From the IMG/VR virus record IMGVR_UViG_3300030102_004953: DNA of 64,000 nucleotides. One strand, 5' to 3'. The notes beneath the pieces were generated by a model. The model searched no databases. It worked only from the letters and a program-made list of their open reading frames with translations, and was not told the DNA's origin. Positions 1 to 64,000 of this stretch are shown here, one piece after another. The position numbers and the translations under genes were made by a program. The first letter of the stretch is position 1. Each line of letters starts with the position of its first letter. Source of the DNA: an uncultured virus (IMG/VR IMGVR_UViG_3300030102_004953) (lineage: Duplodnaviria > Heunggongvirae > Uroviricota > Caudoviricetes).

Positions 1-570
1 ACCAAACGGAACTCTTTTACCTGATAAACTTCCACTTATTTGTATGTTTACTTCTCGTTCACCTACTCTTGGAATTACCTCTTTTACTAATGTTTCAGAT
101 ACAGATATTTTTGGTGCTCTTAAAAATATAATCTTTTCATTGTTAGGAGCTGCTGGGTCTAATAAAATTTGTGCTTGATATCTTACATTGTAAACACCTT
201 GAAATTCTGGTGGTATTTCTATTCCACCATTTAAATTTGGGTCAGGATTAATCTCACCTAATAATGTAAGTGTAGCTAAACCAGCTGGTGCGTTTTCGTA
301 AACCTCTATAGTTAATCTTCTTGATGTACCCTCTAAGTAATTTCTAATAGGATTTACGTAAATCGGTTCTCCATTAGCATCTACTAATTCATATAGAATA
401 TCCGTTTCTTTTTTAAGAGTATCAGAACCATCTATTAATATAGAAGAACGACCAGTAGGAATTACGGGTGGTAAATCAAGTAAATTAAAGTAGGTATTAT
501 TAGTATCCTCTACAAAAACTTGTACTTGATTTAGATTTTGTTTTTTTACTGTTTTGCGAATTAAAGCCAT
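1..570 (-). CDS. Putative virion structural protein (partial, runs off the left edge)
   Basis: Hand-translated open frame from ATG at 570 (MALIRKTVKKQNLNQVQVFVED...) with no stop to base 1; absent from the ORF track; TATTTAT motif just upstream. Confidence 0.7.
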   Translation of the reverse strand, partial: MALIRKTVKKQNLNQVQVFVEDTNNTYFNLLDLPPVIPTGRSSILIDGSDTLKKETDILYELVDANGEPIYVNPIRNYLEGTSRRLTIEVYENAPAGLATLTLLGEINPDPNLNGGIEIPPEFQGVYNVRYQAQILLDPAAPNNEKIIFLRAPKISVSETLVKEVIPRVGEREVNIQISGSLSGKRVPFG

Positions 571-634
571 AGTTGTAAATAAATATCACTACTTACATAT
601 AATTATTATAAAAGTGTGTATTGGGTGTGTATAT

Positions 635-805
635 ATGAAAAAAAGATATAATTTTACTTTAGATAAAAAAGTAAAACAAAAATTAGAGGAATACTCTAAG
701 GATAACTATACTACAATGTCTGCAGTATTAACTCGTTTAATACTAAGTTTAGATAAGAAACCGACAGGTACTGTAAAATTACCTGCTAAGAGAATCCAAA
801 GTTAA
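635..805 (+). CDS. Ribbon-helix-helix (CopG/Arc-like) DNA-binding protein
   Basis: MKKRYNFTLDKKVKQKLEEYSKDNYTTMSAVLTRLI fits the RHH strand-helix-helix pattern; start moved to the internal ATG at 635. Confidence 0.65.
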   Translation: MKKRYNFTLDKKVKQKLEEYSKDNYTTMSAVLTRLILSLDKKPTGTVKLPAKRIQS

Positions 806-3800
806 TATTACTATAGCCTGATTGTTTCTTGATTTCTAATAGTGTATCTACAGTATCTCTCATTTGTTCGATATGAGATACAATAACAACAAATTGGAAT
901 TGTGTTTTTAGATACTGAAAGAAGTTGTATATAGAGTTTAGGTTATCACTATCCATAGAGCCAAATCCCTCATCTATAGCGAGGAAGTTACCTCTTGGTA
1001 GATTACATACATTTATTAAACCAACTCGGAGAGCGAGTGATGATATGAATCTTTCCATACCACTTGATAACTCAAGAGGCCAGATATTATCATCATCATA
1101 AACAATATGATTGTTGATGGTTTTCCCATCCATTTCGAAAATAATACCAAAATCTACGATTTGAGATAGGATATTGTTCACCTCGCCCTCTATAGTTGGT
1201 AAAGCATCTTGTATTAGTTTATATGGAACACCATCCCTACTAACAGCGCTTAAGTAGTATTGATAAGCACCTACCTTATCTTCTAACTCTTCCATTTCAC
1301 TAATACTCTTTAACAAACCTTTTCTTTTACTATCTAATACTGCTATATTTTTATCAGCATCATATTTTTTACCAGCATATTCCTTAATACCAGATTCTAG
1401 TATACTAATCTCTGTATCACATTCCTCTATTTTTTTCTCTACAATTCTATTGTGTATAATAGATTTTTTTTGTCTTTCAAACTTATCTATATCTTCTAAG
1501 ATATACTTTTTGTTTTGTTTTAAGGATTTAGCTTTTTCTATGATTACTTCTTTGTTATTTGATAGTTTTTGTAATTTTATATTTAAGTTTTCTACTATCT
1601 TTGTTAATGCGTTATACTCATCTTCTTTTAATTCTAAACTATTCACTTTATTTTTTATCTTTTCTATATCCGACAAATATTCTGTTCTCTGCTCTTTATG
1701 TAATTGAATAGATTCAATAGCGTTTTTAGCATCTTTTACAAATGGATTAGTTGTACAAGCATCACAATCTTCATTCCATTTCCAACTTTGTAATTTATCA
1801 ATAGCGCCTTGTTCAACTTGTATTTCTGATTCTAAGGTTAGTATTAACTTTTCGTAATTAAGTAAATTTCTTTTCTCATTTTCAAGTTCAGATAAATCTG
1901 GCTTTGTAATATTAACTTTATTCTTTTTTATTTCGTTTTCTACTTCTTCTATTCTTTCTTCTGTATTAGAAAACTCATCAGCTAAACTTTTAGTTTTTAA
2001 TTTTACATCTTCTAAGTTTTCATTTAGTTCTTCAATATCTTTTACATTATCAATAGGTTTTAATTCTGATACTAACTTAAATCTTTTACTTTCTTCATCA
2101 CTCTTTTCTTCCTCAATCTTTTGTAATTGATTTGTAAAATCTTTTAGTTTTATTTTCTCTGAATCTATTAATGACATTGTTGTAGTTAGCTCATCTTCAA
2201 AGTTAGATTTTTGAAAACTTTTTAATATAGCTGATTCTTCTTTTACTTTCTCAGATGCTAACTGCCATAACTTATCAAACACACCAATACCCATAAATTG
2301 AGCTAATAATTCTTTCTTTTCTTTTTGTGTTTTATCAAGAAATATACCTGAGTTATTCTGAGATGATAATGTTGTTAAAAGAAAATCATCGTAGTTACCA
2401 ATAACATTTTTAATGTTGTTGTTAGTTGTTCTTCTTTGGTCACCATTCATAGATATCATTTGATTTAGTGATTCATCCCACCTAGTAAAATTAACATCTA
2501 CTTTTACGTGTCCATTACGTTGTTTTTTACCTTTTCTTTCAATGTAGTAATCTACACCATCAATTTCTATATTTAGCTTACATCTAAACCTATCTTTTTT
2601 ATTATTCAAAACCATCTCTGCTTTGTAAGCTCTACTACAATTATCAAATAAACAAAACGATAGTGCATCTAACATAGCAGATTTACCACTAGCATTAGGT
2701 GCAAATACTCCAATAATTCCATTTAGTTTAGTAAAGTCAACTACATTGTTTTCTCCATAACTAAACATATTATCAAACTCAAATTTCTTTATCTTCCAAT
2801 TTATATTTCGTTGTACATCTTCTTCTGGTAATACTTGATTTAATTCATCATTGATTTCTTTTATCTTTAGTTCAGTATTATCATCTACAAAGTATTCATC
2901 TTTTACGTAGTTTAAAATTAATTCGTTTTGGTAATCCACATTAGATACATCACCAATGCTTATTTTATTGCCTGTAGAATTATCTGTTATAATACTATCT
3001 ACTTTATATATTTTACTTTCTGATAATTTAGGATTGTCATTTTTTATAATTGATAATACCTTTTTTAATTCTGTATCAGTTGTATTTTTAGAACGTAATC
3101 TTAACCTACCATTTTTTGGAATCAAAGTTGCCCAATCTTCAGTAACAATCTTTCCATCTACTACATCAATAGTTATATGCCCATAATCATTAGGAAGTTC
3201 TTTATGTGTAAATGTACGTGATTCAACGTCCCAAACAGATATTCCGTGTCCTAATAATGCTTCTCCATAGTTTTGTTGTACTAAGGAACCACAATATCTT
3301 ATAATAGGTTTACCACTTGATTTATCATACTCTTGTAATGTTTGCATCTTATGAATATCGCCAAGTAAAACCATATCAAACCCATCCATACTTTCCATCT
3401 TAACTTTACTTGGTAGTTTAAAACCTAAATCTGTTAGTGATTGGTCTACTGTTCCGTGATACAACAATACTTTGGTATCACCCTCTACATTCTCAGCTCT
3501 AAGATAATCTTCTTCTTTATCCCAAACATCCCATACAACAAATGATACATCAGCAAACTTGTAGACACCACTATCTTTAAAGTAATATAGATTTGGATGA
3601 TTTAGATTCTCTACAATCGGTGTCAATACATCTAATCTATGCTGATTATTTAGATTACAATCGTGATTACCTGCGATTATTATTGTTGGAACTATATCAG
3701 ATAAGTTTTTAAATAACCTCGACAACTGGTCTACTAACTCAGGCGACATCTCTGTTTTACTATGTGCTATATCACCACCAATATAAACAACACTATCTTC

Positions 3801-3950
3801 AGGTTGTTTTTTTATCTCTTCATAAAGTTTATTGAATACTAATTCAAATTCTTTATGTCTTTTAAGATTTCTTATTTGTATATCTGATATATGATATATT
3901 CTTTTTAACTTATCTATTGAAGTATCAATAACTCTTGTTTCGTTTTTCAA
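786..3950 (-). CDS. Fused SbcD/Mre11 nuclease - SbcC/Rad50 ATPase (T4 gp47+gp46-like)
   Basis: N-terminal metallophosphoesterase motifs (SDIQ, GGD, GNHD, GDIH); Walker A APNASGKS, coiled coil with CDAC hook, signature LSSGME, Walker B FLAIDE, H-loop VSH. Confidence 0.92.
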   Translation of the reverse strand: MKNETRVIDTSIDKLKRIYHISDIQIRNLKRHKEFELVFNKLYEEIKKQPEDSVVYIGGDIAHSKTEMSPELVDQLSRLFKNLSDIVPTIIIAGNHDCNLNNQHRLDVLTPIVENLNHPNLYYFKDSGVYKFADVSFVVWDVWDKEEDYLRAENVEGDTKVLLYHGTVDQSLTDLGFKLPSKVKMESMDGFDMVLLGDIHKMQTLQEYDKSSGKPIIRYCGSLVQQNYGEALLGHGISVWDVESRTFTHKELPNDYGHITIDVVDGKIVTEDWATLIPKNGRLRLRSKNTTDTELKKVLSIIKNDNPKLSESKIYKVDSIITDNSTGNKISIGDVSNVDYQNELILNYVKDEYFVDDNTELKIKEINDELNQVLPEEDVQRNINWKIKKFEFDNMFSYGENNVVDFTKLNGIIGVFAPNASGKSAMLDALSFCLFDNCSRAYKAEMVLNNKKDRFRCKLNIEIDGVDYYIERKGKKQRNGHVKVDVNFTRWDESLNQMISMNGDQRRTTNNNIKNVIGNYDDFLLTTLSSQNNSGIFLDKTQKEKKELLAQFMGIGVFDKLWQLASEKVKEESAILKSFQKSNFEDELTTTMSLIDSEKIKLKDFTNQLQKIEEEKSDEESKRFKLVSELKPIDNVKDIEELNENLEDVKLKTKSLADEFSNTEERIEEVENEIKKNKVNITKPDLSELENEKRNLLNYEKLILTLESEIQVEQGAIDKLQSWKWNEDCDACTTNPFVKDAKNAIESIQLHKEQRTEYLSDIEKIKNKVNSLELKEDEYNALTKIVENLNIKLQKLSNNKEVIIEKAKSLKQNKKYILEDIDKFERQKKSIIHNRIVEKKIEECDTEISILESGIKEYAGKKYDADKNIAVLDSKRKGLLKSISEMEELEDKVGAYQYYLSAVSRDGVPYKLIQDALPTIEGEVNNILSQIVDFGIIFEMDGKTINNHIVYDDDNIWPLELSSGMERFISSLALRVGLINVCNLPRGNFLAIDEGFGSMDSDNLNSIYNFFQYLKTQFQFVVIVSHIEQMRDTVDTLLEIKKQSGYSNINFGFS

Positions 3951-4881
3951 AACCGCTTCCTTCTAACTTTGATTTAATGATATCATTAAAAGTTAGTTTA
4001 TTTGTATTATCTATTTTCTCGGATATTTTGTTGTACCCTAATTCATTAGGATCATCTTTATCCATCTTTACCATTTTAGTTTGTATACCATAAGATTCTA
4101 AGTCTCTACTAAGTCTTAGAGAATCTACCTTAGCATCACCATCTAAAACAATGTAAGCTTCTTTTACTTTTTTATCAAGTAAAGCTAACATCAATTCTTT
4201 TGATATAACCTTACCTAACAATGGTATAGCATTTCTTTTTATTGTCATAGCATCAAATACACCCTCACATAAGATAATTGGTTCTTCCCAATTAATATAC
4301 ATTTCAAAACAAATGATATTCTTACTTACAGGTGGGTTCTTGTACTTCATACCACGATCGTATAAATCTCTAGCTATAAAATAATTTAATCTACCATTTT
4401 TATCATAGGATGGTATAATAATTCTATCTGAATATTCTCCACTCTCACAGTAACCAACACCATATCTGATTATATCGTTATTGTCAAATCCTCTTTCTTT
4501 TAGAAAGTTTATACATCTTTTTTCTAATGGTGTGTTAAATGTATCGTAGTTTAATCTTTTAAATTCTTTTGGTAGGCTTACCTTTATCTTTTGATTTTTA
4601 GATGTCTTTACAACATAGTAATCATCTTGTTCGTTTAGATATTCTTTTAAATCACTCCAATCAGATTGAGATACACCAACTGCTTTAAATAACTGATAAA
4701 AGTTATGTCCACCTTGATTTGATACCCAACAATGCCACTTTTGACTTTTGATGTTTATTTGTAATTTAGGTTTATGATGAGTTATGAATGGTGACCAGAA
4801 CATATACTCATCTGTCTTTTTTAATTTAGTATATGTTGAACCAATCGCTCGAGATAAAATATTGAGTATTGTATTATCCAT
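3925..4881 (-). CDS. DnaG-type DNA primase
   Basis: TOPRIM motifs CEGVFD and LDGD, KYKNP, DPNE; N-terminal region resembles a degenerate zinc-binding domain. Confidence 0.88.
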   Translation of the reverse strand: MDNTILNILSRAIGSTYTKLKKTDEYMFWSPFITHHKPKLQINIKSQKWHCWVSNQGGHNFYQLFKAVGVSQSDWSDLKEYLNEQDDYYVVKTSKNQKIKVSLPKEFKRLNYDTFNTPLEKRCINFLKERGFDNNDIIRYGVGYCESGEYSDRIIIPSYDKNGRLNYFIARDLYDRGMKYKNPPVSKNIICFEMYINWEEPIILCEGVFDAMTIKRNAIPLLGKVISKELMLALLDKKVKEAYIVLDGDAKVDSLRLSRDLESYGIQTKMVKMDKDDPNELGYNKISEKIDNTNKLTFNDIIKSKLEGSGFEKRNKSY

Positions 4882-5209
4882 CTAATAACTTTAGTAGGTC
4901 TTTAAATTCTAAAACTGCGTAACGTTTACTTCTGTTTCTTTTAAATACCACTAAAGGTGTATGTTCATTTGCATTTTCTTCTGCTTGTTCAATCGCTGAC
5001 CATATGTTAAGTTTCTCGTGAGCTTTACACTCTACAGAGAAAGGAAATAACTTTCTAGCAGCTGGTGATAATAATATATCTTCACCACTAGCACCCATAC
5101 TTGTTGAACGAACATCATCTTCTTCTAACGAAGAAAATTTTTCAAGTATAAGCTCTTTTATTTCTTTTTGTAGTCTACGACCTTTTGCTTTTGCTGATTG
5201 AGTTTTCAA
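4874..5209 (-). CDS. Holliday junction resolvase-like PD-(D/E)XK nuclease
   Basis: SAKAKGRRLQ...GEDI...SVECK pattern typical of phage Hjc-like resolvases. Confidence 0.75.
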   Translation of the reverse strand: MKTQSAKAKGRRLQKEIKELILEKFSSLEEDDVRSTSMGASGEDILLSPAARKLFPFSVECKAHEKLNIWSAIEQAEENANEHTPLVVFKRNRSKRYAVLEFKDLLKLLDG

Positions 5210-5276
5210 TAATGGTATTATTTTCTTCTTAAATCTTTAAAACTTTTTCCAGTAAATAGAGTTTAAAAACCTGATA

Positions 5277-5663
5277 TTAAATTTTATTTTTCCACCTACG
5301 ATATTCTTTTAATCCCCACGCCTCTGCCTGTTCTTCGAACTTATTATCATCGTGAAAATCACCACCTTTTTGTATAGCTAATTCACCAGCTATCTCATAT
5401 TCTCTTTGATATCTAGCCTTACCTAATTTTTTTCTATCTAATGCGTGTTTGATTTCGTGTAGAACTGTTACTAAAAAATCTTTCATTGTTGGATATGATG
5501 GTTTTAGATTTATCGTATCTGATATCCAATCATAATCTGCTTTATTATTACCACGCATCTTACCAAATCTTACCTTTGATTTTAGTTTATATGCTTTTAC
5601 TAAACTCTTTGCAGTTTCTAAGTAATCAATTCTCTCAAGAAGTAGTGATTTTAATTTTATCAT
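5277..5663 (-). CDS. HEXXH zinc metallopeptidase-like protein with MIKLKxLLxE leader
   Basis: VLHEIKH plus downstream FEEQA. Confidence 0.65.
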   Translation of the reverse strand: MIKLKSLLLERIDYLETAKSLVKAYKLKSKVRFGKMRGNNKADYDWISDTINLKPSYPTMKDFLVTVLHEIKHALDRKKLGKARYQREYEIAGELAIQKGGDFHDDNKFEEQAEAWGLKEYRRWKNKI

Positions 5664-6640
5664 ACATCGAACCTCACTACAAAATTCAACATCAAATCTT
5701 TATCATTTTTAATTGGATGAGCTAATTTACCAATAGCCATCAATTCGTTTTTATCGTTATACAATCCTATTGTACTTATGTAGGGTTCAAATAAACTACT
5801 TGTAGCCAAGTTAATAGATTCAGAGGCAGCACTGTAACTACCACTAAAAGAACCTGTACCATTTGTTGGGTTATCACCTGGTGGAAAAAATCTCTGTACA
5901 AAAGAAGTTGGTAAGCCTGATGGTATTTCGTGTCTACCACCTCTATTTTTAGCTATACTAATATTAGTTGTACCATTAAATTCATTTCTATCTACGTAAC
6001 AATTATACTCATATTCATAATGTGTTTGAGTAGCTCTAAAGTCTACTTCAAAACCATCACTACCTACGTCAGAACCTACTACAGAATAAGAACCTGTATC
6101 TGTTATTACCATTACACCGTGTGAGTAGAATATGTTACCAACAGAACCTGTCGCTCCCGAGGCGAATGATGATGAGTTATCGTTATCGTAAATATTTCCT
6201 TTACCATCATCTTTTAAAGTATATGTTGTAGCACCACCATTGTCTGTAATTGTTACAGAGCCTGGCTTTATTTCTTCACCAAATAATTGTTGTGGAATTG
6301 TTATGACTTGAGCTGTACCGTGTAAAGTCATTTTTTTATCAGCTACATTACCAATACCATAAGAATTGTAAGGTTCATCTTTTCTAGCATAGTATAATTG
6401 ATTTATGGTAAACCAACTTGGTAAAGCATAATATGTTGCGAATGGTTTGTTATCTGGTGATGGAGTTCCTTCAAAAAAACTAGCAGAATCTGCTGAGCCC
6501 GATGAAAATATATGGGCTGAACCACTCTCTACAGAAAACCCAAAGACACCACTACCACTATCCATATCAGTAACAGTGAATTGTTTATGGGTCTTAAACG
6601 ATTCTACTGAGGTATCACCGTCTTTGAAAGTCTTAAACAT
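5660..6640 (-). CDS. Baseplate/tail structural protein
   Basis: C-terminal TIGLYNDKNELMAIGKL, resembling the tail-collar/fibre attachment (DUF3751-like) motif; paralog of 6651-7679. Confidence 0.65.
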   Translation of the reverse strand: MFKTFKDGDTSVESFKTHKQFTVTDMDSGSGVFGFSVESGSAHIFSSGSADSASFFEGTPSPDNKPFATYYALPSWFTINQLYYARKDEPYNSYGIGNVADKKMTLHGTAQVITIPQQLFGEEIKPGSVTITDNGGATTYTLKDDGKGNIYDNDNSSSFASGATGSVGNIFYSHGVMVITDTGSYSVVGSDVGSDGFEVDFRATQTHYEYEYNCYVDRNEFNGTTNISIAKNRGGRHEIPSGLPTSFVQRFFPPGDNPTNGTGSFSGSYSAASESINLATSSLFEPYISTIGLYNDKNELMAIGKLAHPIKNDKDLMLNFVVRFDV

Positions 6641-6650
6641 ATGACTCCTT

Positions 6651-7679
6651 TTAGAAGTCTAACTTAACTTTGATTATAGCTTCTCTACTAAATGATTTTA
6701 AAAGCGGTTTACTTAATTTAGCTACAGCCAATAGTTCGTTGTTATCATTATACAATCCAACTGTAGTTACATAAACCTTTGGATCGTTTTGCATAGAACT
6801 AACAGTTAAACTACCATCTGACTGAGTAAAGAAAGTTGGATTAGTACTAAAGTTATACTTCTTATTAGTTACTCTACAGAAGTAATGTGTAGTACTTAAT
6901 TGTTCTTCTCTTCTAGCTACAAAGTTTGCAGAGCGTGATACAGCTGCAAAAAGTTTTTGTGAGTTGTTATGAGCAGCGTTTGAACCAGTATTAGTACCTA
7001 ATGCAAGATATCCTTGGTCTAATTTCTGTCCATTAAGAACAATAATACCCATATCAGGATAAAATAATCCGTAAGCACCATCGGTTGTCTCACTAGCAGC
7101 CGCTGTATTTGTTACAGCATCACCACTTGCTATAGTACCACTAACAACATTAAACACTCTACCACCTTGATTGACAGTTGGATTTGTGGTTGCTCCACTA
7201 TCATCAATCAAACTTATCTTTTTAGCAGCACTACCACTTAGATGAAGTTCCCAATTACCTGGATCCATCTTTTCTCTCATACGAGCTCTAGCCATCGATA
7301 TAACGTAAACGTGTTTTCTATCTTTAGATGGTGTAAAAGTAAACTTATCATCATTTGGTGCCAACAATAAGTTTCTAAACTGAGAGTAGACAGCAGCTGA
7401 AGGTCTATCTGTATAAGAAGAACCTAAAACTCCAATACTACCACTTCCATCGTAGTGTCCAAATGCTATTGAAAACTGAACTTCAGCTTCACTATCAGTT
7501 GCAGGACTTGTTTTGTAAACATCGTAAAAATATTTACCATTACTACTACTTTGAGCAGAAGATGTAAAGAATGTAGAAAGTGTTCCGACTCCACCACTAA
7601 ACATTCCTGAACTTAAAGTTTGTTGAACTTCTGTTACAACATCTTCTTCATTATTAAATCCGGTGTATACTTCAGCCAT
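6651..7679 (-). CDS. Baseplate/tail structural protein
   Basis: C-terminal TTVGLYNDNNELLAVAKL; located in the baseplate module. Confidence 0.65.
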   Translation of the reverse strand: MAEVYTGFNNEEDVVTEVQQTLSSGMFSGGVGTLSTFFTSSAQSSSNGKYFYDVYKTSPATDSEAEVQFSIAFGHYDGSGSIGVLGSSYTDRPSAAVYSQFRNLLLAPNDDKFTFTPSKDRKHVYVISMARARMREKMDPGNWELHLSGSAAKKISLIDDSGATTNPTVNQGGRVFNVVSGTIASGDAVTNTAAASETTDGAYGLFYPDMGIIVLNGQKLDQGYLALGTNTGSNAAHNNSQKLFAAVSRSANFVARREEQLSTTHYFCRVTNKKYNFSTNPTFFTQSDGSLTVSSMQNDPKVYVTTVGLYNDNNELLAVAKLSKPLLKSFSREAIIKVKLDF

Positions 7680-7688
7680 TTTTTACTC

Positions 7689-8321
7689 CTAACTATTTGC
7701 CGTTACGGTAACTGTGATTGTTTTAGAAGCGCCTGAATCATTACCGAATATTGTCATTTGAGTTGTTATAGTAGATGTAGTAGCTCTTGAAATCACGTTA
7801 ACAGTTTTACCAACAACTGTAGTGCTTCTCTTTCTATCTGCATCACTCAAGAATACTGGTACCGTACCACCTCTTTGTTCAACACCACCACCAGCTGCGA
7901 CAAATAAATCTGCTGCATCTGCGTTGTGTAATATAAAGGTGTATCCATTCTTTCCATCGTTACCATTTGTTGTTGATGGTGATATAGTTTGTTGTTCGTT
8001 TGCAGTTGAAAAAGAAAGTGCAGAACTTGCCAAAGTAATAACTGGTAATTTAACAGTATTCTTTGGTAAGGTTACTAACTTATACCTCATAATCTGATTC
8101 TCATCAGGTATAGCTTCTATCAACGGCATATTTTCTATCGCCGCACCATATGAGTTAGTACCATCTGGATGAGATACATCATACAATGCGTAATCAATCT
8201 CATCATCACCAAGTGCAAACTTAGTAATTTTAAATTCATTATTTCCTCTCGCTAGTAACTCCCTACCCTTTTTGGTTAGGATAGCATCTATCGTCTGCGA
8301 TGTGTTATCAAGAAATCCCAT
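7689..8321 (-). CDS. Baseplate/tail structural protein
   Basis: ILTKKGRELLA...ITKFALGD resembles the N-terminal half of the P2 gpH/DUF3751 domain. Confidence 0.6.
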   Translation of the reverse strand: MGFLDNTSQTIDAILTKKGRELLARGNNEFKITKFALGDDEIDYALYDVSHPDGTNSYGAAIENMPLIEAIPDENQIMRYKLVTLPKNTVKLPVITLASSALSFSTANEQQTISPSTTNGNDGKNGYTFILHNADAADLFVAAGGGVEQRGGTVPVFLSDADRKRSTTVVGKTVNVISRATTSTITTQMTIFGNDSGASKTITVTVTANS

Positions 8322-8389
8322 TTTTTGCTCCTAAAATAATATTCGGTAATATAACTATTTCTCTACTATAAATATACTTTATCATTAAA

Positions 8390-11300
8390 TTATTCAATTC
8401 TAAGTTTCGATTTACCAGGTTCTTGTGATACTATACGTAATGGTGTTGTATCATTCGTTTCTACGGGATTAAAATCACTTGAATATGAGTTTAAAACAGT
8501 TGTTTTATTTGTTTGTTTACATCCCTCAAACATCAAGTTAGCTAATGCGCTAAACTGGTCATATTTTGTATCAAAAGTACTTCTGTTAAATGATGAAGAA
8601 TATGCGTAATACTTATTATGAACCCCTAATGAAGCACTTAATGAACTACTATAAAAGTACTTAGCTTCTAAATTATGAGCTGATAATCTTGAACCTGTTA
8701 ACTGCGGTTGTAATACTTCTTCAAATACATATTCAGGACCACCTTTAGTTATTGAAGCTGTACCATAAGTATTACCCCAATATCCTTTATGTGAACCAGT
8801 ATAGTTTAATTTAACAACCGATGGTACATTGAATATCTCCGTAGAGCCTGATATAATACCCTCGTTATCACTTACACTACCTGTTAAAATTAATGTAGCA
8901 TCTTTTGCATATTGTGATGCATCAATATGTCCATTAAAGTTAGGTTCTTCAAAACTCATTGAAGTAGTAAGTTTTTGTTTACTTCTTTCGAGTATATTCT
9001 GTTTTATTACAAGCCCATACTCAGCTTTAGCTCTGGCTGGCATCAACTTATCTATTTGTTTAAAAATTATCTGGTCAAAATACTTTATCAACCTCATATA
9101 ATCCCAAAAACTATTTGGTGATGAATACTTTTGAAAGTAAGCATTTCTTATCTCGTGTAGTTTTCTATATCTTACATCGTTTATATCTCTTGGGTCACCT
9201 ATGTATTGGTTGAAATCTAAATCAGCTACAGAACGAATAATATCATCATCTATAACATCCGTAGGTGAAAAGAATATACCAACCTTTTGTGAATCAGTTG
9301 GTGAAGTGTCTAACAAACTTTTCTCTGCTCTCTTAGCTGGAAAGCCAGGTATGTGTGGTGATAAACCACCATCTTCTAAACTACTACTTATCACCCTTAC
9401 TTTTACATTTGATTCTTTCTTAGGTCCTACATTTGGAACTAACATCTTATCCTCATCTTCTACAGATGCGTAGAAGTTACCTGTAAACCCTTTAGCACTA
9501 CCTGTTACATTTGTTAGATATATGTCAGCGCTCTTATCTTGTAATTGTGCATTAGCAGCATTACTTAAATCTTTATTATCATCAAAACTTAATCTGAATA
9601 GTAAATCGGTGTACGAAGCTGATGGATGATTTCCATTATATGATTTTGGTGAACTAACGTGGTTGTTAAATGCTGACATCGTAAGTGGTGTAGCCCAATA
9701 TCTAAACTCCATCATAGAACCTGATAAGTAATCACCAAAATTAGTAGTTCTGTTACCTATTCTGACAGTATCTGCACTTGAGTAAGAATCATTATAAGAT
9801 GATGATGCACTACCACTTATAGACATAGTTACTTCTGAAGAATAATTTATAACACTTCTACCAGCATCATATTTTTTAGCAGCCAAAGTAAACTTAGTAA
9901 CGTGTGCTTTAGAACCACTATCGGTTGCAAGAGAACCACCACTACCAGATTCTCTTGATAACATTACAGAATAAAATTCACCATCATAGAAAGGCATTGT
10001 ACTTGTAGACATTGATACAAATCCATTTGAGCCTGATAATTTAAAATCTATAAATGCAACGTTGTCTGTAGTTGTATCATCATCTCTTATACTAATACCC
10101 CATTTTTCATCACTACCACTTAGAGCTTGTACTAAGTTTTGATTAGAAGCCGATACAGAATTAAATCTAAATTCAACTGTATCTGGCTTTCTACCTGTTA
10201 AAGTATTGTTATCAAAGAGTGTCTCTATATGTTGCCCACCTCTAAAGTCTAAGGATTTTGTAAACTTTCTTTTTATATTAAAGGTTTGAACTTGTCCTGG
10301 TAATGTAGGTCCTCCATACTCTCTAATATCAAGTATAGTAGATGGTATACCAAAAATATTAACCAAACTACGTAATGATTTTACAGTACCCTTTGTCTTT
10401 AAAAAGTATGGTATATTATTTAATAATCTTCTTTGTATCTTCTTACTCATATCCTCAGTAGAATCAACTGAGTATGTAGTGTATGCACTATCTGAGCCTG
10501 ATTGATATTGTCCGTATTTGTATTTAGGTAAATCGTCTAAATCTTTTCCATTAAATAAATCATAACCAAAACTTTTTCCAATATCTTGAAGTAAATCATT
10601 TGAATATCCTTTTTTAGAATCATCAAATGTTTCGTATAGTTTGGGAATGCTTTCTATATATGTGTAAATCTCATCATACATCTCACCAACCATATCTACA
10701 AATTTTAAAAAGTCTCCATTAGAATCATCTTCTCTAATATACTTTGGAAGTCTACTTACAAGTCTATTTTCATTACCATCATCATAGGTAGATGCACTAT
10801 ATATTTGTCCTGTTCTATCTGAAACACTACCATACCAAGTTGTAAATGCAGAGTTTGATGATGTTATAGGAACATAAGGACTAGCAAATGTACCTGCACC
10901 AGTCTTAGGCCACGATGCATCATATCTCGATGTACCTAAAAATTCAGAACCACTTTGTATAGATGAACTTTCATTGTAAAGATATTTTTCGTATGGTGAA
11001 AACCCTAACTTAAATTCTCTTATTTGTCTATGATACGAATTTAATTCTTTAGCTCTTGAGCCTGTACTTGAGTTCGTAGCCAAAGAAGCTGATAAAGTAC
11101 TTAGTGATTCTATTTTATCAAATTTATACTTTGCATTTTCTAATTTTGTTCTAGCGGAACCAAACACTGTAAAGTTATCGTAATGTTCAAAATCAATATT
11201 TAAATCAGCTGAATCTAAACTTGCACTTAATATATCAGTTCTGAGTTGATTAGATACATTCGTATCCGTAGTTATTAACTCATTTAAATTTTTATATTCT

Positions 11301-11851
11301 GTTCCTTTATTATCAAAGAAAGAACCTTGCGTATCTTCTAAGTCAAATTGAGGTTCAAGTAAAAATGTTATATCTGTATCTAATTCATCTTCAGGTACAA
11401 GTAAAACTTCTTCCTCAATAGAATCAATCATCTCTTCAACTACGATAACATTTTGTTTACTTTCATCCGCTGTAAATTCACTATATAATTTTATTAACTT
11501 ATTTTGGTCGTTAACAGATAAGGTATTAGTAATCAAATATAGATTATTATTTTCTGTTAAAAGATAATGTGATAGTAAATCTAATCTAGCATTTTCAAAT
11601 TCTACATTAAAAGTTAGTGGTTTTCTTGGATTAGTTCCTTTGTAATCACCATCTTGTGCTTCTAAATCTATACCAGCTTGCTCAAAGCTATCCTCTACAA
11701 CTATAGTCTCTCTATCAAGTACCTCTACTATCCTTGAACTAAATGGTGAATAGCTAGGTATTACAGTTGTAGTTTGTCCACCAACACCTGTTTGGTTAGC
11801 AGGTCTCTCATCTATTTCTGGTTCTGGTGCTTTTCCATCAAATAGTGCCAT
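8390..11851 (-). CDS. Large baseplate wedge protein (gpI/gp7-like) with LamG-like domain
   Basis: KTKGTVKSLRSLVNIFG (gpI-like KGT motif); TVEFRF...GSMMEFRYW LamG-like segment. Confidence 0.65.
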   Translation of the reverse strand: MALFDGKAPEPEIDERPANQTGVGGQTTTVIPSYSPFSSRIVEVLDRETIVVEDSFEQAGIDLEAQDGDYKGTNPRKPLTFNVEFENARLDLLSHYLLTENNNLYLITNTLSVNDQNKLIKLYSEFTADESKQNVIVVEEMIDSIEEEVLLVPEDELDTDITFLLEPQFDLEDTQGSFFDNKGTEYKNLNELITTDTNVSNQLRTDILSASLDSADLNIDFEHYDNFTVFGSARTKLENAKYKFDKIESLSTLSASLATNSSTGSRAKELNSYHRQIREFKLGFSPYEKYLYNESSSIQSGSEFLGTSRYDASWPKTGAGTFASPYVPITSSNSAFTTWYGSVSDRTGQIYSASTYDDGNENRLVSRLPKYIREDDSNGDFLKFVDMVGEMYDEIYTYIESIPKLYETFDDSKKGYSNDLLQDIGKSFGYDLFNGKDLDDLPKYKYGQYQSGSDSAYTTYSVDSTEDMSKKIQRRLLNNIPYFLKTKGTVKSLRSLVNIFGIPSTILDIREYGGPTLPGQVQTFNIKRKFTKSLDFRGGQHIETLFDNNTLTGRKPDTVEFRFNSVSASNQNLVQALSGSDEKWGISIRDDDTTTDNVAFIDFKLSGSNGFVSMSTSTMPFYDGEFYSVMLSRESGSGGSLATDSGSKAHVTKFTLAAKKYDAGRSVINYSSEVTMSISGSASSSYNDSYSSADTVRIGNRTTNFGDYLSGSMMEFRYWATPLTMSAFNNHVSSPKSYNGNHPSASYTDLLFRLSFDDNKDLSNAANAQLQDKSADIYLTNVTGSAKGFTGNFYASVEDEDKMLVPNVGPKKESNVKVRVISSSLEDGGLSPHIPGFPAKRAEKSLLDTSPTDSQKVGIFFSPTDVIDDDIIRSVADLDFNQYIGDPRDINDVRYRKLHEIRNAYFQKYSSPNSFWDYMRLIKYFDQIIFKQIDKLMPARAKAEYGLVIKQNILERSKQKLTTSMSFEEPNFNGHIDASQYAKDATLILTGSVSDNEGIISGSTEIFNVPSVVKLNYTGSHKGYWGNTYGTASITKGGPEYVFEEVLQPQLTGSRLSAHNLEAKYFYSSSLSASLGVHNKYYAYSSSFNRSTFDTKYDQFSALANLMFEGCKQTNKTTVLNSYSSDFNPVETNDTTPLRIVSQEPGKSKLRIE

Positions 11852-12741
11852 TAGAAATATTCCTCATCTGCTTGTTGTTGTTGAATTGGTGTACCACCAC
11901 CTGTATTTTCTTCTTCTTGATTAGTATTACCTAAAGGATTTACTACATCATCTTCTTTTATATTATTAGATTCAGGTTTTATATCTGTGGTTACATTGGT
12001 TTGAGTATTAACTGTATTTGTATTAGTTGCAACACCTCGTGTTTGTGTTGTGTAACTTGTAACAAAAGCATTATCTATAGTTAATGTACCACCAACCATA
12101 CCCTCTGAAAATCCTATATCTGAATCTTGTACTGTAGCTTTTAGCTTGTATGGGTCAGATGAATCAACTGTTATGGTTCCCTCATCTGCATTACCATCAC
12201 TACTATTTGGTATGTATGTGTAAACTGGTGTATCAAATGCATTAAATGATGAAGAGTAGTTAGTTAATCCATCAGGATCTAAATCTTTAAGTGTAAGTTT
12301 TATTTCTTTTTTAGATGGGCTGATTTTAGTTACATCATAACCTAACACATCTTCACTTAGTAATCTAATATTACTTGCTTGAGGATTCGCGCCAGTATAC
12401 ATTCTCCCATCGCTACCTTGATGTGTATCACCCTCATAGATTTCACGATCACTATTTAAAAATACAGTTCTTCTTTCACCAGCTCTTCTTCGTAAAAAAT
12501 TAAGTTTTACTCTATACTTACCAGCTACATAACCTAAACTTCTTAACACTCTGCCAGGATTAAATGTAAATAATTCACCTGTTTTAAATTCGTTTACACT
12601 CTTAGTTGCTGTTTCAATAATATCACCATCATCATCTAATACAGTAACTAAAACAAAATCGTTATCATTATTTCCGAAATTTGCATACTCACTTAAATTG
12701 GAACCATATATTTGTTTACTATCTGATGAATTTAAAGGCAT
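11851..12741 (-). CDS. Putative structural protein
   Basis: 296-aa ORF tightly coupled within the baseplate operon. Confidence 0.55.
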   Translation of the reverse strand: MPLNSSDSKQIYGSNLSEYANFGNNDNDFVLVTVLDDDGDIIETATKSVNEFKTGELFTFNPGRVLRSLGYVAGKYRVKLNFLRRRAGERRTVFLNSDREIYEGDTHQGSDGRMYTGANPQASNIRLLSEDVLGYDVTKISPSKKEIKLTLKDLDPDGLTNYSSSFNAFDTPVYTYIPNSSDGNADEGTITVDSSDPYKLKATVQDSDIGFSEGMVGGTLTIDNAFVTSYTTQTRGVATNTNTVNTQTNVTTDIKPESNNIKEDDVVNPLGNTNQEEENTGGGTPIQQQQADEEYF

Positions 12742-12748
12742 CTCTTTC

Positions 12749-13771
12749 CTAATCTGCTTTTACTACTATAGGACCTGAAGAAAGTTCTCCTTGTCCTGAT
12801 GAATCCGATATTATACATTTAAATGTTCTTTTATCCATATCTTTTCTTCTATACTCTGGATTAAAAAGTATTGTGTCTGTATCAGTACCTTGAAATCTAT
12901 CACCATTAGATACCTCTTCATTATTTACAAACCAACGATAACGTATGTTTGAATCTCCAGCCGCATCAACTTTTATTTGTATTGGTTTATTAGGACCGCT
13001 TAATGTACCCTGTCCTCTTCTTTGAAATCTACTTCCAACTCTATATGGAAGTTTTACCTCACCTACCCTACCTTTAAACTTTGTTGGTGCAACAACATAT
13101 GGTTCATTCTTTGAAAACCTAAGTGTTTGATTTCCTGCATCTATTGATGCAACAGGTCTTCCTTTTGATTCCCAAGTAGCTCTATCATATGGACGGGTTG
13201 TATCTGAGAAGTTTAACATATCAGCCAAGTAAGTAGCCCATTCAGCTTCAACTTCAGCTTGAGCTGCTAGTAACTCTTCTAACTCTTGTAACTCTCTTTC
13301 TAACTTTTGTCTAATCCTATCCAACTCATCTTGTCCACCAATAAACTTTACACTTTCTTCTACTAAGTAACGATGTGAGTTTATACTACCCTCTGCATCT
13401 ATAGAAGTTTTTAATCTTTCATACTCATTAAAAAATTCTTGAACTGTTATTCCTAAACCAGGAGTTCCTATCAATTCAGAAAATTCCGTATCTATTAGCT
13501 CTGCAACTTTATCTGTATTAACAGATTGTTTTTCTAATTTTACAGGAACTATTTGGTCTACAGAATCAACACCGAATATATCTAAATCTGTATCGACAGA
13601 TAAAACAGTTCCATTCGAAGTTCTTAGTGTTTTATCACCCGAATCTCTTGAACCTGTTAAAGCGAATTTATCATATTCACTTTGTAATCTATCGATTCTT
13701 TTTTGATTTAACTTATCGAGTTTATCCTTGTATTCAGGATTATTAACTACGTCTTGATATTTTAAAGGCAT
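12749..13771 (-). CDS. Putative structural protein with coiled coil and C-terminal Ig-like domain
   Basis: YRWFVN...FQGTDTDTI...FKCIISD Ig-like pattern. Confidence 0.55.
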   Translation of the reverse strand: MPLKYQDVVNNPEYKDKLDKLNQKRIDRLQSEYDKFALTGSRDSGDKTLRTSNGTVLSVDTDLDIFGVDSVDQIVPVKLEKQSVNTDKVAELIDTEFSELIGTPGLGITVQEFFNEYERLKTSIDAEGSINSHRYLVEESVKFIGGQDELDRIRQKLERELQELEELLAAQAEVEAEWATYLADMLNFSDTTRPYDRATWESKGRPVASIDAGNQTLRFSKNEPYVVAPTKFKGRVGEVKLPYRVGSRFQRRGQGTLSGPNKPIQIKVDAAGDSNIRYRWFVNNEEVSNGDRFQGTDTDTILFNPEYRRKDMDKRTFKCIISDSSGQGELSSGPIVVKAD

Positions 13772-14922
13772 TATCTACTCACTTTAAACGTAAAGTCTTT
13801 ATCAGATATAACATCGTGTTCATCAGAAGTACTCTGACTTACAGTAGCTTTAAATTGTAATTTATATACTCTCTCTGGTTGAAAAGCGTTAAGATTTAGA
13901 TTAAAGAAGTTTCCATCTACATCACAACTTAATTTTGAACCACTACCAAAAGGAACTAATACTTCTTCAGTATCAGCATCTCTTACTGAGTAGAATGAAC
14001 TACCACTTGGTAAATACTTTACACCTAATTGTGTTGGTGTAGTTGCAAAAGATTTAATAGGATATCTCTCTCTACCTACCACTCTAATTTTTGTTTTTGA
14101 ATTCTCTTTATATTCAGGTCTTAAATTTTTTGTGTAAAATACCATATCATCAAAATCAGAGCCTGTTATTGGTTGTAAAGTTCCTGAATTCCAAGAACTA
14201 TCATCCCACTCTACTTCTAATCTTGGTGAGTAAATAGTATTTGTATCACGTGAGAAGAAACTGAAGTTACCTAATTGAGTTGAACTACCCTCATCATCGG
14301 TTGTGTTTTTATTACCTAAACTTCCACTTCTTTTTATAAGAAATCCGTTGTTAGGGTATAACGAACCACTTGTTAATAAAGCGTTCATAATATCAGTTAC
14401 ATCCATTCTCATATCTTCACTTGTATGGTCAAATGAATGTGATGCTACTAAAAATCTTGTACCACCCTCTTCATCAGTAAAACTACCACTAGACCAAGGT
14501 GCGCCTGAACTACTTAAACTACCAGATAACCAATACTCATCTGTGCTCTCACCATTTCTATACTTCCAACTAGCACCATCTTTTATTTGTGGGTCGGAAT
14601 TAAATTCACCAGTTCCACCTGTAAAACTACCACTTACAGGATAAGCATATAAAGTATCTGAAGTAGTTAGTTCCGTAGGATTAGCATCATACATATTAAG
14701 GTAAAACTTCATACTACTTGACGGATTAGGCATTGTTCCATTGACAATAGAAGAACTAATGTAAGTTAAATCAAACTTTATTAAAATACGAGATACGTTT
14801 ACAGTATCACCCGTAGGACTTACATCCTTTCTAACTTCTAATACTGCATCTAAGCCAGTATTTAAAGATTGACTAGCTTGATATAGTGTTGTATCTACTG
14901 ATGGATATTCAAAATAATGCAT
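13771..14922 (-). CDS. Structural protein, DNRLRE/carbohydrate-binding-like fold
   Basis: DTTLY..., SRILIKFD, NNGFLIK, FFSRD...PRLEVEW pattern. Confidence 0.6.
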   Translation of the reverse strand: MHYFEYPSVDTTLYQASQSLNTGLDAVLEVRKDVSPTGDTVNVSRILIKFDLTYISSSIVNGTMPNPSSSMKFYLNMYDANPTELTTSDTLYAYPVSGSFTGGTGEFNSDPQIKDGASWKYRNGESTDEYWLSGSLSSSGAPWSSGSFTDEEGGTRFLVASHSFDHTSEDMRMDVTDIMNALLTSGSLYPNNGFLIKRSGSLGNKNTTDDEGSSTQLGNFSFFSRDTNTIYSPRLEVEWDDSSWNSGTLQPITGSDFDDMVFYTKNLRPEYKENSKTKIRVVGRERYPIKSFATTPTQLGVKYLPSGSSFYSVRDADTEEVLVPFGSGSKLSCDVDGNFFNLNLNAFQPERVYKLQFKATVSQSTSDEHDVISDKDFTFKVSR

Positions 14923-14923
14923 T

Positions 14924-15508
14924 CTAACCTCCTACCGTACCAACTACTTTTCCTTGAATATCTGTATCAGGATATTTCAGTTCGAAGATTGCTGGGTCTA
15001 ATGATGGATGATACACTCCGTTGTAGTAAGCATTATCCATATCGTAAAAATTACCTGAGTAACCATCTGCACTTCTGTACTTGTTTGTAATAATAATTTG
15101 TGGCTTATCAGCTGGATTAGCAGTTGCTGGAACTGCATCATCAGGTGTTACTACAGCGGCTACACCATTTACAACTGATAACTGATAAACTAAATCAGAA
15201 ACAATTATAGGTTGATTTATTTGCCATCTATCTATATTAAAGAAATCTTTTACTTTATCTATACATCTAAGTAAAACTTCACTCTTGTTGAATTGTGGTA
15301 AAGTCATTATAGAAAACTTTACTCCAATATTAATCACGTAAGCTGGTTTTATATTGATAGCATCCGTTACCATTCTATACTGTCCTAAGTAAGTTTGTAA
15401 GTTTTCCTTAGTGGCAAGATTAGGTGCTGTTAAGTTCTTATTGTTATCGTAACTAAGAACGTATAAGTTTAGTGATAATGGGTTTCTGTTATTTGCGCTT
15501 TCAGCCAT
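14924..15508 (-). CDS. Baseplate wedge gp6/J-like protein, C-terminal part
   Basis: TDAINIKPAYVINIGV...V.GV...IFELKYP; own RBS (AGGA). Confidence 0.7.
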   Translation of the reverse strand: MAESANNRNPLSLNLYVLSYDNNKNLTAPNLATKENLQTYLGQYRMVTDAINIKPAYVINIGVKFSIMTLPQFNKSEVLLRCIDKVKDFFNIDRWQINQPIIVSDLVYQLSVVNGVAAVVTPDDAVPATANPADKPQIIITNKYRSADGYSGNFYDMDNAYYNGVYHPSLDPAIFELKYPDTDIQGKVVGTVGG

Positions 15509-15517
15509 AATTTTTCC

Positions 15518-16984
15518 TTAACCATAAGTTTGTGTTTCAGCAGTTCCACCTGTAGTTGTACCTGATGTACCTTCACTATCGGCGCCTGTATCATCAACAC
15601 TTAATTCAGCAACATCATTTAAGTAATCATCTTGAACAACATATACTTTTGCAATACTTCCAAATCTTGATGGCATCGTTAGTGAACGAACCATATAATC
15701 ATTTTTAGTTACAGCTCTGTTTTGTGTTTGGAAATTAGCAGCTGCGTTACTTTTTATTTCTCTTAAACTTTCAGCATTTTTTCCACCAACAGCAGCTTCA
15801 CGATTATTAACTCGTATAGAAGCCAAAGTTTCATTTACTAACGCAGATGTTAAAGTAGATGAATTTGGAATCGAATCAACTTTGCTTGTAATTTTTGTTA
15901 ATTGATTTTGTCCTACATTATCATTCTGACTAGCACCATATGCGTAAGTAAAAGTTAGATTAGTGTTAGCTGGTGCTAATCCATATGTACGTGTTTTAAG
16001 AAAGTTTGTTGGGTCAAACGTAGTATCTAACTTACTAACACCAGTTGATAAACTTGAACCAACATTATCTGGATTTGGTATAATCTCTTCATCAGGATTA
16101 TCTGATATACCTGAACCAAACCTTATTTCCATTCTATTATCATCTCGTAGGTACGTTACAAATCTTCTTGGTGTTCTTCTTAGTTTCATCAAGTATGGTG
16201 TATCACCTGAATATGCTTGTAAATCAGGCGAATTAGTAGAATTGTTTTCCATTTGGTCTACGATCGTATCCTGTCCTAAAGACATAACTTCATACCAACT
16301 ATTACCATCACTATCCGTACAAGAAATAACTTCGTTTACATTTGGTTCTGCTAATACAGTTGAATCAAATTGTTTTGAAGTTCCAAAAGTTATTACATCT
16401 TGTTTTACTAATCCACTAACTGCATCAACTCTTTTTCTTAATAAAAATTTTGTAGGTGTTCCACTTGAATCTTCTTCGTATACCTCATAATATGTTTGGT
16501 CTAATGAACTTGAAACAGCAAAGTTTACTGGTTCAGTAGTTCTAAATGTTGCGGTGTTACCAGCAGTACTTACTCTCATTCCAGCATTTATTATAGGTGA
16601 GTAACTAAAATTAGGTCTTGCCGCTGCGCCTACACCTTGTGATGGTACAGTTGCATAGACATCTAATTTAACCGAAGCTGGTGTTCCTGTTTTTGGTGTG
16701 TATCCTAATGATTGTGCGATATCATATACTGCCTTAGTTTCTTCAGCATATGCTAATATAGTTTCTTTAAAAGTGTTATCCACATAGTAAGATAATACAT
16801 CACCTACATATGATGCCATTTCAACAAACATCATACCAATAGAACTATCACTAAAATCTGTATAAGTGTTTGGAAAATATGTTTTAGCAAATTCTATTAA
16901 ACTATTTCTAAACTGAGAAAAATCTTTATTTAGATACTGAACTTCTCTTTTTACATCTTTTTTTATATTTGTTGATTCAGCCAT
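15518..16984 (-). CDS. Baseplate wedge gp6/J-like protein, N-terminal part
   Basis: DFSQFRNSLIEF...ASYVGDVLSYY...AQSLGY; GG...ES...QNRAVTKNDY. Confidence 0.85.
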   Translation of the reverse strand: MAESTNIKKDVKREVQYLNKDFSQFRNSLIEFAKTYFPNTYTDFSDSSIGMMFVEMASYVGDVLSYYVDNTFKETILAYAEETKAVYDIAQSLGYTPKTGTPASVKLDVYATVPSQGVGAAARPNFSYSPIINAGMRVSTAGNTATFRTTEPVNFAVSSSLDQTYYEVYEEDSSGTPTKFLLRKRVDAVSGLVKQDVITFGTSKQFDSTVLAEPNVNEVISCTDSDGNSWYEVMSLGQDTIVDQMENNSTNSPDLQAYSGDTPYLMKLRRTPRRFVTYLRDDNRMEIRFGSGISDNPDEEIIPNPDNVGSSLSTGVSKLDTTFDPTNFLKTRTYGLAPANTNLTFTYAYGASQNDNVGQNQLTKITSKVDSIPNSSTLTSALVNETLASIRVNNREAAVGGKNAESLREIKSNAAANFQTQNRAVTKNDYMVRSLTMPSRFGSIAKVYVVQDDYLNDVAELSVDDTGADSEGTSGTTTGGTAETQTYG

Positions 16985-16986
16985 TC

Positions 16987-17445
16987 CTAGTCTCCATATT
17001 GATTATCTCGGGCATTTTCATTACTATTTGTTTCTGTCATAGTACCATCACCCATTACAGTAAAATTTAAATTCTGAGGGTTTGCGAAATCTGCAGAAAA
17101 ATCTACACTAACTTTTATAGCGTTTTCAATCTCTGATTCTGAAACTGAAAGTGAAGTTACTACAACGTTAGGTAGATATGTTTCTATAGCCTCACGAATT
17201 GTTCTGTCTGCTTCAATTTCTATTTGTGGGTCACCTATATTATATTCAAATACTAACTTAGTTAAATCAGAACCAAACTCTAAATCATAGTCTTTTTCAC
17301 CCTTTTGAGTGTAAAGCAAATGTCTAACGTTATCTTTTATTTGCCTACCATACTCAAAGTTTTCTTGAAACGTTTTACCACCAAATGTTAGTGGGTAAGC
17401 CATTCCAAATGGGATTCCTTTAGCCTGATTTTTTAGTATGCTCAT
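16987..17445 (-). CDS. Baseplate gp25/gpW-like protein
   Basis: LLYTQKGE...FGSDL..LVFE...AIETYLP motif. Confidence 0.85.
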   Translation of the reverse strand: MSILKNQAKGIPFGMAYPLTFGGKTFQENFEYGRQIKDNVRHLLYTQKGEKDYDLEFGSDLTKLVFEYNIGDPQIEIEADRTIREAIETYLPNVVVTSLSVSESEIENAIKVSVDFSADFANPQNLNFTVMGDGTMTETNSNENARDNQYGD

Positions 17446-17897
17446 TATTTTTTCTTATTAATATGTTTCATTAAGTCGCTGTAATCTCTCGTTAGTGCGT
17501 TCATAACACCATCAGGAACAGAATTGGGATCTACACCAGCTTTTTTAGCAGTATCTATACCAACCATATCTCGTTTGACTTCTTTACCACTACCATATCC
17601 AAGCATCTCAGCCATTCTACTACTATCGAAAGGTTTACCACCCATTGTTGGATATTCATCCGTTTCCGAAGATTTTGAGCTTAACCCAACTGTTTCATTT
17701 AAAACTTCATTTAGAGATTTATTCTTAGTGTACTGCTTCTTCTCTACTTGTTTTACCTGTTTTTTGGGTTTAACTTCTTTTGATAATTCAACTAAATTTA
17801 CTTTTTCTTTATCGTTAATAAATATTTCGTTTAGTTGGTTTTTGATTTCTTCTGATACGATTTTTCTTATTACAGCTTTTAATCTCTTAGCAGTCAT
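17445..17897 (-). CDS. Hypothetical protein
   Basis: 150-aa ORF coupled to the gp25-like gene. Confidence 0.6.
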   Translation of the reverse strand: MTAKRLKAVIRKIVSEEIKNQLNEIFINDKEKVNLVELSKEVKPKKQVKQVEKKQYTKNKSLNEVLNETVGLSSKSSETDEYPTMGGKPFDSSRMAEMLGYGSGKEVKRDMVGIDTAKKAGVDPNSVPDGVMNALTRDYSDLMKHINKKK

Positions 17898-17908
17898 AAT
17901 AATACCTC

Positions 17909-18562
17909 TTAGTTTGCTTTTTGTTCTTTTCTAGCTCTTATCTCTCTAGCTTGTCTACGAAGATTATATCTCTTCAATATACTATCAGTTGGAGCATCAG
18001 CTATAAATGGGTCTGATTGTGCCCATTGTGGTAGTTGACTTAGAATTTCATCTCTATAATCATCTCTACCTCTATTTACTTCATTTATTAATTTACTGAG
18101 TTGTTCTTTATACTCTTGTATATCCTCTTTAATTAATTCTTTTTGTTTTTTAGCAACTTTTTCTATATACTCAGCTTCATCCTTTGATTTTTCAATAAAT
18201 GCTTGTGTTTTAGCTGCCAAAAAAGCATTAAAGCCAGGACCAGCTGCTGAAGCATTAGCTGCAGCCTCTGATGCTGTAAATCCTGCTTTTATTTTTTTAA
18301 GTGCACTTATTATTCTATCAAGTGTACTAACACTATCTTCAGTTTTTTCTAAATTTTCTTTTTTCTCTTTTAACTTTGCTAGTTTTTCTCTAAACTTTTT
18401 TACATCTTCTTTAGATTTTTCACTAGCGTAAATTCTTTCTAAGTTATCCTGTTTTAACTCTAGTTGCTTTCTTTTTAAATCTGCTGTTTCTGTAGTAACA
18501 TAAGTTTGTATCTTTTTACTAAATAGTTCAATCAGATAAACAAATGGATTTCTACTAGCCAT
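17909..18562 (-). CDS. Coiled-coil hypothetical protein
   Basis: 217-aa K/E-rich ORF in the operon. Confidence 0.55.
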   Translation of the reverse strand: MASRNPFVYLIELFSKKIQTYVTTETADLKRKQLELKQDNLERIYASEKSKEDVKKFREKLAKLKEKKENLEKTEDSVSTLDRIISALKKIKAGFTASEAAANASAAGPGFNAFLAAKTQAFIEKSKDEAEYIEKVAKKQKELIKEDIQEYKEQLSKLINEVNRGRDDYRDEILSQLPQWAQSDPFIADAPTDSILKRYNLRRQAREIRARKEQKAN

Positions 18563-18564
18563 AA

Positions 18565-19827
18565 TTAACTCGTAAAGTTTCTATTAGATAATGCATCTTC
18601 TAAAAATGGTAACACACCACTATCTATTTGTTCTCTTAATTTAGTAGCAGCCATTTCTAATTCTAAAATACTATTATTTGGATTGGGTGCAGTTACATCA
18701 GTTAATCTATTTGCAAATACTTTTAAAGATATTAACAAGGTTTTAAAAACTTCCATAAATATATCACCCTTAACCAAACGTTGAGATGCAGTTCTATCTC
18801 CTAAGTTAACTATAGGTGCTTCCAAGTTTACCCTATCACCAGCAGTTAAATTAATGTTTTGATTTCCAAACAAATGTACATCGTTTACTCTAGCATTTAA
18901 AACTACGTTATCAGAACTTCCTATTATTTGTGCACCACTAAAAAATTCTCTATTAGATAAAATTCTACCTGGCGCAACTTTAGATATTAAATCAACTGAT
19001 AAATCAATAGTTTCATTCTCAGTAAAATACAAAGAGCTAGCATCAGTATTTATATTTTGCTCTACTATTGCGTTAGGTGATTCTTCTATTTTTTGTAGAA
19101 TCTTTAAATCTGTTTCATTATGTAATTGTCCTGTAGATATTTTTATATTAGAAGAAAACTCACTATTTTTTTGGTCACTACTAAAACGTATTACATTTCC
19201 GAATCTACCTTGTAGAAGAGTATCACCAGGATTTAATTTAGTATTTTGTATTTTTATAGGCGTAAATATTTTTTCAGAATCAAATTCTCTTGATTCACTT
19301 TCAGGTGTTGGTGAAGAAACGTTACCTAAAGTTTCTTCAATTTTTTTATAATAATCTAGTCGGATATTAGTATCTTGTTCTTCTGTACCTAAACTACTTA
19401 ATCCAAAATCTCTAACATTTATATTAGGATTTTTAAGTCTATTAACTACATCACAATAGTAAGGTTCATTTAAATATTCAACACATAATACTGTTTCACC
19501 AATCAATGGCATTTTTAAATTTGATGGTGATATCGGAAAACGCCAAGGTAAATTCTTTTCATCGACATCTTGTTCACTTGTAAATTGTCTAGCTTTTATA
19601 GCACCATAATACTCATAGTCTGGTAATGTGGTTCCATCTATTGTTGGTAAATCTTCTTCATTGGTTAATACTTTAACAACTTCAGCTGCTTCTATTTCAT
19701 AAAACTTTTGATTTGCTAAAAAAGAAAATTCACTTTTTATTATACTACTTAGAGATTCTTGAGTAACAAGGGATGCATCAAACCTATTTAACTGACTATC
19801 TTCTGCGCTTTGATTAAAATATGCCAT
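18565..19827 (-). CDS. Baseplate hub/central spike (gp5/gpV-like) protein
   Basis: OB-fold-like PLIGETVL, GDTLLQGRFGNVIRF, C-terminal beta-helix-like repeats; no lysozyme domain evident. Confidence 0.6.
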   Translation of the reverse strand: MAYFNQSAEDSQLNRFDASLVTQESLSSIIKSEFSFLANQKFYEIEAAEVVKVLTNEEDLPTIDGTTLPDYEYYGAIKARQFTSEQDVDEKNLPWRFPISPSNLKMPLIGETVLCVEYLNEPYYCDVVNRLKNPNINVRDFGLSSLGTEEQDTNIRLDYYKKIEETLGNVSSPTPESESREFDSEKIFTPIKIQNTKLNPGDTLLQGRFGNVIRFSSDQKNSEFSSNIKISTGQLHNETDLKILQKIEESPNAIVEQNINTDASSLYFTENETIDLSVDLISKVAPGRILSNREFFSGAQIIGSSDNVVLNARVNDVHLFGNQNINLTAGDRVNLEAPIVNLGDRTASQRLVKGDIFMEVFKTLLISLKVFANRLTDVTAPNPNNSILELEMAATKLREQIDSGVLPFLEDALSNRNFTS

Positions 19828-20231
19828 TAATTTCCTTTAGAACTACTAAATGAATGTTCTGATTTTTCTACTACTTCATCTACAATATTCTGAGTATCTT
19901 CTACTACCTCTTGTATACTTCCCATTAATTGTTCTTTTTCTGCTTCACTTAATCCGAATTCATCCTCTGAACCACCTTTGTTTTCTGCAGCCATAATACG
20001 TTGTACGATAGAAGCTATCTTAACAAGTTGGTCATCATTCTTAACATTGATTTCAAGATACTCTTTTAACATAGGTACGATTTGTACAGCAGTATCACCA
20101 TCTTTTATGAATGTAACAAGCTCTCTTGTTAATACATCAAGTTGTTTTCTGTTTTTGTCTGTATTTTCGTAGATATCTTCAAAAAGGGAAGATAGGGTTT
20201 TTCCTTTAAAAATTTCGTAATCGTTGCTCAT
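19827..20231 (-). CDS. Hypothetical protein
   Basis: Start probably MSNDYEIF (AGGA upstream); TATTTAT motif nearby. Confidence 0.6.
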   Translation of the reverse strand: MSNDYEIFKGKTLSSLFEDIYENTDKNRKQLDVLTRELVTFIKDGDTAVQIVPMLKEYLEINVKNDDQLVKIASIVQRIMAAENKGGSEDEFGLSEAEKEQLMGSIQEVVEDTQNIVDEVVEKSEHSFSSSKGN

Positions 20232-20370
20232 AATATGTCCTATTGATAAATATGTTGAACTCAAATAACCTATGTATATAAATAAATATAAGTTAACTTT
20301 ATAAATTTAAATTAATAGTTATTAAGTACGGGACTATAATCCCTTTTTAATAACCAACAGGAGATACTCG

Positions 20371-20595
20371 ATGAAGGAAGTCGTAGCAATGGTCAGAGGA
20401 TGGATGGATGATGTTACCCATCTTCTACTATCCTTTGTAGCTATCGGTGCTGTTTCTGAAGTAATATTTGGAACTGGCGTCTTTGGTGTAAATGTTGTAG
20501 GAAACCTAACAGGATTAATCAACCAATTCGGCGAATCAGGATTTGCAGGATTAGTTGCATTACTAGTGTTAGTAGGTTTATTCCGAAAATCGTAG
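20371..20595 (+). CDS. Small membrane protein
   Basis: Strong AGGAGA RBS, hydrophobic helices, ends at a bidirectional terminator. Confidence 0.8.
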   Translation: MKEVVAMVRGWMDDVTHLLLSFVAIGAVSEVIFGTGVFGVNVVGNLTGLINQFGESGFAGLVALLVLVGLFRKS

Positions 20596-20614
20596 GTTCA
20601 ACTCCAGTGAGTGT

Positions 20615-20644
20615 AAAAGGGGGGATTTATTCCCCCCTTTTTTT
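20615..20644. terminator. Bidirectional intrinsic terminator
   Basis: AAAAGGGGGG-ATTTATT-CCCCCCTTTTTTT between convergent genes. Confidence 0.85.
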
Positions 20645-21350
20645 ATGCATCAAAAAATGAGCCTGTAAACGATGTATCTACTTCACCTTTAGTGTAGAAC
20701 TCAAGTCTTATTTCTTCAAAATATTTTTTTAACTGAGTTATAACTCGTGTGATATGTTGAGTATTAGAACTTGTCATCTCTCTTATCTGCAAATACAAAT
20801 ACTTTTTATTAAAGTTTTCTATATTGTGTAGATTTTGTAAAAGATATAATACCGAATAAGCAACATCAATATCTTTCTTTCTTGTAAAGATATTTGAGAT
20901 ATTGTTTTCTAAGTACTCACAATAAAAGTCTAGTAGTTCTGAATTACCCTCTTGATATTTTTCATCACCTAATTCGTTTTGAATGTTTCTTTCAAAATCA
21001 GCAACTTGAATATCATTTTGTTGTTTCATCTTTTTATAGTTGTTATTATTATGAAGAATCAAATAATTTTTTGCAACTATACTAAAGTATGAAAAAGCTC
21101 TACCCTTTTCTTGCTTGTACTTATGCATATTGATAATAAGGTTAGAAACCACTTCGTGTTTAACATCTTCACTTGGAACATCAAAGTAATAAAACTTAAA
21201 TGTGTGAATGATATTTTCAACCAACTTCTCCAATGGTTTTCTAATTCTCTCATTGTAGATTTGATTTCTAACTATTGGACTTTCTTCAGCATTGTATTCA
21301 ATGATAGCATCTTCAGTTGGTTGTCCAAAATATATTTTACCTCTTGCCAT
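20643..21350 (-). CDS. Phage RNA polymerase sigma factor (gp55-like, probably late)
   Basis: Region-2-like KGRAFSYFSIVAKNY; size ~235 aa; adjacent to the structural module. Confidence 0.7.
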   Translation of the reverse strand: MARGKIYFGQPTEDAIIEYNAEESPIVRNQIYNERIRKPLEKLVENIIHTFKFYYFDVPSEDVKHEVVSNLIINMHKYKQEKGRAFSYFSIVAKNYLILHNNNNYKKMKQQNDIQVADFERNIQNELGDEKYQEGNSELLDFYCEYLENNISNIFTRKKDIDVAYSVLYLLQNLHNIENFNKKYLYLQIREMTSSNTQHITRVITQLKKYFEEIRLEFYTKGEVDTSFTGSFFDA

Positions 21351-21353
21351 TTG

Positions 21354-21602
21354 TTACTCTCTTTCTATTGCTTTATTTAATTCGTTTACTGTATCTTTGA
21401 TTCCTTCAAAGATTGTTCCTACTTCATCATCTGCTTCGAAGTGACCTGTAGAATCTATTTCCTTTATAATTCTTTGGGTATTCATTATTTTAACAGATAA
21501 GGTATCAATCCACGTTTCTAAGGTTTCAGCTTTACGCATTAAGTTCCATATAATATAACCCTCGATAACAAGTAAGATACCTAATATAATTTCGAATATC
21601 AT
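21354..21602 (-). CDS. Small membrane-anchored protein
   Basis: N-terminal hydrophobic helix. Confidence 0.6.
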   Translation of the reverse strand: MIFEIILGILLVIEGYIIWNLMRKAETLETWIDTLSVKIMNTQRIIKEIDSTGHFEADDEVGTIFEGIKDTVNELNKAIERE

Positions 21603-22390
21603 ACATCATCTCCAAATAGTTCTTTAAATAAATCCTTAGATTTAGAGCCTAATTTATCTTCTTTCTTCTCCACCTGCTTATCATCAGTTTTTAGAACACC
21701 TACCATCTTCTGATACTTCTGTTTATGCTCTTCTTCTTCCACCTCTATACTACGTTTCCACTCATCGTACTCAATCTTAGTAGCCATCATATCTGCTTGA
21801 TGTATAACATATGCGATATTTGATTTTAAAGCCCAATCAGGATTGTAAGACATATAGTAAGATTTATTAGCCTCTTCATACAATCCATCTGCTAATCGTA
21901 AACCAATATACTCATTCTCACTCATTGGTATTTGAAAATGTCCAAGTAAGAATATAGCTCTATCAGTAACCGACATATATTGTAATGCACCATTATGTGT
22001 GAATATCTCACCACGATTCTTTCTATGCCACTCTGATTCTTGTGGTACATAATAATCTTTATCCAAATCACCAACCTTACCTAAGTCGTGATGCATAGCT
22101 GCGAAGATAACTTCTTCTGTAGTGAAGTTAATTCTAGCACCCTCTGCTGCCCAAAGATTCATAACTTTTAATGCACAATCTATAACGTGTAAAACGTGTT
22201 CTACGTAACCACCAATGTGTGCGTAGTGAAATTGTTCTTTACCACTCGCTGGAGCCATACACATTCTATCTTCGAAATGATCGTACATCTTATTCAGTTT
22301 ATCTAAACGTTCACCCTCAAATGTATTGGAAATCAAGTTACGAAGTTGTTCCCAATTCTTTTGGATTTGTTCAGCTGTTAGTTGTTTCAT
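21599..22390 (-). CDS. HD-domain phosphohydrolase (YhaM-like)
   Basis: GGYVEH, HHDLGK, HQAD; start at MKQLTAEQ. Confidence 0.8.
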   Translation of the reverse strand: MKQLTAEQIQKNWEQLRNLISNTFEGERLDKLNKMYDHFEDRMCMAPASGKEQFHYAHIGGYVEHVLHVIDCALKVMNLWAAEGARINFTTEEVIFAAMHHDLGKVGDLDKDYYVPQESEWHRKNRGEIFTHNGALQYMSVTDRAIFLLGHFQIPMSENEYIGLRLADGLYEEANKSYYMSYNPDWALKSNIAYVIHQADMMATKIEYDEWKRSIEVEEEEHKQKYQKMVGVLKTDDKQVEKKEDKLGSKSKDLFKELFGDDV

Positions 22391-23714
22391 ATCTATCCTT
22401 TGTGAATTTAATAGTTGGTTCTTGTCTAAGTTTATTTCTATAACCACTAAAACCTATTCTAACACCCCAACCTAAGTGTTCGATAATGTCTTTTTTAGTA
22501 ACTGATTTTTTCGTATGAATAAAATCAACTATTTTTTTGTAGCTATCTGTTTTTTGTTTTATTGTTTTTAAATTTAATATTGTTTCATCAAGCATATTAT
22601 TAAACTGAGTTATCGCAGATTCCCACTTACACTCTTTAAATCTATCTAATGAACGTTTAGAATATTCCTCTCTAATTGATACATCATCTAAAACCTCTTC
22701 TAACTTTTCTAAAAAGTCATTACTATCGTAGTAGATACCTGCAGAACTTGCAAGTTCACAATAGTAATCAGCATTTAAAAATAAGTAAGGAACACCTACA
22801 CTCATACCATCCGTAGCTGATACAGCCCATCCACTGTATTTCTGTTTTGCACATACACCAATGTAACAAGAAGATAACTTAGAAAAATATCCGAATCTAT
22901 CGTATTTATCATTTGTTAAATATTCTCTACCCTCAGTAGAATCTGCAAGTGGAACCCATACCTCAAAGTCTTGTCTTTGTTCCCAAAGTTTATCCATTTG
23001 TTCTAAAAACCACGGATAGTTTTTGTATGTGTGAGGGCGATGATTGAATACGATAATTTTTTTATCTGTAGTTTGGTTCTCGTATTTTGGAATCTCCCAA
23101 CCAAGATATTGTGGTTCAAGAATCTCATCTAATCTTTTAACTACACTATTATTAAAATGGTTTCTAGCATTTTTTAGAATTAACTTCTTCTGTCCTTGTG
23201 TATTTATACCACACTTATCCATCTCTAAAATACCTAAGAAGTTTACATCCATCATAGTCATACTATAGTTTGTAATCTCAGGAAACTCAGTCCAATGGGT
23301 GTACCCAATAAATCTTGGTTCCATATTTGTATTATTTATGATTGCATTTTTTAGTTGTAAAGTATGTTCAGGCAAATGAGAATACACAATATCATAATCT
23401 CTTTTTTTCCATTGTAATGCTTTTACTATTGTATCATAATCAAAATGAGTTCTCATAGCATTTGGGTATGATGGTAATGGTAATACTAATTGTTCTGTAT
23501 TAGGAAAATCTAAACTATTAATATGATGTGGTGAAAATATTGTAAAATGTATATCATCACGTATCTTATTTAGCTCTCTGATAATATTACATAATACTAC
23601 GACATAAGAATCTTTTTCTAAATCTTGTTGATATGTTATGTTCGGATATACGAGTATATTGTACTTATACTCTTTATCGCTTGTCTTATCTTTTGTAAAA
23701 TTTAATATATTCAC
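22371..23714 (-). CDS. GT-B (family 4-like) glycosyltransferase with C-terminal wHTH-like tail
   Basis: DIVYSH, IVFNHR, GWAVSATDGMSVGVP (variant of the E-x7-E..GxP motif). Confidence 0.75.
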   Translation of the reverse strand: MNILNFTKDKTSDKEYKYNILVYPNITYQQDLEKDSYVVVLCNIIRELNKIRDDIHFTIFSPHHINSLDFPNTEQLVLPLPSYPNAMRTHFDYDTIVKALQWKKRDYDIVYSHLPEHTLQLKNAIINNTNMEPRFIGYTHWTEFPEITNYSMTMMDVNFLGILEMDKCGINTQGQKKLILKNARNHFNNSVVKRLDEILEPQYLGWEIPKYENQTTDKKIIVFNHRPHTYKNYPWFLEQMDKLWEQRQDFEVWVPLADSTEGREYLTNDKYDRFGYFSKLSSCYIGVCAKQKYSGWAVSATDGMSVGVPYLFLNADYYCELASSAGIYYDSNDFLEKLEEVLDDVSIREEYSKRSLDRFKECKWESAITQFNNMLDETILNLKTIKQKTDSYKKIVDFIHTKKSVTKKDIIEHLGWGVRIGFSGYRNKLRQEPTIKFTKDRYETTNS

Positions 23715-24331
23715 GAAAATATCTTTCTTGTCTTTTTATCTAATGGTAAAATGTAGATGTGTTTTGGTGGTAGTGGTTCAGTCCAAATATTCTCATCACC
23801 TTTTTTCATACGTTGTCTAATATTTTCAAACTTAGGACTTTTCTTAGTTAACATTCTGGCGTGATATTTCTCACCATCAGCTATCAACATCCTACTCGGT
23901 TTTGTCATCCCTAAATGTATAAAGTTAGTTGCTTTGTATATAACACCCTCGTGTCCTTGAAAAGTATCCGCATAGGACAGAATAAGCTTGTAATTTGTAT
24001 GCTTTTTTAACCAACTAATGGCTTTACCAATAAAGTAACTTTCTGTATTCTTGACTGTATCATCAATACAACAAAGTCTGTTTAACTCGATAACCCTATC
24101 AGGTGTTTCTGGCATATAACTTTCTGCAACACCAGCCATAGCTGGTATTCCAAACATCATAGCACCAATTAATTTTGGTATCCCAAACTTTCCACTTGGT
24201 GAAAATAATCCGAAACAATAACTAATATGTAAACCTCTTACACTTTTTGAGTAATGATTTTTTCTAACAAAATCTTCTATTGCATTTGTAGGTACTTTTT
24301 CTACAAAATAATCTGTAACTTTATCTTCCAA
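23711..24331 (-). CDS. Mom-like (GNAT) DNA adenine modification enzyme
   Basis: NHYS, ELNRL, LSYAD..QGHEGVIYKATNF..G hallmark motifs of the Mu Mom family. Confidence 0.8.
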   Translation of the reverse strand: MEDKVTDYFVEKVPTNAIEDFVRKNHYSKSVRGLHISYCFGLFSPSGKFGIPKLIGAMMFGIPAMAGVAESYMPETPDRVIELNRLCCIDDTVKNTESYFIGKAISWLKKHTNYKLILSYADTFQGHEGVIYKATNFIHLGMTKPSRMLIADGEKYHARMLTKKSPKFENIRQRMKKGDENIWTEPLPPKHIYILPLDKKTRKIFS

Positions 24332-25520
24332 CTTCGCCTATATATTTTTCTCTTGTTTGTTCCCAATCTAATCCTATGATATCTCCATAGAATAAAATGT
24401 CATCTTTTAACTTGTTGGAAGTTAACAATTTTTCATATCTTTTACAAGCCTTTTTTTTCCACCAATCCATAACACCATCTACATCTTGTTCAAATCTTGG
24501 TTTTAATCTTAACTCACTTTCAGATATTTCACCTCTTAGGTATTCCCTACTATTTTCATAGTAAGTTAGGTAGAATACGCCACGTTTAAATCCGTGTTCA
24601 TATGCAGTTGTCTTTATCCCTAACTCTTGAAATATAAGATTTAATATTCTTTGTTTTACACCCGTAACAGGACCTGAATCCCTATCTTTACTTTGTATGT
24701 GTTTTGCATACTTTTCTGATTTATTATCTTTGTACCAATCGTGCCACTTCTGAAAAAAATCATCATCAGGTTTTAATGAAATTCTACCAGCAGATTCACC
24801 AAGTGTTTTCCAATAAGGAATACCATTATACATAGAGTGTATACCATATAGTGATGTGGTAGTAACTCCAGCTAACTTCTCTCCATATAACTCTTCCCAT
24901 TGTTCTCTAAACGTTTTAGTAGATATCAATGCTGCGATTAATTTACCACCTAAGAAGTTAAATCCAAATGGTTGTGTAGAACATATGGTTGTAGCTATAG
25001 TAGAGTTTTTTAATTTACCATCGGTTAATTTATTATCTTTACTCCAACCAATATAAGAATCTCTAGCACTAATAGCTATAACATCGGAACCAAGACATAT
25101 TACACCAAGTATCTTATTACTTGTCTCATCCATAACAATAAACTTTACGTTTCTACCTGGATTAGCTGTAAACTCCATCGTATGAATAAGTCTACGAATA
25201 AGAGTCCAATATTCATTTTGTCTTGAATCACCTTGTTTGATTGGAATGATTTTTGGTTTTATTGATTGTATCTCTGCTAGTGTTGTTTCTCTATCTAATA
25301 AATTTGTTGGTTTCCATAACTTAGGTTTAATCGTATGAATCTTGCTAGCTTTTTGTCTAATTTCATAATCATTATGATTAAACTCTTTCCACTTTTTATA
25401 AAGTGTAGATTCTTGGACACTCATAGTTTTAAGAAAATCCATATGTTCTATGAATTTTTGCTTTTCATCTTCGTAGATGAACTTATCTGGATCCTCGAAA
25501 AAGTTTTCGAATAACTCCAT
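24321..25520 (-). CDS. DUF4338 / Druantia DruA-like protein
   Basis: PGRNVKF, RDSYIGW, PFGFNFLGGKLIA, TTTSLYG..SMYN, LGESAG. Confidence 0.75.
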   Translation of the reverse strand: MELFENFFEDPDKFIYEDEKQKFIEHMDFLKTMSVQESTLYKKWKEFNHNDYEIRQKASKIHTIKPKLWKPTNLLDRETTLAEIQSIKPKIIPIKQGDSRQNEYWTLIRRLIHTMEFTANPGRNVKFIVMDETSNKILGVICLGSDVIAISARDSYIGWSKDNKLTDGKLKNSTIATTICSTQPFGFNFLGGKLIAALISTKTFREQWEELYGEKLAGVTTTSLYGIHSMYNGIPYWKTLGESAGRISLKPDDDFFQKWHDWYKDNKSEKYAKHIQSKDRDSGPVTGVKQRILNLIFQELGIKTTAYEHGFKRGVFYLTYYENSREYLRGEISESELRLKPRFEQDVDGVMDWWKKKACKRYEKLLTSNKLKDDILFYGDIIGLDWEQTREKYIGEVGR

Positions 25521-25542
25521 TTATAACCTTACATTTTTGTTT

Positions 25543-26097
25543 TTAATTATTAGTGCTAACCCAATCTAACTTTACGATATTAGCATCCGTAAATTTATAT
25601 GGTGGAGCACCTGGTGATTCTAATACATCTATTCGATTCACAAAACGGGCATTCATAACATCACGTACTTGATAGACGCCATCTTTTGCACCGTCTTTTG
25701 TTCCACGTAGAAGCACAAAGTCGCCAAAGTTTAATGCACCCCCCCAACGCTTCAGAAGATTCCTACTAACCGCTATAAACTTATATTCACTAGCTTTAGT
25801 GATTTTTATTCGCGTTCCATCCGCCAGAATGTCCGGTGTAGCATCTGTCTGTTGCGTAACTGGATGATACATTGTAACATCCACTTCTATTCCATTTTGC
25901 TCGTATTTTCTAAGTTGTAACTTCAACTCATCTCGTTCTTTTTCCACCACATCGAGCATTTCTTTCATAGTGTGTTTGTTTTTCTCAATAAACTTCACAC
26001 TAACTAAACCATTAATAATAACTAGCATTACCATCATAACACTTACTAATAGCTTTCGCATAGTATTACCTCTATTGTTACTTATAAATATGTTCAT
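25543..26097 (-). CDS. 3D-domain (peptidoglycan-acting) membrane-anchored protein
   Basis: TMY...QTD...DGT...IAVSRNL...VRDVM...RIDVL; N-terminal TM helix; true start may be 26061. Confidence 0.7.
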   Translation of the reverse strand: MNIFISNNRGNTMRKLLVSVMMVMLVIINGLVSVKFIEKNKHTMKEMLDVVEKERDELKLQLRKYEQNGIEVDVTMYHPVTQQTDATPDILADGTRIKITKASEYKFIAVSRNLLKRWGGALNFGDFVLLRGTKDGAKDGVYQVRDVMNARFVNRIDVLESPGAPPYKFTDANIVKLDWVSTNN

Positions 26098-26106
26098 ATT
26101 TTTCTA

Positions 26107-26136
26107 AATTTAATACTTTTTTGATATTAATGTCAA
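26107..26136 (-). promoter_or_regulatory. sigma70-type promoter
   Basis: TTGACA-18-TAAATT with upstream A-tract. Confidence 0.65.
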
Positions 26137-26176
26137 GCTTTTTTTTTCAAAAAAGTTTTTATTAATGTTTGATTTC

Positions 26177-26581
26177 TCAGTACCAAGTAGGTGGTGAGCT
26201 TTCAGGAAAGTTGTCAGGTAGTGGGTCATCACCATTATTCCAACCCCAACCATCAGCCACACTCATTGAAACTCCTGCTGAAGATGTAGCTATGTATTCC
26301 CAATCATTACCAAATGGTAATGTTGAGCCTGATAAGACTAATGCAGTTCCAAATCCATTCCAACTTCTAAACGCCGTTTCTAGTTCTGAACCTGATGCTG
26401 CATAGTTGTTATCGTGTAACGATTTGGTGCTGTAGTAATATGCAGAGCAAGAGTGAGTAGCTTCTGTTAAGAATCTTACTTCTCGTTCTTCCATATTAAT
26501 AGAGCCAGAGTTAGCCTCAATACGTTGCTGTTTATGCCACGTTGGCTTATAATATATAATTGCTGTGTATCTGTATCCCAT
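26177..26581 (-). CDS. Hypothetical protein
   Basis: GGAG RBS; contains several SGS motifs. Confidence 0.6.
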   Translation of the reverse strand: MGYRYTAIIYYKPTWHKQQRIEANSGSINMEEREVRFLTEATHSCSAYYYSTKSLHDNNYAASGSELETAFRSWNGFGTALVLSGSTLPFGNDWEYIATSSAGVSMSVADGWGWNNGDDPLPDNFPESSPPTWY

Positions 26582-26608
26582 AATTTATTCTCCAAAAATA
26601 AATATCAA

Positions 26609-27190
26609 TCAAAGACTAAATTCTATTCCCACTTTGAACTTGTAGTACTTTTTATCTTTAATATCGTTATAATCGAATATATTACTAAATACTATCTTAT
26701 CCGTGATTTTCCAATTTAAACTTACATTTTCTTCCATATCAAATCTACTATCACCTGTAAGTTCGTTCCTAAATAAATATCCATCAAACTTAGCTTGTAA
26801 AGATAATGTATGATTTATTTCTTTTTTCTTTACAACACCTATAGATACTCCACTTTCAAATGCCTCATCAGAGTACAATCCTGTATAACCAAAACTATAA
26901 CCATCTTTTTGTAAGCGAGTATCCACTTTACCATATTTTAAATTACGAGATGTCTTATTAACATATTGTGGTTTGATGTAGAGTAAGCCAGGTTTCCACT
27001 CAAACCATACCTCATCATCGGTGTAGTTTTGTCCTAACTCTCGTTCCCAATCTCTTTTGAGATACATAGTTTTAGATTTAAATCCTAGAGATAACTCATA
27101 ATCATCTTTTGTGATTGATTCATCATTAGGTGTTCTCATAGCAAAGCTACTGAACAAAACTAATCCGCTAAAAAATCCTTGTAGAATCAT
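26609..27190 (-). CDS. Putative outer-membrane beta-barrel-like protein
   Basis: Alternating aromatic/hydrophobic strands; C-terminus YYKFKVGIEFSL; start MILQGFF with AGGAG RBS. Confidence 0.45.
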   Translation of the reverse strand: MILQGFFSGLVLFSSFAMRTPNDESITKDDYELSLGFKSKTMYLKRDWERELGQNYTDDEVWFEWKPGLLYIKPQYVNKTSRNLKYGKVDTRLQKDGYSFGYTGLYSDEAFESGVSIGVVKKKEINHTLSLQAKFDGYLFRNELTGDSRFDMEENVSLNWKITDKIVFSNIFDYNDIKDKKYYKFKVGIEFSL

Positions 27191-27380
27191 TCTCTGTCTC
27201 CTCTCGTGGATTAATGTAATACGGTGGTGGAACATTTTCTATTGAATCAGATGGTAATTCTGTTCTTATACCTAACCTCTCTTCAAATTTATTTAAGTCC
27301 TCTTCTAATGTACCATTGTAATCTTTCACTATGATAACAAGTGCTAGAACACAATGAAAATAAAACCAGGTTAAGTTCAT
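27168..27380 (-). CDS. Small membrane protein
   Basis: Start MNLTWFYF with GGAG RBS; one TM helix. Confidence 0.55.
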   Translation of the reverse strand: MNLTWFYFHCVLALVIIVKDYNGTLEEDLNKFEERLGIRTELPSDSIENVPPPYYINPREETENDSTRIF

Positions 27381-27688
27381 ATTTGTATCTCCTTCAAATG
27401 TTTTGGAACATTTTGTTGTATATAATGTTGTATCACAAACGCTTCTATAAGATGAGTAAAGAACCAAAAGAAAGAAAGTAAAGGTATATAAATTCTAAAG
27501 TTTAACTGTAAAACAGCTATACCTAACCAAGCTAAGAAAACCATACCAATACTCTTGGTTACGAAACTAGCTCCACTAAATGCTAAACTCATTACACTAC
27601 CTCGTGCTACACAAACGTACACGTTAACAGCCATATGTAAAAGGTTTAAGATTATGGGTGCTAAAACACCTAATAAAAAATACATCAT
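27377..27688 (-). CDS. Multi-TM membrane protein
   Basis: About three hydrophobic helices. Confidence 0.6.
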   Translation of the reverse strand: MMYFLLGVLAPIILNLLHMAVNVYVCVARGSVMSLAFSGASFVTKSIGMVFLAWLGIAVLQLNFRIYIPLLSFFWFFTHLIEAFVIQHYIQQNVPKHLKEIQI

Positions 27689-27689
27689 T

Positions 27690-28427
27690 TTAACTCCTTA
27701 TTGCTTTACTAAACCAAATCTGTAATGATAATCTATCCATAGCCATATTTGATGTTTTGGCTACCCTATGATTTATACCTGTTCTTAAAGTTACAAGTTT
27801 GTTTGGTGTTGGTTTTATCCACCAACCATCTATAACCTCACCTTGAGGTGCATCTTCACCTGCTTCAATTAGTAACTCTCCGTGCCACCTATCCATCCAA
27901 GTACTATGTACGTAAAAGCTACCTGCACCAACTCTTAGAATTTGTTTTGCATTAAAAATCTCTTGCTCGTTTTCATCTAAATCATAAGCACGAGCAGGAT
28001 CGTTATGCCAATCAATACCACCACCTGGTGAATTCCATTTGTAACAATGTATATCTAAGTAATCAAAATCTGAATCAAATGTTGTTACAAACTCTTGTTT
28101 CATTTCAAATATACGCCTAACAAGTGGTTGAAAATAAACATTCAATTCTTCTACAGAATATGGTATCTCTTCATATACTTTTTGATTAGTATCAAGTTTT
28201 TTATGTGAGTATGGATTGTATTGTTTATGCACAAACTCATTTTCACCAAACATACCAACTTGCATTATAGTAGTTTTATTGTAATCTGATACAAGATTCT
28301 TATCCCATATAGATCTTTCGTGAGTATGTTTCATAGAATCTGTTACATCAATGAATTTATTATAACAAAACCATTGAACATTTTGAAAGTCTATTTCAGA
28401 TAATAGATTTTTTGTTACTGAAACCAT
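27690..28427 (-). CDS. 2OG-Fe(II) oxygenase
   Basis: WHND...GEL...NHRV...RLSL. Confidence 0.8.
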   Translation of the reverse strand: MVSVTKNLLSEIDFQNVQWFCYNKFIDVTDSMKHTHERSIWDKNLVSDYNKTTIMQVGMFGENEFVHKQYNPYSHKKLDTNQKVYEEIPYSVEELNVYFQPLVRRIFEMKQEFVTTFDSDFDYLDIHCYKWNSPGGGIDWHNDPARAYDLDENEQEIFNAKQILRVGAGSFYVHSTWMDRWHGELLIEAGEDAPQGEVIDGWWIKPTPNKLVTLRTGINHRVAKTSNMAMDRLSLQIWFSKAIRS

Positions 28428-28436
28428 TTATTTTTT

Positions 28437-29237
28437 TTATTGATTAGGATTTTTTAAGTAGTCCCTTGCTTTATTTATATCATTACGAACAACTGCAATT
28501 TTATTCATCCACCAGCTTGGTAGTGAATCTTCATCATTTAACATAGTTAACATTTGTAATACTTCTTGTGCATCCTCTGCAACTAACTTCATACTTCTTT
28601 TAGCACTAGCTACATCCGTGTGTCCATCCTCAGTTATTGATTCTTGTATAGCCACTTGGAATCCACCTTTAGAACTTTTTAAAACAACCATATTTTTAGT
28701 TATGGTACTTTTTCTTAAATTTTTCATAGATTGTTTATGTACTGCACTTTGAGCATCTTTTAAATTTTTATATATCTTTGGTAATCTTTTAAACTTCATA
28801 GTTTCAGCTGATTCGTTCTTTATACAATTAGGATATCTTTTACCAAATAATACTTTTGTTTTACGAGTAGGATGTATCTTATATCCTTTCCAACACTTTT
28901 CACATAAGCATTGTTTACCCTCTTTTAATTCTTCATCTTCTTCACCTGTACCACCTGGTGATTTTAATTTATAAGTTGGGTCTTCAGCTGACATAACATA
29001 ACCACAACCCTCAAGTTCTAATCTAATTAATTCTCTTAACTTATCTAAGGTTTCTTGTCTTACCTTGTTAGGTAATCCCTTGTGTTTTGTTGAAGCCATT
29101 TTTTTAGTTGATTTCTTTTTCATTGATTTAGCTGCATCTTTTACAGCCTTACTTACTTTACTCGCTGGAACCTCACCCTTTTTATAAGCGTGAACCAATC
29201 CCATAAATCTTTGTTGTGCTTTACTTACTGATGGCAT
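28437..29237 (-). CDS. Modular virion-associated protein (DUF3008-like N-terminus)
   Basis: MPSVSKAQQRFMG...ASTKHKGLP; internal CWKGY...PNC module. Confidence 0.6.
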   Translation of the reverse strand: MPSVSKAQQRFMGLVHAYKKGEVPASKVSKAVKDAAKSMKKKSTKKMASTKHKGLPNKVRQETLDKLRELIRLELEGCGYVMSAEDPTYKLKSPGGTGEEDEELKEGKQCLCEKCWKGYKIHPTRKTKVLFGKRYPNCIKNESAETMKFKRLPKIYKNLKDAQSAVHKQSMKNLRKSTITKNMVVLKSSKGGFQVAIQESITEDGHTDVASAKRSMKLVAEDAQEVLQMLTMLNDEDSLPSWWMNKIAVVRNDINKARDYLKNPNQ

Positions 29238-29238
29238 A

Positions 29239-29601
29239 TTATTTATTTCTATTTAATGCATTTAAAATATCAGAAACTCTAAAATTATCCTTTTCGATAT
29301 AATATTTATCCTCACGATTCTTCAAGATTTTTTTGATGATATTTTTCTCACCCGCTGTAATCTTGTATCGTTTTTGTTTTTGTAACGATACCTCTCGTTC
29401 TACACCACCACCTGAATAGTAAGGGTCTTGATGAGCAAATTTTGGTTTGGTTACGAAAGAAACAATTTTAGATGATTCATCTCGAGCGGCGGGGAAATTA
29501 TCTGTTACCAAAGTTATCTCCTCACCTTTATTATCTTTTTCTTTATATGCAAAGCCTGCATCTGTTTTTTGCTCTGTCAATAAATCTTTGAGTTTTATCA
29601 T
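29239..29601 (-). CDS. Putative internal head protein (MIKLKDLLTE leader)
   Basis: Shares its N-terminal leader with two other genes. Confidence 0.55.
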   Translation of the reverse strand: MIKLKDLLTEQKTDAGFAYKEKDNKGEEITLVTDNFPAARDESSKIVSFVTKPKFAHQDPYYSGGGVEREVSLQKQKRYKITAGEKNIIKKILKNREDKYYIEKDNFRVSDILNALNRNK

Positions 29602-30617
29602 TGGAACTTTCCTTGTAGTATTCTGCCAGCTTTGGCTCCAACATCTCTAGCATCATCCTCTGCACGATAGTAGGATAGTTTTCCACCCTTTTTCTTTTCT
29701 TGTTCCTCATCATATTTTGATGATTCAATATATCTTCCGAAAGCACCATATAAATCTTCCATTGAACGTGTGATGCGAGACATATACTCGTATACCTTTT
29801 TCTCTTCATTTGTAGTCCAACTATTATACTGCTTTAGTAACCTATCAAACTTAGCTGATGGTTTACCACCGATAGCTGCGGCTATCAATCCATTGGTAAA
29901 ATCTTTTGCTGCTTTTACTTTAGCATTCACTTTATTTTTATCTTTGTATGTCTGGCGAAGTAAATTTCTATATTTTCTTTCGTTTTCATCTCTGAACTCA
30001 CCATCGGTTTTCCACCTCCAAGAACCCTGACCAACTGCGTATCTCATTTCTCTTTTTTCTTTACCACCCATATAAGGCATATTTTCATCTAAAGTAACTT
30101 GATAGTAAACAATGCCAGGTAGTGATTGAACAGCAGATAAACTTTGGTATCCAAACTTATCGATACCAAAAGACATCTTATCATCACCATATAGTGAACT
30201 TCTTATACCAGCTTGCATCCCCATACCTTTTCCTGTAGCCCCTTTACGTTTTCTGTCTACATTTCTCCAAGATTTTGTATACCAAAGTGGTTTACCATCT
30301 TTTAGTACAATAAGTGCAGTACCCTTTTCTACTTCTGAAATCGAATTGTAATCACCATATCTTTTTTTAGATGGTAATGTAATCTTTTTTGTTGCGACTG
30401 CAAACTCTATACCTTTTTTCTTAGGTTTTGGATTCTTTTCGATTTGGCTATCTGTAACCTTATCCCATTGAACACCAAGTTTTGCACCATAGGTGAAGAA
30501 GTCTCTATCTAAACCTTGAAAGTTATTCACCATTTTTCTAAGAATGGAACTTCTAAATGCTTCTGATAATACACCTGAAGATTTGGATTCTCTTATAATA
30601 TCTTTTAATTTAATCAT
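29598..30617 (-). CDS. Putative internal head protein (MIKLKDIIRE leader)
   Basis: Shared N-terminal leader; basic protein. Confidence 0.55.
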   Translation of the reverse strand: MIKLKDIIRESKSSGVLSEAFRSSILRKMVNNFQGLDRDFFTYGAKLGVQWDKVTDSQIEKNPKPKKKGIEFAVATKKITLPSKKRYGDYNSISEVEKGTALIVLKDGKPLWYTKSWRNVDRKRKGATGKGMGMQAGIRSSLYGDDKMSFGIDKFGYQSLSAVQSLPGIVYYQVTLDENMPYMGGKEKREMRYAVGQGSWRWKTDGEFRDENERKYRNLLRQTYKDKNKVNAKVKAAKDFTNGLIAAAIGGKPSAKFDRLLKQYNSWTTNEEKKVYEYMSRITRSMEDLYGAFGRYIESSKYDEEQEKKKGGKLSYYRAEDDARDVGAKAGRILQGKFQ

Positions 30618-31876
30618 TATGCTATCCTCTTAACGTCTTTATCGCCAATCAAAGCCATTCCAACTTTTTTTAAGTTTTGAGCTGCTTGTGCAACCATTGT
30701 GTATTTACCTAATTTTATTGGTTTGTTTTTAATCACTACGTACAACATACCTCTTTCAGTTTCAAATTGTAGTGGGAATGTTTTCTTTTTATCCATACCA
30801 CGAATCTCAACTTCAATTTTGAATCCAACCTTATCTCTCTTACTGACTTTGAATCCACCACCCATCATTTTAGCTGTCATAGGTCTCATACCTGCCTTTT
30901 TAATAACGGTAGCTATACCACCTAAAAGCATATCAGCTCCTAAAGATGTAGCTTCATCTACTGATTCTTTTAAGTACTTACCTTTTTTATAATCACCCTC
31001 AACTTTATCAATCATCTTTTGTAATTCTTTTTTATTTGATGCTGATTTTGAACTATTTCTTTTTTGTTTGAGTTTATTGATTACCTTAATTGTCATAAGT
31101 TTTGCATTTGATGGTTTATCAAAAGTTTTTACCTGATGAATTGCATTTTTCATCGCATCTTTCATTTCTTCTAAAGAGGGTAACCCTTTCATCTTTGACA
31201 TATCTCTAACAAATTGTTTGTAAGCTGATGGGTTTTTTTTATAATTTTTCATTACACCTGCTAATCCATCTGCATCCATCTCAATAGCCATTTGTATAAC
31301 ATTCATCATCTTACCCTTTGCCCACGGAAATGCTTTTTTGATTGCACCAACTTTACCTACTTTTTCATTTACTGATTCAAATAAATCATCTAAATTAAAT
31401 CTCATCATAGGTTTCATAAGTGTACGGTTATAGGGTTGTTTAATAATATCTTTTACATCGTTTTTTGTGATTCTATTTCTACCTGGATAACTTTGGTTTA
31501 TTCTATCGGCTATATGGTCTAGTGCTTTTGCTAATTTTTTATCTTGTCGTCTATAATCTTGTGCTAACATTCTAGCATTATCTTCAACATACTCACCATA
31601 TGAACTAACTTCATTTACGGATTCAACTTTAATACCTAACATTTTTGGTAACCTAATAGTCAAATCCATTAGTTCGTGTGATTTCATTTTATCCATTTTA
31701 CCACGAAAACTTTTCATCTTTGGATGATTATAAATAGCTATAATTTCTCTAGCAGTCTTACCATTCATCCTAGTGCCTGATACAGTACCGTACTTATTTT
31801 TATCCGCTAGATTCTGAATCGATTTTATTGTTTTTGATTCGCTAATGCAGCATTCTCCACCACAACCACACGCCAT
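30617..31876 (-). CDS. Modular basic protein with repeated ESV(N/D)E linkers
   Basis: ESVNE twice and ESVDE once, separating modules; GGAG RBS; TATTTAT upstream. Confidence 0.6.
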   Translation of the reverse strand: MACGCGGECCISESKTIKSIQNLADKNKYGTVSGTRMNGKTAREIIAIYNHPKMKSFRGKMDKMKSHELMDLTIRLPKMLGIKVESVNEVSSYGEYVEDNARMLAQDYRRQDKKLAKALDHIADRINQSYPGRNRITKNDVKDIIKQPYNRTLMKPMMRFNLDDLFESVNEKVGKVGAIKKAFPWAKGKMMNVIQMAIEMDADGLAGVMKNYKKNPSAYKQFVRDMSKMKGLPSLEEMKDAMKNAIHQVKTFDKPSNAKLMTIKVINKLKQKRNSSKSASNKKELQKMIDKVEGDYKKGKYLKESVDEATSLGADMLLGGIATVIKKAGMRPMTAKMMGGGFKVSKRDKVGFKIEVEIRGMDKKKTFPLQFETERGMLYVVIKNKPIKLGKYTMVAQAAQNLKKVGMALIGDKDVKRIA

Positions 31877-31919
31877 AGTATTCTCCTAAATTGGATTTAA
31901 AGTGTCATCTATAAATAGG

Positions 31920-32507
31920 TTACATACAACATTTTTTAAATTTTTTACCACTACCACAAACACAAGGATCGTTTCTTCCAACTTTATCTTGAGTAGTTAT
32001 GGTGGTAATCATTTGTCTATCGTGTATAGTCATACCATTTAAGTGGTCTATTTCGTGTTGAACACATATAGCTTCAAGTAATCTTCTTTCATCATCTTCT
32101 TTTTTACTACTTGTTTCTTCCCAACTACCTTTACCATCACTTGGATTCTCTGCTCCACTAAAGTACCAATCTGAATCCTCTTGTGCAGTTTTTATAATAA
32201 TATTCTTATATCGTTTTGTTTGAATACCTTTTCTTGGGTACGACAAACAACCCTCATAGTAAGGTATCTCATCCCAAACCTTTATAATCTTAGGGTTTAT
32301 AAGTATTAAAGGTTCCTTAACATTAACCACAGCAACACTAGCATCAATACCAATCTGATTAGCTGCCAACCCAATACCATCTTTCCGTTCTGCGAGGACA
32401 TTGAATAAATCTTTCGCAATATCCAATCCTTCATCTATACTTACCTCTTTTAGTTTTGTGTTTATTACAGGATTATTTTCTTTTAAACAATTAATTACGT
32501 TTAACAT
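31920..32507 (-). CDS. def: Peptide deformylase with C-terminal SEC-C motif
   Basis: GIGLAANQIG, EGCLS, QHEIDHLNG; GRNDPCVCGSGKKFKKCC. Confidence 0.93.
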   Translation of the reverse strand: MLNVINCLKENNPVINTKLKEVSIDEGLDIAKDLFNVLAERKDGIGLAANQIGIDASVAVVNVKEPLILINPKIIKVWDEIPYYEGCLSYPRKGIQTKRYKNIIIKTAQEDSDWYFSGAENPSDGKGSWEETSSKKEDDERRLLEAICVQHEIDHLNGMTIHDRQMITTITTQDKVGRNDPCVCGSGKKFKKCCM

Positions 32508-32613
32508 TCTTTTTTCCAAATATTTTTTCCCAATTTTTATCGTATCTTTTTTTATCAGCTACACGATTTCTATCACCTTTACCATTTGATAGTTTTTTAT
32601 TTTTAGCTGGCAT
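32491..32613 (-). CDS. Small basic phage protein (40 aa)
   Basis: Hand-translated MPAKNKKLSNGKGDRNRVADKKRYDKNWEKIFGKKNVKRN; fills the gap with overlaps on both sides. Confidence 0.6.
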   Translation of the reverse strand: MPAKNKKLSNGKGDRNRVADKKRYDKNWEKIFGKKNVKRN

Positions 32614-33547
32614 AATGTAATTCTCTGTATTTTCGAACTGCTAATTCCTTATGTTTAGCCTCAATCATTATGTCTACGACATTACCATAAGTATCGATAT
32701 AATCGTAGACATAATCAGAATGTGCCTGTGGTTTAATCTTATCATCCTCTTGTTCTATAGAACGTGATTCTGAATAATGAACTACAGGTATTATCTCTTG
32801 GGGCCAAGTTGACATAGCCAATTCCAAAGCCTCTTGCTCTGAGAGGCTACCGCTACAGAAGCGATGGTGATGGTAGTCAAACACGATGGGCACGCCAATT
32901 CGTTTATATATTCCATTGTACAACTCCTTAACTGAGTACATTGAAGCCTTATCATCATTCTCCACTGTTAATCGTGTCTGAACTGATTCAGGCAGTTTTT
33001 CAAAGTTTTTACAGAACCTATCCATAGCAGATTCTTTATCACCATATGCACCACCTAAGTGGATGTTGATTTTGTTGTATGGTGTTCTACTAAGATTCAT
33101 CATATCAAAAACATCACCGTGGTCTGTTAAATCACCAATACAATTTTTGACAACGTGTTCGTGAGGTGATGTAAGAACATTGAATGGACCTGGATGTGAT
33201 GTGATACGAATATTATGTGTCTTAGCTTTCACACCTGCTGAATGTAACCACATTCTAATATCGTCAATATCTTTCAAATCATCCCACTTATACTCAGATT
33301 TCCACGGAGCCAATCCACTTGTGATACGAAAAAAATCATATCCATTGAGAATATTCCAATCGATAATCTTATCTAAATCTCTTACATTGTTTAGTGTAAC
33401 CTCTGAAGCGTAATCTAAACCTTTAGTATCAAAGGTTCTACGAATCATACTACGACCTGTAGTAATAGGTTTTACACCTCTTTCTTGTCCACCCCACTTT
33501 TGTGGGTATGATAGTTGCATATTTATACAAGCATAACCAATTCTCAT
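32603..33547 (-). CDS. uvsE: UV DNA damage endonuclease
   Basis: MRIGYACIN, FFRITS, HPG.F..L.S, ENDD, FDYHHH, HYSES, AHSD, IEAKHKE. Confidence 0.93.
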   Translation of the reverse strand: MRIGYACINMQLSYPQKWGGQERGVKPITTGRSMIRRTFDTKGLDYASEVTLNNVRDLDKIIDWNILNGYDFFRITSGLAPWKSEYKWDDLKDIDDIRMWLHSAGVKAKTHNIRITSHPGPFNVLTSPHEHVVKNCIGDLTDHGDVFDMMNLSRTPYNKINIHLGGAYGDKESAMDRFCKNFEKLPESVQTRLTVENDDKASMYSVKELYNGIYKRIGVPIVFDYHHHRFCSGSLSEQEALELAMSTWPQEIIPVVHYSESRSIEQEDDKIKPQAHSDYVYDYIDTYGNVVDIMIEAKHKELAVRKYRELHYAS

Positions 33548-33619
33548 TAAAACCTCGGTGGTCTAGTGTTGTTATTCATATTTACTGCAATATAAAATAA
33601 TAGTAGAACTACGATAAAT

Positions 33620-33841
33620 TCAAACATCGTTTTCCTCAACCTTTTCTGTTAACTTTTCAAAATCTTTTCTTATCACAAAAAGTTTATCAAGTGAATTAGT
33701 AACCCTCTCATAAGCCCATTTGTTGTCATTCTCAAATTCTTCATTCATATATAACTCATCTAACATAACTCTTAATTCTTGTATATTAAAACTTATATCA
33801 GATAAGTGTCTTTTTAAACTTAGTTGCTCACGTTGCCACAT
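33620..33841 (-). CDS. Hypothetical protein
   Basis: In-operon ORF. Confidence 0.45.
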   Translation of the reverse strand: MWQREQLSLKRHLSDISFNIQELRVMLDELYMNEEFENDNKWAYERVTNSLDKLFVIRKDFEKLTEKVEENDV

Positions 33842-33844
33842 TTA

Positions 33845-34180
33845 TTATTTTACTTTTGCTTTTTCTTTTCGATACTTTGCTATTTTTTCAGCTTCTATTT
33901 CTTTTTGTGTACGTCGTTTAATTTTTTTCTTACTGATTTTTGTGGGTGATAATGTACCTTTTAGCTTTGGTTGCTCTTTACCTCTATGAAATACGTTACC
34001 ATCTTTATCAACAAATTCATTCATAAAGTGCCAACCAGGCGGTTTGCCTGAAGAAGTTCTTGTTTTATCTTCAGGCAATCCAACAGCTTTTAGGGTACAA
34101 TATGAACACGTTACAGTACTCGTATCTTCACCAACGTTAGTAACTAAACGTCCACATTTTTTACACTCTAGTGATTTCAT
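33845..34180 (-). CDS. Zinc-ribbon hypothetical protein
   Basis: CKKC...CSYC; GWHFM.EFVD.DGNVF; start MKSLECK after GAGG. Confidence 0.65.
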   Translation of the reverse strand: MKSLECKKCGRLVTNVGEDTSTVTCSYCTLKAVGLPEDKTRTSSGKPPGWHFMNEFVDKDGNVFHRGKEQPKLKGTLSPTKISKKKIKRRTQKEIEAEKIAKYRKEKAKVK

Positions 34181-34206
34181 AATACATTCCTCTTGTAACA
34201 TAATGG

Positions 34207-34236
34207 ATCTTACAAACTTTTAAATATATATGTCAA
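34207..34236 (-). promoter_or_regulatory. sigma70-type promoter
   Basis: TTGACA-18-TAAGAT. Confidence 0.75.
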
Positions 34237-34991
34237 GTCTTTTTTTTCAAAAAAATATTAATAGATTTTTTAGCTTTGTGAACTTCATTCTCAAATCTTA
34301 TATCGGGAGATGATGTTACTAAGCTGTAATCTGTGAATACAGCTCTATTGAATTTATAACCTATGTATTTATCATAGAAAGGTGCGCCTTCTATATTAGT
34401 TTTCATTTCTTTGTAATCTACGTGTGTATAAAATGGTGTAGTGCTTGATACAAAAGAGTTGTCAGGTTTATGTAAAGAGATTCCACCAAGAGATTCTATT
34501 AAATTATGTTCTGTAGGTGTTAAAAATACTTCTAACTTTATACCATCGTATCTATTGTAAAATAATGCAGTTGGTTCATCATACCAATGTAAAGTAAAAA
34601 ATGATTTATCAAGCTCATAATTTTCTAAATCTCTGTAAACAGCTTTAACATCCTCAACTATAATTTTACAAAACGGAACGTTTAAATGATGTGCGCCTGA
34701 ATCACTAGCTGACGAGTATGGATGTGTTAGTAAGAAATTATTCATCTCATACAGGACAGAGTGATTGAAAAAATCATCAACTACAAAATAACCTTTAGTT
34801 CTTATCTGATTAGAAAAGCTACCTAAGTTAACATCGTAACTTACAGTATCTAAACTAATGTTAGGTTTGTAGTAAGGTTGTAAGTTTGTCTTACTACAAT
34901 GTAGTTGTAAATCTCGATTTACTTTATCAAGTTTACTTCTTATTTCCTCTTGGTGGTATTGCTGCATCTTTGCCAAATACTCTTTTATCAA
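34233..34991 (-). CDS. Divergent 2OG-Fe(II) oxygenase-like protein
   Basis: FVVDDFF, FLTP...GG, YKFNRAVF; metal-binding HxD not evident. Confidence 0.45.
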   Translation of the reverse strand: MIKEYLAKMQQYHQEEIRSKLDKVNRDLQLHCSKTNLQPYYKPNISLDTVSYDVNLGSFSNQIRTKGYFVVDDFFNHSVLYEMNNFLLTHPYSSASDSGAHHLNVPFCKIIVEDVKAVYRDLENYELDKSFFTLHWYDEPTALFYNRYDGIKLEVFLTPTEHNLIESLGGISLHKPDNSFVSSTTPFYTHVDYKEMKTNIEGAPFYDKYIGYKFNRAVFTDYSLVTSSPDIRFENEVHKAKKSINIFLKKKT

Positions 34992-35862
34992 TAGGTTTTT
35001 CTTCTACGTATTCTATTTTTTTTGTTTTAGGTTTTGGTTTCTCTTCTTCTACATCCACAATCTTTTTCTTTTCATCTCTTGTAAAAGTTTTAGGTTTTTC
35101 TTTTTTATACTTTTTAAAAAGAGTATTTACCTGCTCTTCTTTTTGGTATATTTCTAATTCCTTATATCCCATAGCCATATTGAATGCTATAACTAAAGCT
35201 ATAGCCATCGGGTCAAAAACAAATATCAATATGAATATGAAAAACTTTACAACTGTATCCACATCAGTTTCAAAAGTTCTTGCAAGATATATTGCAGGTC
35301 CTACATCAACACCTGTTTCAACTAACTCAATCTTTAAATCACCTATCTTACCTTTTATATCTAACATCTCAGCATTTACGTTTTGTATTTGTGGATTAAA
35401 ATCCTCACGTAGTTTACGTTTAGCCGTGATATAGTTTTCAGGTAAACTTGCAATCTGAGCATCAAGCTCCTCTTTTAAAAACACCTTATCTTCTTCAAGT
35501 TGTTCTAACCTATCTTCGTATGCTAATAGTGCAGTTGTTTGTTTTTCAAACGCTACAGTAGCACCTTGATAAGCATTAGACAGATATCCGAAGATACCTG
35601 CGGATGTAATCAATACTAAAACTATAGTACCTATCATCAAGTAGTATTTTAAGAAATTATTTACTTGAGTCCAATACCTATATAAAAACGAGGCAGCTAT
35701 TAGTTTAGCAAATTCTAAACTTCCTGCCATAATAATAACAGATAAAGTAGCACCTGCAAATAGTTTGGATAAACCAAATACAGAAAAGAAAGCTGCGCTT
35801 CCTGCCACTAATAATGCTGATAACCCTACTAGCTTTGGAAATATTTTAAAGTTTTCAAGCAC
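34933..35862 (-). CDS. Multi-TM coiled-coil membrane protein
   Basis: AAFFSVFGL, LEFAKL, ITSAGIFGYLS, VFDPMAI. Confidence 0.7.
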   Translation of the reverse strand: MLENFKIFPKLVGLSALLVAGSAAFFSVFGLSKLFAGATLSVIIMAGSLEFAKLIAASFLYRYWTQVNNFLKYYLMIGTIVLVLITSAGIFGYLSNAYQGATVAFEKQTTALLAYEDRLEQLEEDKVFLKEELDAQIASLPENYITAKRKLREDFNPQIQNVNAEMLDIKGKIGDLKIELVETGVDVGPAIYLARTFETDVDTVVKFFIFILIFVFDPMAIALVIAFNMAMGYKELEIYQKEEQVNTLFKKYKKEKPKTFTRDEKKKIVDVEEEKPKPKTKKIEYVEEKPIDKRVFGKDAAIPPRGNKK

Positions 35863-35894
35863 GAAATTCTCCCTATTATGTTACGTAGTAATAA

Positions 35895-36404
35895 TTATTG
35901 TGTAGACTTTAGAAGTTGTTCAATTTTATTTTTCATTAATACTAATTCTTCTCTCGGTGTGTGATACCATATCCACGCTATACGTTCTTTTATCTCACGT
36001 ATCTTATGTGTTATATCTGCACAATGTGATTGTAATAACCTCTCATCTTCCAAATACTTTGTAGTATCTATGTTTAAATCTTCAGCTATACTTAGTAGTT
36101 CTGAAAAGTTTTTTGATTTGTTTGCTTTGTTTGCCTTAACAAAAACTTCATTACTATCTTCTTTTAATTTATCAGGATGCGTTTTAACCGCTATCTCTTT
36201 AAATAATTTTTTTGATACTTCTTCGGTGTTTTCAAAACTTTCTGTATCTTGATGTTCAACTGTTTTACTTTGTTGTTCATCTAAACAATACGCAAAATCA
36301 ACTAAGAATTGAGCATTAGCTTCAGCATTAATTTCTAATACTTCTTCTAATTCTAATTGTAACCATTGTAATTTATATTTTAATTTTTTAGTGGAGCGTT
36401 TCAA
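35895..36404 (-). CDS. J-domain-like protein
   Basis: KLFKEIAVKTHPDK. Confidence 0.7.
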   Translation of the reverse strand: MKRSTKKLKYKLQWLQLELEEVLEINAEANAQFLVDFAYCLDEQQSKTVEHQDTESFENTEEVSKKLFKEIAVKTHPDKLKEDSNEVFVKANKANKSKNFSELLSIAEDLNIDTTKYLEDERLLQSHCADITHKIREIKERIAWIWYHTPREELVLMKNKIEQLLKSTQ

Positions 36405-36407
36405 TCA

Positions 36408-36590
36408 TTATGCCTGTGGTAACCTATCTCTAACATCATATAAGAGTTTTTTTTCTACTTCATCATTTAATCTAAAGTGTTTTATAAATTCTGACATAAG
36501 ATACATAAACTCCTCAGTATCTTCTTCTAAGATACTTTTATCTCTTTTTTCTAAGAGCCGTTTTAGTACATACTTATCAAAATTATCCAT
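36408..36590 (-). CDS. Hypothetical protein
   Basis: In-operon ORF. Confidence 0.5.
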   Translation of the reverse strand: MDNFDKYVLKRLLEKRDKSILEEDTEEFMYLMSEFIKHFRLNDEVEKKLLYDVRDRLPQA

Positions 36591-36592
36591 TG

Positions 36593-36781
36593 TTATATCT
36601 CTTCAAATTCTACATCAATACACTTCATACATAAATAGTAAGTATCACCGTTCTTTAGTACGGTATCAGCTAAGTAGACTCGTTTTTTCAAGTCTGTAGT
36701 TGTAACCTCGGGAGCGATTTTGTGCGCTGATACCGTACTAAGAACGAGGTATCTCTCGTTATTAACGGTGATTAGCTGCAC
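36593..36781 (-). CDS. Hypothetical protein
   Basis: In-operon ORF. Confidence 0.5.
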   Translation of the reverse strand: MQLITVNNERYLVLSTVSAHKIAPEVTTTDLKKRVYLADTVLKNGDTYYLCMKCIDVEFEEI

Positions 36782-36783
36782 CT

Positions 36784-37260
36784 TTAAGAGATTTTAACTG
36801 AGTGCTTCTCTGGCTTTGCTGGCTCCACTTTCGGAATCTGAATGGATAATAATCCATCTTTGAATGAAGCCTTGATTTTCTTACCATCGAGAAGTTCACC
36901 AAGTTCAAATTGTCTCTTGAATGAAGATTGTTTTAATTCTCTACGAATTACTTTTGCACCTGCATCATCAAACAATCCGTGTTTGTTTCCAGCGATAGTT
37001 AGTATACCATCCTCTACATCAATAGATAAGTCTTTCTTATCTAAGCCAGGAATCTCAGCGACAACACCAACTTTATCATCGTATTCATATACGTTGACTT
37101 TTGGGTATGCTGTTCCTTGCATTGGATTGACACCAACACTTTTAGTCATCTCAGGAAATTGAGCTGATACTATCTGGTCAAACATTTTATCAAAGGGGGT
37201 TAAAAAAGAATCCCTATCTAACATAGGGAGTGTGCGATTTTTAAAGACTACTTTAGTCAT
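36784..37260 (-). CDS. Hsp20 small heat-shock protein
   Basis: YPKVNVYE...EIPG...LTIAG...FKRQF...ASFKDGLLSI; AGGAG RBS before MTKVVF. Confidence 0.92.
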   Translation of the reverse strand: MTKVVFKNRTLPMLDRDSFLTPFDKMFDQIVSAQFPEMTKSVGVNPMQGTAYPKVNVYEYDDKVGVVAEIPGLDKKDLSIDVEDGILTIAGNKHGLFDDAGAKVIRRELKQSSFKRQFELGELLDGKKIKASFKDGLLSIQIPKVEPAKPEKHSVKIS

Positions 37261-37450
37261 TGTATTCTCCTGTTGTTTACTTTCGCTAAACTTGAGATTG
37301 ATTCTTTCGACATCATATCTCATTTACTATATCAGCCTCATTTGAGCGCTGAATTCTTCTGTTAATAAATAGTAGGACACCAATTTTTAAGTTATTTATA
37401 TCGTGAGAACTAAAAATTTAGTGCCCTACTTTTTAAATTTTGAAATTTAT

Positions 37451-37845
37451 GGGGATGTTGGATTAGCGATTACCAACAACTTTCTCGCTCAGATTTATTT
37501 GCCCTTGTACCTACTACCCATCAGTTACGATGATTCTCTTCATAGATGGTTAGTCTACGTCAAAGTGAGTATAACCTCTGTAGTATTGCTTTATCTCTCT
37601 GAGTTTAGATTGATTCAGCCACAAGATGGGATTTCAGTTTTACCCTTACCCATAACAAGGTCATAAGAATCGCTTCTTATTTTATTCTGAAAGTACCTTC
37701 TCCAACTACTATCGTAGGGTATTGTCAACATTTAGCCGAATACCAACTCACCACAAGTCTTGAAGCGGATTGCCTTATGGGCTTCCTATGGTTACCCATT
37801 ATTCAGCCAATCCCATACAGAGTTAATTACTCTCCGTACTTCTCA
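37451..37845 (-). ncRNA. Large (~400 nt) structured ncRNA of unrecognised family
   Basis: GC-richer intergenic block with no credible ORF; many helices, GNRA tetraloops and G-U pairs on the minus strand; boxB/boxA-like leader. Confidence 0.7.
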
Positions 37846-37931
37846 AAATTTCAAATTGTCAAAAAACTTTTGTGTCATTCGAGACACATAATATAAGTAT
37901 AAACTTATTTTCTAAAATACAATTTTTTTTT

Positions 37932-38600
37932 CTAATACGCTGGTTGCACAATAGGATGTATAAATGATATCAACATATATCGTACACCCTCTGATATAGG
38001 TCTTGCACCGTGTTTGTGTGTAACTAAACTTGGTGCTAAAACACTCCAACCTGGCTGAGCTTGTAAAGTTAGATTGTATTTTTTAAAATAAGTTCCGCCA
38101 CCAATAAAATTATCATTCAATGATGTATTAAATGTAAAGTACGAACTATCCATATGTGTATCTAAGTAGGATTGATTCTCAATCGTGTACCTAACCAAAA
38201 AAGTTTCATCAGCAAAATCTTCTGCTTTTTTACCAGCTATCTGATATATGTTTAAAGCGTGTGGTAGTAACCAATTTTGTAAAACTAACTGAAATACTTC
38301 ATACAATCTAGCATCAAAATCTTTTAGTAATATATCGTTGGTTGGGTAATGTTCGTGTCTACCTTTAGTCCAATTTTGTTCAGGCATTTCTGAAGCCATT
38401 TTTGTAATAGTATCACAAAACCTTTGTGAAAAAATTGGCATTAGATGTATATCTGTACCTACTGTATTTTTTTCTATTTCTTCAGAAACTAATTCAGATG
38501 GTGCGCCAGATGATAATATTGGATTCAAGTAATTGTGAATCCAATTATCATCGTATCTAAGAAAATTACTTTGCACGTCTTTTTTTACCACCTTGTCCAC
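37932..38600 (-). CDS. 2OG-Fe(II) oxygenase, lysyl-hydroxylase (PLOD C-terminal)-like
   Basis: FLVRY...THMDSS...GGGTYF...HKHGARP...RYMLISF. Confidence 0.85.
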   Translation of the reverse strand: MDKVVKKDVQSNFLRYDDNWIHNYLNPILSSGAPSELVSEEIEKNTVGTDIHLMPIFSQRFCDTITKMASEMPEQNWTKGRHEHYPTNDILLKDFDARLYEVFQLVLQNWLLPHALNIYQIAGKKAEDFADETFLVRYTIENQSYLDTHMDSSYFTFNTSLNDNFIGGGTYFKKYNLTLQAQPGWSVLAPSLVTHKHGARPISEGVRYMLISFIHPIVQPAY

Positions 38601-38703
38601 GATAAGGTTTTATCGCAGTTTTTTTAGTTCCTCTACCAGCACCTTGTCTGGTTTTTTTCTTTACTGGTTTTCTTACTTTTGTTCCATCAAGTGTTCTTGC
38701 CAT
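38566..38703 (-). CDS. Small highly basic protein (45 aa)
   Basis: Hand-translated MARTLDG...KKKTRQG...KPYRGQGGKKRRAK. Confidence 0.65.
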   Translation of the reverse strand: MARTLDGTKVRKPVKKKTRQGAGRGTKKTAIKPYRGQGGKKRRAK

Positions 38704-38961
38704 TTATGATATTCTCTCCATAACTTTATTTTTCGGTAATACTCCAACAAATCTATCCACTTCAACACCACCATCTTCTATAACCACCGTTGGTACTGAA
38801 CGGACTCCGTATTTACTTGCTAATTCACTATCCTTATCTACATCAATAAACTGAATGTTATTTCCTTCATTAGCTAATTCTTTCATAATTGGTTTAAATT
38901 GTTGACAAGGACCACACCAAGTGGCACTAAAGTACTTAGTCGTTTTCATCATTTTCTCCAA
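38704..38961 (-). CDS. Thioredoxin
   Basis: WCGPC, VRSVPT. Confidence 0.9.
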   Translation of the reverse strand: MEKMMKTTKYFSATWCGPCQQFKPIMKELANEGNNIQFIDVDKDSELASKYGVRSVPTVVIEDGGVEVDRFVGVLPKNKVMERIS

Positions 38962-39009
38962 GTAAAATATTTTTGTGATATAGTTGTATTCTTATTTGCG
39001 TAAGGTACA

Positions 39010-39897
39010 TTAACTTTTATTATAGTCATTTCCCTTAAATTCTTCTTTTGGCTTTGCATTACGTTTCCTCTGTTGATGATATACTTTTTGGTTCTTCATC
39101 ATCTGTCCTAAATCGTGTTCCGTTTTAGAATTAGTTTCTTTACTATGTCTGTAAGCGCCGTACTTTCTATAATTATAATCTAACCAACGCTTATATTGAA
39201 ATTTATTTAAATCTTCGTTTTCTAACTCCCAATTTTCTTCATACGTATCTCTACGTATTGGAATCAGAGCTGCTACGGGTTTATCTTTTTCTATTTTAAC
39301 TGTGCAGTTTTCTTTAAAAGCTATATTAATCCATATATCATATACCATCCAATCAGTTTCTAGTATACCAGCTTGAATTGTATATGGTTTTGGTTTACTA
39401 TATCTGTAGTAATCGTTAATTGGGTCTGTAATTAGTAATCCCCAACCTGGTGGTGTTTCGAATATACAACCAGTCCAAATTGTCATAATGTTTTGTTCTA
39501 CTTTACCAAATGATAGTAAATCACTTCTCTTAGTTAGAATCTTTGATAGCTCTTCATTCTTTTCAAAAGTATCTTTATACCTATCATCGAATGATAATAC
39601 TTTATCTTTTAGGTAAGAACTATCAGCATCCCAAGCTCCCATTTCTAATAATTCAAAACTCTTAGATTGTTCAGGCATCTTTTGTATATGCCCTACTTCA
39701 TCAGGATGTTGTTCATACTTTATAGTAATATCTACAGGTGGGTAGATGTAGTAACCTGCTTTGTTAGCGTGATTAAAAGGACCACAATATTTTAAAGCAT
39801 CTCTAAACTGATTAGATACTTTACCTAATCCAAGTGTCGGTGATGCCTTTTCTATTCTGCAACTTTGATTGTGTAACCTATGTACTTTTAATTTAAT
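39010..39897 (-). CDS. DUF6065-like (dUTPase-fold-like) protein, probable ATT start
   Basis: Open frame extends 73 codons upstream of the first ATG and includes CGPF.HAN..GY.IYPP.D; TPPGWGL...GILETDW. Confidence 0.6.
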   Translation of the reverse strand: MKLKVHRLHNQSCRIEKASPTLGLGKVSNQFRDALKYCGPFNHANKAGYYIYPPVDITIKYEQHPDEVGHIQKMPEQSKSFELLEMGAWDADSSYLKDKVLSFDDRYKDTFEKNEELSKILTKRSDLLSFGKVEQNIMTIWTGCIFETPPGWGLLITDPINDYYRYSKPKPYTIQAGILETDWMVYDIWINIAFKENCTVKIEKDKPVAALIPIRRDTYEENWELENEDLNKFQYKRWLDYNYRKYGAYRHSKETNSKTEHDLGQMMKNQKVYHQQRKRNAKPKEEFKGNDYNKS

Positions 39898-39906
39898 ACA
39901 ATACCT

Positions 39907-40401
39907 CTATATATCTTTTACTGATTTTTCTTGGTTTTCTTTTTCTTCTTTAATTTCTTTCTTAAACTCTTTTTTCTTACCACCGTGGTAATCATAAGCG
40001 TGTCCTTCTTCTATTAAGATATCATTCACACTTACCCAACCATCAGCTGTACAATCTATACTATGATTCTCATCTAATATACATTCGCTGATGTAAGGAC
40101 CTACATTATCTGGATCTACAAATATCTCTCCAAGAACTCTACCAAATTTACCTGTTCCGAATGATTTAAGTTTAAAAACTCCGCCTTCTAATAATTCTTT
40201 ATTACGAGCTTTAGCTGCTAAACCTTTTTCTTTTTCAGCTAAATCTCTTGTTCTTGATTCCCAAGTATCGATACCCATATATCGAACTCTCTTCTTAATC
40301 TTAATATCAAATCCCAAGTCGATATAACAATCGATTGTATCTCCATCTAAAACTTTTATTAGTTCTGCTTCATACTCACGAGCATCAAGTTTTTTTGCCA
40401 T
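39907..40401 (-). CDS. Thermonuclease (SNase-like)
   Basis: DGDTID, GIDTWES, GKFGRVLG. Confidence 0.85.
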   Translation of the reverse strand: MAKKLDAREYEAELIKVLDGDTIDCYIDLGFDIKIKKRVRYMGIDTWESRTRDLAEKEKGLAAKARNKELLEGGVFKLKSFGTGKFGRVLGEIFVDPDNVGPYISECILDENHSIDCTADGWVSVNDILIEEGHAYDYHGGKKKEFKKEIKEEKENQEKSVKDI

Positions 40402-40617
40402 AACAAATCTCCATTAAGGTTACACCTATAAATAGAGTTTGAAATGACTTTTAAATTTCTATCTTTTTTCTGTAATCTTTAACTAACTTAACAACTCTTT
40501 TTAGAGCGTAAGTAGGGTCATTACCTTTTTCGATAGAGCCCATTATATGTTTTGTATAAACATCAAAGACTAACTTAAACTTCTTTTTTTCTTTTGTTGA
40601 TAACATTTATCAATCTC

Positions 40618-41196
40618 CTATTTTGCTATTAAATCAACCGCATCATCTAACTGAAATATTCTATTCTTAGCATCGATATCTTGATTGTATGGTGCATTCA
40701 TCAAAATAAAACCATCCTCAAAACCTCTTTGCTCTTTCCAATATCGCCAGTTATTTGGCGAATCATCTATTAAATAATCTACAGGTGTTTTAGCTTTTTC
40801 AAAACCTCTTCTAAAGTATATTGTATCAAAGTTAAGTTCGTGTTTACCTAACCAATAAGTTGTAAAGTGTCTAGCGTGTGGCTTTTGTGAAGTAACACAA
40901 ACAAATCTAACACCAATATCTTCACCCCATAAAATCATATCTTTCATCTGCTTAACATTCTCTTCGAAAGCTGGAGATTCACCCATAATCTCTTTAGCAT
41001 AATCATCCCAATATATCTTTTGTAAATCAGGTTTACTTGCTCTAAAGTTCTCTGATAACTTCCAATTATTTATACCTGTATAATCTTCAGGCAAATATTG
41101 TGGATAATGTTCTTTAACTACTCTCTCTAACCCTTGACAAAAATCTCTAAGTACACCATCTACATCAATTCCTACAGTAACATTTAATTTTTTCAA
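40618..41196 (-). CDS. 5'(3')-deoxyribonucleotidase (HAD)
   Basis: DVDGVL, VTS, LIDD, APYN. Confidence 0.8.
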   Translation of the reverse strand: MKKLNVTVGIDVDGVLRDFCQGLERVVKEHYPQYLPEDYTGINNWKLSENFRASKPDLQKIYWDDYAKEIMGESPAFEENVKQMKDMILWGEDIGVRFVCVTSQKPHARHFTTYWLGKHELNFDTIYFRRGFEKAKTPVDYLIDDSPNNWRYWKEQRGFEDGFILMNAPYNQDIDAKNRIFQLDDAVDLIAK

Positions 41197-41197
41197 T

Positions 41198-41350
41198 TTA
41201 GTAACCCCTTAATAATTTATCCATTTCAGACCAAGCTTCCATACCATTAACAAAACCAAACATTATCCTTAACAAGAAAAAACCTGCTAACAAAATCAAA
41301 ACCAATTCACCCACATTGAAAAAATCTTCCATTGTAAACTTTTTTTTCAT
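41198..41350 (-). CDS. Small membrane protein (50 aa)
   Basis: Hand-translated MKKKFTMEDFF...; AGGAG RBS. Confidence 0.55.
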   Translation of the reverse strand: MKKKFTMEDFFNVGELVLILLAGFFLLRIMFGFVNGMEAWSEMDKLLRGY

Positions 41351-41388
41351 TATAAACTCCTAAAATTTTTCGGCATAAGCCGAGGGCG

Positions 41389-42555
41389 CTATATAGCACC
41401 CTCAACTTCTGCTTCTTCTTCTACTTCTTCATTGAAGATGTTTTCATCAGAACCATCATTAACGTACTTCTGTACTAACTGCTTAATAAAGGTTCTCTCT
41501 GAATCAACACCATCATCAGCAAACTGAGGGTAAACCGTAACCTCAGCAGCCTCATCAAGTCCGAAGCCATCAAAAACGAGAGCAGCCATCTCAACTGAAG
41601 TTCTTGTTGAGATACCAGTCGATAACTTACCAGCCTCTGATTTAGATTCCACACGAGACATATGAGATATCTCACTAATAGCTTTTAGTAAATCACCATC
41701 AACGTGAGGATACATATACTGAAGTAATCCAAACTCTTCTTCATCATTCAGAACATCCATCTCAACAATAATGAATCTGTCCATCAAAGCCTTATCCATA
41801 ACTCTTGTAGAAGTATACTCATTACCAATGTTAGCCGTAGCTACGAAAGTAACACCCTCTGCAACATTGACAGTCTCAGCACCATCTGCCTCATCTAACC
41901 TTAGATATCTCTGACCTGAATCAAGAACAGTCATCAAGATATTCCAAGCATCAGGATGAGCCCTTGACAACTCGTCAAGTAGAATCACAGCGTTAGGAGT
42001 CCTAAGAGCCTTTACAAAAAGTGATTCAGAAAAGTAAGTACCCTTCTTCTTATCGAAGTGAGTATTACCAATCAAGGTAGAGCGAGGATCCTGAGTAGCT
42101 CCCAAATTAAAGTAGAAGTCAGGTCTGTCAAGTGAGTTAACAAGTGATTTAGCAGCCAGAGTTTTACCACAACCAGCAGGACCTGTCATCAAAATATTCT
42201 TACCACGAACAGCAGAACGAACAAGGTACTTCCACTTTAGTTCTTTCATAACCAAACCTTCAGGCTTTAGATTATAAGAAGAGTGAATAAAGTTAAGAAC
42301 TTCTGCGTGATCGGTAGGTATATCAACTGAAGATACATCAAATACAGGAGCAGATGTTGCTTCGAAAACACTCATTGGAACTTTCCACCAATAAGTCCTA
42401 CCATTCTTACCCTCTCTCTTTTCAAGAGCCATACCTTGTTTAAAAGCACTCTTACGAGTACCATTTGAGATATCAGAGGTATATTTGTTACCATCCTTAT
42501 CCCAAGCATTATATCTGTTACCAGACATTTCGATTTTTACAACTGTTTTATTCAT
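41389..42555 (-). CDS. MoxR/CbbQ-like AAA+ ATPase
   Basis: GPAGCGKT, ILLDE, ATAN, ALMDRF, STR; start likely MNKTVV. Confidence 0.85.
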   Translation of the reverse strand: MNKTVVKIEMSGNRYNAWDKDGNKYTSDISNGTRKSAFKQGMALEKREGKNGRTYWWKVPMSVFEATSAPVFDVSSVDIPTDHAEVLNFIHSSYNLKPEGLVMKELKWKYLVRSAVRGKNILMTGPAGCGKTLAAKSLVNSLDRPDFYFNLGATQDPRSTLIGNTHFDKKKGTYFSESLFVKALRTPNAVILLDELSRAHPDAWNILMTVLDSGQRYLRLDEADGAETVNVAEGVTFVATANIGNEYTSTRVMDKALMDRFIIVEMDVLNDEEEFGLLQYMYPHVDGDLLKAISEISHMSRVESKSEAGKLSTGISTRTSVEMAALVFDGFGLDEAAEVTVYPQFADDGVDSERTFIKQLVQKYVNDGSDENIFNEEVEEEAEVEGAI

Positions 42556-42586
42556 TTCGGTTTTTTTCCTTTTCATTTTACTCTAG

Positions 42587-42616
42587 ATCTTAATACATTT
42601 TGACCATACAAGTCAA
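42587..42616 (-). promoter_or_regulatory. sigma70-type promoter
   Basis: TTGACT-18-TAAGAT. Confidence 0.75.
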
Positions 42617-42852
42617 GCTTTTTTTTCACTTTTTTTAAATAATTTTTCAACCTCTTTTTTAGGCATATAATCTAAATCCCAATGGGTTGATTTAGCACCT
42701 TTAGAATGAGGACCTAATCTGATTCTTTTTTCCATTGGTCTCACAGTCTTATTACCTTTTTGATGTGGTGGGTCATATGGACAATTTTGACAAATCAAAC
42801 CACAGCAATAACCACGTGCCAACAACTTATCTCTTGAAATAGTTGTATTCAT
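42613..42852 (-). CDS. Cys-rich small protein (DUF5522-like)
   Basis: RGYCCGLICQNCPY. Confidence 0.65.
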   Translation of the reverse strand: MNTTISRDKLLARGYCCGLICQNCPYDPPHQKGNKTVRPMEKRIRLGPHSKGAKSTHWDLDYMPKKEVEKLFKKSEKKA

Positions 42853-43334
42853 TTATTTCTTTTAAAGTTTTTTTTCATATCTAAATACTCAGTATCTTCT
42901 CTAGCCATCTTCCAATATTTTTGAAATATTAGACTACTATCCATAAATCTTTGTTCATTCCTATCATAAGGTAATACTCTCCACTCACCATCATTAATCC
43001 ATTTTTTACCTGAACTATGATTCCAATATCTACGACTACGTGTGAATCCCATATGTAGATATTTCTTAGCCATATCAGCACCTACAAAATCACCTTGTTC
43101 TATATATTCTAAGAACTTTATATAAATTAGATTACAAGATAGTTGTGCTTCTTCTGGTGTTTTAAATCTCCACAATGGATGTAGTTCTGATTTGTAAGGT
43201 TCACAAGTTAACACACCTTGTTGTCCTCTACCTATTTCATATAGGTGCGGATTCTTACGATAGTCTATGTTTGATTTCCACTTGTAATTGTCATAGTCAA
43301 AATCTACGTATGTTGGTTTATTTCTTTCAGCCAT
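42849..43334 (-). CDS. DUF4385-like protein
   Basis: GRGQQGVL.CEPYKSE...WRFKTP...DMAKKYLHMGFTRSRRY. Confidence 0.75.
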   Translation of the reverse strand: MAERNKPTYVDFDYDNYKWKSNIDYRKNPHLYEIGRGQQGVLTCEPYKSELHPLWRFKTPEEAQLSCNLIYIKFLEYIEQGDFVGADMAKKYLHMGFTRSRRYWNHSSGKKWINDGEWRVLPYDRNEQRFMDSSLIFQKYWKMAREDTEYLDMKKNFKRNK

Positions 43335-44109
43335 TATTAACCTTTATCTTTTTTATCTCTACATCCTCTATACCCTTTACTTTTGGATATGGTAATGCAG
43401 GATACTTTAATCCTTTTTTTGCTTTTCGTATATCTGTTTTACTTCCTAACAAGTAAACATACCTATGCTTTCTTAATTCTTTTTTAATCCAAAAATCTTT
43501 AGGAACTAAGTTACGAAGTTTTTCAACATCGTTAGTTCCATAGTATGGAAATATAGTTCTGCCGTGTTGCCACTCACCACCCTCATTCCACTTGAATAAC
43601 CAACTATCATTAGGTCTAATCTTGTTACCTTGATAAATCCAATTTGTAGCCTGATATATTGTACCCACGTGTCCCTCTTGTGGGTCAGCGTAAGATATTA
43701 ATCCTTTTATATGTGGTTTGTTTTCTTTCAACCATTTAAATCCTTTTCCTATAAGATACGATTCTATATTACCACCATAACCATCGTGTACAAATAACCT
43801 TACTAACTCATATACATTCTCTCTTGGTATCTCAGTAGATATAGATGCGCCTGAATGTCTACCGATTGGGTCACCATAACATATAACACCAATTAGTCTT
43901 TCATCAGCTTCATCAAAGAATTTATGTTGACTTCCATCAGAGTAAAATAATCCTAAAGCCACACTACACTTTGTCCACTTGTGTGAATAATGATTTTCTA
44001 TAATCATCTCTCTTGCTATTTTTCTGTCTATTTCTTTAACAGATAACTTGGTAGTATCTACTTTATTTTCATTACCCATTTTCTCATCCTCTTTGGTAGA
44101 ACTTCCCAA
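43327..44109 (-). CDS. Second Mom-like (GNAT) DNA modification enzyme
   Basis: NHYS, ELVRL, ISYAD..EGHVGTIYQATNW.YQG, KHRY; start may be 44079. Confidence 0.8.
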   Translation of the reverse strand: MGSSTKEDEKMGNENKVDTTKLSVKEIDRKIAREMIIENHYSHKWTKCSVALGLFYSDGSQHKFFDEADERLIGVICYGDPIGRHSGASISTEIPRENVYELVRLFVHDGYGGNIESYLIGKGFKWLKENKPHIKGLISYADPQEGHVGTIYQATNWIYQGNKIRPNDSWLFKWNEGGEWQHGRTIFPYYGTNDVEKLRNLVPKDFWIKKELRKHRYVYLLGSKTDIRKAKKGLKYPALPYPKVKGIEDVEIKKIKVNNG

Positions 44110-44576
44110 CCATTTAACTCATCTATAATTTTTGATTTACTACTCATACTAATTCTATCTTTAGAATATAACTCTTTCAAATACTTTACAGTATTTTGAT
44201 AACCATTTTCTTTGTAGTGTAATACAGCTTTATTAAATAACCTATCATAACTTATGTGGTTTACAGGCTTTGGTATATCCTTAATTACTTTTTTAGGTTT
44301 AGGATTGTATAAGTTGTGATAATATTGTTCCAGCCATTTATCCCAATTACCACCAACTGATTTGTATTTTCTAGTAGTGCCTGTACTTCTTCTATCTAAT
44401 CTTTTTAGATTGTTTGAAGCTGTCTTACTTACAGGCTGAACATATCCGCCTGTCTTGTGTGGATATACTGTATGAGCTGAGTAAGCCTCTACTTCAGAAC
44501 ACTCTAAACATTCGGTGTAACCTAAGTGTGCTCTTTGTTTATCTAACTCAGTACTACACTTTTTACATTCATTCAT
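44058..44576 (-). CDS. Zinc-finger hypothetical protein
   Basis: CKKC...R...GY..CLECS. Confidence 0.6.
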   Translation of the reverse strand: MNECKKCSTELDKQRAHLGYTECLECSEVEAYSAHTVYPHKTGGYVQPVSKTASNNLKRLDRRSTGTTRKYKSVGGNWDKWLEQYYHNLYNPKPKKVIKDIPKPVNHISYDRLFNKAVLHYKENGYQNTVKYLKELYSKDRISMSSKSKIIDELNGWEVLPKRMRKWVMKIK

Positions 44577-44581
44577 ATTAG

Positions 44582-44611
44582 ATCTTACGAATAAAGTTAC
44601 ATAATTGTCAA
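44582..44611 (-). promoter_or_regulatory. sigma70-type promoter
   Basis: TTGACA-18-TAAGAT. Confidence 0.75.
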
Positions 44612-44619
44612 GTCTTTTT

Positions 44620-44820
44620 TTAGTTTTTTAAAGGCTCCACATCAGGATAATCTAAAACCTTAAACGTTAGAATTGTTTGTTCACCCTCCCATACCTCATA
44701 CTCATCAAGCATACAATATGGTGTTGACATACTTTTTATAACAAACTCTTCTTGTTCTTTACTATTACAAATTATGGTAATCTTATTACCACTTGCTTTT
44801 ATATATAATGGTTTAGCCAT
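44620..44820 (-). CDS. Hypothetical protein
   Basis: Overlap-coupled ORF. Confidence 0.5.
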   Translation of the reverse strand: MAKPLYIKASGNKITIICNSKEQEEFVIKSMSTPYCMLDEYEVWEGEQTILTFKVLDYPDVEPLKN

Positions 44821-45133
44821 TTCTTATTTTAGTGGCTGATATCTCCCTTATATCATCAGGTGGTAAATGTTCTATAATCTTGTAACCTACATCTCTACCA
44901 TAGTTTATACTTTCTATATCAGGTATAATCATAACCTTTACGTTATCATAGTTTCTATAGGCGTGTTCTATACCTTGTTGAACCTGATTTGCATTCCACG
45001 GATTGTTCTCATCGGTTTCCATATCACGTACGCAAATTAAAACGTTTTTACCTTGTTTTAGTTTTTGGTCTATTAACCATTTATGTCCATCGTGAAAGGG
45101 TTGCCATCTACCCACAAACATTGAGTATTTCAT
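44813..45133 (-). CDS. Minimal HxGH nucleotidyltransferase (cytidylyltransferase/ATP-sulfurylase-like)
   Basis: GRWQPFHDGH, YGRDVG, ISATKIR. Confidence 0.75.
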   Translation of the reverse strand: MKYSMFVGRWQPFHDGHKWLIDQKLKQGKNVLICVRDMETDENNPWNANQVQQGIEHAYRNYDNVKVMIIPDIESINYGRDVGYKIIEHLPPDDIREISATKIRNG

Positions 45134-45548
45134 TGAACGTCTCCTCTTCTGAGTTATTTGTATTTATATATGTAAAATTTTTCTTTGGTGGTTGGTAATC
45201 CTCAACAAAGTAATCTTCTCTACCTCTAACTTGTGTAGTCTGTAGATAAAATTCTTTAACCTCACAACTTTTTTTTAGTTTCTCTCTCATATCCCTATAG
45301 GGTGATACAAAAGAACATATTACAGTGTAACCTTTATCGTGTAAAACTCTAGCCATATCCATAGCAAATTGTATATTCTGTCTCCTACCTTTCTCAGAAT
45401 AATCTTTATTCTGCATTACAGCTCTTAAATCATCACCATCTAAATGTATGATGTTCTCAAGTTGTAGAGCTTCAGAATATCGCTTGTATAACTTTGTAGC
45501 CATTGTAGTTTTACCTGCACCTGGCTGTCCTGTAAACCATATTATCAT
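45108..45548 (-). CDS. cysC: Adenylylsulfate kinase
   Basis: IWFTGQPGAGKTT, LDGDDLR, GRRQN, FVSPY. Confidence 0.85.
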   Translation of the reverse strand: MIIWFTGQPGAGKTTMATKLYKRYSEALQLENIIHLDGDDLRAVMQNKDYSEKGRRQNIQFAMDMARVLHDKGYTVICSFVSPYRDMREKLKKSCEVKEFYLQTTQVRGREDYFVEDYQPPKKNFTYINTNNSEEETFNEILNVCG

Positions 45549-45549
45549 A

Positions 45550-46302
45550 TTATCTAAATGGTGGACCTGTACACCAAAACACTAATGATTTTCTTACACC
45601 AGCATTTACAGGCGATACCCTATGTAGCATATAAGATGGAAAAATTACTGCTGAGTTTCCAACTCTTGGTACAGCCAGGTTTTCTTTCGCTTGTTTAAAT
45701 TCTAAATCACCACCATTAAAATCAACCTCAGGTTCATTTAATAATACTGTTATACTAAGTTTTCTAATCGATGATAACCCAGCACCTATATCCATATGCC
45801 AATCGTAGTGAGAACCTTGTTCATCATATATAGTATATTGTATACCAGTCTCCCAATGTCCCCAAATATCAAACTTAAACAAATCTCTATTTGCTTGAGC
45901 TATCAACCAAGATATTTTATCAAATAACCATCGAGTATCAGGATTCATACCAATCCATTTTACTTTTGATTTTCTAAAATCAACATTACGCCAAGGTTGG
46001 TCACCATTGGGTAAAGCTTCACCCATTTGTGGAATATCTTCTTCTAAACCATCTGCTATATTTTCTATCCAACCTAATTCTTCTTGAGTAAAAACATCAT
46101 TTACGACAGCCCAATCAGTTGGGTAAACTTCATAGGCTTTCTCGTGCCAATATCTATGATAACCAGATTCTAAAAAAGGTGTCCCCCAATTTTTGATATC
46201 ATCACCTCTTTCCTCGAATTTATCTTCAGGAACTTCATTATACTTATCATCAAGTGATGATGTTTGTGGACTGTCTATAGGTTTATCCCACAGTATAGCC
46301 AT
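45550..46302 (-). CDS. 2OG-Fe(II) oxygenase (PKHD-type)
   Basis: HYDWHMD, RKLS, GGDL, FPSYMLHRV, RKSLV. Confidence 0.9.
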   Translation of the reverse strand: MAILWDKPIDSPQTSSLDDKYNEVPEDKFEERGDDIKNWGTPFLESGYHRYWHEKAYEVYPTDWAVVNDVFTQEELGWIENIADGLEEDIPQMGEALPNGDQPWRNVDFRKSKVKWIGMNPDTRWLFDKISWLIAQANRDLFKFDIWGHWETGIQYTIYDEQGSHYDWHMDIGAGLSSIRKLSITVLLNEPEVDFNGGDLEFKQAKENLAVPRVGNSAVIFPSYMLHRVSPVNAGVRKSLVFWCTGPPFR

Positions 46303-46526
46303 TAATACTCATCTCCATACAAGCTATATTTCTTTACAGGTTTAGGTGCTATCACACCATCCTCAGTATAAACTTTTCCATCTTTTGCATCTACTACAAA
46401 TTCTGTAGCTGATGTTTCCATAAAAATAGCATTTAGAGCATCAGTTAGCGTAGTGTGAATTGTATCATCATTCTCTAACATCCATCTATCACCTGGTGGT
46501 ACTCTTGTAGCAGCTAGTTGTTTCAT
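46302..46526 (-). CDS. Hypothetical protein
   Basis: Overlap-coupled ORF. Confidence 0.55.
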   Translation of the reverse strand: MKQLAATRVPPGDRWMLENDDTIHTTLTDALNAIFMETSATEFVVDAKDGKVYTEDGVIAPKPVKKYSLYGDEY

Positions 46527-47347
46527 TTTCTTCCTCCATCAATCATATGTTTAGGTAGTTGGTCATCAAAGTGTCTTTTTATTATTACAACTGGTAAATT
46601 AGGATTCATATTACTATATGCATAAATATCAAATGAGATTACTATTCTCATATCATCGCCAGTTGGTTCCACTCCGTGTTTTAAGTGTGATGGAAATAAT
46701 ACAACATCACCCTCTATTGGTTTTATCTTAACTGATTCTACTCCTACATCACCTGTATTATATTCTTCTTCTATTCTCCTATCGTTTCTCCACAAGTAAT
46801 CAAATACGTTTAAGTGATTTCTATAAAAACTTAGATTAGGATTATTATTCTTTGGTAACTTAACATAATATATGCCAGATACGCAACCTCCTGTATGGTC
46901 GTGTATTGGTATCGCTGTCTTAGCTGATTGTACATTGAACCACGATTTACCTATTACAAAATCTTGATTAATTAAATCAATGTTTAAATCGTATAGATAT
47001 TTTTCTAAGTGAACATTTAAATTTGAAAACAATTCTAAAAATAATGGGGTTTCTATATTATGTAGTCCACGCACATCTTTGTTATGTTCCATAGGATGTG
47101 ATGATGAGTATCCAAAGCCAGAAGAGTTGGATAATTGCATATTAGGATTAGCCTCATCTTGTTGGTATATATTATGTAACTCTACTTCTAACTTACTATT
47201 TAAATCTGATATAGCTTGTGGATTAGCTATAGGTTTTCTGTATATAGGATAATCAAATATCTTTGTGTAGACATTTTCATCCAAAGCATCTCTCTCTCCA
47301 TATTCAAATGTAGGCATTAGTATATACTCTCTGGTTTCCAATTCCAA
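46523..47347 (-). CDS. 2OG-Fe(II) oxygenase (TIGR02466-like)
   Basis: SWFN, HDH, SGIYY, FPSHLKHGV, RIVISF. Confidence 0.85.
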   Translation of the reverse strand: MELETREYILMPTFEYGERDALDENVYTKIFDYPIYRKPIANPQAISDLNSKLEVELHNIYQQDEANPNMQLSNSSGFGYSSSHPMEHNKDVRGLHNIETPLFLELFSNLNVHLEKYLYDLNIDLINQDFVIGKSWFNVQSAKTAIPIHDHTGGCVSGIYYVKLPKNNNPNLSFYRNHLNVFDYLWRNDRRIEEEYNTGDVGVESVKIKPIEGDVVLFPSHLKHGVEPTGDDMRIVISFDIYAYSNMNPNLPVVIIKRHFDDQLPKHMIDGGRK

Positions 47348-48045
47348 TTATGTAAAATATAATCCATTTTCCAAAACTTATTTTCTGACATATACCTTAA
47401 CATATCTTCATTATAATATTCCATCAATGGCTTTTTACCAAATCTTTCTTTTGAAGAAAATATATTTTTCTGTTTATCACTATTAGAAAATGAACGAATG
47501 TTATCAATATTAAAACTCAAGTGTGGTAACCCTTTTTGTATTTCAATAAAATCTTCTTTTAGGTACTCTGCCCTTAATAAATAGTTTGGATTTCTGAACC
47601 AATTAGATTTTTCTTTACAAGCATCATAGTAAAATGATATAGGTGAAGCTAGTTCAAATCCAACCGAGAAATCATCCCACTTATCAAGTTCCATATGTAT
47701 CTCAAAGAACTCAGAAAACTCTAAGAACTTTCCTTTACTCCAAGTAAATGTTTTGTAATCTTGTCTATCGTGAAAAACTAAAAAGTAATGTGATAGTAGT
47801 CTAGCAGCTGGATGTCTTGTTGAACACACTATAGTAAAATCCTCAGCACCATCAGGACACAAGTAACCGTGATTAAATTGTCCTACACTATCATTGTATG
47901 TAAACATAGTGCCAGCATCGTAGAATATCTTATGACAATACCTTGAAGCGCACCTATCTGTAGCCCACCATAATAATTTATTAGAGTAGTCTACATTTGT
48001 GGGAATCTTGTAATCAGTTCCCTCTCTTAGAAGAAGAACCGCCAC
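47317..48045 (-). CDS. Sulfotransferase family 2-like protein
   Basis: RCASRY (5'-PSB-like), STRHPAARLLSHY (3'-PB R.P..R..S), RAEYLKEDF. Confidence 0.55.
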   Translation of the reverse strand: MAVLLLREGTDYKIPTNVDYSNKLLWWATDRCASRYCHKIFYDAGTMFTYNDSVGQFNHGYLCPDGAEDFTIVCSTRHPAARLLSHYFLVFHDRQDYKTFTWSKGKFLEFSEFFEIHMELDKWDDFSVGFELASPISFYYDACKEKSNWFRNPNYLLRAEYLKEDFIEIQKGLPHLSFNIDNIRSFSNSDKQKNIFSSKERFGKKPLMEYYNEDMLRYMSENKFWKMDYILHNWNWKPESIY

Positions 48046-48325
48046 TCTTTTTTAATCCTGCTTGTTTTATTAATGTTTCTAAATCAACTGATTTTTTGAA
48101 CTCTTCTATTTCATCTTCATCCAACTCATCTTCATACTCAAATTGTTCCTCGAAGTCAAGTAAAGCATCTTCAAGACTCTCTAAGTTATATAGGTCCTGT
48201 AGTAAGTCTGCTAACTTAGAGTTAGACATAGTGTTATCAGTTTTCATAACTGCTCTTATCAGAGATTTTATTTTTGTAACGAGTCTATCTGTTATTAGAT
48301 ATAATGGTTCTCTTTGTTCATTCAT
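48014..48325 (-). CDS. Acidic hypothetical protein
   Basis: Overlap-coupled ORF. Confidence 0.5.
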   Translation of the reverse strand: MNEQREPLYLITDRLVTKIKSLIRAVMKTDNTMSNSKLADLLQDLYNLESLEDALLDFEEQFEYEDELDEDEIEEFKKSVDLETLIKQAGLKKSGGSSSKRGN

Positions 48326-48615
48326 TATGGTGTCATACTCACGGGACCATCATATGGTATATACTTTTTAACAGGCTTATCATCATCATCTACCTTTTCT
48401 ATAGGATACTCTAAGTAGGTTTCTACTTCTTCTTTAAACTCATCTTCGTAGGTAAGTTGCTTTACTGATTCCTCTCCTACCTCAGGAAAATGTGTATCTA
48501 TTATATCTTGCACGTGAAGTTGTACTCTTCTTATAGAAGTAGCAGTTAGTAGTGCTAGATTCTTAAAGGTAGTTATCATCATCTTCAAAATCATCCCAAT
48601 CTCCTGCATCATCAC
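48325..48615 (-). CDS. Hypothetical protein (start uncertain)
   Basis: In-operon ORF. Confidence 0.45.
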   Translation of the reverse strand: MMMQEIGMILKMMITTFKNLALLTATSIRRVQLHVQDIIDTHFPEVGEESVKQLTYEDEFKEEVETYLEYPIEKVDDDDKPVKKYIPYDGPVSMTP

Positions 48616-48721
48616 CTATGGTGATTATTGTATCTAATGATGATATTACATCCTCAATAATATCCCAATCTTCGGTGTTGTAAGCCTCTTCTAATTTCTT
48701 TTTTATCTCGTTTAAAGTCAT
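48563..48721 (-). CDS. Small acidic protein (52 aa)
   Basis: Hand-translated MTLNEIKKKLEEAY...DDFEDDDNYL; GGAG RBS. Confidence 0.5.
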   Translation of the reverse strand: MTLNEIKKKLEEAYNTEDWDIIEDVISSLDTIITIGDDAGDWDDFEDDDNYL

Positions 48722-48818
48722 CAAAAACTCCCTTAAATTAATAACTTAGGTATTAGTTTCTCTTTTTATTTTCTTAACTTTTTAAAGTAAATAGTATACA
48801 AGTTAAGTTTTATGTTTG

Positions 48819-48890
48819 TAGCCCGTAGGGGAATCGAACCCCTGTTGCAGGAATGAAAATCCTGAGTCCTAACCACTAGACGAACGGGCC
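48819..48890 (-). tRNA. tRNA-Glu(TTC)
   Basis: Cloverleaf; CAGGA-TTTTCAT-TCCTG anticodon arm; GGTTCGATTCC T arm; no encoded CCA. Confidence 0.93.
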
Positions 48891-48895
48891 AGTAG

Positions 48896-49309
48896 TGGAG
48901 CTGGTGGGAATCGAACCCACGTCCAAACGCTTTCTCGATGAAGTCATTTACAGCTTAGTTAGTTTCAAATCGGTAGTAACTAACAACCCACCATATCCCC
49001 ATTTACTCAGATAGGTTTAACTGGTAGGGTTTATTGTCTCCCTACATTGACGATCGTGTCTAACTTGTTTTATGACCGAGTGTTAAACAAACTCAGTATC
49101 TTATGCAGCGTGTGCGTAAGATGGTTGAGAAGTACGAGCTGGTTCAATAAATGTATCAAACATACGCTCTGAATTAGCTAGATGCCAATCCACTTTCAAC
49201 CCTTGTAGCGATTTATCGCCATTTAGGTTTTGTGAGTCTTATTAAAGAGTCTACTCATACTCTGCTGCACTTCATTGTCAAATAACGCCTGTCGAAACCA
49301 GTCAGCCCC
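48896..49309 (-). ncRNA. ssrA: tmRNA
   Basis: GGGGCTG/CAGCTCCA acceptor with G3-U; GGTTTCGAC; GGACGTGGGTTCGATTCCCAC; tag frame ending YAHAA-TAA. Confidence 0.93.
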
Positions 49310-49313
49310 ATAG

Positions 49314-49386
49314 AGCCAGAGATAGGATTCGAACCTACGACCTAGTGATTACAAATCACTTGCTCTACCAACTGAGCTACTCTGGC
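49314..49386 (-). tRNA. tRNA-Thr(TGT)
   Basis: Canonical cloverleaf; AGTGA-TTTGTAA-TCACT anticodon arm. Confidence 0.95.
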
Positions 49387-49464
49387 ATAAAGTAGTGGGG
49401 AAGTCCTCACGCCCTATTGTTTGATATTATCGCTCGCCAGTTTGTGGTGTTTATCCACTACTTG

Positions 49465-49537
49465 TGGAGCTGACAGGAGTCGAACCTGCGACCTCCTCCG
49501 TGCAAGGGAGGCGCTCTCCCAACTGAGCTACAGCCCC
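49465..49537 (-). tRNA. tRNA-Ala(TGC)
   Basis: GGGGCTG acceptor with G3-U70; CCTCC-CTTGCAC-GGAGG anticodon arm. Confidence 0.95.
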
Positions 49538-49543
49538 AAAAAT

Positions 49544-49607
49544 AGGGCTCAAGAGAAAGGAGTAAAAACTTGAGCCCTCACGCCGGTAAACATTTGTAAC
49601 CGACGTG
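49544..49607 (-). ncRNA. Two-hairpin leader/sRNA with anti-Shine-Dalgarno-like loop
   Basis: 9-bp stem followed by 10-bp stem AGGGCTCAAG/CTTGAGCCCT enclosing TTTTTACTCCTTTCT. Confidence 0.45.
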
Positions 49608-49628
49608 TATAAATATTAACTACTCAAT

Positions 49629-50585
49629 CTAAATTACACTTTCTGTTTCAGATATAATTGTAGCTAATTCGATTAACTCGTAAGTGTAACCTGCAGGAAC
49701 TAAAAACGTATCAAGTAACTTAGTGTGCATTGGCTTCACGTCGTTTATCCATTTAGATTCTGCATCAGGTGTTGGATGATGAATTAGAATACGAAGATTC
49801 TTTCTACTACCACCCATATTAGCAAACACCTTATCCATAATCTTACGCCAATCAAACAACTTAGAAGTCATCATCCAAGTAATTGATTTAGAATCAGAAA
49901 ATGCATCTATAGTTTCTTGACTTTCAATACTTCTTGGATCCCACTTCTTCCAAACACCGCCTAACATTTTACCAACGTTTATCTTATCCACAGCATCTTT
50001 AGCTTTTGAAATAATCGCTGTACACTCTCTACTTGAACATCCAGCCTGCATTAAGAATATGAGGTTATGAGGATCTTCAATTAGAATACCATCGGTTTCA
50101 AAGTTGTTAACAAGTGTCTTAACAAAGTCATCATTTGAACTTGGGTTTCTACGCTTCTTTGGTTTTGGGTTAAGTAATATACCTAACATCCTAACCTCTG
50201 CATCACTCCAACCTTCATCATACAAGTTACCTAAGTTAATAACTTTAGCTGATGTAGCTTTCTTAGATGAAAGAATACCAGCTCTGGTATGATTACCACC
50301 AATGATTACTTTGTTACCTTCCCTATCAATGAAAACAATAATAGGATCTGTCATATCAAGATTACCATCGTTATCATCTAACTGGTCAGTTATGTAACGA
50401 GCTAAATCAGGATCAGTAATATACCTAATTTGTTTCATTCTATAAGTTTTTAATTCGTCTTTAGTTATAATTTCTACCTTATAATTACCGTCGTTTATAG
50501 AACGTATAACTTCAAGACCTCTCATCGATGGAGAATCGATTAACATATTGTCATCCTCTCGCATCGCTTGTAGTCTATGTGCCAT
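49629..50585 (-). CDS. ParB/Srx-like N-terminal domain protein
   Basis: DPIIV...IIGGNHTRAG. Confidence 0.55.
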   Translation of the reverse strand: MAHRLQAMREDDNMLIDSPSMRGLEVIRSINDGNYKVEIITKDELKTYRMKQIRYITDPDLARYITDQLDDNDGNLDMTDPIIVFIDREGNKVIIGGNHTRAGILSSKKATSAKVINLGNLYDEGWSDAEVRMLGILLNPKPKKRRNPSSNDDFVKTLVNNFETDGILIEDPHNLIFLMQAGCSSRECTAIISKAKDAVDKINVGKMLGGVWKKWDPRSIESQETIDAFSDSKSITWMMTSKLFDWRKIMDKVFANMGGSRKNLRILIHHPTPDAESKWINDVKPMHTKLLDTFLVPAGYTYELIELATIISETESVI

Positions 50586-50622
50586 AGTTTGTTTTTCCTT
50601 GTATTGTTATTTGTGTTATTTG

Positions 50623-51120
50623 TCATTTTGCTATTACCAATTTTCCATATTGTTTGATAATTTTTTCTGAAATCGTTACACCTAATCTTGGGTCTTTTCT
50701 TTTTAAAGTTGAACCATAAGATTTCTTTAACTTAGGTAAGAGAATATCTATCACATCTTTGGCATCTAATACATACATCTCAACTATCTTAGTACCCTCG
50801 AATCTTGCGTAGTAATGATATGGATACTTACCAATCTTTTCTTCAATGATATACTTCTCTTGTTCTTCCCACGTATCTTGTACAGATATACCATTGTAGG
50901 TTGCAGAAATCTTTTTACCTATAGTAGATTTATATTCTACAGGTGTTCCATCAGGCATTATACCATCTGCGCCAGAATAGTTCTTTGGAACCGTATGTCC
51001 TAACTCTGCCGCCATTAAAACTTCTTTTACTTTTGAGTAAGAAAATATATCACCCAAATCCATAGCAGCTGTAAGCTTATCTATCTCATTAAGGTGGTAT
51101 TTTATTTCATTAAGATTCAT
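50623..51120 (-). CDS. PD-(D/E)XK restriction-endonuclease-like protein
   Basis: KE...GADG...VEYKS. Confidence 0.55.
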   Translation of the reverse strand: MNLNEIKYHLNEIDKLTAAMDLGDIFSYSKVKEVLMAAELGHTVPKNYSGADGIMPDGTPVEYKSTIGKKISATYNGISVQDTWEEQEKYIIEEKIGKYPYHYYARFEGTKIVEMYVLDAKDVIDILLPKLKKSYGSTLKRKDPRLGVTISEKIIKQYGKLVIAK

Positions 51121-51355
51121 TATATCTCCTTTTATAATTTCTCTCTTGAACTTCTAATATATGTTTACAATATCTTATCTTATGTTTCCTACGAAACTTA
51201 AACGCTGGGCAATCACAAGCCCACTCTATCCTACTTCTATCAAATCTAATATCATAATCTTTACCATCTACCTTATAGTGTTCCCACCCATAATCATCGA
51301 TGAGAACACCATCAAACAAATCCATTACAACATCTACTAATGGATGTTTAGACAT
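51110..51355 (-). CDS. SWIM zinc-finger protein
   Basis: CDCPAF...CKH. Confidence 0.75.
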   Translation of the reverse strand: MSKHPLVDVVMDLFDGVLIDDYGWEHYKVDGKDYDIRFDRSRIEWACDCPAFKFRRKHKIRYCKHILEVQERNYKRRYNES

Positions 51356-51481
51356 TACCTAATACCATAAGTAGTCCGAATACAAAAAATATCCATAGAA
51401 GTGTTAAGAATTCGGCAACGTGATATAACTTTTTTCTAAACATCATTTTTTTGAATGTAAGTTGTTTTTTCATATTTACCT

Positions 51482-51892
51482 CTATTTTAAATACTCAGGA
51501 CCAGTCCACTCATACCAGTCAGTTCTCGCTTCGAAAATGTTACCTCTTGCCCACTTAGCTGGCGAAGCCCAAGAAGCTGGTTTGAAAGTATCACCTCTCG
51601 TGTAAGGAATGTTTTTGTGGATTCCATCACTCATAGCAACAAATCCCCAAACACTTGAACCATTTACAACTTTAATAAACTTCTTACCTGGTTTGAAATT
51701 TATATCAAACTTATCAATATTATATCCACCCCAATTTTTATACTTGAGAAGTATATTATTTTTAAGTGTTTCAAGAGCTATGTTCATATCTCTCGTTGGG
51801 TTGTTTGGATCTGTCGTGGGAGTATTATCCTTTACCTTATCTGTTACAGGTGAAAGCTGTGGAGACACTCCGTTTATAAAACTAAAACTCAT
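51482..51892 (-). CDS. Conserved-looking phage early protein
   Basis: GKKFIKV...SVWGFV...GD.FKPASW..PAK.ARGNIF; start likely MSFSF, downstream of the promoter. Confidence 0.6.
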   Translation of the reverse strand: MSFSFINGVSPQLSPVTDKVKDNTPTTDPNNPTRDMNIALETLKNNILLKYKNWGGYNIDKFDINFKPGKKFIKVVNGSSVWGFVAMSDGIHKNIPYTRGDTFKPASWASPAKWARGNIFEARTDWYEWTGPEYLK

Positions 51893-51924
51893 TTCTTTTC
51901 CTTTTCCTTTACTTTTCATACTCG

Positions 51925-51954
51925 ATCTTAACACAAAATGACCATATGTGTCAA
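51925..51954 (-). promoter_or_regulatory. sigma70-type promoter
   Basis: TTGACA-18-TAAGAT; nearly identical to 53115-53144. Confidence 0.75.
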
Positions 51955-51962
51955 GTCTTTTT

Positions 51963-52238
51963 TTAATTAAATGGATTATTTTTTGTTAGGTTTTCCCCTA
52001 CCCAACCTTTAGATTCAGAGTATACCATTTTAAAATTACGACCCAATCCACTAACATCTTGAGATACTCTAACCACATCTACCGTATCCCAATCAAAATA
52101 CTTTTTCATAACCGATGTTATATACCAGCTTTTATTTTTATCAGTTGTATGTAAATGGTCTGTAAAGCTCATAGTTTTCCCATTAGCTTTAAACCTAAAT
52201 AAAAACCTGTATGATTTCATAGGTGATTTCCAACTCAT
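51963..52238 (-). CDS. Hypothetical protein
   Basis: Overlap-coupled ORF. Confidence 0.5.
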   Translation of the reverse strand: MSWKSPMKSYRFLFRFKANGKTMSFTDHLHTTDKNKSWYITSVMKKYFDWDTVDVVRVSQDVSGLGRNFKMVYSESKGWVGENLTKNNPFN

Positions 52239-52507
52239 ATTAATTCTCCAAACATTATTAATTCTGAAATTAGTTTATCTTCTGCTTCAGTCCAACAAGT
52301 AGCGTTCCAATTTTCCCAAAGTACAAAACCTGTCTCATCAGATATTTTGTGAACCCTAACATCACCAGCATAATCTGTATCATATGTGATGGTGAAAGAT
52401 TTTGAAGTAGTTACTACAGGCTCTTCTGAGGTTAACCACTCATTCACAGCCTCACCGACTGTTGATTTGAATAATTCTTTATTTGATGGTAATAATTTTT
52501 CTAACAT
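52235..52507 (-). CDS. Hypothetical protein
   Basis: Overlap-coupled ORF. Confidence 0.5.
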   Translation of the reverse strand: MLEKLLPSNKELFKSTVGEAVNEWLTSEEPVVTTSKSFTITYDTDYAGDVRVHKISDETGFVLWENWNATCWTEAEDKLISELIMFGELI

Positions 52508-52630
52508 CTATTTTCTTTCGCTGCTTTAACTCTAGCTTCTCTTCCCATCTCTCTTACCCTTTTATCACTTTTTTTTACCAATTTCATATAATCTTCGTAA
52601 GTCATTTATATTCCCTTTATTAACTGGTAT

Positions 52631-52659
52631 AATATACTAAAAAAAACAATACGTGTCAA
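52631..52659 (-). promoter_or_regulatory. sigma70-type promoter
   Basis: TTGACA-17-TATATT. Confidence 0.7.
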
Positions 52660-52792
52660 GTCTTTTTTTTATTTTTTTTCAACCTACTATATATCTTATT
52701 ATCTATCTTAGTATCACTAAGCCAGTATTGATATACCCCCTTAGTTTCGGTGAAAAAATTTAGATATTTTAATAACCCAAATTTATTTTTCA

Positions 52793-53089
52793 TTATACTC
52801 CCATTGATGTTAATACTTTGTCCTCAAGCCAATTCGCTTCTTCATCGGACATTAATTCCATATCCCAAGCATCTAACTTAGATTCGTTTAGTTCTGCTTG
52901 GTATTGCTCTTCAATCAACTGTTTGTTGATTAACTTTACAGTCTTTTCTGGCATCCAACTTAGTTTCCACGGCTTACCATCTGCCCAAACATCAACTACC
53001 TTTACGTTATCGGAAACTGAAGAAAGAACCCATTCTACTTTCAACTCTCCATCAAAGTTTGGAAGATTTATTACTGATACTTTAGTCAT
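52793..53089 (-). CDS. Hypothetical early protein
   Basis: AAGGAG RBS directly after the promoter. Confidence 0.65.
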   Translation of the reverse strand: MTKVSVINLPNFDGELKVEWVLSSVSDNVKVVDVWADGKPWKLSWMPEKTVKLINKQLIEEQYQAELNESKLDAWDMELMSDEEANWLEDKVLTSMGV

Positions 53090-53114
53090 TTGATTACTCC
53101 TTAATTTCTGTTAG

Positions 53115-53144
53115 ATCTTAACACAAAATGACCATACAAGTCAA
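53115..53144 (-). promoter_or_regulatory. sigma70-type promoter
   Basis: TTGACT-18-TAAGAT. Confidence 0.75.
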
Positions 53145-53153
53145 GTCTTTTTT

Positions 53154-53696
53154 TTATGCTTGTTTTATATTAGATATTTGTTCGAATGTTTCGATATCTT
53201 CTTTGGTTAGATTTAGCTGATGTTGTGTTTCTAACATCTTCCTATCTTCCTCAGGAAAATATCTAAAGTAACCTGAACTCTTTAACTTCTCGTGTGCTTC
53301 AGCTAGTGCATTGTGTGTGGTTATATTAATAAGGAATGTAGGTGCGTGTTCTCTTGTATCAACACCAGCAACCGTGTATTTCTCATAAGGTGAAAAGCAT
53401 ATAGACTTTAAATCAGCTGTATGATTACGTTTACTAAGTTCACCATTTATATAACTCTGATACTTCTCTCTGTTTATGTTTTCTAGGTTATCACCTCGTT
53501 GTATTATTAGTACGCTTGAGTGTTCTCTCATATGTTGGTAAGCTACATCTAATAACGATAACTTGTCATCAGGATAATAATCTACAATGCTCATCGTATT
53601 CAACTCTGACTTTATAAACGGGCAAACCGGCATACCACCAAACTTCTCGTGTGGTGTCATTAAGAAGTTAAAATATTTTATTAGTTCTATGTACAC
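53154..53696 (-). CDS. Hypothetical protein (GGMPVCPF motif)
   Basis: 180-aa coupled ORF. Confidence 0.55.
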   Translation of the reverse strand: MYIELIKYFNFLMTPHEKFGGMPVCPFIKSELNTMSIVDYYPDDKLSLLDVAYQHMREHSSVLIIQRGDNLENINREKYQSYINGELSKRNHTADLKSICFSPYEKYTVAGVDTREHAPTFLINITTHNALAEAHEKLKSSGYFRYFPEEDRKMLETQHQLNLTKEDIETFEQISNIKQA

Positions 53697-54046
53697 TAAA
53701 TCTTTACAACATTAGTAACCTGTATTAGAATAATCGCTATAGCCAGTAGAATACAGATTATAGTTTTTATGGTGGGTACTTCATTTAAGAATATGTAACT
53801 CATTATACCAAACATAATAGTTCCTACACCAAAACCTATCAAACGAATATTCCAAGTGAATCCAAAGTGTTCGTAAGATAGTTTACTTGCTATAAAGAAT
53901 AGAGTACCAATCGGTATACCAACTACACCCATCCAATATGGATTATTCCAAAACTTACTATTAGTCATAAATTGTGTGTTAAGCTGAAACCAAGCTAGTA
54001 TATTACTGAATGCTAAGATTATAACTGCTAGAGTTAACTTAGTCAT
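53696..54046 (-). CDS. Small 4-TM DMT/SMR-like membrane protein
   Basis: Four hydrophobic helices; FLNE.P. Confidence 0.55.
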   Translation of the reverse strand: MTKLTLAVIILAFSNILAWFQLNTQFMTNSKFWNNPYWMGVVGIPIGTLFFIASKLSYEHFGFTWNIRLIGFGVGTIMFGIMSYIFLNEVPTIKTIICILLAIAIILIQVTNVVKI

Positions 54047-54134
54047 CTATAGATTCCTTTTTTTATTTCCTTTAGAAACTTTCTTATATGGTATACGCAA
54101 AATGCACCAATTAATATTAAAGCTATATAATCTA

Positions 54135-54881
54135 TCATTTGTAGTTAATCCCTATATTCCAACTCATACTTAATCTCTCGCCAGGTCCTTTAAATGGATA
54201 CACCACGTGGTTCAACCAAGATGGGAATACAGCGAACAAGCCAGGATATGGTACGTGGTGTTGGTTACCATTATAAATAAATTGTCTCATATAATCTGCT
54301 GTGCTTGTATCCCATAGTAGTTCGGTTATACCATCCAGTTTATTCTCATCGAAGTAACCCTTTGGTATCTGCTCAGGTACTTTAAGATGTAAGAAGCCAG
54401 ATAATGTACTATGGTAGTTAGAGCTGTGAAAATGTATTGGGTTGTAATCTCCCTCGTATTGATGTACAGTCCACATATCATCGATATGAATATCAAACTT
54501 CTCAGGTAATCCACTACCTAACATCACACCACCACCAAACTCTCTAAAGGAACCTACATACTGATTGGTTGCTTCTATCAATACGTGTACTAGATTCTGT
54601 ACCATAGGATGTTTCGGGTCTATCTGTAGTTGTTTACTCTTCGGTGTATCCATCCTACCAACTAAAGCACTATCATAATCCTTACCGTGATTTTCGAAAC
54701 CACTCCACCTTACAGGATTTGTTGTGTTCCTCTGCTTACCATCGTGGTAAACATCATCGCACATTTGGATGAGTTCGTTTATAACCTCATCCGTTAAGAC
54801 TCCCTCTACTATATGGAATCGTGGTATGTGTCGTAATGCAAGTTCATCTTTAAGCAAAGACTTCATTTCTACATTCTTCAC
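54135..54881 (-). CDS. 2OG-Fe(II) oxygenase (TIGR02466-like)
   Basis: NPIHFH, LSG, FPSWLNHVVYPF, RLSMSWN. Confidence 0.85.
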   Translation of the reverse strand: MKNVEMKSLLKDELALRHIPRFHIVEGVLTDEVINELIQMCDDVYHDGKQRNTTNPVRWSGFENHGKDYDSALVGRMDTPKSKQLQIDPKHPMVQNLVHVLIEATNQYVGSFREFGGGVMLGSGLPEKFDIHIDDMWTVHQYEGDYNPIHFHSSNYHSTLSGFLHLKVPEQIPKGYFDENKLDGITELLWDTSTADYMRQFIYNGNQHHVPYPGLFAVFPSWLNHVVYPFKGPGERLSMSWNIGINYK

Positions 54882-55068
54882 AATAGTGGTAGTGAATAGC
54901 TCCGTTTACATCTAAACGTTTCTTCTTCTTACCACCCTTTACATACACTTCGGTTGATTGAGGCATTATACTCTTGGTATAGTCTATTAACCTAACCTTT
55001 TCACATACAGTGCATTTTCTTCGAATTGGCTTACGTACTATCGGTTCTTGTTTTTTTCTTCTTATCAT
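54850..55068 (-). CDS. Small zinc-ribbon protein
   Basis: CTVC...CEEC. Confidence 0.55.
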   Translation of the reverse strand: MIRRKKQEPIVRKPIRRKCTVCEKVRLIDYTKSIMPQSTEVYVKGGKKKKRLDVNGAIHYHYCEECRNEVFA

Positions 55069-55183
55069 AACCTACCTATAATTAGATTGTTAATATTCTT
55101 AATTACATTATTTTAATCATTAGTAATCAAATGATACACAGCCATCACTATACAAAATATAGCTAAACCAGCGAGTACCCAAA

Positions 55184-55453
55184 TCACCCTAAGTGACCTC
55201 CCTTGTACTCAACTGCTTCCGCCATAGTTGGTGGAAACAATTCAAGTTGGTTAGGGTCTTTCTTATAAGGTGAAAAAAATTCTCCATACTCATCAACCCA
55301 TAACTCCCACGGCGAATCTTTACCATCTTCATTCGGTGTGTAAGTCATATTGACTGCTATCGTATCTAACATATCAGGTGTTAACGGGTCTTGTGAAATT
55401 AATCTGATTGGTAACTTACTGTGTCTAATCTGGTACATAGTGTTTTCTCCCAT
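55184..55453 (-). CDS. Hypothetical protein
   Basis: GAGG RBS. Confidence 0.5.
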   Translation of the reverse strand: MGENTMYQIRHSKLPIRLISQDPLTPDMLDTIAVNMTYTPNEDGKDSPWELWVDEYGEFFSPYKKDPNQLELFPPTMAEAVEYKGGHLG

Positions 55454-55564
55454 AATCCCCTCGTTGTATTATCTTGTTAAAGTATCTACCTAACCATATA
55501 CAGAACAATGGTAGTAGTATGTAGTGAATAGCGAGTATCTCGATTCTTTCCCAAATGGTTAATC

Positions 55565-55789
55565 TCACGGCATCCTCTTCACGGTGTGGACGGGGACGGT
55601 GTATGTTCGAGAGGTCGCTAAATCTTTTACGTAGTATGTGGTAGGGAAGTGGTTTATCTCCATTAGTACAACTATGCTATCCTTTGGTAAATCACCGCTA
55701 ACCTCGTGATGGTCTTTTATAACCTTAAACTTATCACCCGACTTCACGCCGAAGTGTTCCTTACTACGTCGGTTAAACTTCTTCTGCAT
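55565..55789 (-). CDS. Small SH3/KOW-like hypothetical protein
   Basis: KSGDKFKV... beta-rich pattern. Confidence 0.45.
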   Translation of the reverse strand: MQKKFNRRSKEHFGVKSGDKFKVIKDHHEVSGDLPKDSIVVLMEINHFPTTYYVKDLATSRTYTVPVHTVKRMP

Positions 55790-55790
55790 C

Positions 55791-56039
55791 TTACAATGGT
55801 AACCCGTGACCCGTATTTACATAGACGGGTTTCTCTTCTTTCTTCTCTTCTCTCTTCTTATTCATCTCTTCAATAAAGTGGTCGTGTTTAATAACGTGAG
55901 GTGGTTTACCTAAAGTCTTTACGAAGTTATCCCAAGAGCCGTTTGCTATACGTTCCTGCATAAGCTCCTGAATCTCATCCCAACTCATCCGTTTGATAGT
56001 ATCCTTATACCATCCAAGTGTATCGTATTCTTCACTCAT
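55791..56039 (-). CDS. Hypothetical protein
   Basis: In-operon ORF. Confidence 0.45.
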   Translation of the reverse strand: MSEEYDTLGWYKDTIKRMSWDEIQELMQERIANGSWDNFVKTLGKPPHVIKHDHFIEEMNKKREEKKEEKPVYVNTGHGLPL

Positions 56040-56529
56040 CTTGGCGGCATAAGAATGTTATTCATACCATCCATCACACGTTGCAAGAATATGTTCTTCT
56101 CGGTATTACGCTTCTTATATTTCCTACGGGTGGTACGCTTAATAATTTTCTTCTGACCCATACTAAAACCCTCGTTTCTTCTTTAACTTATTATACTTCT
56201 TACGTAAGGAACGCTTCTTCTCTCTCATACGCACTAACAACTCCATCTGCAACCTCTTTATACCCTTACGCTTCTTACGAGCCCAAAAGCTCCTACGCCT
56301 TCTTTCTCCTCTATTCATATAACTCCCCTATTGTTATAATAATAAATACTAGATTGAGCTAAAATAAATCTTTATGCGACACTTCCCCAACGCTACTTTG
56401 ATATGGTATTACCATATAAACAATATTAATATTCCCATAGGGATAAATTTTAACCTCGGGTCGTATACACGCTCAGCTCACAAAAAAGGTGGTTAGCCTT
56501 TCTACGTTCACGGTTAAATGACCACCCCC

Positions 56530-56712
56530 CTATGCTCTGCCTATCGGTATCCCCTTATCCTGCCAGTGTCCTATGTTCTCCCACATAGCCATCAGGCTCA
56601 GTTGTAGCGTGCTGTCGTCCATCTCCGTGTAGAAGCTACCATCCATCATATCCGCCAGTAGGTTGCGTATTATCTCCCTATCCACGTTATCTATTATATT
56701 GTCTAGTTGCAT
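56530..56712 (-). CDS. Hypothetical protein
   Basis: 60-aa ORF downstream of the RNA operon. Confidence 0.45.
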   Translation of the reverse strand: MQLDNIIDNVDREIIRNLLADMMDGSFYTEMDDSTLQLSLMAMWENIGHWQDKGIPIGRA

Positions 56713-56750
56713 TTGAGCTCTTTCTTTTTTATATGCCGCTTAAAATCTTG

Positions 56751-56822
56751 AGCGGTGTGTTGGTACTGCCCCAACCCCTCTTCTATGGAATAGAAGCGTA
56801 TCTCTCTTGATACTTCCACCGC
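56751..56822 (-). tRNA. Non-canonical tRNA-Gly(TCC)-like RNA
   Basis: GCGGTGG AA GTAT-CAAGAGAG-ATAC G CTTCT-ATTCCAT-AGAAG AGGG GTTGG-GGCAGTA-CCAAC ACACCGC T: 72-nt cloverleaf with Gly identity elements. Confidence 0.7.
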
Positions 56823-56866
56823 ATATGTAAATAGTATTAGATTATTCAGAATACTATTTTTTTTAT

Positions 56867-56951
56867 CCGAGCCGCTATGATTCGAACATAGCAGTTATAT
56901 CTCCACTACTCGTTAAGCGTGGTGTGGCAATACAACTTCACCAGCAGCTCA
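56867..56951 (-). ncRNA. tRNA-like RNA lacking a D stem (tmRNA-TLD-like)
   Basis: TGAGCTG/CGGCTCG acceptor, CTATG-TTCGAAT-CATAG T arm, long internal helix AGTTGTAT/ATATAACT. Confidence 0.6.
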
Positions 56952-57112
56952 CCCCATCGTGTTTAGCTGGATTGTTCTTGAACGACACCACGCTCACATT
57001 AGGATTTTTCAAAAATCTTTGGGTGGTTGGTATTCTTACGATTCACTTAGCCCCGAGGGACCACCCTTATTACGATTACCCATTAGAAGTTGTCTGCTTC
57101 CACCACGTGGGT
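56951..57112 (-). ncRNA. 6S-like rod-shaped RNA candidate
   Basis: Paired ends, irregular long stem, A/T-rich central bubble (12 + 17 nt), inner GGGTGGT/ACCACCC helix. Confidence 0.5.
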
Positions 57113-57122
57113 TTCTCTATAG

Positions 57123-57243
57123 AGACAAGATAGGGACTCGAACCCTACAGCTCCTCAAACAAAACTCAAGTAATCAGCTCTTTGTTTCTCAGAACACCAC
57201 TAGACTCAGAGGGTGATTAGCCCTCATCAACGCCCGTCTTGCC
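57123..57243 (-). ncRNA. Enlarged tRNA-like RNA (121 nt)
   Basis: GGCAAGA/TCTTGTC acceptor, TAGGG-TTCGAGT-CCCTA T arm, two internal hairpins. Confidence 0.6.
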
Positions 57244-57272
57244 TTTCGAATTCTTCAAATAACTTACCCCCT

Positions 57273-57302
57273 AATATACGCATAAAGCCCCATACGTGTC
57301 AA
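57273..57302 (-). promoter_or_regulatory. sigma70-type promoter for the RNA operon
   Basis: TTGACA-18-TATATT with upstream A-tract. Confidence 0.75.
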
Positions 57303-57373
57303 GTCTTTTTTTGCTTTAACCTAAACTTTTTAGATGCCGCCATCGCACGAGCCTAAAATAGTTAAGAAAGTGC

Positions 57374-57403
57374 TTGACTTGTATTGGGTTTATTTCGTAA
57401 ATT
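57374..57403 (+). promoter_or_regulatory. sigma70-type promoter (plus strand)
   Basis: TTGACT-18-TAAATT. Confidence 0.6.
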
Positions 57404-57453
57404 ACGGGTTAAGCCTTAAACGCAACGGCTATAGCGCGTGGTATACAAGTTGG

Positions 57454-57483
57454 AATATAATACATATAACCTATACAAGTCAA
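57454..57483 (-). promoter_or_regulatory. sigma70-type promoter
   Basis: TTGACT-18-TATATT. Confidence 0.7.
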
Positions 57484-58278
57484 GTCTTTTTTAGCGGCTC
57501 GAATCCCGCGCCATATAGGTTAGCCGCTCTAAACTATTTAGCTAGGAATACCAACCCAACCCATATGTCAAAATGTCATATATATCTCAGGGCTTCGCGC
57601 ATAGGGATACGCTATACTTGCGCAAGCGTGTAACACACTTAATTATTCAGAGTTTTATTCATAGTTATATCAATCTGAGGATATTGAGGTATATGAGAGC
57701 GCTGAGATATTGTGTTGTATCAAACTCCATATATCAGATTAAGTGGGTAGAAGTGGGTTAATGTGGAATACGTATGGATAGTTACGACAAACCCGATTGA
57801 GTGTTTTTCGATGCCAGGAGTACCCATATTACCTTCAAAAAGGGTGCTTCCTGAGGGTGAAATATATCTCATTAGGGTTGTATTGATTAGCACTCAATCA
57901 TATATTTGATGAGGTATCTCACGCAGATGACGAATACTATTGCTAGGAATTCATCGGGGTAGGTGGTTATGAAATATTTGAGGCTTTCGATTAAGCCTTT
58001 GATGATGTGTGTATAGTCGATAATGTATTATATCGATAAGTGTCGTAGCGTGATAATAAATAGTGTTGGGAATGCTGAAAATGGGATTTGGTGAGAACTT
58101 AGATTGTGAGAGTGAACTATGGGCTAGAGGATACGGCGTTAGCCGTGTCCATTAGTGTATCTCTTATAAATCTTCTATGTCTCTTTGGAATTTTTGTATT
58201 TGCACTAAGCCCCATAGTTGTATTCCTACTATTAATAACATAATACCTACTAAGGAGCCTAGTACATTTAGTAACATT

Positions 58279-58581
58279 TTAATTAGCAACCGGCTTGTTG
58301 GCAGCTTCGTCCTCTTTTGGCTTACCGCCTGATATAACCACAATCTCTTCCAACTGTTGGTGTTCGTAGCAATAAAAGTAGTGCGTGTTAGTCATACGTA
58401 ACTTATATAGGTCCTGAACAAATACGTGTAACCTACCTCGTTCGTCCTTATAGTTGTAGAGTTTAGACTCTACCTTACTCCTATAATCTATATTCATACC
58501 GCTGAATGCTTGTATCGGTTGAGGAAATGATGAGCAACTGATTGATAGTAATAATGTGAGTGCGATGATAACGTTTTTCAT
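58279..58581 (-). CDS. Putative lipoprotein
   Basis: Signal peptide with lipobox SISC. Confidence 0.6.
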   Translation of the reverse strand: MKNVIIALTLLLSISCSSFPQPIQAFSGMNIDYRSKVESKLYNYKDERGRLHVFVQDLYKLRMTNTHYFYCYEHQQLEEIVVISGGKPKEDEAANKPVAN

Positions 58582-58611
58582 AACTAAGTATATCCTTTCT
58601 TAATTACGTCG

Positions 58612-58842
58612 TCAAGTGGTAAACATATCCCATATGTGCTTGAAGAATAACCCTACAAAACCTGTACCGATTACACCTCTCCACCTTGTGGTATTCTTTC
58701 TAAACTGAGTGTTGAGCTTCGTCTCCGCCCAAAGCCCCTCGTGTGGATTGAATAGGTTCTCTTTGATGAACTTGATATCCGCTGTGATAGTATCTATCTT
58801 ACTATGGATAACTTCAAATTCTTTTCTATCGGCTTGGTTCAA
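58612..58842 (-). CDS. Small coiled-coil protein with C-terminal hydrophobic segment
   Basis: AGGAG RBS, TTG start, TATTTAT upstream. Confidence 0.6.
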   Translation of the reverse strand: MNQADRKEFEVIHSKIDTITADIKFIKENLFNPHEGLWAETKLNTQFRKNTTRWRGVIGTGFVGLFFKHIWDMFTT

Positions 58843-58906
58843 TTTACTCTCCTAATGGGTTTCATACATAAATAGAATTTAGTCCAAAAAAATTTTTAGC
58901 CTACCA

Positions 58907-59611
58907 TCATTTATACCAAAAAACTTGTGCCAGAGTATACCTTGAGTCTAAATAGTCGTCCGATGGAGCGTTCCCACAATGAGGTATGATAGATTTAAAC
59001 AAGGCTATTCTGCCTGGCTTTGGCGTTATACTTTTTATGAGCTTAGCGTCCCTATCATATAAATCCAAGTTCCCCCCATACCAATCTTCCCAATAGTCAT
59101 TAGCGAAGTAGATTAGCGTCCATACATTATCATTCTGACTATCTGTATGTGGGTAGCTATGCATTCCTCTAGCTTGTGAGTTTACAACCTGAGAACGTAG
59201 GAATACTAAGTCCTCTGATATATTAAAGTGTTCTAGTACCCTACTATAGATGTAGTTACAGGCAAATCTTTTTTCTATGCCGCTATCGTATCTCTCATTG
59301 TGTTCACCCTCTTCCCAAGTTTTAGTCTTTGGATTGACTGAATAGTCCTTGAAGAATGAGTGAACATAACAGGCTACATCTTGTAACCCTAACTCATCGT
59401 ATACTCTGTCTGGCCATATCCTATCCGTTGATTTGTTATAGGATAATCTATTGTACTGCCAATTTATATTATTTCTGATGTGTTCGTAGAAGTTATGGAT
59501 GAATGTATCATCAAACAAATCATCCACTACATAGCAGTCATCTTCTACGTTACCTTGATATGGTGCGTTATCACCTATTTCATTCTGATTGAGTCTCATC
59601 ATCTTCCTCAT
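58907..59611 (-). CDS. 2OG-Fe(II) oxygenase
   Basis: PHTD, TLIY, YGG.L, PKPGRIALF...H...RYTL. Confidence 0.85.
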   Translation of the reverse strand: MRKMMRLNQNEIGDNAPYQGNVEDDCYVVDDLFDDTFIHNFYEHIRNNINWQYNRLSYNKSTDRIWPDRVYDELGLQDVACYVHSFFKDYSVNPKTKTWEEGEHNERYDSGIEKRFACNYIYSRVLEHFNISEDLVFLRSQVVNSQARGMHSYPHTDSQNDNVWTLIYFANDYWEDWYGGNLDLYDRDAKLIKSITPKPGRIALFKSIIPHCGNAPSDDYLDSRYTLAQVFWYK

Positions 59612-60194
59612 CGTAGATTTCTAATAACTTTCTACGAAGTACGCCTACGTTAGCTGGTGTAGTAATCGTTCTACCAGGACGTTTCATTAGGAAGAAACAA
59701 TTATAACAAATTAGTGTGATGTTATCTCTACTCATATTTTTATAGTCCCCATCGAGAAAGTTGAGTAGGTAGGGACCTTTTAAATCTTTATCTCTTACCT
59801 CATCGTATCCACAATTACTACAGGCTTGTAACAATAATCCGTTTTTGATAAGCCTCTCTTGTAGTTTGTAGTGTGGATAGTTTGGATGTTTGCCATCGAA
59901 GATATCATTTATGTTAACCGCATACATATCTTCTCTGTATCTTGGTATTCCTACACCTGATGGATTCTTTTGTTCCTCAAACACTCCGTATAGCTTAGCA
60001 TACTTTTTGTAAGTGTTATAGGACACACCAAGTAGTTTAGCAGCTTGTCTACAACTTAAAGTTTGTTTGTTAGCCCATTCTAACTGAGCTTTGTTGAATT
60101 TTGGTTTATAACCCATCTGGCGTTGTATTTTCCTCTTCCCACCACTTGTACTCACCCATAGAGTGAGGACCTTTCCATCTTGTAGCATCAGCAT
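59580..60194 (-). CDS. HTH plus degenerate HNH-like zinc protein
   Basis: AAKLLGVSYNTYKKYA; CSNC...LDGD..N....N...ICYNC; true start likely MGYKPKF. Confidence 0.6.
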   Translation of the reverse strand: MLMLQDGKVLTLWVSTSGGKRKIQRQMGYKPKFNKAQLEWANKQTLSCRQAAKLLGVSYNTYKKYAKLYGVFEEQKNPSGVGIPRYREDMYAVNINDIFDGKHPNYPHYKLQERLIKNGLLLQACSNCGYDEVRDKDLKGPYLLNFLDGDYKNMSRDNITLICYNCFFLMKRPGRTITTPANVGVLRRKLLEIYDEEDDETQSE

Positions 60195-60399
60195 CTGAAT
60201 CTAATGAAGTTACAGTACCCTCATCTAAATTTAATCTCCATTGTCGTATGCCTGTAATATCTTTTAGTGCGTTCATTAGATTATCAAGTGACCAACTATG
60301 TAAATAATCACCTTTTAAATCTTTAACAACGTCTGATACCCATTTACCATCTTCATTTCTACTGGCTACCACAACACCTAACTTCACATCTTTACTCAT
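60106..60399 (-). CDS. Hypothetical protein
   Basis: In-operon ORF. Confidence 0.5.
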   Translation of the reverse strand: MSKDVKLGVVVASRNEDGKWVSDVVKDLKGDYLHSWSLDNLMNALKDITGIRQWRLNLDEGTVTSLDSDADATRWKGPHSMGEYKWWEEENTTPDGL

Positions 60400-60403
60400 A
60401 TTA

Positions 60404-60856
60404 TCACCTACAAATTATACCAAACACTTTAACTACATCATTACCATCTAAATCATACCAACCAGCATAAATTTCAATAGTATCACCTACCATAGCTTTA
60501 GTTGGAGCGAACATAGTATTAAATATACCACTAGCATTACTATAACTAGCTGAATTGATTACTGGCACATCACTACCTTGAAAATCCCAAGTTGTGTTGG
60601 AACCCCAATAAACTTTTACTCCCTCTGCAGGTACTGAATCTCCCTCTATGTCAAACCACAATGAACCTGTAAATCTATGTAACGTTTGAGTTTTACTTCT
60701 ATCTATCGTTATACTATGGTAATTATTACTATCAGGATTACCCAACCTTAAATCTACTCTACCCTTTAATTCATATCTATCTCTATCATCAGCTAAGTTA
60801 TCTTCACAACCTGTTAGTACTAAGAATATTAAACACAACCATTTCAAATGTTTCAT
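60404..60856 (-). CDS. Putative lipoprotein
   Basis: Lipobox LTGC. Confidence 0.65.
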   Translation of the reverse strand: MKHLKWLCLIFLVLTGCEDNLADDRDRYELKGRVDLRLGNPDSNNYHSITIDRSKTQTLHRFTGSLWFDIEGDSVPAEGVKVYWGSNTTWDFQGSDVPVINSASYSNASGIFNTMFAPTKAMVGDTIEIYAGWYDLDGNDVVKVFGIICR

Positions 60857-61029
60857 TTTTTACTTTTTTCCTTTCGATAAGTAGGTGATAATGTCTTTTG
60901 TGGACCTTTCCAACCCCTATCCGAGCCCGTCTTTTTATCTGAACCATTTTTTACTTTATGACGAGATACCTCTTCTTCCATCTGCTCTTCTACCTCATCC
61001 CAATCTTCCCAATTACGTATATTAGGCAT
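60853..61029 (-). CDS. Small hypothetical protein (58 aa)
   Basis: Hand-translated MPNIRNWEDW...; GGAGG RBS; ATGA overlap with the next gene. Confidence 0.55.
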   Translation of the reverse strand: MPNIRNWEDWDEVEEQMEEEVSRHKVKNGSDKKTGSDRGWKGPQKTLSPTYRKEKSKK

Positions 61030-61041
61030 TTTTATCCTCCA

Positions 61042-61968
61042 TTACTCGTGTACAACTGGACATTTACCGTACTTATTATCTTTTGATTTAAACAACTTAT
61101 AAACACCAAAGAATTTAAGTAATTTGTGTATTAAAGTCAAGTGTTTTTTGTATTTTTTCCACTTCACTTCTGTTCTTCTCTTTTGCTTGTATATCGTGGA
61201 AAATCCACCTCTAAACTCATCTAAGTTTAGTTTATTCCAATAATCATCTTCTCCTACCGAATATACCTTCAAATCATAACTTTGTCTCTGAAATACAATA
61301 GCCTGTACCATCGGTATTCCAGCTCTACACCAACCACTCCATCTATCGCCTGATTTCCATACCACAGGAAAATTAACTTCGTGCCACATATCTGTATGAA
61401 CTAAGCCAGGTAAAACCTCAAATGGTAAATCAACATCATAGTACGATAGTGGATGAAAGAATAATGTAGATGTGCCAGGTGGTGTTTTGAACGACCAAGG
61501 TGAAATAAGCTTAACCGATGGTAAACCTGGTGGATTACTAGCAGTTGGTGAACCCCTACCACCCATATAATGTTGTCCTTCAGGATGAATATCTGTTTGA
61601 AACCAATGAGCAGAATCAGCTGCTTTGAATTGGATATGCATCTCTCCAGCATCTTCATTTATAGTTCCCATACTTGGGTCATTGCCACCCTCTTGTCCTA
61701 TTCCCCAAGCAAAATCAGCCCAATTTGGTATCATATAGGAATTACCCAATCTAAACAAATCTTGAGCAGCAGGACAAGCTTTTAGTGTCATATCGACACC
61801 TTGTACTTTATTCTTACCAAAACTAAACAAATTATTCTGATAATCTTCTGGCATCCACTTTGGCATCTTATTGAACCATTCTGGTGTTCTAACCTTGTAA
61901 GGATGTAGTCCTGCCTTACCATATTCCTCACTACATAGGTTATTCCATCTACTATAAAATTCTATCAT
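61042..61968 (-). CDS. DUF6065-like (dUTPase-fold-like) protein
   Basis: PEWF, KACPA, KLISPW..KTPPG.S.LF, PG.VHTD, AG.P.VQ. Confidence 0.55.
   Translation of the reverse strand: MIEFYSRWNNLCSEEYGKAGLHPYKVRTPEWFNKMPKWMPEDYQNNLFSFGKNKVQGVDMTLKACPAAQDLFRLGNSYMIPNWADFAWGIGQEGGNDPSMGTINEDAGEMHIQFKAADSAHWFQTDIHPEGQHYMGGRGSPTASNPPGLPSVKLISPWSFKTPPGTSTLFFHPLSYYDVDLPFEVLPGLVHTDMWHEVNFPVVWKSGDRWSGWCRAGIPMVQAIVFQRQSYDLKVYSVGEDDYWNKLNLDEFRGGFSTIYKQKRRTEVKWKKYKKHLTLIHKLLKFFGVYKLFKSKDNKYGKCPVVHE
61112..61140 (-). promoter_or_regulatory. sigma70-type promoter embedded in a CDS 3' end
   Basis: TTGACT-17-TAAATT. Confidence 0.5.
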
Positions 61969-62644
61969 AATCTAACTCTTCATACTCCTTATTCTCATAT
62001 TTATTCCACCACACATTTCCATCACCATCATTATAGCACCACGGTAACTTGTCAGTATTAAAAAAGAATACTTGAAACAATCTTTGCTCTGATAATGGGT
62101 CTTCCTCTCTTCCCCAATAGTCTAAACTACTATGGTAGTAAATACCCTCATATACAACACAACGATTGTAAACGTTGCCTAAGAAATCAATTTCTTCCCA
62201 TTTAGTTTTATCTAACCCATCTTTACCAAGTAAATCATCATAATCTTTTTTATTTATGTTTTTGTGATAAAAAGTCTCTAATGATGGTAGCTTATGGGTA
62301 TTATAACCTTTATGTCTGAATATCGATGTACCACCACTCAAAGGAGCGTTTGGTGTTAAATAGACAACAGCAGCACAAGCAGTAGCATCGTGATGTATCC
62401 AAGTTCTTTCATCCACATTAGCGACTTGAAATGCACCATTGTACGTGTTTTCATCATCACCTTTCCGATTCCAATTTTGAATTTTCATTCCAAGTGCTTC
62501 TTCAAATTGCTCTTTATGCTGTTCATTAGCGTATGGTTTAGTTCTTTTGCCCGGATAGTTACCATAAACACTATACGATTGATTTAAGGCAAATTCCCTA
62601 ACTTCATCTGGATTCTCGTAAAAATTGTCTATTATTCTAATCAT
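61952..62644 (-). CDS. DUF6445-like 2OG-Fe(II) oxygenase
   Basis: IIDNFYENPDEVR, YPGKRT, WIHHD, GGT, YNR...H, RLFQVFF. Confidence 0.75.
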   Translation of the reverse strand: MIRIIDNFYENPDEVREFALNQSYSVYGNYPGKRTKPYANEQHKEQFEEALGMKIQNWNRKGDDENTYNGAFQVANVDERTWIHHDATACAAVVYLTPNAPLSGGTSIFRHKGYNTHKLPSLETFYHKNINKKDYDDLLGKDGLDKTKWEEIDFLGNVYNRCVVYEGIYYHSSLDYWGREEDPLSEQRLFQVFFFNTDKLPWCYNDGDGNVWWNKYENKEYEELDYDRIL

Positions 62645-62862
62645 AACACTAATTTATAGTTTTTCATCTCTTCGTAAAACTCTTCTATAGTATATTTTTC
62701 ATTGTTTTCTGATACTATTTTAATTCTTTCTAATATTGGCTCTACTTCGTTTTTAACAAGCTTTTCAAGGTGATACCACCCATCGTAAGCGTAGAATTTC
62801 TTAAATGAAACTTCTCCAATTTGAATAACGTTATCTTCAGTTAACAATAAATAGTATATCAT
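62641..62862 (-). CDS. Hypothetical protein
   Basis: Overlap-coupled ORF. Confidence 0.55.
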   Translation of the reverse strand: MIYYLLLTEDNVIQIGEVSFKKFYAYDGWYHLEKLVKNEVEPILERIKIVSENNEKYTIEEFYEEMKNYKLVL

Positions 62863-64000
62863 CGTTCACAAAATATTAAATTTTTAGAATAATCCTCAAT
62901 TTTGTTTATCTTAAACTTAAATATATCTAACTCCATAGTTCCAATTTCACCACTATCTTTAATAATATCAGCTAAATTAACTATTATTTGAAAGTTCTCT
63001 TGAGTTAATTTTAAAGCATCAAACTCCACAGTAATATCATTTGTAAACTCTGAATGATATGCGTGATGTAGTTTCTCTTTCAAATCAAACATCGTGTTAG
63101 GTTGTTCGTGTGTTATATATGATTCTATCACACCTGTAAATTCACAATACAAATCTGAACACCACGGTTCTAATTCCATCATATGCTTGTAATCACAATT
63201 TTTAACTACAAAACCAATATCATACTTTGGTGGAACAATAGGCATCATCATAGAATCGTGATTCACATAATGTCCCCATTTACGAATGAAGTTTCGTGTA
63301 CTTCTCTGATTTTGTTTTAGCCACTCGTCCGTTTCTCTATTTTTCATAAAAACCTGTCCATCAGGATTTCTGACAGCACCATCCTTAAATCTACTACCAC
63401 GGCTTGTCATATGATATACAAATCCTTGCCAAGTTTGTATCAACTCATAACCATTCAGTAGAAATCTATTAAAGATATCTGAATCTTCCTTTGATTGCGG
63501 TGCATACAAAGGATCGTGTCCGCCTATCTCTTGAAAATCTTTTTTGTATATAGCCCACGGTGCGAATATACCACTTGTTGGTTTTTTAGTTGTATCTGTT
63601 TTATTCACGAACTCCATCAGTTTATGTTCATCAAACTCCTCTGGTTCGATACCACAATCCCAAAGTATTTTTTCAGGACCATCAGGATGTAGTGGTGGCT
63701 CTATTCTTGTAGCCGACACTACAGTGCCAGGTATCAAGTGTTTTAGAACTTGTCTATCCATATCAGGACAAGCATACATATCAGCGTGATATATCATCAC
63801 AATATCATTTGTAGCGTACTCGTTAACTAACGTATCATATAGAATAGTGTGTCCTAACCTCTCAGGACCTTCGTTTCTGTGTATCTTAACGTTAGGGTCT
63901 TTTTTTGCTATCTCTTGCATCCATTCCCAAGTACCATCATCTGAAAAATCATCTGCCCAACAAATCTCGTGGTAGTATCCTAAATTCTTTCTGATACTAT
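62859..64000 (-). CDS. Family 2 glycosyltransferase (partial, starts beyond the right edge)
   Basis: Frame open to the window end with ADDFSDDGT; HAD, GGHD, EDSD, VYH. Confidence 0.85.
   Translation of the reverse strand, partial: SIRKNLGYYHEICWADDFSDDGTWEWMQEIAKKDPNVKIHRNEGPERLGHTILYDTLVNEYATNDIVMIYHADMYACPDMDRQVLKHLIPGTVVSATRIEPPLHPDGPEKILWDCGIEPEEFDEHKLMEFVNKTDTTKKPTSGIFAPWAIYKKDFQEIGGHDPLYAPQSKEDSDIFNRFLLNGYELIQTWQGFVYHMTSRGSRFKDGAVRNPDGQVFMKNRETDEWLKQNQRSTRNFIRKWGHYVNHDSMMMPIVPPKYDIGFVVKNCDYKHMMELEPWCSDLYCEFTGVIESYITHEQPNTMFDLKEKLHHAYHSEFTNDITVEFDALKLTQENFQIIVNLADIIKDSGEIGTMELDIFKFKINKIEDYSKNLIFCER

Follow-up and report, generated by a model that had tools for sequence, protein, structure and literature searches.

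The window, i.e. the whole stretch of 64,000 nucleotides from an uncultured virus of the Caudoviricetes that was analysed here (IMG/VR record IMGVR_UViG_3300030102_004953), carries at 36784..37260 the gene hsp20 for a small heat-shock protein of 158 amino acids (ATG at 37260; PF00011, E 3.7e-20), which has 117 relatives in viral contigs. All features described in the following lie on the minus strand, and positions are those of the window. Upstream of hsp20, in the same orientation and 179 nt from its start, lies a conserved structured phage RNA of approximately 417 nt (37855-37439). The element is preceded by a putative promoter-like block (37888..37922) composed of an A-run, TTGTATTTTAG and then TATACTTATATTAT; the consensus scan reads it as TTTAGA-17-TATTAT at 37916-37888, a hit that alone is not above shuffle expectation, and the same block is found upstream of the element in relatives. 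It is followed by a small variable hairpin (37888-37871) and then AAAGUUUUUU, which the scan classified as terminator-like (37861..37888). This hairpin is absent in some relatives (L005, L088 and L122), and its stem letters vary between loci with the pairing retained, as judged by eye. Between the element and hsp20, a long hairpin (37370..37429; -18.8 kcal/mol) with the base GUAGGGCAC/GUGUCCUAC runs into UAUUUAUU. It represents the counterpart of the terminator hairpin of the relatives, with an interrupted U-run in the window. Of 58 loci among the matches listed, 54 have a hairpin and a U-rich run behind the element, and at 40 of the 58 the run has at least 7 U in 8 positions (counted by eye on the table). 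The base stems of this downstream hairpin differ between loci and are still paired.

The initial annotation had placed a large, ornate non-coding RNA upstream of hsp20, at 37451..37845 of the minus strand, and covariation in 77 copies bears this out. It had also separated this RNA from GOLLD, ROOL, RNase P and group I introns, again correctly, since neither an Rfam scan of the window at the gathering score nor one of 37200-38000 at E up to 10 gave a match to any of these families or to OLE. Like the present RNA, GOLLD, ROOL and OLE are large, multi-junction and pseudoknotted non-coding RNAs, and they are often found in phages; size and motifs differ. However, the RNA had also been called unrecognised, with a match to a known Rfam family named as the finding that would overturn its novelty, and the Rfam scan indeed found such a family. 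The 3' half (37654-37452) passes the manA model RF01745 with 56.6 bits versus a gathering score of 55.2, the one manA match at the gathering score in the 64-kb window, and the 5' half (37838-37623) matches the same model more weakly, with 30.0 bits (E 2.8e-6 in a 249-base search), and stays alone below the gathering score. The nearest viral record shows manA matches of 57.3 and 29.9 bits at the same two places. Hence, by the rule the annotation itself had set, the claim of a new class falls: the RNA upstream of hsp20 is a double-core member of the manA class and not a wholly new class. What remains of the claim is the variant architecture, with two cores, one closing helix and exchanged P8 strands. 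In the Rfam alignments, the outer-helix columns of the model are empty in the 3' half and its P8 pairs mostly non-standard, and the P8 pairs are marked as non-standard in the 5'-half alignment, too. A blastn search with 37300-37950 against 50,697 isolate phage records gave no match, hence no cultured carrier by that route.

Folded as a single sequence, the element departs only mildly from expectation (z -2.26 for the minus strand versus -1.64 for the plus strand), and the decisive evidence for a folded RNA is comparative. The alignment A1 comprises 77 distinct copies, i.e. the window and uncultured viral contigs, most of which came from a pattern search of viral contigs with at least 120 matches. 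Under a model of 116 pairs, 92.9% of the cells are paired compared to 79.0% in shuffles, 83 pairs show changes on both sides compared to 62.9, and the covariation score amounts to 0.409 compared to 0.159, a value that 0 of 500 shuffles reached; slid controls scored 0.066-0.118. The paired fractions of the long-range helices given below were counted on the same alignment that revealed them. A de novo listing of helices with loose criteria was swamped by chance AU/GU triplets and was replaced by corrected mutual information. The alignment is poor in helices P0 and P6 (51-75% paired), and the sequence of hairpin H was fixed by the search pattern, so that its invariance is no evidence. The outlier L090, which was fetched via hsp20 and Rfam and not via the pattern, keeps P2, PB and the pseudoknot through compensatory letters. 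The 5' core is present in all 72 distinct pattern-fetched copies among the matches listed, and it also lies upstream of all 9 real manA matches in relatives; a tenth match (L091, 18.8 bits) lies inside coding sequence and looks spurious.

Covariation shows that, in the predicted fold, P0 together with a single outer helix P2 encloses two manA-like cores. P0 is an end-to-end helix of a leader half (UUUGAAAUUU, 37846..37855) and a tail half (AAAUUUCAAA, 37439..37448), placed by mapping and covariation, which lengthens the element by approximately 10 bases per side beyond the originally flagged 37451..37845. Its region is AU-rich and aligns poorly, with 73-75% of the cells paired and with both-side changes. 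In 59 of the 77 copies the leader forms a better duplex with its cognate tail than with a non-cognate one, with mean duplex energies of -9.55 kcal/mol (cognate), -8.05 (non-cognate) and -4.83 (shuffled). P2 (GGGA at 37814-11 with UCCC at 37455-52) is 100% paired and covaries as GC 69/AU 8, including GGAA/UUCC in 8 and GGGG/CCCC in 1 of the 77 copies. The covariance-model placement in the 5'-half alignment, in which the 5' strand of P2 pairs with AUCCC inside H, was rejected, since in the 8 copies with GGAA the compensating letters are found at the far 3' end rather than in H.

Each core is shown by covariation to combine, in this predicted fold, a CUGAAU(A/C)A internal-loop hairpin with a four-way junction, followed by AGGU(A). 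In the 5' core (core A, 5' part at 37689..37838, identified by covariation and the weaker manA match), helix P1 (37838-32/37822-16; 98.3% paired, both-side changes at 5 of 7 pairs) precedes P3 with the CUGAAUAA loop (37807-06/37773-72), which is 100% paired with both-side changes (AU 38/GC 38/CG 1 and CG 68/UA 9), and P3a (37799-95/37781-77), also 100% paired and changed on both sides at 5 of 5 pairs. The four-way junction is built from P4 (37765-60/37705-00; 93.7% paired), P5 with its GUGGUG loop (37758-46; 99.4%), the poorly aligned P6 (37744-18; 51-67%) and P7 with a GNRA loop (37717-06; 94.8%), with both-side changes in P4, P5 and P7. The AGGUA after the junction leads into the P8 5' strand (37694-89). 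Then come the hairpin P8a (37663..37680; 74.5% paired, the alignment shifts here), whose loop L8, GCGAUU (37673-37668), kisses the loop L9, the PB 5' strand CCUUGU (37660-55; 98.7% paired, 4 of 6 pairs change both sides) and hairpin H with the loop UAAGGGUAAAACUGAAAU (37653-49/37630-26; 99.5% paired, with letters fixed by the search pattern).

The 3' core (core B, 37503..37619) lies within the Rfam match above the gathering score (37452..37654), and its helices are 96-100% paired, all with both-side changes. It begins with P3' and its CUGAAUCA loop (37619-18/37589-88; 100% paired, AU 41/GC 36) and P3a' (37610-07/37596-93), the loop of which, CUCAGA (37603-598), serves as pseudoknot strand. The second four-way junction is formed by P4' (37585-80/37517-12), P5' (37578-67) with the loop GUUAUA or GUUGUA in place of GUGGUG, P6' (37565-36) and P7' (37533-18), after which AGGU is followed by the PB 3' strand ACAAGG (37508-03). 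The 3' closing part (37452..37493) contains the pseudoknot 3' strand UCUGAG (37493-88), which is 100% paired with CUCAGA and covaries at two pairs (CG 56/UA 19; AU 53/GC 13/UA 11), the P8 3' strand GAAAGU (37484-79), the terminal hairpin P9 (37478-73/37461-56; 100% paired, 4 of 6 pairs change both sides) with its loop L9, AAUCGC (37471-66), and finally the P2 strand.

With this fold, the fate of the nine pairings named in the initial annotation can be given: six agree with the covariation and three lack its support. TACGGAG/CTCTGTA corresponds to P1, the two ATGGG/CCCAT pairs to P3a and hairpin H, ATAAGAA-GCGA-TTCTTAT to P8a with loop L8, CTCAG/CTGAG to the pseudoknot and TGTTGG/CCAACA to P9. 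In the case of GGCTGAAT/ATTCGGCT, GGCUGAAU belongs to the P3 pair and the conserved manA internal loop CUGAAUAA, and the suggested partner lies in the variable P6 arm, which has quite different letters in other clades. For ATGG-GTAA-CCAT, the CCAT is limited to the window's own clade, and in CCATC/GATGG the GAUGG forms the 3' side of P7', opposite UCAUCG (97.6% paired, both-side changes at 4 pairs).

The two cores are interlocked. Covariation shows, for the predicted structure, that the strand which follows AGGUA in the 5' core forms a helix with the one immediately ahead of the 3'-terminal hairpin (P8), and the strand which follows AGGU in the 3' core one with the strand immediately ahead of hairpin H (PB). 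An uninterrupted P8 of 6 or more pairs can be formed by 75 of the 77 copies, and 69 of them reach 8 or more; 16 distinct duplex variants of 6 or more pairs occur among the 77 copies, and the window's own P8 has 6 pairs only. According to the covariation, the two cores have thus in effect exchanged their manA P8 strands with each other; an equivalent description of the modelled fold is a circularly permuted core that is nested within the P8 of the other core. According to the covariation, the predicted fold is locked by the kissing pair of the loops L8 and L9 (K1; 95.0% paired, both-side changes at 3 of 6 pairs, first pair GC 43/AU 31/UA 2) and by the CUCAGA/UCUGAG pseudoknot. Three further candidate contacts found no support. 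A pseudoknot of the P3a loop in the 5' core was sought by eye in several registers against the P8a strands and the ACUU segment; none held across clades, and it was dropped. A kissing pair of GUGGUG in the 5' core with UAACCA in the 3' core offers a complementarity of 4 bases, and four copies with changed loops (L114, L140, L163 and L169) are without in-register compensation. A GUAC pairing between the two AGGUAC segments was rejected, its variants in L005, L131 and L163 being uncompensated.

These contacts bear directly on the question whether the element might simply be a pair of independent manA aptamers that fold separately, as tandem riboswitches do. In such a case, two neighbouring hits to a single Rfam model would be expected, as would the CUGAAUAA hairpin plus four-way junction in each half. 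However, the sole outer helix ties the 5' end of the 5' half to the 3' end of the 3' half, and 8 of 8 GGAA copies have UUCC at the far 3' end, whereas the nearer AUCCC in H is unchanged. Moreover, the P8 strands pair across the halves, and L8 exists only in the first half, with its partner loop in the far-3' hairpin of the second. Hence, we regard two self-contained aptamers as highly improbable.

The comparison with the published family is consistent with membership as well as with divergence. Like manA RF01745, the RNA contains the series GGGA-UG-(R)C-UGAAUAA, UAAGG, a GUGGUG loop, AGGUA and a four-way junction, the loops of its last two hairpins are complementary (aCUgu / acAgu in the Rfam consensus), and the terminal hairpin has a UAA...AAU loop; it also shares the occurrence in marine phages and the position before ibpA-type genes. 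The P3 element of manA, i.e. the CUGAAUAA loop, a covarying 2-bp stem and UAAGG, was found in both cores, and the manA junction is seen with GUGGUG in the 5' core and with GUUAUA/GUUGUA instead in the 3' core. In contrast to manA, there are two cores instead of one and approximately 417 nt instead of 192 model positions. The outer helix that closes one core in manA (GGGaG...CuCCC) is replaced by a single helix that closes both cores, with the leader/tail helix around them, and where manA has a P8 hairpin behind AGGUA inside the core, the P8 strands of the present RNA pair between the cores. Furthermore, the 3' core lacks an L8 hairpin of its own and forms the pseudoknot from its P3a' loop instead. 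The two-core layout is absent from the Rfam family model and was not found in the searchable literature. Five sequences of the 2010 alignment (manA.sto) are 3' halves of the double-core type with empty outer-helix columns, so that the published manA seed alignment is in part made up of half-molecules. The 5'-half signature GGGAUUG does not occur in manA.sto, and its 20 occurrences in supplementary file 5 are all elsewhere.

The borders of the element are marked independently by the relative L021, which is without exactly the stretch that corresponds to 37846-37449 of the window; its AAATTT repeats of P0 no longer enclose the body, and the promoter-like block, the long hairpin and a 190-nt hsp20 leader are retained. 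Contigs from 4 metatranscriptome runs of 4 studies cover 37437-37841; these are assembled contigs, many of them from relatives, and DNA carry-over is possible. The cover stops near 37437-37450 and 37831-37841, where the contigs partly belong to relatives with different flanks. Three contigs of one run end at 37832-37841 and continue with adapter-like letters.

The idea that the element is a cis-acting hsp20 leader, in which folding of the double manA domain, or a ligand bound by it, would decide on read-through of the hairpin 37429-37370 or on hsp20 translation, is suggested by the orientation and the distance of 179 nt, by the weak U-run after the hairpin, which makes read-through likely, and by the lack of any second promoter block seen between element and hsp20 in the window. 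It also agrees with Weinberg et al. (2010; PMC2864571), who classed manA RNAs as probable cis-regulators in potential 5' UTRs of genes for mannose/fructose and nucleotide metabolism, ibpA and photosynthesis, ibpA chaperone genes being among those listed downstream of manA RNAs. In our data set, hsp20 lies downstream of the element in three lineages (window, L005 and L090). However, in 46 of 57 copies among the matches listed the first downstream open reading frame is gp32-type and not hsp20; these 46 contexts probably belong to one syntenic lineage and are thus not independent events. The terminator-like hairpin intervenes in 46 of the 57 listed relatives, strong and with a U-run before the gp32-type genes, often together with a promoter-like block, of which a second copy was found before gp32 at 8 of 9 loci among the matches listed; in L088 and L089 the next gene's own TTGACA-17-TATATT follows the element. 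At least three other gene kinds are also found downstream. A scan of 40 hsp20 contigs gave manA matches with E up to 0.01 in 9 of them, 5 exceeding the cut-off, and only 2 of the matches are located upstream of hsp20. Moreover, L021 has lost the body and kept its hsp20 leader, promoter-like block and hairpin, and, as regards a riboswitch, a hairpin plus U-run does follow the element and no alternative pairing between the two was found. A switch that serves hsp20 therefore appears rather unlikely, though it is to be taken seriously.

The same changing surroundings, at least 5 different genomic contexts in related phages, could also point to a structured selfish or mobile cassette, which is moved or lost by recombination at the AAATTT end helix and whose fold serves its own spread or stability. 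Its precise absence in L021 between the short AAATTT repeats would fit, as would its own promoter-like block and terminator-like hairpin. Nevertheless, no gene for a transposase, integrase or homing endonuclease was found in the 700-1500 nt of flanks read, and the strong purifying selection on approximately 100 base pairs in at least 77 distinct copies and the RNA-library contigs in 4 studies fit better to an RNA that is used. We thus consider a purely selfish element improbable; mobility and function are not mutually exclusive. Microcystis phage Mel-JY01 and Flavobacterium phage immuto, the closest isolates as judged by gp32, have gaps of only approximately 110 nt in front of this gene, and their whole records gave no manA match in a search that gave no match anywhere.

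Taken as a whole, we rather favor a double-core manA RNA that is made as its own cassette and is free-standing, acting in trans, rather than a switch for hsp20. The RNA would be transcribed from the promoter-like block 37922-37888, and in most relatives transcription would end at the hairpin plus U-run. In the window, the degraded U-run UAUUUAUU and the lack of a second promoter block seen suggest that the hsp20 transcript probably also includes the RNA as its 5' part. The folded RNA would then act as a particle and not as an hsp20-dedicated sensor, with a scaffold or assembly role, in analogy to single-core manA in an in vitro preprint, or protein binding as candidates. The promoter-like block, the terminator-like hairpin, the changing neighbours and the precise deletion argue that this branch of manA is an RNA gene. 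manA has been an orphan RNA since 2010, and this evidence bears on the question of its role.

According to the 2026 preprint (bioRxiv 10.64898/2026.07.01.735769), single-core manA forms RNA-only decamers and 60-mer cages in vitro, as pentamer-based oligomers with kissing loops between protomers, L5-L7' and L8-L9'; the words tandem, full-length, flanking and in vivo are absent from its main text. The double-core RNA shares the covarying L8-L9 kissing pair, if the loop numbering is assumed to be equivalent. However, this contact lies within one chain, whereas in the preprint's single-core form it connects molecules of less than 200 nt. Each core here retains one half of each loop pair described there, and the GUGGUG loop occurs once, in the 5' core, as does the UAACCA loop in the 3' core. 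It is tempting to speculate, and we do so tentatively, that the double-core RNA represents a natural covalent pseudo-dimer of manA, which arose by tandem duplication and P8 exchange, so that the contacts are now intrachain (L8-L9, perhaps also GUGGUG with UAACCA), and which with its own promoter and terminator would be an abundant particle of defined size and not a riboswitch. If so, the five published seed sequences, and possibly some of the in vitro constructs, would be halves of a larger RNA. Such a widespread, fused and interlocked natural form changes what the native manA unit may be, and it is a ready construct for structural work on whether it remains a monomer or assembles with another symmetry. 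For annotation, the gap before hsp20 can be recorded as a manA-class RNA.

The ~420-nt element upstream of hsp20 (window 37855-37439, minus strand) is real, and it is a member of a known RNA family with a variant architecture. In Rfam, positions 37654-37452 (-) match manA (RF01745) with 56.6 bits against a gathering cut-off of 55.2, and manA was the sole family at gathering score in the region upstream of hsp20. The initial annotation had described 37451..37845 as an unrecognised ornate ncRNA of ~400 nt, a description that no longer applies given this match of the 3' half. The 5' half together with the middle hairpin H (37653-49/37630-26) scored 30.0 bits over the full model length (E 2.8e-6 in a small search), and the truncated 5' half scored 15.2 bits. 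The corresponding two places in the nearest viral record reached 57.3 and 29.9 bits.

The variant feature is the arrangement of helix P8. In the Rfam consensus line of the family model, the 5' P8 strand comes after AGGUA; the 3' P8 strand, one U, the terminal hairpin P9 and the outer helix then stand in this order. In the 5' core of the element, AGGUA is followed by ACUUUC, the partner of which, GAAAGU, is found one U ahead of P9 at the far 3' end. In the 3' core, ACAAGG comes after AGGU and pairs with CCUUGU, which stands one U ahead of H, a hairpin with a P9-like loop (UAA...AAU). Read from these strands, the P8 strands are exchanged between the two cores; an equivalent description is a circularly permuted core nested in P8 of the other core. 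This exchange explains why, when Rfam aligns the 3' half, the outer-helix columns stay empty and P8 is marked non-standard, and also why the model uses AUCCC inside H as outer strand of the 5' half.

Relatives were collected in two ways. Firstly, 80 loci with hsp20 relatives were fetched with their flanks, and the records of 40 were scanned for the manA family. A match (E up to 0.01) was present in nine of these 40 contigs, above the cut-off in five. Among the manA matches printed with their flanks, that of the nearest record included, nine are real, and a homologue of the 5' half lies directly upstream of each. A tenth match (L091, 18.8 bits) is situated in coding sequence and looks spurious. 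Secondly, a 25-base search pattern derived from H matched at least 120 stretches in viral contigs; the pattern matches listed included 114 full-length segments, representing 72 distinct cores, all of which had the 5' half when aligned. The final alignment of 77 distinct copies comprises the window, 73 copies obtained via the pattern and three diverged ones via Rfam. Core helices were taken from the Rfam consensus and long-range helices from corrected mutual information and reading of the alignment, before all were mapped to columns.

Single-sequence folding gave weak evidence for a fold (z of -2.26 for the minus and -1.64 for the plus strand), whereas the comparison of copies argues strongly for a structured RNA. 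In the 116-pair model, 92.9% of cells were paired versus 79.0% after shuffling, and both-side changes occurred at 83 pairs versus 62.9 in shuffles. The covariation, whose absence would have counted against the RNA proposed in the initial annotation, is clearly present, with a score of 0.409 versus 0.159 in shuffles for the 77 copies, a value reached by 0 of 500 shuffles; these statistics were computed on the same alignment that suggested the long-range helices. Control models slid by 1-3 columns had 34.8-47.6% paired cells and scores of 0.066-0.118. Hence, the variant architecture is well supported by covariation.

Among the individual helices, all on the minus strand, the outer helix P2 (GGGA 37814-11/UCCC 37455-52) is 100% paired, with GGAA/UUCC in eight copies and GGGG/CCCC in one. 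Since the eight copies with GGAA carry the compensating change at the distant 3' end rather than in H, covariation rules out AUCCC inside H as the outer strand. PB (CCUUGU 37660-55/ACAAGG 37508-03) is 98.7% paired with both-side changes in four of six pairs, the pseudoknot PK (CUCAGA 37603-598/UCUGAG 37493-88) 100%, and the kissing loop K1 (GCGAUU 37673-68/AAUCGC 37471-66) 95.0%, its first pair being GC in 43, AU in 31 and UA in two copies. P8 (ACUUUC 37694-89/GAAAGU 37484-79) is misaligned outside the conserved ACUU/AAGU; examined per sequence, it has at least six contiguous pairs in 75 and at least eight in 69 of the 77 copies, and it occurs in 16 duplex variants, e.g. ACUUCAAG/CUUGAAGU and ACUUCUAG/CUAGAAGU. 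The AU-rich, badly aligned leader/tail helix P0 is 73-75% paired, and the cognate leader-tail duplex was better than non-cognate ones in 59/77 copies. Weak spots are the length-variable P6 of the 5' core (51-67% paired) and P8a (74.5%). A partly independent check is provided by L090, the most diverged copy, which was obtained via hsp20 and Rfam: compensatory letters preserve P2 (GGGG/CCCC), PB (CUUCAU/AUGAAG) and PK (CUUUGA/UCAGAG); for K1 and P8, pairing requires a shift in register.

Weinberg et al. 2010 (PMC2864571) describe manA as a single-domain motif and place it in potential 5' UTRs, with ibpA chaperone genes among the genes concerned. In the manA alignment of their supplementary file 5, five sequences are 3' halves of the present RNA type, with gaps in place of the outer helix, and the 5'-half signature GGGAUUG was not found there. 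The Rfam 14 paper and the CaCoFold preprint give only a corrected manA structure, and the S-CREM1 paper lists one single-core match. A 2026 preprint (10.64898/2026.07.01.735769) reports in its main text that RNAs of <200 nt form decamers and a 60-mer cage, held by the kissing loops L5-L7' and L8-L9'; the terms tandem, full-length, flanking and in vivo have no occurrence in that main text. The two-core layout was not found in the manA literature searched, and the figures or supplements of this preprint may draw one.

hsp20 is not an obligate neighbour of the element. Only two of the manA matches in the 40 scanned contigs lie upstream of hsp20. Among the matches listed, 57 copies have a callable downstream ORF, which is a gp32-type single-strand DNA-binding gene (PF08804) in 46, hsp20 in three, a 174-aa gene in two and a Mom-family gene (PF25680, E 1.7e-43) in one; the others are small or unknown. 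At the Mom-family locus (L085), tRNA-Gly(tcc) at 1333-1405 (-) lies ~65 nt 3' of the element and is followed by the gene. The window homologue of the 174-aa gene (44576-44061) has no element ahead of it. Moreover, L021 is a natural empty site (L021:150-200), in which exactly the whole manA body (window 37846-37449), flanked by the short AAATTT repeats of P0, has been lost and the leader GACAATTT is directly joined to AAATTTCC of the tail, with the promoter block, long hairpin and hsp20 leader retained.

A hairpin with a U-rich run follows the element in 54/58 copies among the matches listed, with at least 7 U of 8 in 40 of those with the hairpin (table counted by eye); the letters of its base stems vary between lineages and pairing is kept. 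At eight of nine gp32 loci printed, a second promoter-like block and a small 5' hairpin lie between this terminator-like hairpin and gp32. An A-run, a TGTATTTT-like and TACTTATTA-like block and a small hairpin precede both the RNA and gp32 (L084, L092, L094, L101, L117, L122, L131), which looks like a standard transcription-unit start in this phage group, and L088/L089 have an own TTGACA-17-TATATT for the gene next to the element. Contigs from four metatranscriptome runs of four studies cover 37437-37841; being contigs, some of them from relatives, they document no more than the presence of the sequence in RNA libraries. From the variety of downstream genes, the hairpin with U-run, the second promoter blocks, the empty site and these contigs, the element family looks like an own transcription unit that would make a stable folded RNA. 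In run X8, three contigs end at window 37832-37841, two followed by adapter-like letters; the 5' end might lie near P1 rather than the P0 leader, or these may be short inserts of relatives.

At the window locus, the element may alternatively act in cis on hsp20 (37260-36784 (-), PF00011, E 3.7e-20). Here the U-run of the terminator-like hairpin is interrupted (UAUUUAUU) and no second promoter block was seen between element and hsp20, so that the RNA probably also forms the 5' part of the hsp20 transcript. The gap begins behind a 222-aa ORF without Pfam match (38600-37932 (-)), followed by a promoter-like block preceded by an A-run (37922-37888 (-), TTTAGA-17-TATTAT in the scan) and a small hairpin with U-run (37888-37861 (-)). 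On the 3' side follow the long hairpin (37429-37370 (-)) and, by sequence reading, a 110-nt leader. The hsp20 leader (37449-37261 (-)) is conserved whether the manA body is present or absent (L021, L019, L004, L025, L087), has a second small hairpin near 37347-37326, and may be hsp20's own regulator, e.g. a thermosensor. The loop of the long hairpin bears a TATAAATA-like motif (37391-37384), which we take to resemble a T4 late promoter. In L004 (100-195), ~95 nt are inserted between element and long hairpin, tRNA-like by eye and without ARAGORN call.

A close hsp20 relative was not found among isolate phages; the best tblastn matches had ~25-35% identity, those of longer coverage ~30%, e.g. 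Methylophilales phage Melnitz. The gp32 proteins of the relatives most resemble those of Microcystis phage Mel-JY01 (50%) and Flavobacterium phage immuto (43%), two phages in which the element was not found. For related contigs, CheckV-type completeness suggests a genome size of about 180 kb. Hence, the carrier is a large uncultured marine phage rather than a classical T4-like cyanophage, which widens the known range of manA. Farther upstream in the window, 37932-40401 (-) holds a 45-aa basic ORF, a thioredoxin (PF00085), a DUF6065 protein and a staphylococcal-nuclease homologue. The phage also carries a tmRNA at 48893-49309 (-) (RF00023, 107.8 bits; not called by ARAGORN), with tRNA-Glu, tRNA-Thr and tRNA-Ala as neighbours within 48818-49537 (-).

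What the first reader, a model, noticed from the sequence alone, without database searches (positions are those of the whole stretch)
56751..57302. Promoter-driven all-RNA operon: tRNA-like / 6S-like / tRNA-like / atypical tRNA-Gly
Seen: a TTGACA-18-TATATT promoter is followed by four back-to-back structured RNAs and no credible minus-strand ORF. Two keep only the acceptor stem plus a TTCGA T arm. They bracket a rod-shaped RNA whose 3' end abuts the 5' base of the second one (56951). Established: RNase P and RNase Z recognise the acceptor-plus-T-arm half of tRNA. Inference: the tRNA-like units act as processing punctuation that excises a regulatory cargo RNA, and/or as decoys for host anticodon nucleases or tRNA-binding defences. 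I know no described element with this layout.
Basis: partly seen in the sequence, partly recalled or inferred. Interest (0 to 1): 0.85.

Follow-up and report, generated by a model that had tools for sequence, protein, structure and literature searches.

The report
Phage promoter-driven tRNA-derived small RNA cassette
A marine phage carries, behind one of its own early promoters, a swappable non-coding RNA gene built on the top half of a tRNA, much like the still unexplained small RNAs C and D of phage T4; the "6S-like" RNA proposed next to it is not a real unit.

Summary
The promoter is real. It is one of seven copies of AAAAAAGACTTGAC-N18-TA(T/A)(A/G)(T/A)T, all on the minus strand. No tRNA finder or Rfam family matches them.

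Comparison redraws the map. The conserved thing is a cassette running from the -10 box to about 57007. It holds a leader hairpin, the 121-nt tRNA-derived unit 1, a variable spacer and a 3' hairpin.
- One diverged relative (flanking ORF 42% identical) carries it with a single base change and a 49-nt spacer deletion.
- One near-identical strain lacks it: 266 nt are replaced by 25.
- A 211-nt contig from a metatranscriptome library covers 57260-57050.

The "rod/6S-like" RNA folds no better than shuffled sequence (z -0.09), and the cassette boundary cuts through it. Unit 4 is a clean cloverleaf here (z -3.25), but the relative has a plain hairpin in its place. Unit 3 has no comparative support.

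Best reading: these are stable, non-decoding tRNA-scaffolded small RNAs processed by tRNA enzymes. Their target is unknown. Covariation could not be tested (49 of 50 pairs invariant), and no RNA ends were mapped.

The parts
57273..57312 (-). Promoter P2. It has an A-tract plus GAC, a -35 TTGACA (57302-57297), an 18-nt spacer and a -10 TATATT (57278-57273). A G-rich AGGGGG follows at 57272-57267.
   Evidence: The -35, the -10 and the AGGGGG are identical in L003, while the spacer differs.
57244..57272 (-). Leader before unit 1, with the hairpin UUUGAA-GAA-UUCGAA at 57259-57245.
   Evidence: It is identical in L003.
57123..57243 (-). Unit 1, a 121-nt tRNA-derived non-decoding RNA. The acceptor stem pairs 57243-57237 with 57130-57124. 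The T arm is 57147-57131 with loop UUCGAGU. Position 57123 is a discriminator-like U, and no CCA is encoded.
   Evidence: Descriptor scan. Folding with the acceptor stem and T arm forced gives -34.4 kcal/mol against an unconstrained -35.5, as a four-way junction. L003 differs at 1 position. The 3' 35 nt resemble the 3' third of the phage's own tRNAs. A 10-mer is shared with the D arm of the phage tRNA-Glu; 3 of 500 shuffles do as well.
57202..57235 (-). Arm 2 of unit 1, a candidate box-C/D-type kink-turn hairpin. UUGAUGA lies at 57230-57224 and CUGA at 57209-57206. The inner stem is GAGGG/CCCUC and the loop is CUAAUCA (57220-57214).
   Evidence: Weak cmscan matches to archaeal C/D sRNAs (E 3.8 and 9.7). 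A loose K-turn descriptor hits here; it finds 8 sites in the window against a mean of 3.35 in shuffles. The closing pair G57221-C57213 is G-U in L003. This motif was found after the fact and has not been probed.
57150..57195 (-). Arm 3 of unit 1, a long imperfect hairpin. Its UGAUUA (57176-57171) is complementary to the arm-2 loop UAAUCA (57219-57214), so a kissing contact is possible.
   Evidence: duplex energy -3.5 kcal/mol. The contact is an inference only.
57073..57122 (-). Variable spacer. It is present here, and 49 nt of it (57121-57073) are absent in L003. One contig of run X14 skips 57063-57119.
57007..57072 (-). Conserved 3' hairpin of the cassette, with outer stem GGGUGGU (57066-57060) and ACCACCC (57027-57021), followed by AAAGAUUU. 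Identity with L003 ends at 57013. The deletion variant rejoins at 57006.
56952..57006 (-). It lies outside the cassette and cannot be aligned with L003.
56867..56951 (-). Unit 3, the second top-half unit. The acceptor stem pairs UGAGCUG with CGGCUCG and has 2 G-U pairs. The T arm is 56891-56875 with loop UUCGAAU. One 45-nt hairpin replaces the D and anticodon arms.
   Evidence: z -2.79. The tRNA-like fold costs 4.1 kcal/mol more than the minimum-energy fold. The variant contig of X14 shows no change here. No homologue was found in L003.
56752..56822 (-). Unit 4, a cloverleaf-shaped element with loop AUUCCAU (UCC at 56789-56787). Its T loop is GGCAGUA, and its D loop lacks GG.
   Evidence: ARAGORN and Rfam give no match. 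At the same place L003 has a two-helix hairpin with UAUUCC in its loop, followed by a shared UCAARAUUU(U)AAGC trailer.
56530..56712 (-). The first ORF downstream, 60 aa, with no family match.
   Evidence: It is 42% identical to the syntenic L003 ORF.
57454..57492 (-). Promoter P1, of the same family, 181 nt upstream of P2.

Best explanation
A sigma-70-type phage promoter starts a transcript of about 560 nt that stays non-coding until a 60-aa ORF. Its first 260 nt or so are a self-contained RNA cassette that related phages exchange. The cassette has four parts:
- a short leader hairpin;
- a 121-nt RNA derived from tRNA. It keeps the 12-bp acceptor/T-arm minihelix, and two other arms replace the D and anticodon arms, so it cannot decode;
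- a variable spacer;
- a conserved 3' hairpin.

Two lineage-specific structured elements follow: a second top-half unit and a cloverleaf-like element.

I infer that the tRNA halves are handles for the host's tRNA enzymes. RNase P would cut at 57244/57243. The 3' end would be trimmed near 57123, and CCA would be added, because none is encoded. The compact tRNA-like end would then protect the product from exonucleases. The result would be one or more stable small RNAs whose working surface is the non-tRNA arms, and the cut would also free the downstream hairpin. This is the same kind of product as T4 RNA C.

What the RNA binds is not known. I favour a protein that recognises tRNA shape.

Shown here: the promoter family, the anatomy, the conservation, the presence/absence polymorphism, and a contig in an RNA library. 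Inferred: the processing, the stability and the target.
For: - Promoter: there are 7 exact copies of the extended motif, all on the coding strand; 0 of 100 shuffles reach the observed count.
- Anatomy: the two units are the only non-tRNA hits of the acceptor-plus-T-arm descriptor in 64 kb.
- Conservation: L003 matches the window from the -10 box to 57122 and from 57072 to 57013 with 1 substitution. The promoter spacer, both flanks and the neighbouring ORF have diverged (62% nucleotide identity in the next block, 42% amino-acid identity).
- The one substitution turns a G-C pair into G-U in the arm-2 stem.
- The 49-nt indel in L003 rules out the overlapping plus-strand ORFs.
- Polymorphism: a contig of DNA run X14 joins 57006 to 57273 with 25 other letters between them, so 266 nt are replaced and the cassette is dispensable. 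Another X14 contig carries 57033-57278 with 1 change and then runs on unlike the window.
- RNA library: in run X20, a 211-nt contig equals 57260-57050 with 4 changes. It begins 13 nt below the -10 box.
- tRNA ancestry: the 3' 35 nt align to the phage tRNA-Thr (p about 0.005) and tRNA-Ala (p about 0.03). A 10-mer matches the D arm of tRNA-Glu.
- The trailer after the discriminator (CUA) is the same as after the phage tRNA-Thr and tmRNA (read).
- T4 RNA C, taken from the T4 record, also ends in a 5-bp T arm with a UUCGAAU loop.
Against: - No RNA end was mapped. Contigs cannot show starts or ends, and the RNA library may hold DNA.
- No covariation: 49 of 50 proposed pairs never vary between the only two distinct sequences.
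- Unit 1 is not unusually stable (z -0.50). Its tRNA-like fold is 1.1 kcal/mol above the minimum-energy fold. For unit 3 the gap is 4.1 kcal/mol.
- Given a T arm, a chance 7-bp partner within 260 nt upstream is not rare. My estimate is about 0.2, and shuffles give about 1 full hit per window.
- Near-identity with sharp edges could reflect recent transfer rather than selection.
- Units 3 and 4 are not conserved in shape in L003.
- Only one diverged relative was found in all collections searched.
Confidence: 0.5

Rival explanations
1. Counter-defence decoy. The cassette RNA mimics tRNA in order to soak up or mislead a host nuclease or sensor that targets tRNA. This would explain why it behaves as an accessory, exchangeable gene.
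For: - The cassette is present or absent between near-identical strains, and it is nearly identical in a diverged phage. Accessory genes of the phage-host arms race often show this pattern, which is my inference.
- It sits behind an early-type promoter.
- Phage tRNAs are known to neutralise tRNA-cutting defences; I saw the abstracts in the listing for PMC11464382 (PARIS) and PMC13056530 (Schlafen).
Against: - Those known cases use decoding tRNAs that replace cut ones, not non-decoding mimics.
- The arm-2 loop CUAAUCA has a pyrimidine at the position equivalent to 37, so it is a poor anticodon-loop mimic (my reading of the sequence).
- No defence gene or partner protein is linked to it.
- The host is unknown.
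Confidence: 0.15
2. Cis-acting structured leader. The stretch, units 3 and 4 above all, is the 5' untranslated region of the small-ORF operon. It would control that operon's translation or stability and would not make free-standing RNAs.
For: - No terminator-like site lies between P2 and the ORF on the minus strand, apart from the T arm itself.
- Unit 4 ends 40 nt before the ATG.
- L003 has a hairpin with a similar UAUUCC loop and a shared UCAARAUUU(U)AAGC trailer at the same place before the homologous ORF.
Against: - The cassette can be absent while the downstream sequence is unchanged, so it is not needed for the operon.
- A leader does not need tRNA-type T loops with contiguous acceptor stems.
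Confidence: 0.15
3. Decaying tRNA genes. The units are remnants of a former tRNA cluster and have no function of their own.
For: - Segments derive from tRNA.
- tRNA finders fail on all units.
- Units 3 and 4 are not conserved in L003.
Against: - Unit 1 with its leader and 3' hairpin differs at 1 position, while the flanks have diverged beyond alignment.
- It has its own promoter.
- A contig of an RNA library covers it.
Confidence: 0.08
4. Two tRNA-like units punctuate and release a 6S-like rod RNA that acts on RNA polymerase.
For: Unit 3 begins directly after the stretch in question, at 56951.
Against: - The stretch folds no better than shuffles and is not a rod.
- There is no 6S match.
- The cassette boundary and the L003 deletion cut through it.
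Confidence: 0.04
5. Attachment site. The tRNA-like 3' parts are copies of a host tRNA end used for integration.
For: Phage attachment sites often copy the 3' part of a tRNA gene (general knowledge).
Against: - The 21-mer that spans the variable loop and T arm occurs in only 2 of 241 million metagenome records, and both are phage contexts.
- No integrase is seen in the window.
- The conserved block is far longer than a tRNA end.
Confidence: 0.02

Closest known systems
Phage T4 RNA C (species 1, 139 nt) and RNA D (species 2, 119 nt)
   Same: - These are small stable phage RNAs of similar size and unknown role that do not decode (passages read in PMC3014915 and PMC9697503).
- In the T4 record, RNA C ends in a T arm CCGGG/UUCGAAU/CCCGG followed by 9 nt.
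   Different: - The T4 RNAs lie inside the tRNA cluster, directly after tRNA-Arg. Here the units are 7 kb from the tRNA-tmRNA cluster and have their own promoter.
- There is no sequence likeness beyond the T loop (unit 1 against RNA C, p about 0.025; all other pairs are not significant).
- RNA D has no TTCRA loop.
- At its annotated ends, RNA C pairs only 5 of 7 in an acceptor-like stem.
- PMC9697503 classes them as late RNAs. Here the promoter type is one that also precedes small early-region ORFs.
tRNA-like domain of tmRNA
   Same: Both have an acceptor stem stacked on a T arm, with the D and anticodon arms replaced by other structure.
   Different: - There is no Rfam tmRNA match.
- The wobble pair is G2-U71, not the G3-U70 that alanine charging needs (recalled).
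- There is no tag reading frame, and the unit is 121 nt rather than about 350.
- The phage has a true tmRNA elsewhere, at 48893-49309.
Bacterial Y RNA YrlA (tRNA-like module plus Ro60-binding stem)
   Same: Both are non-coding RNAs with a T arm and an acceptor-like stem. M. smegmatis YrlA, which has a 7-bp stem, is cut by RNase P and receives CCA (passages read in PMC4201824).
   Different: - There is no Rfam match.
- No Ro60/TROVE gene lies among the 92 ORFs of the window.
- I did not see the GNCGAAN0-1G motif when reading the sequence.
tRNA-like-plus-hairpin transcripts (murid gammaherpesvirus 68 TMERs; MALAT1 mascRNA)
   Same: A tRNA-like unit heads or ends a transcript, and tRNA enzymes cut it free from neighbouring hairpins (recalled). 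The only likeness found here is a T-arm match to the mascRNA model at E 4.4.
   Different: Those are eukaryotic or viral polymerase III or nuclear systems, and they are not homologous. Processing here is untested.

Membership tests
tRNA (Rfam RF00005; ARAGORN) | Scores above threshold with tRNA covariance or heuristic models. | tested here: not met
   ARAGORN finds 3 tRNAs in the window and none in 56700-57300. There is no RF00005 match at the gathering score or at E up to 10.
tRNA (Rfam RF00005; ARAGORN) | A 7-bp acceptor stem contiguous with a 5-bp T stem and a TTCRA-type T loop. | tested here: met
   Units 1 and 3 meet it. Unit 4 does not: its T loop is GGCAGUA and its acceptor stem has 6 bp.
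tRNA (Rfam RF00005; ARAGORN) | A D arm and an anticodon arm with a 7-nt loop in the standard places. | tested here: not met
   Unit 1 has 89 nt between the acceptor 5' strand and the T stem, which fold as two non-standard arms. Unit 3 has one 45-nt hairpin there. Unit 4 has both arms by minimum-energy folding but lacks the conserved D-loop and T-loop bases.
6S RNA (Rfam RF00013 and relatives) | A rod-like fold of about 180 nt with a central bubble, and a model match. | tested here: not met
   There is no match at E up to 10. The stretch 57122-56952 has z -0.09 and a branched minimum-energy fold. It is not a conserved unit.
tmRNA | A model match, a tag reading frame and pseudoknots. | tested here: not met
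   The only tmRNA match in the window is 48893-49309. There is none in the finding.
YrlA / bacterial Y RNA | It is encoded beside a Ro60 (TROVE) gene and matches the model. | tested here: not met
   None of the 92 ORFs has a TROVE domain, and there is no Rfam match. The rest of the phage genome is not held, so a distant Ro60 gene cannot be excluded.
T4 RNA C / RNA D type stable phage RNAs | A stable small RNA made during infection. | not testable with these tools
   Only contigs were available. One contig of an RNA library covers 57260-57050, which shows neither stability nor ends.
T4 RNA C / RNA D type stable phage RNAs | It lies within, and is co-transcribed with, the phage tRNA cluster. | tested here: not met
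   The tRNA cluster is at 48818-49537. The finding lies 7 kb away behind its own promoter.
T4 RNA C / RNA D type stable phage RNAs | Sequence homology to T4 rnaC or rnaD. | tested here: not met
   Local alignments score no better than shuffles, except for the shared T loop.
Kink-turn (box C/D type) | A C stem, a 3-nt bulge, tandem sheared G-A pairs, a U-U pair, then a second stem. | tested here: inconclusive
   The sequence pattern is present at 57235-57202. The loose descriptor has a background of 3.35 hits per window in shuffles. There is no structure probing and no covariation.

The most novel reading that the evidence does not exclude
The cassette is a mobile 'RNA moron': a promoter-equipped, non-decoding tRNA mimic. 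A kink-turn arm and a loop-loop contact would give it a new fold on a tRNA top half. Marine phages would trade it because it disarms a host defence or takeover target that reads tRNA shape. If so, it would give the 50-year-old puzzle of T4 RNA C and D a first testable function.
Probability: 0.12. Interest if true: 0.85.

Novelty: new variant of a known kind. Interest (0 to 1): 0.55.

Why it matters
Phage small RNAs built on a tRNA top half have been known since T4 RNA C and D, but their role is still unknown (PMC3014915, passage read).

This example comes with three useful handles:
- It has its own promoter.
- A natural variant with the cassette deleted exists in an otherwise near-identical strain.
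- A nearly identical copy sits in a diverged phage.

Together these give a ready genetic contrast and argue that the RNA itself is what is kept. The phage also occurs in marine metagenomes of several studies, so expression and variation can be followed in public data.

Tried and rejected
Searches for relatives that found nothing useful:
- blastn of 56400-57900 and of the cassette alone against 50,697 phage records gave no match, even at E 1.
- All 8 viral-contig scans failed. Three were protein-anchored. Four used exact 21-22-mers. One used a gapped structural pattern; its single hit, L005, is a chance match with no tRNA-like fold.
The 36 with a full T stem and an acceptor-like partner of at least 6 of 7 pairs read as ordinary tRNA-Leu or tRNA-Ser genes with a chance upstream TTGATGA. 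blastn of the cassette against all 120 gave one 20-nt hit at E 0.008.
- The nearest held virus record, G001, does not contain this part of the genome.
- Flavobacterium phage immuto is 48% identical over a glycosyltransferase. It has no tRNA, no descriptor hit and no similarity in the syntenic stretch.
- Our earlier notes hold nothing for this genome or sequence.

Limits of the read data:
- In RNA run X20 only 57050-57260 and 57164-57238 are covered out of 56400-58300. I draw nothing from the uncovered parts, because these are contigs.
- Runs X18 and X19 carry short pieces like 56875-56911, 57120-57162, 57192-57238 and the promoters. They may be DNA and come from other phages, so I use them only as a hint that relatives exist.
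- A compensating change at 57213 opposite the common 57221 variant is possible. One plus-strand G>A in X20 and X14 is not listed in the table, so it was not shown.

Structural ideas dropped:
- A closing stem between the 5' GGGGGU and the 3' ACCACCC appears in the minimum-energy fold. I dropped it because the G run probably lies upstream of the transcription start.
- The closing stems of unit 4 and the L003 hairpin differ in sequence, but they are out of register in alignment A4. I do not count this as covariation.

Literature: the search for bacteriophage + noncoding RNA + tRNA-like + kink-turn gave 7 papers, none on such an RNA judging by title and abstract.
Full report
CONTEXT

The window comes from a large marine phage. 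All long ORFs lie on the minus strand. One glycosyltransferase is 48% identical to that of Flavobacterium phage immuto. That is the only kinship with a named phage that I found.

Pfam and PHROGs show replication and baseplate genes, several 2OG-Fe(II) oxygenases, Mom-like proteins and a peptide deformylase. They show no integrase, Ro60, reverse transcriptase or RNA-repair gene among 92 ORFs.

A true tRNA-tmRNA cluster (tRNA-Ala, tRNA-Thr, tmRNA, tRNA-Glu) lies at 48818-49537. That is 7 kb from the finding.

The window's own assembly is not held. The nearest held record, G001, does not contain this part.

THE OBSERVATION

- The generic sigma-70 scan is not enriched: 9 sites found, 9.1 expected.
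- The site at 57302-57273 belongs to a family with a longer shared motif, AAAAAAGACTTGAC-N18-TA(T/A)(A/G)(T/A)T.
- The core AAAGACTTGAC occurs 9 times at up to one mismatch against 1.85 expected. None of 100 shuffles reaches 9.
- The 7 exact copies are all on the minus strand.
- Five of the 7 stand just before ORF starts. Two, at 57488 and 57307, stand before non-coding sequence.

The two tRNA-top-half units are also real.
- I scanned for a 5-bp T stem, a TTCRA loop and a directly adjoining 7-bp acceptor stem.
- The scan finds five sites in 64 kb, all on the minus strand.
- Three are the true tRNAs.
- Shuffled windows give about one such site (mean 1.07), so a single site alone would be weak evidence.

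None of the four units is called by ARAGORN or by any of the 4227 Rfam models, even at E 10 on short sub-stretches.

COMPARISON REDRAWS THE MAP

A 21-mer from the T arm of unit 1 occurs in only two metagenome records.
- L004 is the same phage: 99.8% identical, with no change in the RNA region.
- L003 is a relative with the same gene order: lipoprotein-like ORF, long non-coding region, 60-aa ORF. That ORF is 42% identical.

Aligned to the window, L003 shows this pattern:
- The spacer between the -35 and -10 boxes differs.
- From the -10 box through the leader and all of unit 1 down to 57122, it is identical except at one base.
- It lacks 49 nt (57121-57073).
- It is identical again from 57072 to 57013.
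- After that it cannot be aligned.

The one substitution, C57213 to U, changes the closing G-C pair of the arm-2 hairpin into G-U.

Read-level data agree with these edges.
- In DNA run X14, one contig joins 57006 directly to 57273 with 25 unrelated letters between. The same phage therefore also exists without these 266 nt.
- A second X14 contig carries 57033-57278 with one change and then continues unlike the window.
- A third skips 57063-57119.
- In metatranscriptome run X20, a 211-nt contig equals 57260-57050 with four changes. It begins 13 nt below the -10 box.
- Contigs cannot show RNA ends or strand, and an RNA library can contain DNA. I treat this as a hint of transcription only.

The conserved object is therefore a cassette of leader, unit 1, variable spacer and 3' hairpin, together with its own -10 box and G-rich start region. 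It is dispensable in one strain and nearly unchanged in a diverged phage.

The 'rod' (57122-56952):
- It folds no better than shuffles (z -0.09; 90 of 200 fold as well), and its fold is branched.
- Its first 49 nt are the variable spacer. Its middle 66 nt are the cassette's 3' hairpin. Its last 55 nt lie outside the cassette.
- It is not a unit, and nothing supports a likeness to 6S RNA.

Unit 3:
- It is thermodynamically well defined (z -2.79).
- Its tRNA-like fold is 4.1 kcal/mol worse than the minimum-energy fold.
- L003 has no counterpart.
- The X14 variant contig shows no change in units 3 or 4 and five changes in the spacers. Those changes fall in two clusters, so this is not significant.

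Unit 4:
- It is a textbook-shaped cloverleaf by free energy alone (z -3.25; the minimum-energy fold takes 41% of the ensemble).
- Its loop reads AUUCCAU. Its T loop is GGCAGUA, and its D loop lacks the conserved GG.
- At the same place L003 has a two-helix hairpin with UAUUCC in its loop, followed by a shared UCAARAUUU(U)AAGC trailer before the homologous ORF.
- The tRNA-Gly reading is therefore not supported. A cis-acting leader element is at least as likely.

ANATOMY OF UNIT 1

With the acceptor stem and T arm forced, the best fold is a four-way junction at -34.4 kcal/mol. The unconstrained optimum is -35.5. The overall stability is ordinary (z -0.50).

Arm 2 (57235-57202) has the sequence signature of a box-C/D-type kink-turn:
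- an outer stem GGGC/GUCU;
- a three-base bulge;
- tandem G-A pairs, a U-U pair, then GAGGG/CCCUC capped by CUAAUCA.

I noticed this through weak cmscan hits to archaeal C/D RNAs. A loose descriptor gives 8 hits in the window against 3.35 in shuffles. The motif is plausible but was found after the fact.

The loop bases UAAUCA are complementary to UGAUUA in the apical part of arm 3. Only the sequence supports this possible loop-loop contact.

Unit 1 shows tRNA ancestry:
- Its last 35 nt align with the 3' third of the phage's tRNA-Thr and tRNA-Ala.
- A 10-mer equals the D arm of tRNA-Glu; 3 of 500 shuffles do as well.
- The CUA after the discriminator base also follows the phage tRNA-Thr and tmRNA.

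Covariation cannot be tested: 49 of 50 proposed pairs are invariant between the two distinct sequences.

MECHANISM

Shown:
- a phage promoter family;
- a non-coding, tRNA-derived cassette kept almost unchanged across diverged genomes;
- a natural variant that lacks the cassette;
- a contig in an RNA library.

Inferred: RNase P and 3'-end enzymes recognise the acceptor/T-arm minihelix, which is established for tRNA and for minihelix substrates. They would release a stable RNA of about 121 nt that cannot decode. The same cut would free the downstream hairpin.

The target is unknown. I favour a protein that reads tRNA shape. A counter-defence role is the most interesting version, but it has no direct support.

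The Rival explanations section gives the evidence for and against each.

COMPARISON WITH THE KNOWN

T4 RNA C and D are the closest kind. They are small stable phage RNAs from the tRNA region whose roles are unknown (passages in PMC3014915 and PMC9697503).
- In the T4 record they follow tRNA-Arg back to back.
- RNA C ends in a T arm with a UUCGAAU loop. RNA D has none. Neither is homologous to the units here.

Other comparisons:
- tmRNA and YrlA share the top-half idea but fail their membership tests.
- Earlier notes of this scan describe similar top-half RNAs in two T4-like phages and reach the same comparison. They are leads, not evidence.
- My literature searches found no description of a promoter-equipped, exchangeable cassette of this kind. 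They cover open-access full text only.

VERDICT

- Real and of moderate interest: a conserved, mobile, tRNA-derived small-RNA cassette, which I class as a new variant of a known but unexplained kind.
- Ordinary or unsupported: the 6S-like rod, the tRNA-Gly reading, and the four-unit operon as a conserved design.

Noticed in passing
window 57313-57452 (minus strand); L003 3056-3198: A second non-coding stretch of about 140 nt lies between promoters P1 and P2. It is homologous to L003 at about 62% identity and has conserved cores GUAAUUUACGA and AAGUCAAGC. One contig of DNA run X14 skips 57318-57469, which looks like a promoter-to-promoter deletion. This may be another small RNA.
   Followed up: partly
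window 34241, 44616, 51959, 52664, 53149, 57307, 57488 (minus strand): A family of seven promoters shares AAAAAAGACTTGAC-N18-TA(T/A)(A/G)(T/A)T. Only the one before the cassette is followed by a G-rich AGGGGG, and L003 has the same.
   Followed up: partly
window 48818-49537 (minus strand): The phage encodes a tmRNA (Rfam 107.8 bits) that ARAGORN did not call. It is packed end to end between tRNA-Thr and tRNA-Glu, with no CCA encoded. By my reading its tag frame ends in ...YAHAA.
   Followed up: no
window 37452-37654 (minus strand): A manA RNA motif scores just above its gathering score (56.6 against 55.2 bits).
   Followed up: no
window 23711-25520 and 43327-44109 (minus strand): A protein with a DruA (Druantia) domain (E 5e-29) sits next to a Mom-family protein. 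A second Mom-family gene lies 18 kb away.
   Followed up: no
window 27690-28427, 45550-46302, 46523-47347, 54135-54881, 58907-59611: Five ORFs match 2OG-Fe(II) oxygenase families in Pfam. PHROGs labels the last one endonuclease V.
   Followed up: no
L003 2681-2991 (minus strand): In the relative, two small ORFs (61 and 41 aa) behind a third promoter copy sit between the upstream small-RNA stretch and the cassette. The window has no counterpart, so the region is built from promoter-headed modules.
   Followed up: partly
window 57603-57614; L003 3365-3376: The 12-mer TAGCGTATCCCT is shared in otherwise unalignable non-coding sequence upstream of the first promoter.
   Followed up: no
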